The notes below the pieces were generated by a model. The model did no database searches. It was not told the DNA's origin and was given only the letters and a program-made list of their open reading frames with translations. Below are positions 1 through 36,402 of a DNA stretch of 36,402 bases, one piece after another (within the stretch, counting starts at the first letter, position 1; each line of letters opens with the position of its first letter). Position numbers and translations under genes: made by a program. Source of the DNA: a virus (Duplodnaviria; Caudoviricetes); IMG/VR virus record IMGVR_UViG_3300031949_000108, positions 1 through 36,402 of that record; one strand, 5' to 3'.

Positions 1-1514
1 ATTGAACCCTTTGCATTGCTTTCAAAGACAAGACCATCTAGCGCTATGTCACCACTAACGTGCTGAGTTCCGCCGGGGCAGGTTGGATAGTTATTGTCAA
101 AGATTTGAGCTGTGATCTTGATACCAGCACCACCTGTAGTGTTGAAAATGCGAATGCGCTCAAAAGTCGATTTTTGTAAGACTGGATTGTCAAGTGGGCC
201 GGCTGAGCAAGCGCCAGCAAGATTATACTGCCCAGCTAGAATTGCATTTTGTGTCATACTTTCGATGTTAATGTCGCGGAAGGTATGACTCTCATTCTGC
301 CCGCGCATGTAAATACCAACGGTTGAGTCGGCAAGGGTGAGCCGCTCAAAAACCCCGTGAAGGGCGTTATCAAGAACTAGCGCATACCGACAGTTCTTTA
401 GTGTCAAGTCAGCAATGTAGAGACCAGTGGCAGACTCCTCAGACTCATCGCCTAATTCAAAACAGTCAGTGTTCGCAGTAGTTTGTTCAATGATCGTCGC
501 ACTTGGCCCCTGCCCAGTCAGGTGTACTGCTACATTCGCTGACCCCATGTCGAAGAAAATCAGGTCGGAGATTTTACATGTACCGACAGGCAATTGAAGC
601 CATCCACCTCCGGCGTCAACAGCGTCGAGAATCGCTAGTTGGATAGCGGCCCAGTCATCGGTAACCCCATCGCAAGCCGCTGGGATAAGGATAGGGGGTT
701 TTTCTGGGAAGCATGTAAGGCGCCCCTCAACGCCGCCCCCAATTTGAGCGCAGCCTTCAAGGGCTGGTATACGCACAGTTGCATCCGTGGCACATATTTC
801 AAACACTAATGTAGGGCCATCAGCCTCTACATCAGTCGAAATATTGTAACAGATAGGTAGGTAGTTTTCAGCTGCGGCCTCATCCATAAAAACGTCTATT
901 ACAAGCCCGTCGTTTAATGCGTCCTCTCCGTCATCTACAAAGAAGTTTTGGGTCCAAAGAGATTGGTTATCTGGTAGCGGTGAGGGCCCTGGAATCTCAC
1001 GGACTACATTGAATACACTTTTGTCAGCGTAAGCCGTAGCATCTGATCGCTGTGTTATTGTAGTAGTCCCGCCCGAAATGAAATCTGCACCGCTGCTACT
1101 ATCTCCGACCGCCCCGATGGCGAGCTTATTAGCCGCCGCATAGTAAGTAAAACTTGGGTCAGTCTCAAATGCTCCACTAGTGTTAAAAAATACCTCAGTC
1201 TCTGCCCCTGGGATGTCTATACAGCTAGGGTGCCCCCATTGATTCACGCCGATTGCATACTGCGTATTTGCATCGCACTCTGGGGGATCAAAGCATAGCC
1301 GATTAACACAAGGATGCTCGTGGCACTCCGCAGTCCCCACTTCCCCACCACTCAACCAGCTCCAGCCAAAGCGGTTCCCTTGGTAGGTAGGGCATTGGCC
1401 AATCTGAGGTGAGCTACCGGGAGCGTGCAACTCTTCTGGGGTGATTGTTTCCGCAAACACAGGGTTTCCCAGGCAGAGAAACAGGGCTATTAAGGAAGTA
1501 ATTAGGTGTCTCAT
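1..1514 (-). CDS. Tailspike/depolymerase-like protein with signal peptide and right-handed beta-helix (pectate_lyase_3-like); 3' end lies outside the window, >504 aa
   Basis: Missing from the ORF track and translated by hand. ATG at 1514 overlaps the upstream stop (ATGA) and the frame is open to the window edge. N-terminus MRHLITSLIALFLCLGNPVFA|ETI looks like a signal peptide. It contains CDGVTDDWAAIQLAILDAVDAGGGWLQLPVGTCKIS...VHLTGQGPSATII, the typical beta-helix cap motif. Confidence 0.8.
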   Translation of the reverse strand, partial: MRHLITSLIALFLCLGNPVFAETITPEELHAPGSSPQIGQCPTYQGNRFGWSWLSGGEVGTAECHEHPCVNRLCFDPPECDANTQYAIGVNQWGHPSCIDIPGAETEVFFNTSGAFETDPSFTYYAAANKLAIGAVGDSSSGADFISGGTTTITQRSDATAYADKSVFNVVREIPGPSPLPDNQSLWTQNFFVDDGEDALNDGLVIDVFMDEAAAENYLPICYNISTDVEADGPTLVFEICATDATVRIPALEGCAQIGGGVEGRLTCFPEKPPILIPAACDGVTDDWAAIQLAILDAVDAGGGWLQLPVGTCKISDLIFFDMGSANVAVHLTGQGPSATIIEQTTANTDCFELGDESEESATGLYIADLTLKNCRYALVLDNALHGVFERLTLADSTVGIYMRGQNESHTFRDINIESMTQNAILAGQYNLAGACSAGPLDNPVLQKSTFERIRIFNTTGGAGIKITAQIFDNNYPTCPGGTQHVSGDIALDGLVFESNAKGS

Positions 1515-4500
1515 GGGGTCACCGTCACCGTAGGAGTTGGTGTAGCACACCCAACCATATTTTCATAGGTACAAAGAGTTTGGAGGTTGCAAGTAGGCGT
1601 GGTCGTAAGAGTAGGAGAAGCCATAGGCGTATAGGTAGGGGTTATAGTGATAGTAGGTGTAGGAGTTTTGGTAGCGTAGGTAACTGTGGGCGTGGGCGTG
1701 GGTGTCTTAGAGCCACCGCCGGGGGTAAACGTGGGGGTAGCGGTAGGGGTTGGGGTCGTGACTGTCTCGCAGTCCGGTAAAGTAAAGCTTTGTGTGTCCG
1801 TAGCTACGCCAGCGGTGGCCGTGAAGCTACCAACCTCACCTTGGGACGCATAAGGCCACTCGACGCAGGTAGTAGCGACGCCGGGCTGTTGGAGCACCTC
1901 ACCACACACGGCATCCCAGCTGTAATCGTGGAGGTCACAGCAGCAGTAACCGCACTCAGCAAAGGTCATATTTGTACAGGCGGTGACAGTTGGAATACCC
2001 TTCGCGGGGTCATCGTTGGTGAGGAACGTGACTTCTGTACCGTCGATCACTGGGTTCCCAAGGGAGTCGCTGACAAGAGCAGCCATCACCCCTCGACAAT
2101 ACCCGTCGCCTTTTGGCACAGCGCAAGCCTCGTTCATAACCAGGGTCAGGTTGGCGGGAGCGCCGGGTGTAGCTGTGGGCGTGGGAGTAGGCGTTATAGT
2201 AGGGGTAGGGGTAGTAGTGGGCGTGGGTGTCGGAAGTGCCTCAACCCTGAGCGCAACGGACCAGCGCGCACCACCTGTACCAGCAGGCCCGTTTACAGGC
2301 AACGCCATCATTTGAAAGCACCCTGGCGCGGACATAGTGTATAAAACAGGTAGGTCCTCAAAGTCACACTGCGTCTCACTACCACCTATGGCGCAAAGAG
2401 CATAAGTCTGCTCTAAAGGGACACCATTACAATTCTGCCCAGGTAGTAAAGGCCACGTATTAGACGAAAAGTTTACATAAACCCGCCATTGCTTCCCTGC
2501 CCCTGGGGGATTCGCCAGCGTCACGAAACCAGAGGCCCCGTTACCTTTGGGACGAAGACCGGGTGGGAAGAGCCATCGAGCCCCGCTAAATGTAGAACTA
2601 GCTGAAGACGTGCGCCCCATATAGAACGCACTTGAGCGGCTAGTTGTGTCGCTACCCCACCAAGTAGGGCGCCCTCCCCGAAAAGGCGGGTCAGTATCTG
2701 TGCTCGCAGCGATAGCCCATGTAATGGGGGCGCCGGTAGTATCTGGGGCCATACAGACATTAGCAGGACAATAATCTTCCTCACCACAACCATCACCACA
2801 ATCAACGGGGCAAGTAATCCCGGAGCAAGGCGCGTTGGGAGTGCAGCCAGATTGGCAGCGTCTTTGTGTTTCCAGCCCCATATCTATATCTCCACCACGC
2901 GCCGGCCCAGGGCTATAAGGGCCAGCAAAAAGATTCTTTTGGCCTCCAGAGATGCCCCCACTGTTCCACACACCTTTATAAGGGTTACTTTGTGTTGGCG
3001 GGAGAGAGAGAATTATTGCTACTAAATATGCCCCAATTGGATCGTGAACATCCCATGCTGTGCGAATATTTGGAGTAAGAAAAGTGCTCGTATCACCGAA
3101 CCAGAATGTGTTGCCTGTTTCCCCTCCTGAACCTGCCGCGCCAAACTTATCCGGTATGAAATGAGGAATACCCTCACGGTAAGCATCTTCGCAGTAGATG
3201 ATGGAAGTCGTGTCACCAGGATTACTAGGAGCACCAGTGGGCATCAAGCGATGCTGGAAGCAGGAGTTAGCGGCGATGCCCACTCCCGCGTTAAGTAAAC
3301 GGAGATCGGCCACAGGCCAAGAACAGCTCCTACTAGCGCCATTTATAGTACAGAGTGTTCCCGTTGTCACTTGTGAGCCCGCTGCATCAGCGCAGTTTTG
3401 CCCACTGGTAAGAGCACTTTCGTTGTAAAGCAGCTCTACAGTCCAACTCTTTCCAGTGGCTCCAGGCACGTTGCTGATAGTCGTGACGCCTCGACATTCC
3501 TTGAAGTTTTGTAGTGAAATCCACCACGGCGCATCACCAGTGCCTGGCATCGCTCGATCATCATCAGCACGCCGGCCAATGTAACCCACGGTGCCCGCAG
3601 CAATACTGTTGCCCTGGCCGAAGAAGATAGCTCCACCATCGATGGGAGTGGCTGTAACTGTCGGCGCCCCGGTAGGCGTAATGGTAAGGGTAGGAGTAAC
3701 GGTTTCAGTGGGTGTCGGAGTAAGTGTAGGAGTAGGCGTAGCTGTTAAGGTAGGCGTTGGGGTAGTAGTAGGGATAGCTTCCAAACACTCCCAGCCCCAC
3801 GTAGTATCTCCCCAATTTGTAGTACCTGGTTGGTCTAAGACAAGGTAGGTACACCCACCTTTTACCGCAGGAACCGACAAGTTGCTGAAGACACAGCTTT
3901 TATCACTTGGAGCAAGTGTACATGCTAGCACTTCTGTATAAGAAAGGTCTTCGCAACTCTGCGAGTCCGTTAGGGCGGCAGTGCTATACCCAACATGCAA
4001 TGTTCGAGAATTTGCCGCGTCTATAGTGCTAAAGGTGACGAAACCTGAACATGTAGTCGTAGCGTAAGGGACAATAGGAAATTGGGTTTTTTGCTCGGCT
4101 ACTGTCGTTAGATTAGAACCGCCAAGATAAACAAAGTGGTCAGTTTGAATGTTGCTGCCTCCGTTGTTAGCTGACCAAAAAGCAGCGCCAGCTCCATAGG
4201 TAGGAACATTGTCTCCACTACAAGTGAGATTATAAGTCTCGTTTTGAGCGCCTGTAACCGCTGTACCCTCATCCATTATATAGCCGAAGCAGTACCCAGC
4301 AGGGATGTCTATTGTATTGTCAATAGGGAAGTCACAGCTAAGGTTGGATGGCCCACTAATACCACAGTTATCAGTGTGTGGAGTAGTGTAAGAGAGGTTG
4401 CTGCATTGCTGGGTATTTGTAAGAGCGGTTGTACTAACACGTAGGTCTATAGTCCAACCGCCGCCTGGAGGGACACCTACTGCAAACATACCCTTGCAAG

Positions 4501-5152
4501 CTTCTATAGAGCGGGGAGCGACCCAAAGGTTTCGGTTAGCGGATGAGGCTAACGCTGTGTCTCCGACATAGGTATCAGTCGCTGTGTTGTACGTGACAGC
4601 ACGACTAAGTTGCATTAGCCCATCGCCACCTGCGTCGTCGCAGGAAAGCATTGCGGTTACGTCTCCTGTGGCAGCTTGTGATGTGCCATTAGCTGTTACT
4701 TTGTACTGTAGGCAGGAGTTAGCCGCTGCTCCTACAAGATTCTCGAAGGTAGAAAGATCAGTGGTAAAGTTGCAGCTCTTATTACCTTCGTCTATAGAAC
4801 AAAGGGTTCCTGTATTAGTGTAGATAGCGAGAGAAGGCGTGTGGCAAGCGTTGGCCGTGATAAGTGGGCTCTCGGCAAAGTTCAGCGACACGTCCCATTG
4901 GCCGTTACCGGCGCCGGGAGCGCTTTCTAAGCTGACGGCGCCGTAGCAGTTATCAGGGAATGCCTCGGTGGTCTGCCAGAAGGTGGTATTGGTCGCTTGG
5001 GTAGTTGACGCCTCACGACCAGCGTAGAAGGTAGCTGTAAAGTTACCGGATTGCTGGGACCCGTGGAATACAGCTGCGCCATCTGCTACTGACCAAGCGG
5101 GCGTGGGGGTGAGAAGTAGTAGCGCTGCCGCTATTAGTGCTTTTAGTTTCAT
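1511..5152 (-). CDS. 1213-aa Cys-rich multidomain protein: signal peptide, about 6 tandem ~145-aa beta domains, Pro/Thr linkers and a Big_1/invasin-like Ig domain; putative adhesin or receptor-binding protein
   Basis: N-terminus MKLKALIAAALLLLTPTPAWS. Recurring pattern C.G.v.l...PG.G..W.v.l......C.....lC.i.....C.f. Three TPTPT tracts. ALVSDSLGNPVIDGTEVTF matches the Big_1 signature. Confidence 0.75.
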   Translation of the reverse strand: MKLKALIAAALLLLTPTPAWSVADGAAVFHGSQQSGNFTATFYAGREASTTQATNTTFWQTTEAFPDNCYGAVSLESAPGAGNGQWDVSLNFAESPLITANACHTPSLAIYTNTGTLCSIDEGNKSCNFTTDLSTFENLVGAAANSCLQYKVTANGTSQAATGDVTAMLSCDDAGGDGLMQLSRAVTYNTATDTYVGDTALASSANRNLWVAPRSIEACKGMFAVGVPPGGGWTIDLRVSTTALTNTQQCSNLSYTTPHTDNCGISGPSNLSCDFPIDNTIDIPAGYCFGYIMDEGTAVTGAQNETYNLTCSGDNVPTYGAGAAFWSANNGGSNIQTDHFVYLGGSNLTTVAEQKTQFPIVPYATTTCSGFVTFSTIDAANSRTLHVGYSTAALTDSQSCEDLSYTEVLACTLAPSDKSCVFSNLSVPAVKGGCTYLVLDQPGTTNWGDTTWGWECLEAIPTTTPTPTLTATPTPTLTPTPTETVTPTLTITPTGAPTVTATPIDGGAIFFGQGNSIAAGTVGYIGRRADDDRAMPGTGDAPWWISLQNFKECRGVTTISNVPGATGKSWTVELLYNESALTSGQNCADAAGSQVTTGTLCTINGASRSCSWPVADLRLLNAGVGIAANSCFQHRLMPTGAPSNPGDTTSIIYCEDAYREGIPHFIPDKFGAAGSGGETGNTFWFGDTSTFLTPNIRTAWDVHDPIGAYLVAIILSLPPTQSNPYKGVWNSGGISGGQKNLFAGPYSPGPARGGDIDMGLETQRRCQSGCTPNAPCSGITCPVDCGDGCGEEDYCPANVCMAPDTTGAPITWAIAASTDTDPPFRGGRPTWWGSDTTSRSSAFYMGRTSSASSTFSGARWLFPPGLRPKGNGASGFVTLANPPGAGKQWRVYVNFSSNTWPLLPGQNCNGVPLEQTYALCAIGGSETQCDFEDLPVLYTMSAPGCFQMMALPVNGPAGTGGARWSVALRVEALPTPTPTTTPTPTITPTPTPTATPGAPANLTLVMNEACAVPKGDGYCRGVMAALVSDSLGNPVIDGTEVTFLTNDDPAKGIPTVTACTNMTFAECGYCCCDLHDYSWDAVCGEVLQQPGVATTCVEWPYASQGEVGSFTATAGVATDTQSFTLPDCETVTTPTPTATPTFTPGGGSKTPTPTPTVTYATKTPTPTITITPTYTPMASPTLTTTPTCNLQTLCTYENMVGCATPTPTVTVTP

Positions 5153-5155
5153 CCA

Positions 5156-5704
5156 CTACCGGCGTTGACCTGTGGTAGGCTTACCAAAAGGGCCACCACT
5201 TGCCCATGAAATGGGGTTGAAGAAACCTGGAACACCTGCTGACGTACCTTGCCCTGGCGGCCCATATCTCTGGAGAATACTACCTGGTATTGGCGCTGCT
5301 GGCGTTTTGTCAAGTAGCTTTCCACCTGGCGCTGGAGGCGCGTTGGGGACGATGTCGGGCTGTTGTAACATTCCGCCACTAGGAGGAGGAGGGGGAGCTA
5401 TATCTAGCTGGCGAGTTGTATCAATCGGGCGCCCTCCAATAGGTAAAGGTTGTAGCGTAGGACCAGGCTGAGGCTGGCCAGTAATGCCACCTGGCCCCGG
5501 AGGCCGGTCGTATGGTAGCGCACCTGGTCTTGGCTTAGGCGGTGGGACATAATCGGGGCCGCCACCACTAGGCCTAGGGGGAATAAAGGGCTTGGGGCGC
5601 CCTGATGTACCAGTAGGGGTAGCTCCAAACACGTTACGAAGGCTTTGGCCTACCTGTCCGCCACCTGACGTTGACTGTATACCTACTCTACTTGATGTTG
5701 CCAT
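5156..5704 (-). CDS. Pro/Gly-rich low-complexity protein, possibly an internal virion protein
   Basis: 182 aa, AAGGAG SD upstream, in the tail operon next to an ejection-like protein. Confidence 0.6.
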   Translation of the reverse strand: MATSSRVGIQSTSGGGQVGQSLRNVFGATPTGTSGRPKPFIPPRPSGGGPDYVPPPKPRPGALPYDRPPGPGGITGQPQPGPTLQPLPIGGRPIDTTRQLDIAPPPPPSGGMLQQPDIVPNAPPAPGGKLLDKTPAAPIPGSILQRYGPPGQGTSAGVPGFFNPISWASGGPFGKPTTGQRR

Positions 5705-5717
5705 TAGCTAGTCTCCT

Positions 5718-6662
5718 TTAGCCTATCCCAGGTGGGTTGTACCTATTGCGCTCGATAGCCTCTTGAGAGCCGGGCTCTGGCGCCCTAGAAGCCTGGGTAA
5801 CGTTGAACTGACGAGCTTCCTCAGCTAATCTTGCCATCTGCGCTACGAAGCTCATCTGAACAGACTCCGACATTTGCTGATAGCGTGCAGCGTCGATTCG
5901 CTGGCTCTGGAACTGGGAGTCTAGCTCGGCTTGCAAGCGCTGGGCCTCAGACTTAGCTCCAGCGTAGGCTTGGTGCGCTTGTGTAGCTAAGCCCATGTGC
6001 TCAAGTTGCATCATAGCTTGCTGCGTGTGGTACTGGGCGGTGCGGTCGGCGTTAGCCATGTTTTCTTGCACATTTGCACGATTATACTCGGTGATAAGCT
6101 GAGTAGCCGCGCCCTTAGCTATACCGTAGCCTTCTAGGGCCTGTTCTCTAATTGCGGAGCTAGCACTGAAGCCAGCCTGAGCTACAGCCTTCATACGCTC
6201 GCTTTCAGCTTGCTTAGCCCTAGCGTTGAAGCCGCCAGTGTAACCTGCTCTAGAAGCGGCTTCGGAGCCCATACGCCGCTGCTCTCCTACCGCAGCAGCG
6301 GTCGTCTCACCGGCCAGGGACATAATGTCCTTAAAGCCTTGACTTTCAGTAGGGGCGTTGTACTCCCCGCGAAAGCGGTTGACATCAGCGCCTGCCTCGT
6401 CAATACCTTCGCGGCTAGCGGCATAAGTCTGCGGAGGAGGTGCTATCGTAGGGGCCGGGCCTAGGCCACCGAGGTAGTCACCTAGGCTAGGCATTCCTAC
6501 CTTAGAGCGCTGAGGCGTAGCCCCGCCCTCGAAGGCGCCTCCTCGGGTGAGGTTACTAAGGCTCCCGCCAGGCGCGAAAAGGTTAGCGTTTTTACGGATT
6601 TGCTCTGCCTCGGGGCTAGGGCCTCTAGGCGTAGTTGGGACTCTAAATCCAGGTACAGGCAT
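5718..6662 (-). CDS. Putative internal virion/DNA ejection protein
   Basis: 314 aa, Ala/Gln/Gly-rich and helical-looking; lies downstream of the nozzle genes, as ejection genes do in podoviruses. Confidence 0.55.
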   Translation of the reverse strand: MPVPGFRVPTTPRGPSPEAEQIRKNANLFAPGGSLSNLTRGGAFEGGATPQRSKVGMPSLGDYLGGLGPAPTIAPPPQTYAASREGIDEAGADVNRFRGEYNAPTESQGFKDIMSLAGETTAAAVGEQRRMGSEAASRAGYTGGFNARAKQAESERMKAVAQAGFSASSAIREQALEGYGIAKGAATQLITEYNRANVQENMANADRTAQYHTQQAMMQLEHMGLATQAHQAYAGAKSEAQRLQAELDSQFQSQRIDAARYQQMSESVQMSFVAQMARLAEEARQFNVTQASRAPEPGSQEAIERNRYNPPGIG

Positions 6663-6665
6663 CTT

Positions 6666-7109
6666 TTACCCCCTACTCTTATACACTACAATTAAAGCAT
6701 CTGCTACCACTGGTGCTGATCCTACCACAATAGTGCTAGGGTTGTCAAAGCTAAAAAAGTACCCTTCTACAGGCGGGGGATTGTTTGAGCTACGCTCTAA
6801 TACTATGGTCCTATTACCAGCTGTATCTCCCCATATAACACATACTTGCTGCCCTGCAACCTCGCCGCTGAGGCCAAAAGTCTTGTTGCCGCCGTCGAAG
6901 ACACCTATTGGAGGGGGGTTGTCAATAGTAAGAACGTCGGCGTCTTGGCGTGGAGTGCCCGCGTTAATAAGCTTTTTGGCAGCGAAGGACAAGGCCCTAG
7001 TGTTACCACCGTAGCGTCGGCGCTCCTCGCTAAGGTCAATACCTTGCTCTTTTGCACGAACGAAGACCTTGTTGTGACGTGCTCTTACTATCTCTCTGCT
7101 AGTAGTCAT
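6666..7109 (-). CDS. Small tail/virion protein
   Basis: 147 aa, ATGA-coupled to the upstream gene; GVFDGGNKTFGLS...GSAPVVADALIVVY resembles small beta domains of phage tail proteins. Confidence 0.55.
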   Translation of the reverse strand: MTTSREIVRARHNKVFVRAKEQGIDLSEERRRYGGNTRALSFAAKKLINAGTPRQDADVLTIDNPPPIGVFDGGNKTFGLSGEVAGQQVCVIWGDTAGNRTIVLERSSNNPPPVEGYFFSFDNPSTIVVGSAPVVADALIVVYKSRG

Positions 7110-7786
7110 TGTGCTTTCTTACTCTGGGCTAAGCGCCTACCAAGCGACTGCCAGATAGCTTCCCAGTGCTCTATGTGGATAGGCTCGTTAGCAGCATGTT
7201 CAAGGCGGACAATAAAGGAGCGGCCTTTGACGTTGACTCGGGCGCGCATGCGCCTTGAGCCGGCTCTAGTCACGATTACGTAAGTGCCATCTTCGTTTTC
7301 CCACTCACCGACGCTTATACGCCACTTGGAGAGAGTAGATTGTGAGGCATCCCTAAGCGAGAACTGGAACTCCAAAAAGCGCTTCAAGTCTTTTAGGTCA
7401 TACTCTGCTTTACCTGTACTCTCCTCGTTAAAGGGAATGGGGCCTATTGTAATCATGCGGTAGATTGGGACGTAGGCGTTGTGCAGCCACTCGTCTCGAT
7501 AAGCCTTGGGGTCAAGGTAGTATACACGGTCTACAATAGCGCAGCAAATCAGGTCATCGCCATTATCATCATCGGTCTGTGTAACGAAGGTGGAGGGAAT
7601 ATCACCAAGGGACCACGCTCCGTGCTGGTTACCAAGCTCCTCATCACCGGGGAGAGGGGAAAGGTCCATGGAGTAAATGAAGTTAGCCCAGCGGTCAGCT
7701 ATAGCATCAGGGTTAGCACGCTTAGGCCGCTTTGGGATAATGGGCGGCTGGTCTTCGTAGAAGTCTTCGCAGGGTATAAGGTTCAT
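7106..7786 (-). CDS. C-terminal part of a tail nozzle/stabilisation protein (P22 gp10 / T7 gp12-like); start uncertain (ATG 7786, or entry by frameshift)
   Basis: FIYSMDLS...GAWSLGD...DRVYYLD...KRFLEFQF...RVNVKGRSFIVRLEH resembles the last propeller blades and C-terminal sandwich of nozzle proteins. No SD before the ATG. Confidence 0.55.
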   Translation of the reverse strand: MNLIPCEDFYEDQPPIIPKRPKRANPDAIADRWANFIYSMDLSPLPGDEELGNQHGAWSLGDIPSTFVTQTDDDNGDDLICCAIVDRVYYLDPKAYRDEWLHNAYVPIYRMITIGPIPFNEESTGKAEYDLKDLKRFLEFQFSLRDASQSTLSKWRISVGEWENEDGTYVIVTRAGSRRMRARVNVKGRSFIVRLEHAANEPIHIEHWEAIWQSLGRRLAQSKKAQ

Positions 7787-7817
7787 GGTTATATCACAAT
7801 TATTAGTTAGTCGTAAA

Positions 7818-9782
7818 TTAAACTGGGCACTTGTCAAGAAGACTAGGAGATACACTACATATGTATGTAACACCACATGCTGGATTGGCTGCTATTGCCA
7901 TAGCTACATAGTCACTAACTGACTGGGGTACTACAACAGCAGTTCCAAAGTTAGAGATACCTCCAACGCCTCTCTGTAATAAAAGATTGAAGTACCAAAA
8001 GTAAGGGAATGTCTGATAGTAATAACGTGGTGTTATAGGAAACGAGCAAGTACCCTGTAAAATAAACCTTCTCGACGCATCCCAATAAACGTCGTAAGGC
8101 CATAATGAAACCTTCTTTGTACCACCAACCGCACCTACCTGGTCAAAAACCCAGTGTGTTCCTGGGGCACTAGCTGGAGTACCAAATGTCGTATTCACAG
8201 TATCAAGTGCCCACCTGCCGTTAATAATAGCTGGCCCTAAACCGCTGATGCTTGTAAGCGTGGTTGTTTGTGGAGTTGATATGAAGTATCCGCCAGGTGG
8301 GAACCCGGCTATTGCACGAATACCAAGCTTAAGCCCCGCAACTACATCTGTTACAGGAAGCTCAAGGCGTGTAACGTCAACAAAGTTCTTGCCAACGCCC
8401 GCACGCCCTTCTCCGCCCATGTTTATTACTTGCTTACCGTCACTCACCCATCCAATTTGTATTTCTGCACTGAAAGACTCGATATTTGTCTCGAACCATG
8501 CTTGATCCTCAGAGTTGTAGAATACAAATAGTGGAAGCTCTAAGGTTTGTTGCTCCGGCCCGCCGCCACCGCCACCATCAATTGGGATAATAGGAACACA
8601 GTCCGGATCTTGTGGGTCGCAGTCTGGCTCTAAGGTAATAGGGTCAATGTACTCCTCTATTGGCTCGGGCTTAGGGTCGATCTCAGTAGGATCGTCAGGG
8701 GGAAAGCCGTCAGCGCATAGAGTAGGAAGGTCAGATATTTCGATCAGCTCCTCAAAGTAGGCTAGCTGCTCAGCTGTGAGAAGGAGCTTATAAGCCGCGA
8801 CGGCCTCGGGGTCACAAAGGTCGATAGGAGGAAGGTCAGGCGGTACGGGCGGGTCCGGGGGTTCGTCGCAGAAGACTTCTAGGTCGAGTGAGTTGTAAAA
8901 GGAGTCGAAGTAAGCAAGGAGAACTAGTGCTGCCGGAACTGTTACGCCAAGAGCTATAAGTGTGGCACGATAGGCGGCTACAGCGGACTCATCACATATA
9001 TCAGGAAACTCAGGGTATTCAAATGTGACGCATAGGGCGTTGAGGTCAATTGCAGCGTAGTAAGCATCAAATTCGTCTAGGGAAACGTCGAAGCCAAGCT
9101 CCGGAAACTCATCGTCCAAGTCTATCAGCTTCTGCCGGTACTCAGCTACCTCTTCTGGAACACAGAGGTCAGGAAAGTCTGGGAGCTTCGGCCAATCAAA
9201 CGGAGGGAGGCAGTCATCAACTTCAGGATCGTCACCCTCCTCGTCACAAAGGTCTGTGAACTCAATTGGCGTGTCACAGCGTCCGAAAAGGTGAATGGCT
9301 AAGAAACGTGGGGAGAGAGTAGCGCTGTTAGTAGGATTATGTGTAATCCACACCATGTCAACGCCCGTTCGCTCAAGGGCTAAGCTCAAGTCAAACATCT
9401 TGGTAAGACCGGACGGTACACCGACGAATGCGTTACTTAGGTCAATCCGGCGTCTAAGTGTCCATTCTCCTGAGTCGGTATCACGAGTCCACATTTCCAG
9501 GAGTGGTTGCTCGCCGACTCCGTAGAAGGGGCGTAGCTTTACCTTAGCTCCCCAGAAGTATTCGGGGCGGCGTTGGAAGGTTATTAGACAACCAAGATGG
9601 ACAGACTCTGTTACTAAGTCAAGTGGTGTAGAAAAGGGGAGGCCCGTAGCAGCTATATCTTCATCTGTTCCCCAAGACGAGGGGCTATCACCTGGTAGGT
9701 CTTCATCATAGGTCTCAGTGGCCTCTATAGTATAGTTTATAACAGTGTCGGTTCCTACCCGACGTATGCGGCCCTGACCCAT
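7818..9782 (-). CDS. 654-aa acidic tail-associated protein with three Cys-flanked helical repeats
   Basis: TAATG-coupled to the upstream gene; the central region has PDLC.PE.VA.Y...L....F..Y...DL..LC three times, with Pro/Asp/Glu-rich linkers. Confidence 0.7.
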   Translation of the reverse strand: MGQGRIRRVGTDTVINYTIEATETYDEDLPGDSPSSWGTDEDIAATGLPFSTPLDLVTESVHLGCLITFQRRPEYFWGAKVKLRPFYGVGEQPLLEMWTRDTDSGEWTLRRRIDLSNAFVGVPSGLTKMFDLSLALERTGVDMVWITHNPTNSATLSPRFLAIHLFGRCDTPIEFTDLCDEEGDDPEVDDCLPPFDWPKLPDFPDLCVPEEVAEYRQKLIDLDDEFPELGFDVSLDEFDAYYAAIDLNALCVTFEYPEFPDICDESAVAAYRATLIALGVTVPAALVLLAYFDSFYNSLDLEVFCDEPPDPPVPPDLPPIDLCDPEAVAAYKLLLTAEQLAYFEELIEISDLPTLCADGFPPDDPTEIDPKPEPIEEYIDPITLEPDCDPQDPDCVPIIPIDGGGGGGPEQQTLELPLFVFYNSEDQAWFETNIESFSAEIQIGWVSDGKQVINMGGEGRAGVGKNFVDVTRLELPVTDVVAGLKLGIRAIAGFPPGGYFISTPQTTTLTSISGLGPAIINGRWALDTVNTTFGTPASAPGTHWVFDQVGAVGGTKKVSLWPYDVYWDASRRFILQGTCSFPITPRYYYQTFPYFWYFNLLLQRGVGGISNFGTAVVVPQSVSDYVAMAIAANPACGVTYICSVSPSLLDKCPV

Positions 9783-11101
9783 TATCCGTGACCCCAGTAG
9801 TGGAATACTCGGCGCTTCCTGTCGAAGGAGGTAGCAGCTCCTAGGCTGAACTTGGCTGCGGCGTATAGGTCGTCTATAGCACCGGTTAATCGGTCAGCTA
9901 CCAAACCAGCACCGCCCTGGAAGCGGCTGATCCTATAGATACCATCACGCGCAGCAAACAGCAACGCATTTTCTATTTGTAGGATTGTACCAGGGTTGAA
10001 GCAGCCTATACCTTGGCGAGATGAAGCTGATGCTAATACTGGTAGCACTTTGTAATCTTCAAAGTTTTCACCTATTACACCGTAGGTAGCGTTAGTCTTA
10101 AAAGCTACCAGCCACTCGTGCAAGGAGCAAAGGGCGGTAAGGATATCACCATCACCTGGCGCTACTGGCTGTACATAGTCCTCGGGCCAACCTTCGGGGA
10201 CCATGTAATCAGCGTTTATGTTGGAGAAGCGGATAAGATTAGGTTCGTCAGCAAAAACGCCCGCTATTTGACCTCGATGTTCTGCTAGGGAAATAGCGGG
10301 TGCTGGAGGAGGGGTGTTGACTAGCTCTTCGGCTTGACCCTGGTTTTGGAGCACCACGTCCTTGACGTTTACTTCAATACCAACGCCAATGTCGGCTTCG
10401 TCTACAAAGTAGTATGTGCCGCCCCCGGAGATAGTTGAGTAAAGCGCCCACTTAGACACTTGTGGGTCTGTAGCTGTAGGAGAGGGGATTGTGTACTTCT
10501 GATTAGCTGCCGCAACTATCGAGCGTGCATCCTCACTGAGGTCAGACTCATGGGAGTCAGACTTAAAGGTCTGCTTGTAAAGACGTGTGCCAGCTGATAT
10601 ATTACCAGCAGTATGAGCACCCTCAGCTGATACTTTAGCGGGCGCTGTTAGCCCCATCTTCGTCAAGCGTGTACCGTCGAACTTCAGGTTCTGGTTTACA
10701 CCGTCGAAGATATAAGTGTGGTTAAGCCCAGCTGAGAGCGCTAAGAATTTGACTACACCCCCGTCTGGTACTTCAGTACGAGTCTGGTCAGCTACTGGTA
10801 GATAGGTTAAGGGTAGAAGCTGAGGGTCTCCAAACTGGATACAAGAGTAGATTTTACCGTCCTTGCCAGCGTAGAGGAGTATACGGGAGCCGTCCTCTCT
10901 AATGTGCCAGGCTAGCCCAACGCAAGGAGTAGGGAAGTCAGCGCCGTGGAAGGGGCGCAGCCCAGGACGAGACTCAACTACGCCGCCAGGAAACTGGACG
11001 TTTAGGGCCTCGTCTAGAAAGCCAGGCGAGCGACCCCTAGGACTCTTCCGTTGGAGCATCCCACGGAAGAATGAGTCCATTCGTTGAGATGCGCTGGGCA
11101 C
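9782..11101 (-). CDS. N-terminal part of the tail nozzle / tubular protein B-like beta-propeller
   Basis: 439 aa; NVQFPGGVVESRPG start, NLIRFSN...PEGWP, GDGDILTAL...WLVAFK, GIGCFNPGTI...ALLFAARDGIY match podoviral nozzle motifs; lies two genes downstream of the adaptor. Confidence 0.7.
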   Translation of the reverse strand: MPSASQRMDSFFRGMLQRKSPRGRSPGFLDEALNVQFPGGVVESRPGLRPFHGADFPTPCVGLAWHIREDGSRILLYAGKDGKIYSCIQFGDPQLLPLTYLPVADQTRTEVPDGGVVKFLALSAGLNHTYIFDGVNQNLKFDGTRLTKMGLTAPAKVSAEGAHTAGNISAGTRLYKQTFKSDSHESDLSEDARSIVAAANQKYTIPSPTATDPQVSKWALYSTISGGGTYYFVDEADIGVGIEVNVKDVVLQNQGQAEELVNTPPPAPAISLAEHRGQIAGVFADEPNLIRFSNINADYMVPEGWPEDYVQPVAPGDGDILTALCSLHEWLVAFKTNATYGVIGENFEDYKVLPVLASASSRQGIGCFNPGTILQIENALLFAARDGIYRISRFQGGAGLVADRLTGAIDDLYAAAKFSLGAATSFDRKRRVFHYWGHG

Positions 11102-11107
11102 AAGCGG

Positions 11108-11482
11108 CTAGACTCCAAAGGTCCTAGGGCTTACATCATTAGCACTATCTATAAAGCTTAACGTTACTTCAGTAGCGGCTCCACCAGCAACAATACAAGT
11201 TAATCCCCTATTAAATCCTAATTCAAGACTACTTACCTCTTTTACTACCGAGATGTCTAGTGTAAACATTTGGGTCGTAGGATCAGTAGTACCGCCAGCG
11301 GGAGTGTCATAAAACTTAGCAGTAGTCCCAGTATTAACTACTCCGCAGATAACAGCGCTAAGCGTGCCCGCCCCAGCCGCGCATATTACCGCAGTCTGCG
11401 CTCCTATAATATGCGCGTAGTTACGCTCGCCATAAGCACGTTCTACTCGCCTACCAACAGGGCCGATTAAAAGTGATGCCAT
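11108..11482 (-). CDS. Small beta-rich virion protein
   Basis: 124 aa, GGGGG SD, lies between adaptor and nozzle. Confidence 0.6.
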   Translation of the reverse strand: MASLLIGPVGRRVERAYGERNYAHIIGAQTAVICAAGAGTLSAVICGVVNTGTTAKFYDTPAGGTTDPTTQMFTLDISVVKEVSSLELGFNRGLTCIVAGGAATEVTLSFIDSANDVSPRTFGV

Positions 11483-11495
11483 TATTTATTCCCCC

Positions 11496-12242
11496 TTAAA
11501 GTTCTTCCTCTAGGTAACCTTCTACCGGCTCCTCATCCCTAGTCTGTTTAGGATGAGCGGCTCGTGATACCAACTCTTTCTTCGTAACCCAACTCTGAGC
11601 TAAGCTAGGGTATTGCTCGGATAGATTATGCTTGTGAACGGCTATATAGCAGCTGTAGGCTAGCACGGCATCAATCATCAGGGTAGTCATACCAGTGCCG
11701 TCGAAAGTACCAAGGTACGCTAGAGTAACAGGGCATGCCACGTAAGCAAGATGAGTCTCTACAGCTGATGTGTAACTAAAGCGGGGAGCTATCAAGATAT
11801 AAGGCTCATCGGGGCCATAGATTACGTCATAGCGGTAGCTCTGGACGCCTACTGTGCTATTGGTGTCAAACGCTCCGTTGCGGAAGACTCGCTGTGTAAC
11901 GTTGGCGTACTCTAGGGTTACATCCTCATTGTTCACTGGCTCAAGAACTAGCAGCTGATGAAAGTCAGGTGGGAGTAGGAGGCGAGAGCGGTTAATTGCT
12001 AGCTGAAGGAGGGAGGTGTTATAACTCACGCCCCCAATAGTTATAACACCATCCGTAGACGACAGCTCACGAACAAACCAGTTTTGCTGATTCTCGCGCG
12101 CAGTCTGCCAGACCTCACGAACACCCTCGTTTAGATACTCAAGGAGTTCGCTGCGACTCCAAAACGTGCCCTCGCCTGTTTCGCTGTCAAGGCGCTTCCT
12201 AATACGTTGGAGCAAGCTTACGACGGTTTCAGTAGAGTACAT
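11496..12242 (-). CDS. Head-tail adaptor / tail tubular protein A-like
   Basis: LLQRIRKRLD...FWSRSELLEYLNEG...LLPPDF...DAVLAYSCY pattern of podoviral adaptors; position after the head genes. Confidence 0.7.
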   Translation of the reverse strand: MYSTETVVSLLQRIRKRLDSETGEGTFWSRSELLEYLNEGVREVWQTARENQQNWFVRELSSTDGVITIGGVSYNTSLLQLAINRSRLLLPPDFHQLLVLEPVNNEDVTLEYANVTQRVFRNGAFDTNSTVGVQSYRYDVIYGPDEPYILIAPRFSYTSAVETHLAYVACPVTLAYLGTFDGTGMTTLMIDAVLAYSCYIAVHKHNLSEQYPSLAQSWVTKKELVSRAAHPKQTRDEEPVEGYLEEEL

Positions 12243-12715
12243 TAGGCTAGTCCTTGGGCAGTACGCGGCACTGCCACTCGACGCCCTTCATCCCAAGCCA
12301 GCTTATCATACAAATCAGCACCCGCGCCCGAGTGCTCAAATGTATTAGATCGTCTAACACCCTGACGCTCAGCCTCTTCTCTTTCTTCAATTCGTGCTGC
12401 AAGCCGTGTAGCACGGGTTAGAGCGTCACCGGGGCCTAGGTCCATGTAGTCTGGGTCCTGAGAACGAAGGTAGGCAACCAAGCGGTCTGCGTGTGGTAGG
12501 CGCTTAGGTTCGTACTGACCTACAAGGTAGAAGCCATCTCGCATTCGGATAAAGGTGTCGATAGCTTCACGAGGATACTGATCGGGGTTTATATCAGCAC
12601 GCCTGTAGTTAGCCTTACGCTCTAACAGCCACTTTTCTTTTGAACTAGACCAGCGCATTCTACAATCGGGATAAGCCCGTTGGAGAATCTTGTTGTAATT
12701 AGGTGGTAAGTTCAT
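12242..12715 (-). CDS. Hypothetical protein (morphogenesis operon)
   Basis: 157 aa, TAATG-coupled to the adaptor gene. Confidence 0.7.
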   Translation of the reverse strand: MNLPPNYNKILQRAYPDCRMRWSSSKEKWLLERKANYRRADINPDQYPREAIDTFIRMRDGFYLVGQYEPKRLPHADRLVAYLRSQDPDYMDLGPGDALTRATRLAARIEEREEAERQGVRRSNTFEHSGAGADLYDKLAWDEGRRVAVPRTAQGLA

Positions 12716-12723
12716 GACTAACC

Positions 12724-13263
12724 TTAGGCTACACCAGCCATATCTTTGACAGCCGAATCAATCTCGGCATCAGAGACAGACTGTACAGCTTCAGCGATCT
12801 CCTCAGCAGCATGTTTGATGATGGCACTTGACACGGCCTGTTGAGCCTGCCGCTCATTTCGAGTCACGTTATCCACGGCACCGGTGGCCGATGGGTTTAA
12901 GTAGACTCGACGCATAGTCTTCCCGGTAGTAGGGTCAACACGGTTCAAGCTAGGCATGTTCTCCACGTCCAGGAGTTCTTTTCGATTTATATCAACCGAG
13001 GTCAAGTCTGACTCATCCGTTGAGCCACCAAGGATACAAAGCTTGTAGTGGTAGGATGCGGGGATAGGCGGGTCTTGATTCTCATCGCCGGGGTTAAAGC
13101 GATAAAGACTCTTGTTGAGAAGCCACTCCGCAATAGGGCGGGCAATGTTTACTACCTCGCCTGGTTTAAACTCAAGGTGTTTACCGTCATAGGTAAGATG
13201 TACAGCTCTATCTATTACACGATTCTTCAACTGTACAATGTTCATCAACTCGCCAATTTGCAT
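12724..13263 (-). CDS. Hypothetical protein (morphogenesis operon)
   Basis: 179-aa ORF colinear with its neighbours. Confidence 0.7.
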   Translation of the reverse strand: MQIGELMNIVQLKNRVIDRAVHLTYDGKHLEFKPGEVVNIARPIAEWLLNKSLYRFNPGDENQDPPIPASYHYKLCILGGSTDESDLTSVDINRKELLDVENMPSLNRVDPTTGKTMRRVYLNPSATGAVDNVTRNERQAQQAVSSAIIKHAAEEIAEAVQSVSDAEIDSAVKDMAGVA

Positions 13264-13314
13264 AACCGTCTCGCTTTCTGTCCTCTGCTAGGACTACCGT
13301 CAAAGGTAAAGCAG

Positions 13315-13350
13315 CCCCCTCTCCCGTTGACGGCTGGACGGGAGAGGGGG
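13315..13350 (-). terminator. Probable leaky intrinsic terminator after the capsid and decoration genes
   Basis: 13-bp stem CCCCCTCTCCCGT/ACGGGAGAGGGGG followed on the minus strand by CTGCTTTACCTTT (imperfect U tract). Confidence 0.6.
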
Positions 13351-13395
13351 ACAGGGCGTCACCTACCATGCTAGCTAGGTAGGGGATTCCCAGGA

Positions 13396-13893
13396 TTAAC
13401 CATAAGAAGCGCTAGGGAGGTTAGCGTCGTCAGTGTTAATCAAGCTATCACCCCAAAGCACAACAACGGTAGGGCGTACAGTAGTAGCCGCTGGCGTCGA
13501 GTTGTCAGCAAGCTTAGCATCAACCTCAAGGTCAGTAGCATACGGAATACCAACACCATCAGCCCCGCCGTAGAAGTACACTTCTGCATAACCACCGGAA
13601 GGAACCGTTGTCTGAGCGATAGTAATGTTATTATCGGTGAACCATACTCTACTCAGTGCAGTTCCACCAACGATCCACGCTCCGTACAACCTACCAACAC
13701 CGGAGGCATCAACATCAACGTTTGAATCAACCAGGGTAAGGGAAGCAATCTGGATGTCGGGAACCTTAACCCCATTCCCTTGAAGGTTCTCAATGGCCTG
13801 GATAAGACCACGGAGTCCGTGAACGGGAATACGACCAAGTGTTAAGGCATGCTTCTGGTAAAGCTCTTCTTTAACTTTGCTTCTAAGCGACAT
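13396..13893 (-). CDS. Putative capsid decoration / minor capsid protein
   Basis: 165 aa, strong GAGGAG SD, directly after the major capsid gene and before the terminator; beta-rich C-terminal part. Confidence 0.6.
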   Translation of the reverse strand: MSLRSKVKEELYQKHALTLGRIPVHGLRGLIQAIENLQGNGVKVPDIQIASLTLVDSNVDVDASGVGRLYGAWIVGGTALSRVWFTDNNITIAQTTVPSGGYAEVYFYGGADGVGIPYATDLEVDAKLADNSTPAATTVRPTVVVLWGDSLINTDDANLPSASYG

Positions 13894-13921
13894 TTGTTTT
13901 CTCCTCTCTGATTAGGAACGA

Positions 13922-13946
13922 CGGCGGGAGGCCCATCCCCCCGCCG
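13922..13946 (-). other. GC-rich hairpin between capsid and decoration genes
   Basis: CGGCGGG...CCCGCCG inverted repeat with no U tract; may stabilise the mRNA or pause transcription. Confidence 0.45.
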
Positions 13947-13961
13947 ACGCCACTATGTTAG

Positions 13962-15257
13962 TTACCTGACGTGAGCAACCACGACAGTCGTGTTAATACC
14001 GTCTAAGCGTCCCAATGCCAACGGCTTTCCGTGGCAGCGGTTGTAGAACATACGAGCATACGCCGTGAAAGCATCCACGCCGTAAACCTGCTTCAGAACT
14101 GCTCCGGACTCGCTGGCCCACTCGAACTCAGTGTTCGGGAAGTTCACCGCTTCCGTCCAGTCCATGTCAAACCAGATGCGATAAGGAGCATCCTTGTCTA
14201 CGCAGAGGGGAACGCCGCCACATTCCGGCCTGTTCGCCTCTCCACGAGCATTGCCCTTGAACCCAACGTCATTATCCGCAGCCCCGCCAGAACTGATAAA
14301 CTGACGGTTTGCCACGGTGAGCGCCAGATATGAGCGCCGGGTGCTGTGGTGCATCCAGGACTCGGTTGCAACACCCTTTCCAATTTGATCGACGACATCC
14401 CGCATTTGCTGAATAACGTCGAGGTTCAGTGCGCCAACAGCAGGGAATACAGTAGAGCGAGCTAGCGACTGAGTAGTACGGTTGAATCCGAAGTAGTCGT
14501 TGATGTACGTGCCATCATCACACATACCAAGCAATCCCATAGGATCGGTAAGGTATGACACGTCGGCTACGACGGCGGTAGTAAGAGTAGGAGACCGGAC
14601 TATAATTGCGTTGTCCGGACATTCTGCGGCTGAAAGGGCAGAGCTAAGGGTAACACTAGCGCCGTTAGCCGCAATAGACACTACCTCACGAGAGACACAG
14701 GCGGTAGAGGCAGTAGTTGGGATAATAGCGATTCGCATCCCGGGCTGCAAGAAGCGAGCGCCGTTGATGGTGCCAGCGATACCCATAGGGCTGTCAACGT
14801 TAAGGGTAGTAGTATCATCTCCAGCAGCGCTAGCTAGTGCGAGAATGCCACGGCCATCGGCCCAAGCAATCTCGTTATGGTAGTCGAAGAATGACTCCTT
14901 GAAGCGATCCATCTCAAAGTCGAGGGCGCGGGCGAATGAGCCCTTGTCCGAACGAGCAATCTTGATGGTAGGAGCATCGATGCCGATGGAACCCCACGTA
15001 AAACGGATCGGGACTTCCATGTCGGCAGCCGGGGTGTGCTGCGGGTTGGGGAGAGGACCACCAGGACGACCCGAGCCGAACGCCTGAGTACGACCAGTGA
15101 TGAGAGGCCACTTGATAACTTCTCGGCCTTCCCAGGTCTCTTTAGGCGCTCTCTTAAACCTATTGTAGAGCGCGATCTCGTTGTTCATCAGGTTAAGTAC
15201 CATAGAACGGTACACCTGCTTGAGCATCGAGGCGAAATTAGTTAGTGACTGTGCCAC
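13962..15257 (-). CDS. Major capsid protein (HK97 fold, with an insertion domain)
   Basis: 431 aa, GTG start with AAGGAG SD, follows the scaffold; MLKQVY, EGREVIKWP, ARSDKGSFARALDFEM, WADGRG, FLQPGMRI and PMGLLG motifs resemble podoviral coat proteins. Confidence 0.85.
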   Translation of the reverse strand: MAQSLTNFASMLKQVYRSMVLNLMNNEIALYNRFKRAPKETWEGREVIKWPLITGRTQAFGSGRPGGPLPNPQHTPAADMEVPIRFTWGSIGIDAPTIKIARSDKGSFARALDFEMDRFKESFFDYHNEIAWADGRGILALASAAGDDTTTLNVDSPMGIAGTINGARFLQPGMRIAIIPTTASTACVSREVVSIAANGASVTLSSALSAAECPDNAIIVRSPTLTTAVVADVSYLTDPMGLLGMCDDGTYINDYFGFNRTTQSLARSTVFPAVGALNLDVIQQMRDVVDQIGKGVATESWMHHSTRRSYLALTVANRQFISSGGAADNDVGFKGNARGEANRPECGGVPLCVDKDAPYRIWFDMDWTEAVNFPNTEFEWASESGAVLKQVYGVDAFTAYARMFYNRCHGKPLALGRLDGINTTVVVAHVR

Positions 15258-15279
15258 GATTGTTCTCCTTTAGCTAGTA

Positions 15280-16176
15280 TTAAGCCCTGTCCTCGCTGGG
15301 GAGCGAAGAACGATAGCGATTCCGCGCTTCCCTCCACCATTCAGTAAGAGCGGGGCCAGATAACTCTTTTGGTGGTGTAAGGTCAAATACAGGTTCGGGT
15401 GCCTCCGCGACAGAGCCACGGTTGCTCCCTCCGCTGAGTAAGGCCTCGCGGTTACGTTGGATGCGTTCAAGCGGTTTCGCTCCTTGCGTTTTTAAGATAG
15501 GATTTGCAAAGGATGTACGAACCCGAGCAAACGCTTCCTCGATTGCTGCTTTTTGTGTTGATGGCCGCTTGTAGCGGGCAAGCAGTTCAGCATCCTCCTC
15601 CAACTCACTTCCTATAGCCCGTTCCCAACGGAGCAACTGGGTATCCGTTTCGGGCTTTACGTCGTGTGACTCTAGCTCCTCACGAATATACGCAACACCT
15701 TGCATTGCGTACTGCTCCTTTATGAGTTCGTCTCGTTCTCGGTTAGAACGAGCACTGCTAAGGACCTCATCACCCTCTTCACCGTAGGCCTCGGCAATAG
15801 TAGCCCTTACAGCCCTACGTCTTTCCTCCGCTTGCATGCCCTCGGGGGTACGTCTTCGTGCCTCCTCAAGCATCCTCTTTGCATCTTCATCTCGCTTCTT
15901 GTAGGCTGCTAGCTCCGCTGCGAGTGCGTCACGCTCTGCGGCATCTGCACGAGCCTTGTCACGCTGTTTAGCTAGTTTAGCTGTACGCTTTCGGAGCCCC
16001 TTGATAATGCGCTCAGGGTCGGCTTCGCCCTTATCGTCGGCGGCACGTTTGCCTTCCCCGTCGTCACTATCTTCGTCGCCGGCCTCACCGGCTTCGAGGT
16101 CTTCCTCACTACGCTCACCAGCGCTCTCTTCACCCTCTTTAGGGTCGAGTTCGTTACCGTCTTCGTCTTTGTCCAT
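15280..16176 (-). CDS. Capsid scaffolding protein
   Basis: Highly acidic N-terminus, charged coiled coil, AAGGAG SD, immediately before the major capsid gene. Confidence 0.75.
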   Translation of the reverse strand: MDKDEDGNELDPKEGEESAGERSEEDLEAGEAGDEDSDDGEGKRAADDKGEADPERIIKGLRKRTAKLAKQRDKARADAAERDALAAELAAYKKRDEDAKRMLEEARRRTPEGMQAEERRRAVRATIAEAYGEEGDEVLSSARSNRERDELIKEQYAMQGVAYIREELESHDVKPETDTQLLRWERAIGSELEEDAELLARYKRPSTQKAAIEEAFARVRTSFANPILKTQGAKPLERIQRNREALLSGGSNRGSVAEAPEPVFDLTPPKELSGPALTEWWREARNRYRSSLPSEDRA

Positions 16177-16191
16177 TTGCCGTCTCCTTTT

Positions 16192-16407
16192 TTAGTATGG
16201 TGCTGGTCCTAGGTCGGAAAGGTTCTGCATTTCCCTTCCTACCTCTTCTAGACGTTTCTCTGAAGCCTTTAGCTTAGCTTGCAGTTGATAGAAGGGATCG
16301 GTTGAGATGATCGCTTCTATCTCGGGGCTAAGCTTACTTTCTACCACTGGAGGGTCTGGTGCCTCACGCTCAAGCTTCAAGTTGCTTAGGTATGAACCAA
16401 GTGGCAT
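16192..16407 (-). CDS. Hypothetical protein
   Basis: 71 aa, tightly packed between its neighbours. Confidence 0.6.
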   Translation of the reverse strand: MPLGSYLSNLKLEREAPDPPVVESKLSPEIEAIISTDPFYQLQAKLKASEKRLEEVGREMQNLSDLGPAPY

Positions 16408-16408
16408 A

Positions 16409-16738
16409 TTAAGTGGCTGTGGCTGTCGGTGTCGGCGTTAAGGTTGGTGTGGGGCTTGCAGTACCAAACACCGGGGAGCTAAGGGTGTAAACCAGTGTAA
16501 AGTCGTCGCTGGAATTACACAAGTAAACGTTGCCATTAGGGTCGGCTACAGCACATGGGCTGGCGCAAGGGCAGGCGGGTGCTGCCGAAGGCTGAGGCAG
16601 ATTTTGAAAGTATGGAACGTCCGGCTGCGCTGTAGCAGTAGCCATAGGCTCTCCTACAATGCGGACAGGACCAGCGCCGTAAGCAAACGGAACCAGTAGG
16701 AGCATAGTGTACAGAGCTAAGAACGATTTGATTCTCAT
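16409..16738 (-). CDS. Small signal-peptide protein with four Cys and a Pro/Thr tail
   Basis: MRIKSFLALYTMLLLVPFAYG|AGP; CPCASPC...YLC; ends TASPTPTLTPTPTATAT; GGAGGAG SD. Confidence 0.75.
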   Translation of the reverse strand: MRIKSFLALYTMLLLVPFAYGAGPVRIVGEPMATATAQPDVPYFQNLPQPSAAPACPCASPCAVADPNGNVYLCNSSDDFTLVYTLSSPVFGTASPTPTLTPTPTATAT

Positions 16739-16750
16739 TGTGCTCCTCCG

Positions 16751-17014
16751 TTACGGCTTTGTGGTATTAACAATAAGCCCGTTACCATCCGCGTTGGGTC
16801 GAATGTAAACGGTCTGACTATTGGTATTGATGAGAGCTAAATAGGTAATTAGTGTATCGGTCTCGCCCCTGCCAACAATGGCGACAACACCCTTCTCATC
16901 AGAATAGAGCTTAATCGTCCCATCAACGCCATCGCCCATCTCTTTGTGCTCACGCCGGTTCATGCCAGTCAACTTGGCAGCCAGCGTGTCATTCGTTACA
17001 ATTGTAAGTGACAT
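16751..17014 (-). CDS. Small virion-region protein
   Basis: 87 aa, GAGGAG SD. Confidence 0.65.
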   Translation of the reverse strand: MSLTIVTNDTLAAKLTGMNRREHKEMGDGVDGTIKLYSDEKGVVAIVGRGETDTLITYLALINTNSQTVYIRPNADGNGLIVNTTKP

Positions 17015-17016
17015 AA

Positions 17017-17187
17017 CTATCTCCTCTTCTTGTGGTCTGCGACCTTCTTTAGTTTGTCTCCGGGCTTAGCGTTGCGTTTATTGGCAGTAGCGTAGAAGAC
17101 GTTCTTGCCTTTCTTCTCGCCGTACTCTTTCATCATAGAGGTCATAACTTTCGAGCCATGGCCCCCATAATACTTATCAATCGGCAT
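17017..17187 (-). CDS. Small basic phage head-region protein (56 aa)
   Basis: Below the track cutoff and translated by hand: MPIDKYYGGHGSKVMTSMMKEYGEKKGKNVFYATANKRNAKPGDKLKKVADHKKRR; GGGAG SD; the MKEYGEKKG..VFYA..NK motif recurs in small phage proteins. Confidence 0.75.
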   Translation of the reverse strand: MPIDKYYGGHGSKVMTSMMKEYGEKKGKNVFYATANKRNAKPGDKLKKVADHKKRR

Positions 17188-17199
17188 ACGCTCCCTTGT

Positions 17200-17228
17200 A
17201 CGCTAGCGCAAATCACTTGCTTTGTCAA
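17200..17228 (-). promoter_or_regulatory. Sigma70-type promoter for the head genes
   Basis: TTGACA (17228-17223), 17-bp spacer, TAGCGT (17205-17200), just upstream of the SD and ATG at 17187. Confidence 0.6.
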
Positions 17229-19219
17229 GCCCCTTGTTGCTGTTTATTTTGCTCCTGCTTCTCGCCGCCTGGTGCCGTCTGTTGCCCCTGCTGAGGCTGT
17301 TGTGCCATCTGCTGCATTTGGAAGATTTGGTTGTGAACACGGTAGTGCATGGTACGGAACGCTTCTTGCACTGAGAGTGGAAGTGCTTGATATTCCTCGC
17401 TTAAACAGAAGTTACGGTGCCGTACAATGTGGAGAACGTGGTTGTCGAAGTCGGGGTCCACGGCCACCGGGAGGGTTAAAGCCGGGTCTTCCGGGTCTAC
17501 GTTAGGAAGTAGCTCGCCAGTGCTAAAGTCGTAGAACTGCCTAGCCCAAGCTATTAAGGCGTCGTGCTCACGGGCTATCTGGTTGTCATCGGCCTGGTAG
17601 CCTTCCATTAGCTCAACAGCCCCTATAGCGCGTGCGTATTTGACACGAACGTCAGGATCTTGCAAATCTGCAAGACCCAAGGAGGCCATCTGTTCGTAGG
17701 CTGCCCGGCGTTGGAGAAGGGTTTTAGGGACAAGGGAGCCGGCTTCTATGCGAATGTCTACGCCACCACGTAGCTCGGCAAGAGCGATCTTTTTGAAGGA
17801 CCAGCGGGCCTCTTCACCCTTGATTGAGTAGTATAGTTCTTCTGGCGCAAAGTTACGAAATATGTAAAATAGCTGCTTAGCGGCTTCGGCCCATGATAGC
17901 CCCCAACGCTTAAAGGTCGGGCCGAGCTGCTGCTGCTGCTGCTCAATGATAGTGTTTATAAAAACGGCTGAGTCGGCTCTAGGGAACTTCTCAGCTAAGT
18001 CGCCGATGGAGATGATGTCGTCCATCGTTTTGTCGATCTGGGCCAAGCGTTCGGCAAAGGTAGTTGGGAGACGAGCGCCCTCTATACGCTGGGGGGTGCC
18101 GCCGCCTGCTGAGTTAGCGGTGTAACGGATAACAATGCCTTCTGTACCGCTAATGGTAGACACGTCGGCGTTCTCAGGAATAGCCCAGACGCCGTTGGCA
18201 GAGCGGGCAAAGTAGAGGAGGATATGAGAGATTAGACGGTTTCGCTGGCGTTGGGGCTCCTTCAAGGAGTTAGCAGGCGTGGTACAGAGAAGAGCGCCGG
18301 GAACCTCATCGCACCCAAAGTGCGTGACTGGAATAAAGACTCGACCGCGCTTCTCTACTGTGCCATCGTGGAAGGGGAGCCTCTTAGCTTCAAGGACTTC
18401 CTCGTCATCATGGACTATACGGGCAAGCTGTCCTTCAGGGAAGGCCCTAGAGGGGAGCATTAAGAGGTCGTCAACTACAACTGAGTTGGAATACTGAGCA
18501 CTAGAGCCTAAGACACCTACTAAAGCGGGTTGTAAACGGATTATGTTTTGGAGCATGGTAAGGCCGAGGTCAGAAGTACCAGATGAGCCGGTGTCATGGT
18601 CACGCTTCTTAGCACTAGGGTAGTGCTCATTAAGCCATTCGAGGGTTCGGAGCTTGCGTAGGATGAGAACTGGCTGCTTAACCATGTCGGGGATAGTGTA
18701 ATCGACAAGTAGCTCAAAAGGTGAAGCAAGCTCGGCGGTTACCTCGCCTTGGGGCTCGAACTTATCACCAACCTTAATCTGTGGCCCGCCGTCGGGGTCG
18801 AAACCACTTACAAGCCAAGCATTACCAAAGAGAACTGTCTGGTAAGAGAGGCGTAAGCGGATAAGCTCTATCTTTATAATATCTTCGATGTAACGAAGAA
18901 CAACACGAGCATTATCAGCGGTGATGCGGTCGTCTTCTTTCTCGGAGCCGGGGGCAAAGGTAAGGGAGGGCTCGACTGCACCCAAGCGTGAAATCACCTT
19001 CATAAGCTTTGGTTTGTACAAGTTCTCGACGGGGCGCGGGGCACCACGAGTTGTGTTGGAACGAAGGAATGTATGCTCAGTGCTATCCCAGCGAATCCAC
19101 TGGTGGTCAAGCCACATAAGAGCGTTTTCGTATGCGTTGCGTAGTACAGCTTCACGCCCTTTGGATAAGCGGTCTAGCGCCTTCTTATAAGCGTCTAGAA
19201 CTTTCTTATTGTCAGACAT
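17225..19219 (-). CDS. Portal protein (P22/podovirus-type)
   Basis: 664 aa between terminase and scaffold; HQW, RPVENLYKP, DDRITA, VLFGNAWL, SPFELLVD, LKEPQRQRNR motifs; Gln-rich C-terminus. Confidence 0.85.
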   Translation of the reverse strand: MSDNKKVLDAYKKALDRLSKGREAVLRNAYENALMWLDHQWIRWDSTEHTFLRSNTTRGAPRPVENLYKPKLMKVISRLGAVEPSLTFAPGSEKEDDRITADNARVVLRYIEDIIKIELIRLRLSYQTVLFGNAWLVSGFDPDGGPQIKVGDKFEPQGEVTAELASPFELLVDYTIPDMVKQPVLILRKLRTLEWLNEHYPSAKKRDHDTGSSGTSDLGLTMLQNIIRLQPALVGVLGSSAQYSNSVVVDDLLMLPSRAFPEGQLARIVHDDEEVLEAKRLPFHDGTVEKRGRVFIPVTHFGCDEVPGALLCTTPANSLKEPQRQRNRLISHILLYFARSANGVWAIPENADVSTISGTEGIVIRYTANSAGGGTPQRIEGARLPTTFAERLAQIDKTMDDIISIGDLAEKFPRADSAVFINTIIEQQQQQLGPTFKRWGLSWAEAAKQLFYIFRNFAPEELYYSIKGEEARWSFKKIALAELRGGVDIRIEAGSLVPKTLLQRRAAYEQMASLGLADLQDPDVRVKYARAIGAVELMEGYQADDNQIAREHDALIAWARQFYDFSTGELLPNVDPEDPALTLPVAVDPDFDNHVLHIVRHRNFCLSEEYQALPLSVQEAFRTMHYRVHNQIFQMQQMAQQPQQGQQTAPGGEKQEQNKQQQGA

Positions 19220-19222
19220 TAG

Positions 19223-19588
19223 TTATCCTTCTGCCGTCGCAACATCTTCGGATGCGAATAAGCTGGCCTCCCGTGGCGTTTTAAAAGTGCCGTTAGGGTG
19301 CCCAAAGGGTAGCTCCTCAGTAGGATCGGGGATAGAGGCTAGGGCTTGGGTAGTACGGACAGAGCGTTCAGCCCGTTCTACCTCGTCCTGCTTACCAGCT
19401 AAGGTAATAGCACGGAGGCCCATATGCTGAAGGAGAAGGTCAGCAGCAGCATCAGCACGAGCTTGCTGCTTTTCACGCTCTTGCCTAGCGTCGGCCAGGT
19501 CCTCACGGGTCAAGGCTAAAGCTCGCTCAAATGCTTCGACTGCCTTTGCATAACCTGCTTCAAAACCGCTTGCATAGCCAAATCTCAT
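19223..19588 (-). CDS. Coiled-coil hypothetical protein between terminase and portal
   Basis: Likely start is ATG 19588, overlapping the terL stop (ATGA), rather than the track start at 19603. Confidence 0.65.
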   Translation of the reverse strand: MRFGYASGFEAGYAKAVEAFERALALTREDLADARQEREKQQARADAAADLLLQHMGLRAITLAGKQDEVERAERSVRTTQALASIPDPTEELPFGHPNGTFKTPREASLFASEDVATAEG

Positions 19589-21507
19589 TGTAAAACCCCC
19601 CAAGCTTCGTTAGGCACTAGTCCAGTCATATAGTCTTCATCATCATAGTCATCCATTGACACCCCTTTCAAGATGTCATCGCCTATGAGCATACCTTTAC
19701 TCTTTTTACGTTCCCAAGCTACAGCTTCGGCTCGGGAGTTGGGGTCGAGACTAGACCAGCGCGCATCACGTTTTATGGCGTTAAGGGCGCTGTCAAGTTG
19801 CCTAGAACGGTCTTTGCCAGGCGGGTAGACTAGGGGAACAGCAGCTGAAAGAGCGTCGCTTGCATCGTCGTTCTCGGCTGATTCTCCGTCTAGGAGTTCA
19901 CCTTCAAGCTCAACTATACCTTGTGTAATCTCGGGCTGGTCAGCTAGGCGATGGAGAATAAAACCGTTGGAATAGTTGGGGATTAGACCACGAATGCGGG
20001 TAGGCTTGGAAGCGTGGCCGCCAGCCCATGGTTCAAGTGAGAACTTGGGCTTACCCTCTCGCCAGTCACGGACAAACAGGTGGTAGAAAAGGCGCTGAGC
20101 AGCGACTTGCTCAATAGCTACGAACTTGGGTTGCCAGACGGCTACTAGCTCGTGTGTCTTGAGGAGGAACTGATCTACGTTACAGCGCCAGCGGATGACT
20201 CGGGGGATGTACCAGTAGTTATCAGGGGAAACGCAGACTACAACCCAAGCAGCGAAGTCGCCTTGGCGTCTAACCTCTACGTTGGTGTTAAGGCTAGCAC
20301 GGGAGCCTGGCGGGTCTATAACGTTGGGGTCGATCAGGATGAAGGTATTACACTCCGCGACACGGACTGACTTGCCAGTTTCCTTCTCGTCACGATCTAC
20401 TTCTAGGAACTTGCCGGCTTTCATTGTAAAGTAGCGGAACCACTCTTTCTTAAAGCCTATGCGGTCTTCATCGGCTGGGTAACATTCGTATTGGCAGGAG
20501 AAAAACCAGGCGTTTCTACGCTTCATACCCTCAGCGTAAACCGTGTACTCCTTGAGAGAAGTACCCTCTGGTAAACCTCGCTCTATATCCGCTTCTTTGT
20601 AAGTGAAGATAGGAGCCCCAGCAGCGTCACGCCAAGGAATCCTAACGACCAAGGCATCTTTCCAGCCACGGGTTATGTGAACGATAGGATCGTAAAAGGC
20701 CCAAGGCGTGCCTACGTAGCGACGTTCGCCTAAAGCAACTGAGTGGTAAAGGGGGTCAAGTGCATCTAGCTCACGAACTACCTTGTCTACTTGGGGGCGG
20801 CTTAGCTCTTCTACCATCAAGTCGTCAAGTAGCTGAATGGTATGGTGGCCACCGACAACACGGGAGCCTATACCACGAGCTTTGATTGATGGGTCGGAGT
20901 AAGCACCACGTCTGATGAGGGTTAAGTCGTTAGTAGTCCACTTGGTACGGTCGCTGGGCTTAGGGATCATGTCACCATAGCATTGGAGGAAGAGTTCGCC
21001 GTGCCTACCACCGCCCTCGAACGTGGTACGGATGTAGTTCATGATTGTACCGGCGAAGTCGTAGGTGGAAGTGTAGATGAGGATACGCTCTTCTGGGTCC
21101 TTCGCAAGGCGGTACATACAGTAAGCTTGTGTGAGTAGTGTGGTCTTTAAGTGCGCTCGTGCAAAGACGCCTAAACGGAAGCGGCCAAAGCGTTTGCCAG
21201 TGCTTGGGTCGCGGTAGCCGTTGGGCGCTGACCAAGCCCAAGCTACGGGGCCGTGGAGCGGCCATTCGAGCCACGTAACGCCAGCTATATACTTGGCAAA
21301 GTAGTAGAAGTCTTGCTTGCCGCGAAGGCGCTTGTACTCAATGAAGTCAGCACCTTCTAGGACTTTACCCTCCTTCTGAAGCGCGTCCCGACGCCCTTGA
21401 AGCTCACATAAGCGCTCACCCTTTAGCCAGTAGCGATAAGGAGGGGGTGACGGGAATGTGAAGTAGTTGTCTTCACCAGGACGTGGGGGTTTGAACGTAA
21501 AGCTCAT
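19585..21507 (-). CDS. terL: Terminase large subunit
   Basis: Walker A variant ARAHLKTT, Walker B GHHTIQLLDDL, coupling motif YVGTPW, RNase H-like nuclease motifs ILIDP...IEQVA...DDASDALS. Confidence 0.92.
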   Translation of the reverse strand: MSFTFKPPRPGEDNYFTFPSPPPYRYWLKGERLCELQGRRDALQKEGKVLEGADFIEYKRLRGKQDFYYFAKYIAGVTWLEWPLHGPVAWAWSAPNGYRDPSTGKRFGRFRLGVFARAHLKTTLLTQAYCMYRLAKDPEERILIYTSTYDFAGTIMNYIRTTFEGGGRHGELFLQCYGDMIPKPSDRTKWTTNDLTLIRRGAYSDPSIKARGIGSRVVGGHHTIQLLDDLMVEELSRPQVDKVVRELDALDPLYHSVALGERRYVGTPWAFYDPIVHITRGWKDALVVRIPWRDAAGAPIFTYKEADIERGLPEGTSLKEYTVYAEGMKRRNAWFFSCQYECYPADEDRIGFKKEWFRYFTMKAGKFLEVDRDEKETGKSVRVAECNTFILIDPNVIDPPGSRASLNTNVEVRRQGDFAAWVVVCVSPDNYWYIPRVIRWRCNVDQFLLKTHELVAVWQPKFVAIEQVAAQRLFYHLFVRDWREGKPKFSLEPWAGGHASKPTRIRGLIPNYSNGFILHRLADQPEITQGIVELEGELLDGESAENDDASDALSAAVPLVYPPGKDRSRQLDSALNAIKRDARWSSLDPNSRAEAVAWERKKSKGMLIGDDILKGVSMDDYDDEDYMTGLVPNEAWGVLQ

Positions 21508-21666
21508 TAGTCACTAGTATATATAGTGATACCGTTGCTAAGCAGCATATTCTCTTGCTTAGTAGGAGGGGCGCCCGTCGCAAGCTTGGGGGTCTTACGA
21601 CGGGCGCGTGCTCGACGCACTCGGGCGCGGGTCAAAGGCGTCGAGGGACGAAGTTCGGGTAGGCGT

Positions 21667-22233
21667 TTAGGCTTCCGCATTCGTAGGGGTTATGTCTATA
21701 GTTCTTGAGGCTGCTTCGGCTTCGGCGTCATCGGCAGCAACACGTTTCATCTCGGCATGAATATGACCGACGCTGATGTTGATTATGGGGCGGACAGCGT
21801 GCTCAGGCTCGGTTAGGCCGAGGCCTTTGGACACTTTTTCCGTGGCCCACATAGCTTTATCATCATCTTTAAACTCCCCCTTATCTGCACGATCCTCTAT
21901 CGGGTTGCGGATAAAGCAAGTACGGTAGTAAGCTAGTGCGTCAGGGGCAAAGCTGGCAAATTCCTGCTTGGCGTTGTGGACTACTTTGTCGATTGCTAGC
22001 TGATCTTCGCCAACCGCCAGCTTATCAAGATGGGCGCAGTAGGTTTTGTACACGCCCCTACGTACAAACTGCTCTACCAGCGCCGAGCTTACGCCAATAG
22101 TTCTAGCGACTTGGTGCAGCGTCTTACCTTGACCCTGCAAAGTTCGGATCTGCCGCGCTAACTCGTACCGCTCCTTTTCCCTGGTTGTAAGGGTGTCGCT
22201 TTGCAGCCGTTTTTCTAGCCCTGAAACCCGCAC
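21667..22233 (-). CDS. Putative terminase small subunit (N-terminal HTH); probable leaderless GTG start at 22233
   Basis: QGKTLHQVARTIGVSSALVEQF HTH; C-terminal TIDITP; directly upstream of terL. The track start at 22269 is the TTG of the -35 box. Confidence 0.7.
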   Translation of the reverse strand: MRVSGLEKRLQSDTLTTREKERYELARQIRTLQGQGKTLHQVARTIGVSSALVEQFVRRGVYKTYCAHLDKLAVGEDQLAIDKVVHNAKQEFASFAPDALAYYRTCFIRNPIEDRADKGEFKDDDKAMWATEKVSKGLGLTEPEHAVRPIINISVGHIHAEMKRVAADDAEAEAASRTIDITPTNAEA

Positions 22234-22240
22234 AGCTGCT

Positions 22241-22269
22241 ACCATGGCACATGCTAAGGCATTTGTCAA
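22241..22269 (-). promoter_or_regulatory. Sigma70-type promoter for the packaging operon
   Basis: TTGACA (22269-22264), 17-bp spacer, TGc-CATGGT (22246-22241); the GTG lies 7 nt further on. Confidence 0.55.
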
Positions 22270-22291
22270 GCCCCAAACGCACTAATCTCCG

Positions 22292-22325
22292 CTCAATCGC
22301 CGCTTTCCTTGCTCTCAATCGCCGC
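22292..22325. repeat. 12-bp direct repeat CTCAATCGCCGC x2, period 22 bp
   Basis: Copies at 22292-22303 and 22314-22325. Confidence 0.8.
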
Positions 22326-22469
22326 AATTTACAATTTTTAGCTAGTTTAGCGATGAAACCAAAAATTGAGTGAGCTATTTGGGAGGGTGTATATATATAG
22401 AGGCCAGGAGTCCCGTAAGGGGGTCACTGGCATGCGCGCGTGCGTGTGTGTGCGCCCGCGTGCGCGCGA

Positions 22470-22485
22470 TGCAAGCCGCATGCCA
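22470..22485 (-). promoter_or_regulatory. Sigma54 (-24/-12) consensus, leftward
   Basis: Minus strand reads TGGCAT-GCGGC-TTGCA. Confidence 0.6.
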
Positions 22486-22491
22486 CTCGGT

Positions 22492-22507
22492 TGGCACCGC
22501 GCTTGCT
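22492..22507 (+). promoter_or_regulatory. Sigma54 (-24/-12) consensus, rightward
   Basis: TGGCAC-CGCGC-TTGCT, an exact TGGCAC-N5-TTGCW match. Confidence 0.65.
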
Positions 22508-22729
22508 AATCCATAAATCGTACCGCGCCTATGCACGGCTGCTGTGCGCATTGCTGTGCGCTTTGCAATGTGTTGCAAAATTGCCATACGACAAACTTGT
22601 GCCATGCCCGCTTTCCCCAGCAAATCCGCGTACTTGGCCTCGATGCTGTGCGCTTTGCGCGACGAACTCGTGCCAGCCTGCGGGGTGTGGCATTTGGCGA
22701 CAACGCAGCAATTTCGCGCACTTAGCGCC

Positions 22730-22745
22730 TGGCACGCCGATCGCA
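22730..22745 (+). promoter_or_regulatory. Sigma54-like promoter before the first early gene
   Basis: TGGCAC-GCCGA-TCGCA; one mismatch, with GG-N10-GC intact. Confidence 0.55.
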
Positions 22746-22863
22746 TCTGATCGGGCTCGGCGGCGGCCATGCCTGAATAAGTATGGCATGACGCCCACGC
22801 TCTTTGGGACATAGAGAACATCTGGCGGCGTGTTATGCGAGACACGCAAAAGCGGAGGTTAGT

Positions 22864-23142
22864 ATGGACGAACTGCAAGCTGCTTTAGCCAGGATCAAGG
22901 CATTAGAGAATGACAACGCTGCGCTAGTTGACAAAGCAAAGCGTCAAGCTAATGCCAGAATCATGGCAAAAGTAAGCACGAAAGGCGCGGTCAGTGTGTA
23001 TGGCTTGGGACGCTTTCCACTGACACTGTATGCCACGCAATGGCGCAGGCTAGCAGACTACTTGCCAAGTGTCATGGAGTTCATCGAGTCAGAACCTGAA
23101 GGAATCGTGCTTGAAAAGCCAGCTGTTGAAGCAGACAAGTAG
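22864..23142 (+). CDS. Conserved hypothetical protein (KVS.KGAVSVYGLGRFP.TLY..QW type), 92 aa
   Basis: GGAGG SD before ATG 22864; coiled coil followed by a motif I recall from small bacterial and phage proteins of unknown function. Confidence 0.8.
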   Translation: MDELQAALARIKALENDNAALVDKAKRQANARIMAKVSTKGAVSVYGLGRFPLTLYATQWRRLADYLPSVMEFIESEPEGIVLEKPAVEADK

Positions 23143-23147
23143 CAGCG

Positions 23148-23195
23148 CATCCAGCATGGTGCGTGCTCAGGAAAGAGCACGTACCGCGATGGATG
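23148..23195 (+). other. Long intergenic hairpin, possible RNase III site
   Basis: CATCCA..GGTGCGTGCTC-AGGAAA-GAGCACGTACC..TGGATG; no U tract; abuts the GAGGAG SD. Confidence 0.6.
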
Positions 23196-23205
23196 AGGAG
23201 ATGTT

Positions 23206-23280
23206 ATGGCAGATGACATGACCATGATAATACTACTGTTTATGGCGCTTGCTGCGCTAAGTTACGCCTTTAGCAAGTAG
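23206..23280 (+). CDS. 24-aa hydrophobic peptide
   Basis: MADDMTMIILLFMALAALSYAFSK after a GAGGAG SD. Confidence 0.5.
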   Translation: MADDMTMIILLFMALAALSYAFSK

Positions 23281-23293
23281 CAAGGAAAATGCT

Positions 23294-23473
23294 ATGCTAG
23301 ACCATACGCATGTAGAGCTAGATCCTGCTAAGCAGTGTGACGTGTGTTATATGCCATGGGAGCACAAGGTATATGTTGAAGAACATGGCAAACGCTATGA
23401 GGCACGCTACTGCATAGCGCACTACACTGTCCACTGGCTGACTAACATGTCAGACTTAGAAGATAGGGAGTAG
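23294..23473 (+). CDS. 59-aa putative zinc-binding protein
   Basis: AAGGA SD; MLDHTHVELDPAKQCDVC...YCIAH (CxxC...CxxH). Confidence 0.6.
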   Translation: MLDHTHVELDPAKQCDVCYMPWEHKVYVEEHGKRYEARYCIAHYTVHWLTNMSDLEDRE

Positions 23474-23593
23474 GCTATAGCATAGACTCTACACGCACAA
23501 TGCCTATGCGCTTTGCTAGGTTCGTCGCGTTCTCCGGCAAGGCGTATGCTACTCCAAGTAGCATGGCATAGTTTGTAGAGTCTATAGTACAGC
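23474..23593 (+). ncRNA. Candidate structured RNA (three-way junction), family unknown
   Basis: Four helices visible by eye fill the intergenic gap; G-U pairs favour the plus strand. See findings. Confidence 0.5.
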
Positions 23594-23601
23594 TTAGTAA
23601 G

Positions 23602-24075
23602 ATGACTAACACTGCACAAGCTATAGTGCAGCGTAGGCGTCTGCGCGGGAACATGACAAGATACATAGCAGATAGAGAAATGACCCTGGGCAGGTGTGAA
23701 GCGACGCCGAGCGTGGCGCCAGACTGGCCGCAGAACGAACGCAGCGGGCTCATGGCGCGCGTGTCCGTCCTGGCGCAGGCCAAGCCCTATGCCGCAGCTG
23801 AAAACGCCGCAAATGGCGATTGTGAGCGATTAAAGGCCAAAAACGCAGATGCTATGTCGGATGATATGGAGACTACAGCACTAAACGTGCGGTACATACG
23901 CCACTGCGGTATGATAGAAACAGCGGAAGGAAAAGCTAGATTGTGGCATATGGCTATGGCGCGTGGCCTGTACTCTATCCTAGTCGAGCGTGCCTTAGCT
24001 GGTGATGACAAAGCAGCGTATGGCGCGCCACACTGGCTATTGTACAGCAACGAACAAATGAAGCAAATGGCGTAA
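23602..24075 (+). CDS. Hypothetical protein (true start may be internal)
   Basis: 157-aa ORF, TAATG-coupled to the kinase-like gene; no clear SD at the first ATG. Confidence 0.5.
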   Translation: MTNTAQAIVQRRRLRGNMTRYIADREMTLGRCEATPSVAPDWPQNERSGLMARVSVLAQAKPYAAAENAANGDCERLKAKNADAMSDDMETTALNVRYIRHCGMIETAEGKARLWHMAMARGLYSILVERALAGDDKAAYGAPHWLLYSNEQMKQMA

Positions 24076-26393
24076 TGGACTATATGGAAGACTCTAAAAG
24101 AGTACCAAAGCTGCCGCTAAAACCTAACCGGCGCGTCATTCCTGACAAAATACGATTGTCAGAACTAAGAACGCAAAAAGCGAAAGGTATAGTCGTACTA
24201 TACCGGTGTAAGAACGTGTTTGGCACCGCCCAGCCTTTCTCAGCTATTGTACAATCGCAACGCTTAATACAATCGGCTATAGCACACTTATCACAAGAAG
24301 GCGTGCCTCTATCAGAAGAGCTAATCGCAAGGCCATGTCCAGTAAGGCCTAGGCATGGCTTCGTCGATTCAAGGCCGGTCAAAACATACGAAGAAGTCCT
24401 CAGTACCTGGAAAGAAACGAAGCAGCATGACCCGCAAGGCGAATTAGTATTGCAACCGTTAATACAAGCTGATGCTAGTGCGGTACTAACACCTACTGCA
24501 CTAGGCATCGGTCCTGGTAGGGAAGGTGCTACTAGCGGAACTAAAGCTTGGACAATTTCCCTACCCGCGCCAAAGCCAGCTAGTTACTCATACCTAGATA
24601 ATTTCGGTGGTCATGTACAAAGCCGGGATGCTTTGCCCACTCATTTGCTAGAATGCGCGGGTATACCAGAACACGAAGCCCCTTATATGGAATTTGTAAG
24701 AGACTTCAATAATATGCAATGGCTTGTCCAGCTACGAGCGGGGCCACGTACTAGCGGAAAGTCTGATATAATTCCCTACGATAACTATAAGGTAACTAAA
24801 GTACGTAGTATAACAAGCCATAGCACCTCACTTATAGAGTGGGAGAACGAAACCGCAACGCTGCCAAAAGGTACGGCTGTATATCACGCAGGCGGTACAG
24901 TAGTGTCTCATTTTGCCATGCACTGTTTAGCTAACAACATAGCATACATTACTTCACATATACCACACGTTGGTGAAGTGTTACATACTACAGAAGCGCT
25001 CACTACGGATGGTATAGCTGAGTGTTCAGACGCGATGCGGCAAGGTGTCTTACGCGGTTTTAACACTAGCGATTGGTATGGCCCAATAAACGAAGTAACA
25101 GAGTTTTGGAAGGAATGGACGGCCAGTAGGCGTCTACATTCAACCTTGGCATTTGCCCTATTTGGTATACACAATTATGGAGCCGACCACGGGACAATTG
25201 GAAGCTACATAACTGGCGCAGCATGCGCTAACCTATGGCGCTTATTGGCAATCGTATGTTGTGGGGAGTATAGGCATAGTTCCTACTATGAGGGTATAAA
25301 CATACATAGAGGCAGGGAAATGAGCGAGATAACAGGTAGGGATAAAGTTTTTGCATACTTGTGGTACTTACCGCCAGAGCTGCTAAATGAGATACTGACT
25401 AAGGCAGCATATTCGTTTCTTAACAATGTATGGCATCGTAGTTATGGCGGGCTACAGTGGGGTCATTGTGCTTATTCGGCATTACGATTAGGTAATGCGC
25501 TAGCGAGGTTTTATACAAAGCCTACGCCTCATAATAAAAGGCGCCTGCTACAAGTGGCCCACTATACGGTAAATATAGTGCATAATAACGGCTGGGTTTT
25601 TAATAAGTTTGCAGACGGGAATCTAGCAGATAAGGCCGCAAATGCTAGTAGGCTATTTCTAGTAAATCATGTACTATCTCCGTTACAAGAGCTACAGCGT
25701 CTTAGTACAAAACCACTGGAAGTGTTGAAATTCACAGATGCTAGGGATATAGTAGGCTGGCGCAGTGACATTACATACCAGTTAAGAAAGAGGGCACGTG
25801 GGAAATGGACTTTGAAGCCTTGGCTAGAGTATACCGCTGAGGTTGGCAACTTAGCCATGGCGCTGGGATACGGCTTGGCCTACAGGCCCAAAGGTACGAT
25901 AGCAAAAGCTTCAGAAGAAGCTAACAAAGTATCATTCATCCACTATACAGCTAATAAGTCTGAGTTAGAGTTACCAACTGAGCTAACGTTCCTGCAATGC
26001 TGTATACGCGCTCCTGGCCTTATACATTTCCAGGCCAAGTTTAAACCCGGATGCCTTGATACCAAACAGCCTAGCTCATGTTACTACAAATTCAGTGTAG
26101 ATTATAACAACGTGTTTACGTCTTGCGACTTGACGCACGCTAACTTTAGGCAGCTAGTTGAAGCTAAATGCAAAGACGAGTTGTATAGCGCTCATAGCTA
26201 TGCTGGCACACTAACACGATACTGGGTTTTTAGGTACGACGATTCGATAAGCGTAAAAGTAGATATGAGCACACTTCCTAAGTGTATAGAGATATACTTA
26301 GCTCTTTCAGACCCGCTCGTTCCCGCTGCGCCGTGGGAACTTATCGGCTACCGGATACCAAAGGAGGAACTAATCTATGTCAAGCAAGCGTAA
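24075..26393 (+). CDS. PEP-synthase/PPDK-superfamily phosphotransferase: ATP-grasp, swivelling phospho-His domain and an unrecognised C-terminal region
   Basis: QKAKGIVVL, LVLQPLIQADASAV and MEFVRD...WLVQLRAGP parallel the PEPS ATP-grasp motifs (GGKA..L, VVQ.MV....SGV, IEWA....YILQARP). GGTVVSHFAMHCLANNIAYI parallels GG.TSHAAI.ARE.GIP.V (His279). Confidence 0.75.
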   Translation: MDYMEDSKRVPKLPLKPNRRVIPDKIRLSELRTQKAKGIVVLYRCKNVFGTAQPFSAIVQSQRLIQSAIAHLSQEGVPLSEELIARPCPVRPRHGFVDSRPVKTYEEVLSTWKETKQHDPQGELVLQPLIQADASAVLTPTALGIGPGREGATSGTKAWTISLPAPKPASYSYLDNFGGHVQSRDALPTHLLECAGIPEHEAPYMEFVRDFNNMQWLVQLRAGPRTSGKSDIIPYDNYKVTKVRSITSHSTSLIEWENETATLPKGTAVYHAGGTVVSHFAMHCLANNIAYITSHIPHVGEVLHTTEALTTDGIAECSDAMRQGVLRGFNTSDWYGPINEVTEFWKEWTASRRLHSTLAFALFGIHNYGADHGTIGSYITGAACANLWRLLAIVCCGEYRHSSYYEGINIHRGREMSEITGRDKVFAYLWYLPPELLNEILTKAAYSFLNNVWHRSYGGLQWGHCAYSALRLGNALARFYTKPTPHNKRRLLQVAHYTVNIVHNNGWVFNKFADGNLADKAANASRLFLVNHVLSPLQELQRLSTKPLEVLKFTDARDIVGWRSDITYQLRKRARGKWTLKPWLEYTAEVGNLAMALGYGLAYRPKGTIAKASEEANKVSFIHYTANKSELELPTELTFLQCCIRAPGLIHFQAKFKPGCLDTKQPSSCYYKFSVDYNNVFTSCDLTHANFRQLVEAKCKDELYSAHSYAGTLTRYWVFRYDDSISVKVDMSTLPKCIEIYLALSDPLVPAAPWELIGYRIPKEELIYVKQA

Positions 26394-27126
26394 TAAAAGC
26401 AGATACCTACCAGGTTGTGAGAGCAGGTATAATGATATACTAAACGATGACGAGTATGACTTTGTAAGTGGTAAGTATAAGCCCGATGAGCTAGCACACG
26501 CACGAGCGTATAACCCAGTTAGTCAAACTGGTTTTGTGCCAGGCACAGCTGCTATACCTTACAAAAGGTGTAGCCACGACGGACAATCTAAACCAATTAT
26601 CATAGGCAATGTAAGAGTCACGGGCGCAACAGGTAGTTGCCTAGATATGTTTGCTGGTCTAAACATAGTTATCGATGCAGGCGGAAGTGTATCGATGACC
26701 AAACGGCCATTCATAAAAAGCGGCCCAGCTAATATCACTAAGCTTGAACTTCCTGGCCTGCAACCTTGTCCAGTTGTTAGATTAGACTGGCCAGATCGTC
26801 AAGCCCCGCCAGTCCCTGCTTCTTGGTGGACATCGTTACTAAAAACTTTAGATGCCAGCTATTCGCGCGTCGTGTGCGCGTGTATCGGTGGTCATGGCAG
26901 GACGGGTACTATGTTAGCTGCCTTGCTGCTAGCTGGATGTAATGAGCTAACCCCTGAAGACGCAGTGGCTTTAGTAAAAGAGATACACTGTGATAAAGCT
27001 GTGGAAGCTAGCTCACAATTTCGGTATCTTGCGACGCTAAGACCAGAGTGGACTCCAACCAAAGCATACAAGCAGAACATGGAGGAAACAAGCCAATGGT
27101 ACAACCGTGAATTAGCTACGGGATGA
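26377..27126 (+). CDS. Cys-dependent (CX5R) PTP/dual-specificity-type phosphatase
   Basis: LDWPDRQAP (WPD loop), CIGGHGRTGT (Cys169, P-loop), AVEASSQ. Confidence 0.88.
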   Translation: MSSKRNKSRYLPGCESRYNDILNDDEYDFVSGKYKPDELAHARAYNPVSQTGFVPGTAAIPYKRCSHDGQSKPIIIGNVRVTGATGSCLDMFAGLNIVIDAGGSVSMTKRPFIKSGPANITKLELPGLQPCPVVRLDWPDRQAPPVPASWWTSLLKTLDASYSRVVCACIGGHGRTGTMLAALLLAGCNELTPEDAVALVKEIHCDKAVEASSQFRYLATLRPEWTPTKAYKQNMEETSQWYNRELATG

Positions 27127-27188
27127 GGCGGCGAGTAGGTTATGAAAACCGGGCAAATAAGCCCCAAAACAAAGAAGGAGAAACGGTT

Positions 27189-27725
27189 ATGTTGATAAGT
27201 TACATTCAGGCTAGAGTTTTTGCGCCTGGCGTCATAAGGCTCCAAGCGACGGGTCCTGCATTCCCGTTAGGGTATGCATCCGGTAACATTAAGACCGAAT
27301 CGGCCACTATACAAAGGCTTATTCAGGAGCGTTCATTCGTGCCAAGCATGAGAGCTACTACTGGGAAGCTCTACGCTCCGCTTGGAGTCTTGGATAGTGA
27401 CCAAACAATCTGCTTACTTGACCCTGATACTGGGTATGAAGACAGGGTGTTGTTTTCAATGAAAGAGGTTCTTAGTGTACTCAAGGCCCCAGTTCCAGCT
27501 TACGACGCTAGCGATAAGGACCTAGTGGAAGCACACGTCAAGGTGACACTCAATACAGCTAAGGCAGGACCGCTCAAGCCAAACCTGGAAGTGGAAGACA
27601 AGGACCCAGCTGTGTATGATAATGAGGATAATGACAATGATGAGGAAGACCCCGTGTCTATTGCTTTGATGGGCCTTCAGCAAGCAGTTAGCGTACTTGC
27701 GAGTGCTCTTAAGCAGAAGAAGTAA
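27189..27725 (+). CDS. Hypothetical protein, 178 aa; N-terminus resembles the last domain of the swivel kinase; acidic tail
   Basis: AAGGAG SD favours ATG 27189 over the track start 27123. Confidence 0.7.
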   Translation: MLISYIQARVFAPGVIRLQATGPAFPLGYASGNIKTESATIQRLIQERSFVPSMRATTGKLYAPLGVLDSDQTICLLDPDTGYEDRVLFSMKEVLSVLKAPVPAYDASDKDLVEAHVKVTLNTAKAGPLKPNLEVEDKDPAVYDNEDNDNDEEDPVSIALMGLQQAVSVLASALKQKK

Positions 27726-27730
27726 CGCAG

Positions 27731-27784
27731 AGACACTCGATTGCTCCATCCTACCTCGCATTAGGATGGAGTGATGGAGTGTTT
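27731..27784 (+). other. Long intergenic hairpin (about 22 bp), possible RNase III site or terminator
   Basis: AGACACTC-G-ATTGCTCCATCCTA / TAGGATGGAGTGAT-G-GAGTGTTT. Confidence 0.65.
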
Positions 27785-27820
27785 AAGTCTTGACAGCTAA
27801 CGTTTGAGGAGGCCTATATT

Positions 27821-27973
27821 ATGGTAGTTATAGAATCCTGTACTTGTTCCCATGTATATCAAGACAAGCTTTATGGCAAAGGGAAGCGTGTGCACAATAT
27901 TATGTTAAAGGACAACCACCCTAACCCAAAAGGCCGTCTTAGATGTACTGTGTGTGCTATGGTGAAGCCATGA
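27821..27973 (+). CDS. 50-aa zinc-binding protein
   Basis: GAGGAGG SD; MVVIESCTCSHVYQDKLYGKGKRVHN...RCTVC. Confidence 0.75.
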   Translation: MVVIESCTCSHVYQDKLYGKGKRVHNIMLKDNHPNPKGRLRCTVCAMVKP

Positions 27974-28290
27974 CCAAGGTGCGAGACTGGACTATTAACA
28001 TGGTGTTGCTACGGCCATGCGTCTTCCATCGCGCAGGCGCCTGTAGCGCGTGCGATGGAGCGGGTACGTGCGAGTACGAAGTACAAGTCAGCGGACGCTA
28101 TTGGCCAGGTAGTAATTGGCCTAGCGGCTATTGGAGCAAAGAAGTAGGTGGATGGCTACCGGGTGACGCACCAGAGTGGGAAATTGAGTCTATCACAATC
28201 GGAAAAAGTGGCACGCCGTTCCCTTGGGAACTCACCGATAACGAAACCGATGAATGTTTGTACCTAGCAGACATTGAGGCGTGGGACTAA
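27970..28290 (+). CDS. Hypothetical protein with CSACDGAG motif
   Basis: ATGA coupling supports a start at 27970. Confidence 0.65.
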   Translation: MTKVRDWTINMVLLRPCVFHRAGACSACDGAGTCEYEVQVSGRYWPGSNWPSGYWSKEVGGWLPGDAPEWEIESITIGKSGTPFPWELTDNETDECLYLADIEAWD

Positions 28291-28376
28291 TGACGGAATA
28301 TTCTCTCGGAGCTTTGTTCCTCTATGGCGTGGTCCTTGGCGTGCTGCTTAGGCTTATAAGTGGGAGACGCTGGTGA
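28290..28376 (+). CDS. 28-aa single-TM peptide
   Basis: TAATG-coupled; MTEYSLGALFLYGVVLGVLLRLISGRRW. Confidence 0.55.
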   Translation: MTEYSLGALFLYGVVLGVLLRLISGRRW

Positions 28377-28540
28377 AAAAGTTAAAACGCTGGATTATCG
28401 GCCCTTTCGTGCTAACGCGGCACGTCTCAAGCGCTTACTACGATGCCTACGTGGTAAAGCAGGACGACGGAAGGCCGCGCTTCAAATGGCATCCCCAATG
28501 GCGGATAAGAATAGGCCACTGGGAATTGGAACGCTGGTGA
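28373..28540 (+). CDS. 55-aa hypothetical protein
   Basis: GTGA coupling at both ends, GGAG SD; MKKLKRWIIGPFVL...GHWELERW. Confidence 0.55.
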   Translation: MKKLKRWIIGPFVLTRHVSSAYYDAYVVKQDDGRPRFKWHPQWRIRIGHWELERW

Positions 28541-28716
28541 CCGAGGAAGAAGTCAACGCTGCCAGAGGTCCGTTTGACGGGCATCAGCTTTTGCTAACTA
28601 TACTATGGGAAGCTTGTGTACGTCATAAGGACAAAGTAAGAAGCGACGTAGCTTTGGAGATAATGCTAGATCACGCTACACGTCAAGACTATATAAGTCC
28701 TAGGAGAGCTAGCTAA
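28537..28716 (+). CDS. 59-aa hypothetical protein (3' half of track ORF 28360..28716)
   Basis: GTGA-coupled start giving MTEEEVNAARGPFDGHQ. Confidence 0.55.
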   Translation: MTEEEVNAARGPFDGHQLLLTILWEACVRHKDKVRSDVALEIMLDHATRQDYISPRRAS

Positions 28717-29399
28717 TGCAATGTGTTAGATGCAGTAACCCTATACCTAAGTGGTATAGCTTTATAGTATGTACTAAGTGTAGCTTGGACTTAGCGAAAG
28801 GTGCCACAGTTATACTAACTAAGGCGCCACAACGCTCTAATCTTCCAACTAAGGCGCCAGAGCCTGCAAGCATCCGTCCCAAGCCGGATGGGCGCACGCC
28901 CACACGCCGGAGGCGCGGGCGCCAGGGACGGATTGCGGCTCAATCTTCCATCCAAAATACACTATATGTCGGAAATTGGAAGAACAGCGTCTCACCGAGT
29001 CAAACGAAAAGCGCCGCAAAACTGAGCAAATCGTCGGCCAGGCGACTTGAGAGCCTCCGTCGTGGGCTCGAACAAGCGAAAGCTGGCGACTTGCGCGATC
29101 TCGGCTCTTTCGCGCGTTTTGCGCAAGGCGCCGCTGCACGATCGCGCAAAAACGCAAGGCGCCAAGCTGAGGAAAAACGCGGGGTTAACGCTGGCACGGC
29201 GGTTGCAGCTAAGAAAACTCGGCAAGGGACGCGGCGCGGGCCGTTAGTCATGTCAAGTGTAGAGCACGCTAAGGAGTGTGGTTGTAGTGATCCAAAAGGC
29301 TATCACACTAAGTTCCCTAATGGGCACTGGAGACACTGGCTTAGTCCTACCAATGACGAACGAGAAGACATGAACGACTTGCTATGGTACGGCAGATAA
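28716..29399 (+). CDS. ORF with N-terminal CxxC..CxxC and a very basic low-complexity middle that overlaps probable regulatory DNA
   Basis: TAATG-coupled, 227 aa; the middle part contains repeats and a sigma54 site. Confidence 0.45.
   Translation: MQCVRCSNPIPKWYSFIVCTKCSLDLAKGATVILTKAPQRSNLPTKAPEPASIRPKPDGRTPTRRRRGRQGRIAAQSSIQNTLYVGNWKNSVSPSQTKSAAKLSKSSARRLESLRRGLEQAKAGDLRDLGSFARFAQGAAARSRKNARRQAEEKRGVNAGTAVAAKKTRQGTRRGPLVMSSVEHAKECGCSDPKGYHTKFPNGHWRHWLSPTNDEREDMNDLLWYGR
29192..29207 (+). promoter_or_regulatory. Sigma54 (-24/-12) consensus upstream of the recombination genes
   Basis: C-TGGCAC-GGCGG-TTGCA, an exact TGGCACG-N4-TTGCA match. Confidence 0.65.
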
Positions 29400-29743
29400 A
29401 ACCGACACGTAAGTATCCAGGCTACCCGGCATGGGATCTAATTGCCTGCGGGTGTTGTGCTGGCTTAGAGTGGGGTGGTGAGTATCCCCGCGAGTGTAAC
29501 GACTGCAACGGCACAGGGAGCTATGCAAGACATAGACGGACAGGTGTGCTAGCCGAATGGCCTGGCGGACGCTTGTTAGGCCGAGATAGCAAAGGGATAA
29601 CGCCAGCTGAGCATAAAGCGCTAGCTAAGGCAGCTTGTCCTTGCAAATGCAAAACTCCTCTACTTGGCTACCGTATAAAAGATAAGACTCTAGTAGTAAG
29701 ATGTCGCCTTTGTAATTCTGAGGCTGTAGTAAGGCTATGCTAA
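29384..29743 (+). CDS. Cys-rich putative zinc-binding protein
   Basis: CGCC, CNDCNG, CPCKC and CRLC motifs. Confidence 0.6.
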   Translation: MVRQIKPTRKYPGYPAWDLIACGCCAGLEWGGEYPRECNDCNGTGSYARHRRTGVLAEWPGGRLLGRDSKGITPAEHKALAKAACPCKCKTPLLGYRIKDKTLVVRCRLCNSEAVVRLC

Positions 29744-29944
29744 AAAGTAATGGTCAGCTGTGGCTTGCCGCGACGGCGGCGAGGCCGGCACTAGGGATGA
29801 CAAAAAGTTGGAACGCACAACTCCATCTAACAAATCATCCGCCCTGTGCGAAGGGAAAGCGCTTTTGATAAAAGGCGCCCGGCATTTTGCTTAGCGTCGA
29901 AAGATAGACTGTACTGTCGAAAGAGGGGCTAAAGAGAGGCCATA

Positions 29945-30967
29945 ATGTCTAACGGTAGTGGCAAGGGTAACTCGTTCCAAAGTGACTATGCTCGCTGTGA
30001 ACGCTACTTTTACTTTAAGCATAGGCGTCACTTAAAACACTCTAAGGCCGTGGAAGGCGCCGCGACTATCGTAGGAACAGCGCTACATGAGTGGCTTAGA
30101 GCCTTTTACACAGCAGAAATGGAAGGGAATCCGTTTGAGCATTGTAAGGAGCAGGCTATAGCCTGGTTCCACACAGCGTTGCAAGGTGCCACGGCTGAGC
30201 TTCCTGAAGGCACTGACCACACCCAGCTTGACAAACGTGCCACTACAGCCTTAGCTTTACTTGCTCGGCGCGCTAACACAATTTGGAAGAGATTGCAAGA
30301 GGGAGATGAGAGAACTTTAGCTTGTGAGCTACACCTTACGCTTGAGCTACCAGAGAGTTTTATATTCGACAACGAAGAGTCTCCAAAAGGCAACAAACTT
30401 ACAATTTGTCCAGAGCTAAGGCACTATACAGTACAGATTGATCGTGTGTTCGACCAAATAAAGCATCCTGACATTGATGAAGCTTGTAGAGTAGTCGAGG
30501 ATCATAAAAGCACAAGCGCGTCAAGCCCTAAAGCACAAGCTCAGCAATTTCTCATGAACGATCAAAGCACTGGGTACGTGTTTGCTTTTAATAAGTCAAT
30601 AGCAGCGCTTGGAAACTTTCCAAGAGCACTACTAGAAGATGAGCACGCCACTGCAATACGATACGATGTATGGCGTGTTGAGGGTAAGATTGACTCTGAT
30701 GCTGCTTTTCACGAAGAGATTAGACTAGTGGACCCACAAGTTGGGTCAGACTGGTACAAGCGCTTATTGCTAACCCGTGCTAGAATGAGTGAATGCTGGA
30801 ACTACCCGCTAGACTTATGGACTGCTTCTAGGATCGCTTATGGACCATGTAAGCTATTTGGTAAAGAGTGCGAGTTTTGGCCTATCTGTGACGATCCTGG
30901 TAATGAGGAACGTGTAATAGAGGAAGAGTATGAGGAGACTAGTGAAGAAGAAAGAACACCAGCATGA
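29945..30967 (+). CDS. PD-(D/E)XK nuclease (RecB/AddB/Cas4-like phage exonuclease), probably with an Fe-S cluster
   Basis: N-terminal CERYFY, GTALHEWL, QIDRV...VEDHKST, C-terminal C....KECEFWPIC (1+3 Cys arrangement). Confidence 0.85.
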   Translation: MSNGSGKGNSFQSDYARCERYFYFKHRRHLKHSKAVEGAATIVGTALHEWLRAFYTAEMEGNPFEHCKEQAIAWFHTALQGATAELPEGTDHTQLDKRATTALALLARRANTIWKRLQEGDERTLACELHLTLELPESFIFDNEESPKGNKLTICPELRHYTVQIDRVFDQIKHPDIDEACRVVEDHKSTSASSPKAQAQQFLMNDQSTGYVFAFNKSIAALGNFPRALLEDEHATAIRYDVWRVEGKIDSDAAFHEEIRLVDPQVGSDWYKRLLLTRARMSECWNYPLDLWTASRIAYGPCKLFGKECEFWPICDDPGNEERVIEEEYEETSEEERTPA

Positions 30968-31130
30968 AGCGCAACAGCGTAAGACGGTAAACCCAGCTAT
31001 TAAAGCACTAGCTAATATGATAGCGCCAAAAATAGCATATGGTACTACTGAAGAAGCTTTATCTATACTAGCGCTGCTATGTAGTCATAATAAACCTACG
31101 ATGCTAAGTATGATAAGGAGCTACAAGTGA
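30964..31130 (+). CDS. Small hypothetical protein (start and frame uncertain)
   Basis: Track ORF 30930..31130 fills the gap between nuclease and ATPase, but the true start is not resolved. Confidence 0.3.
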
Positions 31131-32083
31131 CTCTACCACAACAAAAGGCTACTATATTCGTGCCGGGAGGTCAGCTCCTTAGCGAGCTAAAGGTTGAGCG
31201 TTTTAACGTATGTCTTGGTGGAGGAAGTGGTGCTGGTAAGAGTACAGGAAGTGTTAGTTTTGGCGGCGGAGAGTACGGGAAAATAATCTACTTTCTCATT
31301 GAACACGGCCAGCTTGGCGGCGCTGGCGGGGCTCTCCCTTTGAAGTTTCTAAAGGGGATTAACGAGACCATTCATGAGGATGAGATTCTTGTGCTCTCCG
31401 TCGCCTCGTGGGGACGTATGCAAGCGCAGTTTAAGTGGCTTTGCCAAAACACTCAACGCCTTTATGATGAGGGTTACCGTGTTATGGTATGGGATGGGAT
31501 CACCGAGCTGGCCCTTATGATTAGTGACGCTTTACAAGTGCAGGCGCCAGACACAGTGAGTGAAAAGGGGGCTGAACAGGGTCGTAATATAGCTCGTACC
31601 TTAGTCACGGACATTGATCTTGTTGGTGGCCGTGAGATGGTACAAAGCGACTATGGGTTAGTTGGCTCACGTATGAGGAGTGCTATCAAACGCGCCAAGT
31701 GGCTTCCATTCACCTTCATAGCTACGGCACAGGATGGGCCGCTTTACGATGAGAACCAAAGTGGAGAGGATGCTGTGCCTATTGGCATAGGGCCTGCGTT
31801 AGTTGGTCGTAAAGTGGTAAACAGGCTACTTTACGCATTTGACTTCTATTTCCACTGTGATGTCTTACAAACTAAGACAGTTGACCCCAGTACCAAAAAG
31901 CTAGAGATTACGCAGACTTACAGGTGGCTTACGCAAGATCAGAGTAGGGGTAAAGGCAATCCTCCTTACTTCGCTAAAAGCAGAGCGGGTTATGCGCTTG
32001 AGAAGTACGAGAAACCTGACGGGCGAGCTATGTTAAGTAAGCTAGGCTTTAAACCAGCACCAATGGGACAAGGTGGTGTATAA
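31127..32083 (+). CDS. AAA_24 / Sak4-like P-loop ATPase (recombinase)
   Basis: Walker A GGSGAGKST, Walker B MVWDGITE, DYG, C-terminal FAKSR; AAGGAG SD with GTG start; next to nuclease and SSB-like genes. Confidence 0.8.
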   Translation: MTLPQQKATIFVPGGQLLSELKVERFNVCLGGGSGAGKSTGSVSFGGGEYGKIIYFLIEHGQLGGAGGALPLKFLKGINETIHEDEILVLSVASWGRMQAQFKWLCQNTQRLYDEGYRVMVWDGITELALMISDALQVQAPDTVSEKGAEQGRNIARTLVTDIDLVGGREMVQSDYGLVGSRMRSAIKRAKWLPFTFIATAQDGPLYDENQSGEDAVPIGIGPALVGRKVVNRLLYAFDFYFHCDVLQTKTVDPSTKKLEITQTYRWLTQDQSRGKGNPPYFAKSRAGYALEKYEKPDGRAMLSKLGFKPAPMGQGGV

Positions 32084-33042
32084 TGAGAGTTATACCTTCG
32101 TACCCTAAAGTATGGGCATTAGGTCATCCTGCTATAGCGGACTTACTTCAGGAACCCGTATTAGTACAAGAGAAAATTGATGGATCGCAGTTTTCATTTT
32201 GCCTCCTTCCTGATAATACATTGCTAATGCACTCTCATAGGGCTGAGGTCTTCGAGGAAACGGCTGGTATGTTTAAGCTTGCTACTCAAACCGTCAATGA
32301 GCTAAAAGCATTCCTTACCCCTAGCTGGATTTATCGAGCTGAATATTTAGCCAAGCCTAAGCACAACGCCCTAGCGTACCAACGTGTTCCGCTGAAAAAC
32401 CTTATATTGTACGACATCGAGACCGGGCCTAGTACCTTCCTTCCGTGGCATGAGTTAGCGCGTGAAGCGTATAAGCTTGGTTTAGAAGTAGTTAATCACT
32501 ATGGCGTGAAAATGATTTCTAGCCTCGATACAATCAAAGAGTTACTAAACGAGAAGCCGTTACTTGGCGGCCCTATGATCGAGGGTGTTGTCATCAAAAA
32601 CTATGGGCGCTGGGGTGTAGATGGCAAGGTCCTAATGGGGAAGTACGTATCAGAGAAATATAAGGAAACGCATAACGCTAGCTGGAAGACAGCTAATCCT
32701 AGCAAGGGTGACATTATATGGACCCTTGGCAATGCTCTAAGGGTCGAAACACGATGGGAAAAAGCTGTACAACGCTTTAAGGAAGAGGGCAAGCTTACTA
32801 ACGCACCGCAGGATATTGGCCCGCTTATACTTGATATTCAAGATGACGTACTCGCAGAAGAGTTTGCCAATATCCAGAAGGCGCTCTTTGACTATGCTTG
32901 GCCGCAAATCAAGCGCCGTGTAATTGCTGGCTTTCCTGAGTGGTATAAGATGCGACTAGCTAAAGCAGCTTTTGAAGGGGATAACGTAGGTGTGGATAGC
33001 ACTGACAACCCATCTGAGCAAGATGGTGAGAAAGGAGAGTAG
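32083..33042 (+). CDS. ATP-dependent RNA ligase (Rnl2-like nucleotidyltransferase)
   Basis: Motif I QEKIDGSQ, III YRAEY, IIIa ILYDI, IV IEGVVIK, V GKYVSEKYKE; helical C-terminus with no OB-fold evident. Confidence 0.82.
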   Translation: MRVIPSYPKVWALGHPAIADLLQEPVLVQEKIDGSQFSFCLLPDNTLLMHSHRAEVFEETAGMFKLATQTVNELKAFLTPSWIYRAEYLAKPKHNALAYQRVPLKNLILYDIETGPSTFLPWHELAREAYKLGLEVVNHYGVKMISSLDTIKELLNEKPLLGGPMIEGVVIKNYGRWGVDGKVLMGKYVSEKYKETHNASWKTANPSKGDIIWTLGNALRVETRWEKAVQRFKEEGKLTNAPQDIGPLILDIQDDVLAEEFANIQKALFDYAWPQIKRRVIAGFPEWYKMRLAKAAFEGDNVGVDSTDNPSEQDGEKGE

Positions 33043-33045
33043 TAA

Positions 33046-33615
33046 ATGGCAGCGACACAGGATGTAATTGCGGGGTATGAGTCAATTGAAGATTTAGGTG
33101 ACGTTGAGGTAGAACGAGAGCCAATTCCAGCGCGGACTGATGTTGAGCTTCACATGGCGGCTTTCGATCTCGACATCGAGGAAAAAGGAAAGGAGCACTT
33201 CATTGCGCGATTCGAGGTATTAGCGCCGGAGGACCATGAAGGCCACGTCTTTTTCCAGCGTATGTACTTAGGCAACACGCCTAAGGAAGGGAAGAAGGCG
33301 ACTGCAACCGCATGGTATATGACACTCCGGACGCTCAAGGCGTTGGTTGCTGGTATCTTGCAGTTGCCCGAGAATAATGAGGGTGTGCGCTTGTTCTTCT
33401 CAGGAATCGAAGTTGATCCTGAGAATCTTGGGGCAACCCTGTTTATGGGGATACGAGACAAGATGAGAACGCTTATCAACCAGCCCTTTGCTACCAGGAT
33501 TGGTGTTGAGCAGGACAAGAAGAAGGAATATGATCCTAAGCAGACAATTGGTAAGGTACGTATTCCCAAGGAAGATAAGGAGGACGTGGCGGTGGGAGAG
33601 GCGATTAGCGCATAG
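33046..33615 (+). CDS. Putative ssDNA-binding protein (DUF669-like OB fold)
   Basis: AAGGAG SD; EPIPA...ARFEVL...EGHVFFQRM; position downstream of the Sak4-like gene. Confidence 0.55.
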   Translation: MAATQDVIAGYESIEDLGDVEVEREPIPARTDVELHMAAFDLDIEEKGKEHFIARFEVLAPEDHEGHVFFQRMYLGNTPKEGKKATATAWYMTLRTLKALVAGILQLPENNEGVRLFFSGIEVDPENLGATLFMGIRDKMRTLINQPFATRIGVEQDKKKEYDPKQTIGKVRIPKEDKEDVAVGEAISA

Positions 33616-33641
33616 GCTTATGGCCTAAGGAGCGTTAATCA

Positions 33642-33860
33642 ATGGGTAGGCGGGCACGACGGGCTTCGTCTAGTACCGAGTGGTACAAAAGTGACGATTA
33701 TATAGCGTCGTGGGTAACTGCGCGACAAGATACAGATTGTACAGCTTCGCGCACCCTACCCAGAATTAAGAATGCGGCTAAGCCTACTTCGCTTAAACCT
33801 TTCAATGATAGTTTAAAAAGGTGGTTAATAGCTTATCTCAAGCTGAAAAAGGAGCGTTAG
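33642..33860 (+). CDS. Hypothetical protein
   Basis: AAGGAG upstream; 72 aa. Confidence 0.45.
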   Translation: MGRRARRASSSTEWYKSDDYIASWVTARQDTDCTASRTLPRIKNAAKPTSLKPFNDSLKRWLIAYLKLKKER

Positions 33861-33861
33861 T

Positions 33862-34122
33862 ATGCCGTATATATCACAGGAAGCTCGTGAGAAGTTAAGC
33901 ACCTTACAAATTCCCGATTCACCAGGAGAGCTTAACTATCTTATTAGCAGGATGATCGATGAATATATATTACGGAGCAAGGGTAGAGAATATTTTGCAA
34001 CCTACTCACTATACAACGAGGTTATTGGCGTTTTAGAGTGTGTGAAGCTTGAGCTGTATCGCCGAAAGGTAGCACCCTACGAAGATTGTAAGATTATAGA
34101 GAATGGAGACGTGTACAAGTGA
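33862..34122 (+). CDS. Conserved phage protein (DUF6899-like)
   Basis: MPYI...GELNY...YNEVIGVLECVKLELYRR..APYED.KI.ENGDV. Confidence 0.8.
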   Translation: MPYISQEAREKLSTLQIPDSPGELNYLISRMIDEYILRSKGREYFATYSLYNEVIGVLECVKLELYRRKVAPYEDCKIIENGDVYK

Positions 34123-34376
34123 AAAAGAGTGATGACGGAGGTCCAGCGTATCCGTTGTGCACTAGTGAGTGGCGAGATGTAATAGCTGGCGGTGTTATTG
34201 GCATGTCGCTACGAGACTACTTTGTGGCAGCAGCGTTGCAGGGAATGTTAGCACGCCCTTCCTTTTACATGGACTACGCCAAATTCACCAAGGCGTCCGA
34301 GGAGGAGAGCGCTGCATATTACGCGTTCGAGCTTGCCGACGCCATGCTAGTTGAGAGGGCGAAGAGAGATGAGTAG
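34119..34376 (+). CDS. Conserved small phage protein
   Basis: GGPAYP...GMSLRDYF.AAALQG...ADAML..R motif. Confidence 0.8.
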   Translation: MKKSDDGGPAYPLCTSEWRDVIAGGVIGMSLRDYFVAAALQGMLARPSFYMDYAKFTKASEEESAAYYAFELADAMLVERAKRDE

Positions 34377-34599
34377 CTCCTGTCGCCATAAACAAATGCG
34401 CAGCTCATGCAAACATAAACAGTATTGGCTCTTTGTGCCAAAAGACGACGTAGGCACGATTGGCATAATGTGGTGCTCCGAATGTGGTGCTATCCGGTAC
34501 GAGCGAAAGACTCGTTGGATAAAACCTGGCAATGTGAGAAAAGCCATCAAACAGCACTTCCGCCAGTGGCACAATATGCGTAGGCGCAACGCTAAATGA
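34369..34599 (+). CDS. Small zinc-binding protein with a 9-aa N-terminal duplication
   Basis: MSSSCRHKQ-MRSSCKHKQ...WCSECGA. Confidence 0.6.
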   Translation: MSSSCRHKQMRSSCKHKQYWLFVPKDDVGTIGIMWCSECGAIRYERKTRWIKPGNVRKAIKQHFRQWHNMRRRNAK

Positions 34600-34970
34600 A
34601 AACTCTTGTTCCAGCCCTTGGCTCACTCAAGCCCGACACTGCGAGGCAACCAGCCGAATCTGCTTGGCAGGCAGCGTCCGTCTTCGCACGCATGGACAGC
34701 GAAACGAAAGACGAAAAGACGAGCGAACGTTCCCGTAGCCCCCTTCAGGGACGAATGGGGCTACTACGGGAAATAAATTGTACTAAGGTCATAAAGAAAA
34801 AGCGTCGTCGTTTTTATCCCTTAGAGCGCGAATGCGGCTGTTACGCTGGACTGCGTTTTAATCTTAGTAAGAACTGCTATATTGAATTTGCTTGGAAACC
34901 TCATCGTATAGAATGCAGGTGGTCTTTCCTTGACCAGCCTGTGGTAATATTCAAAAAATTCTATGCCTAA
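34596..34970 (+). CDS. Hypothetical protein (start uncertain)
   Basis: 124-aa ORF overlapping both neighbours by a few nt. Confidence 0.4.
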   Translation: MKTLVPALGSLKPDTARQPAESAWQAASVFARMDSETKDEKTSERSRSPLQGRMGLLREINCTKVIKKKRRRFYPLERECGCYAGLRFNLSKNCYIEFAWKPHRIECRWSFLDQPVVIFKKFYA

Positions 34971-35739
34971 ACACCCTTACCACGTAGAAGACCGTCTAGC
35001 CCACGGCGCTCTATGCTCAGCTTGCCCGCTGAACGGACAGCGTAAAGTAGGACACGACGGTCCTATAAACGTTGAGTTTGTAGCTATAGCTGAGGCGCCA
35101 GGAGAGGATGAAGAGAGCTATGGAGCTGCTAGGGGTGAGAAGTACGGGCGGCCTTTAGTTGGGGCTACTGGTAGAATATTCAAGGATAACATAGCTAGGG
35201 TTGGACTTGCAACTAAGATAGTTGGTAGTCATCCTTTCTACCCTAGTTTCACTGACTTGAAGGTCCACTTGATGAATGTCGTTATGTGTCGCCCTCCTAA
35301 GAACAAGATAGACTCACCTGCTGGTAAGAAAGCTGTACGCTGCTGTGCTAATAGCGCACGCTGGTTTATTAACCAGTTACTAGCTAAGAACTCTGATATA
35401 ACCCTTTTGCCTATGGGTGGCACGGCACTTGAGCTACTACTAAATAAGGAAGCCTCAATCATTGCTTATCGTGGTCGTGTACTAGGCCCATCTGAGAACC
35501 TAACACTAGCCTATGAGCCTGATGAAGCCATCTTAAAATTCGTGCTTCGTGGCCAGAAGCCAAAGGAGGAGTGGTGGCCTCACTTAGAAAAGCTCTTGAA
35601 GCTTATCTTAGCGCTCCAACGCCGTGGTATTACTTCGGCCATAAAGCGGGAGATGCTAGCGTCAAACCCTTGGCTAAGCGAGTGGGCAAAACTATGGACC
35701 AAACAGCGAAACATGCTAAGAAAGTGTGTAAGTAATTAA
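34963..35739 (+). CDS. Family-4 uracil-DNA glycosylase-like protein (SPO1 polymerase N-terminal type) with degenerate motif B
   Basis: CSACPL, IAEAPGEDE, PLVGATG, NVVMCRPPKN, MGGTAL, YRG; no HP(A/S) motif. Confidence 0.8.
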   Translation: MPKHPYHVEDRLAHGALCSACPLNGQRKVGHDGPINVEFVAIAEAPGEDEESYGAARGEKYGRPLVGATGRIFKDNIARVGLATKIVGSHPFYPSFTDLKVHLMNVVMCRPPKNKIDSPAGKKAVRCCANSARWFINQLLAKNSDITLLPMGGTALELLLNKEASIIAYRGRVLGPSENLTLAYEPDEAILKFVLRGQKPKEEWWPHLEKLLKLILALQRRGITSAIKREMLASNPWLSEWAKLWTKQRNMLRKCVSN

Positions 35740-35740
35740 C

Positions 35741-36097
35741 ATGCGACCATCAAACCTAGACATGATCGTGATCGTGTATTTTTGCATAGTCACGTGCATA
35801 GGTGGTGCAGCAGTTATTAGTTTTATAGGAGTTCATGAGAAGGAAAACATTATTCCTAACAACGATCATATCATTTGCTTTACTCCTGGCATAGACGGTG
35901 ACAGCAAACCTTTACTCGATGTATTTACTAGAGGGCCAGCCAAGTTTGAAAATGGGGTATGGATATTCACAGCTAATATACCACAAATAGGTTATAAAAA
36001 GCTTAGAACTAGTACACAATGCTTAGTAATTGAGGATGTCGTACAACCGTTGTCACAAGAGACACAGCTTGTACCAGAGCCAACAGCACAACCATAA
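35741..36097 (+). CDS. Protein with N-terminal membrane anchor
   Basis: MIVIVYFCIVTCIGGAAVISFIGV hydrophobic segment. Confidence 0.6.
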   Translation: MRPSNLDMIVIVYFCIVTCIGGAAVISFIGVHEKENIIPNNDHIICFTPGIDGDSKPLLDVFTRGPAKFENGVWIFTANIPQIGYKKLRTSTQCLVIEDVVQPLSQETQLVPEPTAQP

Positions 36098-36357
36098 TGA
36101 CTCGTTATAATAAGAAAGCTATTGGTTTTTTGTTCTGGCTTATTCTATTACTAGTTGTGCTAGTAGATCATAAACCATCGGAGCTAGATACGCTAAACTA
36201 TTCAACACCTGGCAATACTTGTGACAAAATTTGTTACTGTTGTGAGTTAGGAAATTGGCCTGAGTTACCAGACGATGTTACACCATGTCCATACCCCCCG
36301 TTTGAACGAGAAATGGATGCGTATAAACGAATGACATACGGGGAGCTAAAGAGGTAA
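36097..36357 (+). CDS. Small membrane-anchored Cys-rich protein
   Basis: AIGFLFWLILLLVVLV followed by CDKICYCC...C; TAATG-coupled. Confidence 0.6.
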   Translation: MTRYNKKAIGFLFWLILLLVVLVDHKPSELDTLNYSTPGNTCDKICYCCELGNWPELPDDVTPCPYPPFEREMDAYKRMTYGELKR

Positions 36358-36364
36358 GCTTATT

Positions 36365-36402
36365 ATGGGGAAAACTACAGCTTGGACCGAAGCTGAGCTT
36401 GA
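36365..36402 (+). CDS. 5' fragment of the next gene (MGKTTAWTEAEL...)
   Basis: GAGG SD and ATG, open to the window edge; only 12 codons are visible. Confidence 0.4.
   Translation, partial: MGKTTAWTEAEL

Follow-up and report, generated by a model that had tools for sequence, protein, structure and literature searches.

In RPH and GWD chemistry, ATP is converted to AMP and Pi and the beta-phosphate is transferred. Glucan water dikinase (GWD) with its SEX4-type phosphatases is, to our knowledge, the only swivel-dikinase writer/eraser pair, and we know of no cognate phosphatase gene adjoining that of the T7 kinase gp0.7, which is not known to be an ATP-grasp/swivel enzyme. The protein described here shares with PPDK and PEP synthase (1dik, 1kbl, 2ols) the order of ATP-grasp domain and swivel His as well as the catalytic residues, but it has a helical domain of about 220 aa in place of their TIM barrel, and a phosphatase partner. 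Rifampin phosphotransferase (RPH; 5hv1-3, 5fbs) is likewise a dikinase whose acceptor domain is not a barrel; in that domain an Arg/Glu pair positions the phospho-His. According to the sections of PMC4844700 available to us, RPH has the order ATP-grasp, RIF-binding acceptor and C-terminal swivel, whereas the swivel is central in our protein, and those sections describe no phosphatase partner. GWD, a swivel-His dikinase opposed by CX5R-type phosphatases of the SEX4/laforin type, is a plant and algal starch enzyme that has carbohydrate-binding modules as well as an ATP-binding domain at its C-terminus (from the available part of PMC13553574), neither of which is present in our protein. T7 gp0.7, an example of phage phosphorylation turned against the host, is a possible functional analogue (from an excerpt of PMC13645617). 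The GWD/SEX4 and gp0.7 parallels are used as analogies only.

The window, that is, the whole 36,402-nucleotide stretch of viral DNA that was analysed, contains the following features.

23602..24075, + strand: upstream gene marking a variable cargo slot, with a homologue in two sister phages
24075..26393, + strand: 772-aa fused protein, a probable dikinase-type phosphotransferase made of engine, helical acceptor domain and variable tail
24132..24761, + strand: ATP-grasp nucleotide-binding domain, aa ~20-229, with K35, R86, E206, Q219 and R221
24762..24992, + strand: swivel phosphohistidine domain, aa ~230-306, with the His279 codon at 24909-24911
24996..25664, + strand: all-helical candidate acceptor domain, aa 308-~530, with conserved motifs; also a stand-alone protein, phrog_20946
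25692..26390, + strand: variable C-terminal tail, aa ~540-772, of low occupancy, with a weak HxQ...SxAG element
26377..27126, + strand: CX5R phosphatase of a dedicated clade, phrog_17568, with P-loop, W-x-D140 and GGAGG 5' of the start
27123..27725, + strand: orphan ORF, probable start 27189, 178 aa, outside the kinase-phosphatase module

The kinase and phosphatase genes overlap, as the first-pass annotation had observed, and likely form a mobile phage cassette. The range given there extended to 27725 and so took in the third ORF, which is an orphan and does not belong to the module. In two sister phages the homologue of the 23602..24075 gene is followed instead by an amidoligase and glutamine amidotransferase pair, and sister phages have lost both module genes together. 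None of 8 proteins matched the PADLOC 2023 profiles, a catalogue in which absence rules nothing out.

Searches with the 772-aa protein in Pfam, PHROG, NCBIfam and PADLOC gave no match, and in contrast to PPDK the fused form had no sequence match to Pfam PPDK_N. The ATP-grasp domain carries the nucleotide-site Lys, Arg, Glu, Gln and Arg of PPDK and PEP synthase, the equivalence of the five residues being taken from motif positions in host PPDKs, together with a family-specific RPCPxxPRHGF loop. Its top structural match was RPH, and the structural alignment to 1dik and 5hv2/5hv3 extended through residue 306. The earlier assignment of the N-terminus to the ATP-grasp fold was thus borne out by both the structure match and the nucleotide-site residues. 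A central swivel domain with the catalytic His, as in PPDK and PEP synthase, was also present. A profile paired its SHFA only weakly with TSHAA of one host PPDK (probability 5%), and the proposed phosphohistidine, H279, was kept in 150 of 150.

The C-terminal core of the window protein was predicted to be all-helical (pLDDT 87). It carries the motifs E398-x-R400-H401, G458-G459-x-x-W462 and H503-N504-x-G-x-x-x-[ND]-K511, and its pocket is nearly invariant across phages with very different hosts. A profile built from the barrels of 3 host PPDKs, which matched enzyme I as a positive control at 7e-22, found none of 16 phage engines nor the window protein below E 0.2. Because it has no PEP/pyruvate barrel, the 772-aa protein is in all likelihood not a metabolic PPDK, in agreement with the first reading of the sequence. 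The 50 best structural matches of the helical domain did not include the RPH acceptor domain, a profile comparison with one RPH-like protein found nothing, and an ESM feature lead to Rph_4th (0.86) stayed under the tool's bar. The tail profile matched 91 of 197 tails (E 3.4e-7 for the window tail); the HxQ...SxAG element is weakly conserved, and the tail is dispensable in some relatives.

Among loci with at least 800 nt downstream, the phosphatase was found in 44/44 viral, 4/4 genome and 50/51 metagenome loci, the single locus without it being L106; counted by groups at 60% identity, it was present in 75 of 76. In the reverse search, a helical-domain gene lay directly upstream in 50 of 52 further phosphatase loci, and the other 2 begin at the contig end. 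The supposed co-occurrence of kinase and phosphatase is therefore near-obligate. Vibrio phage J26 has no CxGGHGRT phosphatase and only a paralogue, upstream. The most frequent neighbour gene occurred in only 11 of 98 groups, with no conserved pathway gene nearby. The ATP-grasp/swivel kinase had been regarded as the core of the system; this view was incomplete, as the phosphatase tracks the helical domain and not the ATP-grasp domain. Since the phosphatase follows the helical domain and the engine is exchangeable (fused, separate, swivel-only or undetected), the helical domain and the phosphatase are the invariant core, which is new. With 953 relatives at E<=1e-3 among clusters at 50% identity, the enzyme family is widespread in phages and unannotated; it combines a new acceptor domain with a near-fixed phosphatase partner.

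The helical domain occurs fused or in trans. It stood alone in 24 of 50 reverse-search loci; 14 of these 24 have a PPDK-derived engine upstream, at a distance of 2-4 genes, and 1 has a swivel-only gene. Among the 40 records from cultured phages that carry the helical gene, 39 have a separate barrel-less PPDK-derived engine. No engine was detected in five near-complete genomes with the helical gene (four of the five re-checked), and therefore the helical domain may act independently of any engine. The split engines retain GGKG, SVRSG, DxEFT, LQxR and TSHAA in 15/15 (GGKA in one), lack the barrel, and in their nucleotide-binding and swivel domains share 37-47% identity with a host PPDK; the TIGR01828 match stops at position 510 of 865, under the cut-off. 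The split engine stems from true PPDK, whereas the window engine is a divergent ATP-grasp, and in a quick tree fused and split forms made separate groups (support 93 and 97), which fits two recruitments of the swivel donor. A dikinase can thus be split, with its acceptor domain in trans or perhaps fed by a host enzyme.

Complex prediction for the split swivel plus tail with the stand-alone helical protein gave 0.71, against 0.00 for the best of 3 controls; of 157 solved complexes, 116 attain the score mark, as against 2 of 215 mismatched pairs. At least 90% of contacts were common to the runs, with partner pLDDT of at least 87. The predicted interface includes His460 and the invariant Y58, D205 and N213 (F363, H496 and N504 in the window protein), and His212 (H503) lies outside the confidently placed interface residues. 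The model lends support to an arrangement in which the swivel His of the separate engine docks on the stand-alone helical protein; a pass is support for binding and no proof, as halves of split genes tend to pass.

The phosphatase signature consists of W-x-D140, C169-x-G-G-H-G-R175-T-G, C205, E210 and Q214. C169 and R175 of the C-x5-R-[ST] P-loop, the general-acid D140 and the Q-loop Q214 were each found in 40/40, and the P-loop His in 114 of 119 phosphatases. The profile matched 277 PDB sequences, and the nearest small solved relatives were protein phosphatases: SsoPTP (2i6i), the archaeal-type PTP 5z59, DUSP23 (4erc), KAP (1fpz) and Cdc14. The CX5R loop, general-acid Asp and Q loop are common to the first four of these and to Pfam PTP-SAK; unlike them, the window phosphatase belongs to a dedicated CxGGHGRTG clade that has an additional conserved Cys and keeps strictly to its partner in the genome. 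GGAGG lies upstream of its start, and long variable extensions are present on both the kinase and the phosphatase proteins. The family phrog_17568 bears the label 'thymidylate synthase'.

We propose that the ATP-grasp domain would load His279 from ATP and that the swivel domain would then deliver the phosphate to the conserved pocket of the helical domain, with the swivel His predicted to dock beside the D/N496-N504 face. The helical domain, as the probable specificity and catalytic core, would next phosphorylate a hydroxyl group of a conserved target in the host, for which a protein is the likeliest candidate; removal of the phosphate would fall to the CX5R phosphatase. Dikinase-type phosphotransfer into the helical domain is highly probable. 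That kinase and phosphatase work on one site as opposing writer and eraser is slightly favoured, and as a whole explanation a phosphohistidine-fed switch on a host target stands at about even chances. Against this switch count the timing or compartment control that co-expression of kinase and eraser would require, the five near-complete genomes in which no engine was detected, locus L106 without the phosphatase, and the missing CxGGHGRT phosphatase of J26. The purpose could be a timed takeover of the host, or counter-defence combined with self-protection, and engine-less versions may take phospho-His from host PEPS, PPDK or enzyme I. A little below even chances we place the broader idea that viruses have a new class of signalling switch, in which a plug-in helical phosphotransferase and a CX5R eraser would set a reversible mark on a conserved host target, fed by a fused engine of its own, by an acquired barrel-less PPDK, or by host PEP synthase, PPDK or enzyme I; the mark would control takeover or disarm defence. 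If true, it would represent the first viral kinase of the dikinase type to act on proteins or nucleotides, with the mark coupled to host PEP/ATP state. The split form is present in cultured phages, including RcZahn on Rhodobacter capsulatus, a harmless host for laboratory work, and therefore the target should be findable by standard genetics, labelling and phosphoproteomics.

Among target classes, protein is put forward tentatively, given the WPD and Q loops, the closest solved small relatives, the lack of a conserved pathway gene nearby and the long extensions. Against it counts that two non-barrel swivel dikinases phosphorylate small-molecule or glycan hydroxyls and not proteins (available parts of PMC4844700 and PMC13553574). 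A nucleotide or sugar-phosphate-type small molecule is possible though rather doubtful, and RNA/DNA or some other class is in each case improbable. The main rival explanation, built on such a molecule, is two-step processing of a small universal compound (nucleotide defence signal, NAD/ADP-ribose derivative or sugar phosphate): one hydroxyl would be phosphorylated by the kinase, and the phosphatase would clear the same or another phosphate, which would inactivate a host signal or redirect it. The near-invariant pocket in phages of distant hosts and the P-loop His fit a universal anionic small substrate equally well, but no such neighbour occurred in more than about 1/7 of groups, every structural lead fell under the tools' own bars, and the phosphatase profile is nearest to protein phosphatases; we consider it unlikely. 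Quite improbable is that the phospho-acceptor is the helical domain, as an effector such as a toxin-like enzyme, switched at His503 or nearby and reset by the phosphatase, with the engine or host phospho-His pool merely regulating it. R-x4-6-H in a four-helix bundle is the catalytic motif of HEPN nucleases, and it is missing at the conserved His of the helical domain; H503 is not a confidently placed interface residue, and recruiting engines at least twice would be costly for single-site regulation.

The writer/eraser reading was also weighed against RNA end-healing or 2'-phosphorylation, analogous to T4 polynucleotide kinase/phosphatase and serving tRNA repair or RNA shielding from host nucleases. 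The window has an RNA ligase gene 5 kb downstream, and Rnl1, RtcB, Ro60, RlaP or cREC adjoins the pair in single loci; the regular ATP-dependent RNA ligase co-occurrence of such repair was, however, not seen, PF09414 occurring in 10 of the 49 records that carry the module (4 of the 29 near-complete ones) and PF09511 in a single one, in a count of these two ligase families with 4 sister records as background, and this explanation is very unlikely. Cultured-phage PPDK genes (phrog_18609, with phrog_20946 and phrog_17568) have been published as auxiliary metabolic genes (PMC12038007, PMC9229204), which would make them a PPDK or PEP synthase raising host carbon flux. The identity of split engines to host PPDK agrees with this, but the negative barrel profile, the truncated TIGR01828 match and the all-helical core of the window protein leave it next to no probability, and the published reading looks wrong. 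In Vibrio (SIO-2/VHS1/J26-like), Stenotrophomonas (DLP3/DLP5), Rhizobium (RHph) and Rhodobacter (RcZahn) phages, these genes probably represent the window machine in its split form, with a barrel-less engine, a stand-alone helical protein and one or two CX5R phosphatases. If true, the auxiliary metabolic reading would be overturned for about 40 cultured phage records, and the meaning shifts for a gene cited by several phage papers as metabolic reprogramming. The literature handles the engine, helical and phosphatase genes separately, as metabolic, or under mistaken labels.

The phosphatase gene is almost always the immediate next gene after the kinase gene, which it frequently overlaps. With the window phosphatase as sole query, a relative was found in 44 of 45 viral kinase loci, the contig of the 45th being cut within the kinase gene. 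A profile made from 40 of these viral-locus phosphatases found the partner in 44/44 viral, 4/4 genome and 50/51 metagenome loci that had 800 nt or more of downstream sequence (54/79 metagenome loci without this filter, these being the best 80 of 202 less the window's own record). After clustering at 60% identity, the partner is present in 75 of the 76 groups, bearing out the kinase-phosphatase co-occurrence anticipated in the first-pass annotation; other neighbours recur in 11 of 98 groups at most. Helical-domain and phosphatase distances were correlated (rho 0.25, 118 pairs; permutation maximum 0.08), which establishes co-inheritance and not co-evolution. The module is real, widespread and testable.

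The sole kinase without a CX5R partner (L106:5605-9010) lies amid GC-rich host-like genes; beside it, encoded on the other strand, is a separate gene for a swivel domain. A stand-alone RapZ C-terminal domain, often immediately upstream of the kinase, was the most frequent other neighbour (11 + 3 of 98 groups). A PRTRC cassette (Prok-E2_D, ThiF, PRTRC_E/F) comes straight after the pair in the genomes of Acidobacteria and in related contigs, so the module is also carried on integrated mobile elements. Some contigs have two module copies, as many as three phosphatases per locus, or a phosphatase followed by a second helical gene. Long Cys/His-rich repeats (CxCGH...H...C) are N-terminal to many phosphatases (e.g. 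L004, L009, L021, L038, L039), and about 30% of the long N-terminal extensions of the kinases have more than 4% Cys.

Neighbours and variants of the pair (L numbers, loci gathered in the analysis)
L002:7409-7828, L043:11088-11543, L052:2396-2830 and others: stand-alone RapZ C-terminal domain
L048, L049, L086, L102, L104, L114, L128: pair before PRTRC cassette
L122; L043/L146; L022/L032; L148:6964-7728: multi-copy variants

A reverse search with the phosphatase profile, in which the best 80 of 332 viral stretches were examined and the weaker stretches may include orphans, gave 52 loci on contigs not among the earlier kinase loci, some being near-copies of each other; a helical-domain gene was immediately upstream of the phosphatase in 50, and the other two start at the contig end. 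The proposed pairing of an ATP-grasp/swivel kinase with the phosphatase is near-constant, but the phosphatase also accompanies a stand-alone helical domain, lacking the ATP-grasp and swivel phosphate donor (the engine), in 24 of these 50 loci. Stand-alone and fused domains are homologous (hhalign 99.0%, E 6.8e-18), with E398, G458 and G459 invariant and R400, W462, H503, N504 and K511 almost invariant across 141 fused and 16 stand-alone rows. A PPDK-derived gene lies a few genes upstream in 14 of the 24 stand-alone loci and a swivel-only gene in one; two are cut upstream and seven have none nearby. Whole-record searches detected no swivel in five genomes that are 99-100% complete; four of the five, searched again with unfiltered engine profiles, were all negative, and the swivel-only gene of genome G009 was matched in that search. 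Seemingly engine-less genomes may have a more divergent engine. In a quick tree of 65 loci, whose root is uncertain, fused forms make one group (support 93) and split forms another (97), with engine-less rows between.

Among cultured phages, the stand-alone helical gene was found in 40 GenBank records (33 Vibrio, 4 Stenotrophomonas, 2 Rhizobium, 1 Rhodobacter). By matching accession lists by eye, the engine was found in 39 of these, the exception being a 5.8-kb fragment; conversely, of 40 proteobacterial records carrying the engine, 39 have the helical gene. The gene order in RcZahn, DLP5 and RHph_Y1_11 is engine, small genes, phosphatase 1, helical gene, CxGGHGRT phosphatase, the last being annotated as thymidylate synthase in DLP5; phrog_17568, which bears that name, is the CxGGHGRT phosphatase. 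Vibrio phage J26 has phosphatase 1 only, and its gene after the helical gene, annotated as pyruvate decarboxylase, is not a phosphatase. In split modules the genes separating the engine from the phosphatase include one that is CsrA-like (L188:3119-3430; L218:5940-6422).

Genes and their annotated names
L219:7978-8766: phrog_17568, "thymidylate synthase"
L218:8016-8870: J26 "pyruvate decarboxylase"

In the accessible parts of PMC12038007 and PMC9229204 the engine is termed a metabolic PPDK auxiliary metabolic gene, and in those of PMC7326821 these phage genes are listed, unlinked to each other. The PPDK-derived engines retain all nucleotide-site and His motifs; the PEP/pyruvate barrel profile matched 0 of 16 split engines and the enzyme I control at 7e-22. 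In membership tests for PPDK, RPH and GWD the module failed each time, which upholds the earlier view that it is not a metabolic PPDK; it probably works like a swivel dikinase. No description of it was found in the literature, taken without supplementary files, nor in the accessible parts of PMC9503650 and PMC12419801. Bacillus phage G gp139 (L273:3722-4819), a 365-aa ATP-grasp and swivel protein without the barrel, is perhaps another split dikinase; no helical-domain or phosphatase gene was found among the 10 neighbours tested.

The complex predicted between the swivel and tail of a split engine (aa 375-667) and the stand-alone helical protein scored 0.71 (best of three controls, 0.00), the mark being attained by 116/157 solved complexes and 2/215 mismatched pairs, and split-gene halves tending to pass it. 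Runs share at least 90% of contacts, and partner pLDDT is at least 87. The predicted interface contains His460 with Y58, D205 and N213 (F363, H496 and N504 in the window protein). The highest-confidence predicted contacts come from the eroded barrel remnant, which may therefore now act as a docking arm. Among solved structures, none related to the helical domain was found.

By analogy with RPH and GWD, as treated in the accessible parts of PMC4844700 and PMC13553574, the ATP beta-phosphate would pass to the swivel His and be carried to a hydroxyl positioned by an Arg/Glu pair; E398, R400 and K511 are candidates for holding this acceptor. Of the three parts, the helical domain (the writer core) and its phosphatase partner would be constant and the donor would be exchangeable, with the host's own swivel enzymes perhaps serving in engine-less phages. 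We consider dikinase-type phosphotransfer highly probable, and lean slightly towards a writer and eraser acting on one site. A protein target is put forward tentatively: it is suggested by the WPD and Q loops of the phosphatase and its closest solved relatives, by the lack of pathway genes among the neighbours and by the variable extensions, and is opposed by the invariant pocket, the phosphatase P-loop His (114 of 119) and the small-molecule precedent. A small nucleotide-type molecule seems somewhat less likely as the target and nucleic acid distinctly improbable; a role in RNA end-healing is a weak alternative, since RNA ligases of two families occur in only 10/49 and 1/49 module-bearing records.

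The window is an entire virus record of 36.4 kb (completeness about 70%). Neither module gene is present in three sister phages with near-complete genomes and terminases that are 51-73% identical, and in two of these an amidoligase and glutamine amidotransferase pair occupies the same slot, which suggests that the two pairs are exchangeable two-gene cassettes modifying the host.

Features of the window and sister phages
Leftward: terminase, portal and capsid genes
Rightward arm from 22.8 kb: kinase-phosphatase pair, then PD-(D/E)XK nuclease, Sak4-like protein, RNA ligase, uracil-DNA glycosylase
L251:1602-4460 (-) and L255:1174-3484 (+): Amidoligase_2 and class II glutamine amidotransferase pair in the slot of the kinase-phosphatase pair, sister phages

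Window positions 22375-22800, which separate the small terminase gene from the rightward arm, are GC-rich with few genes and short GCGC/GTGC repeats, a possible control or origin region.
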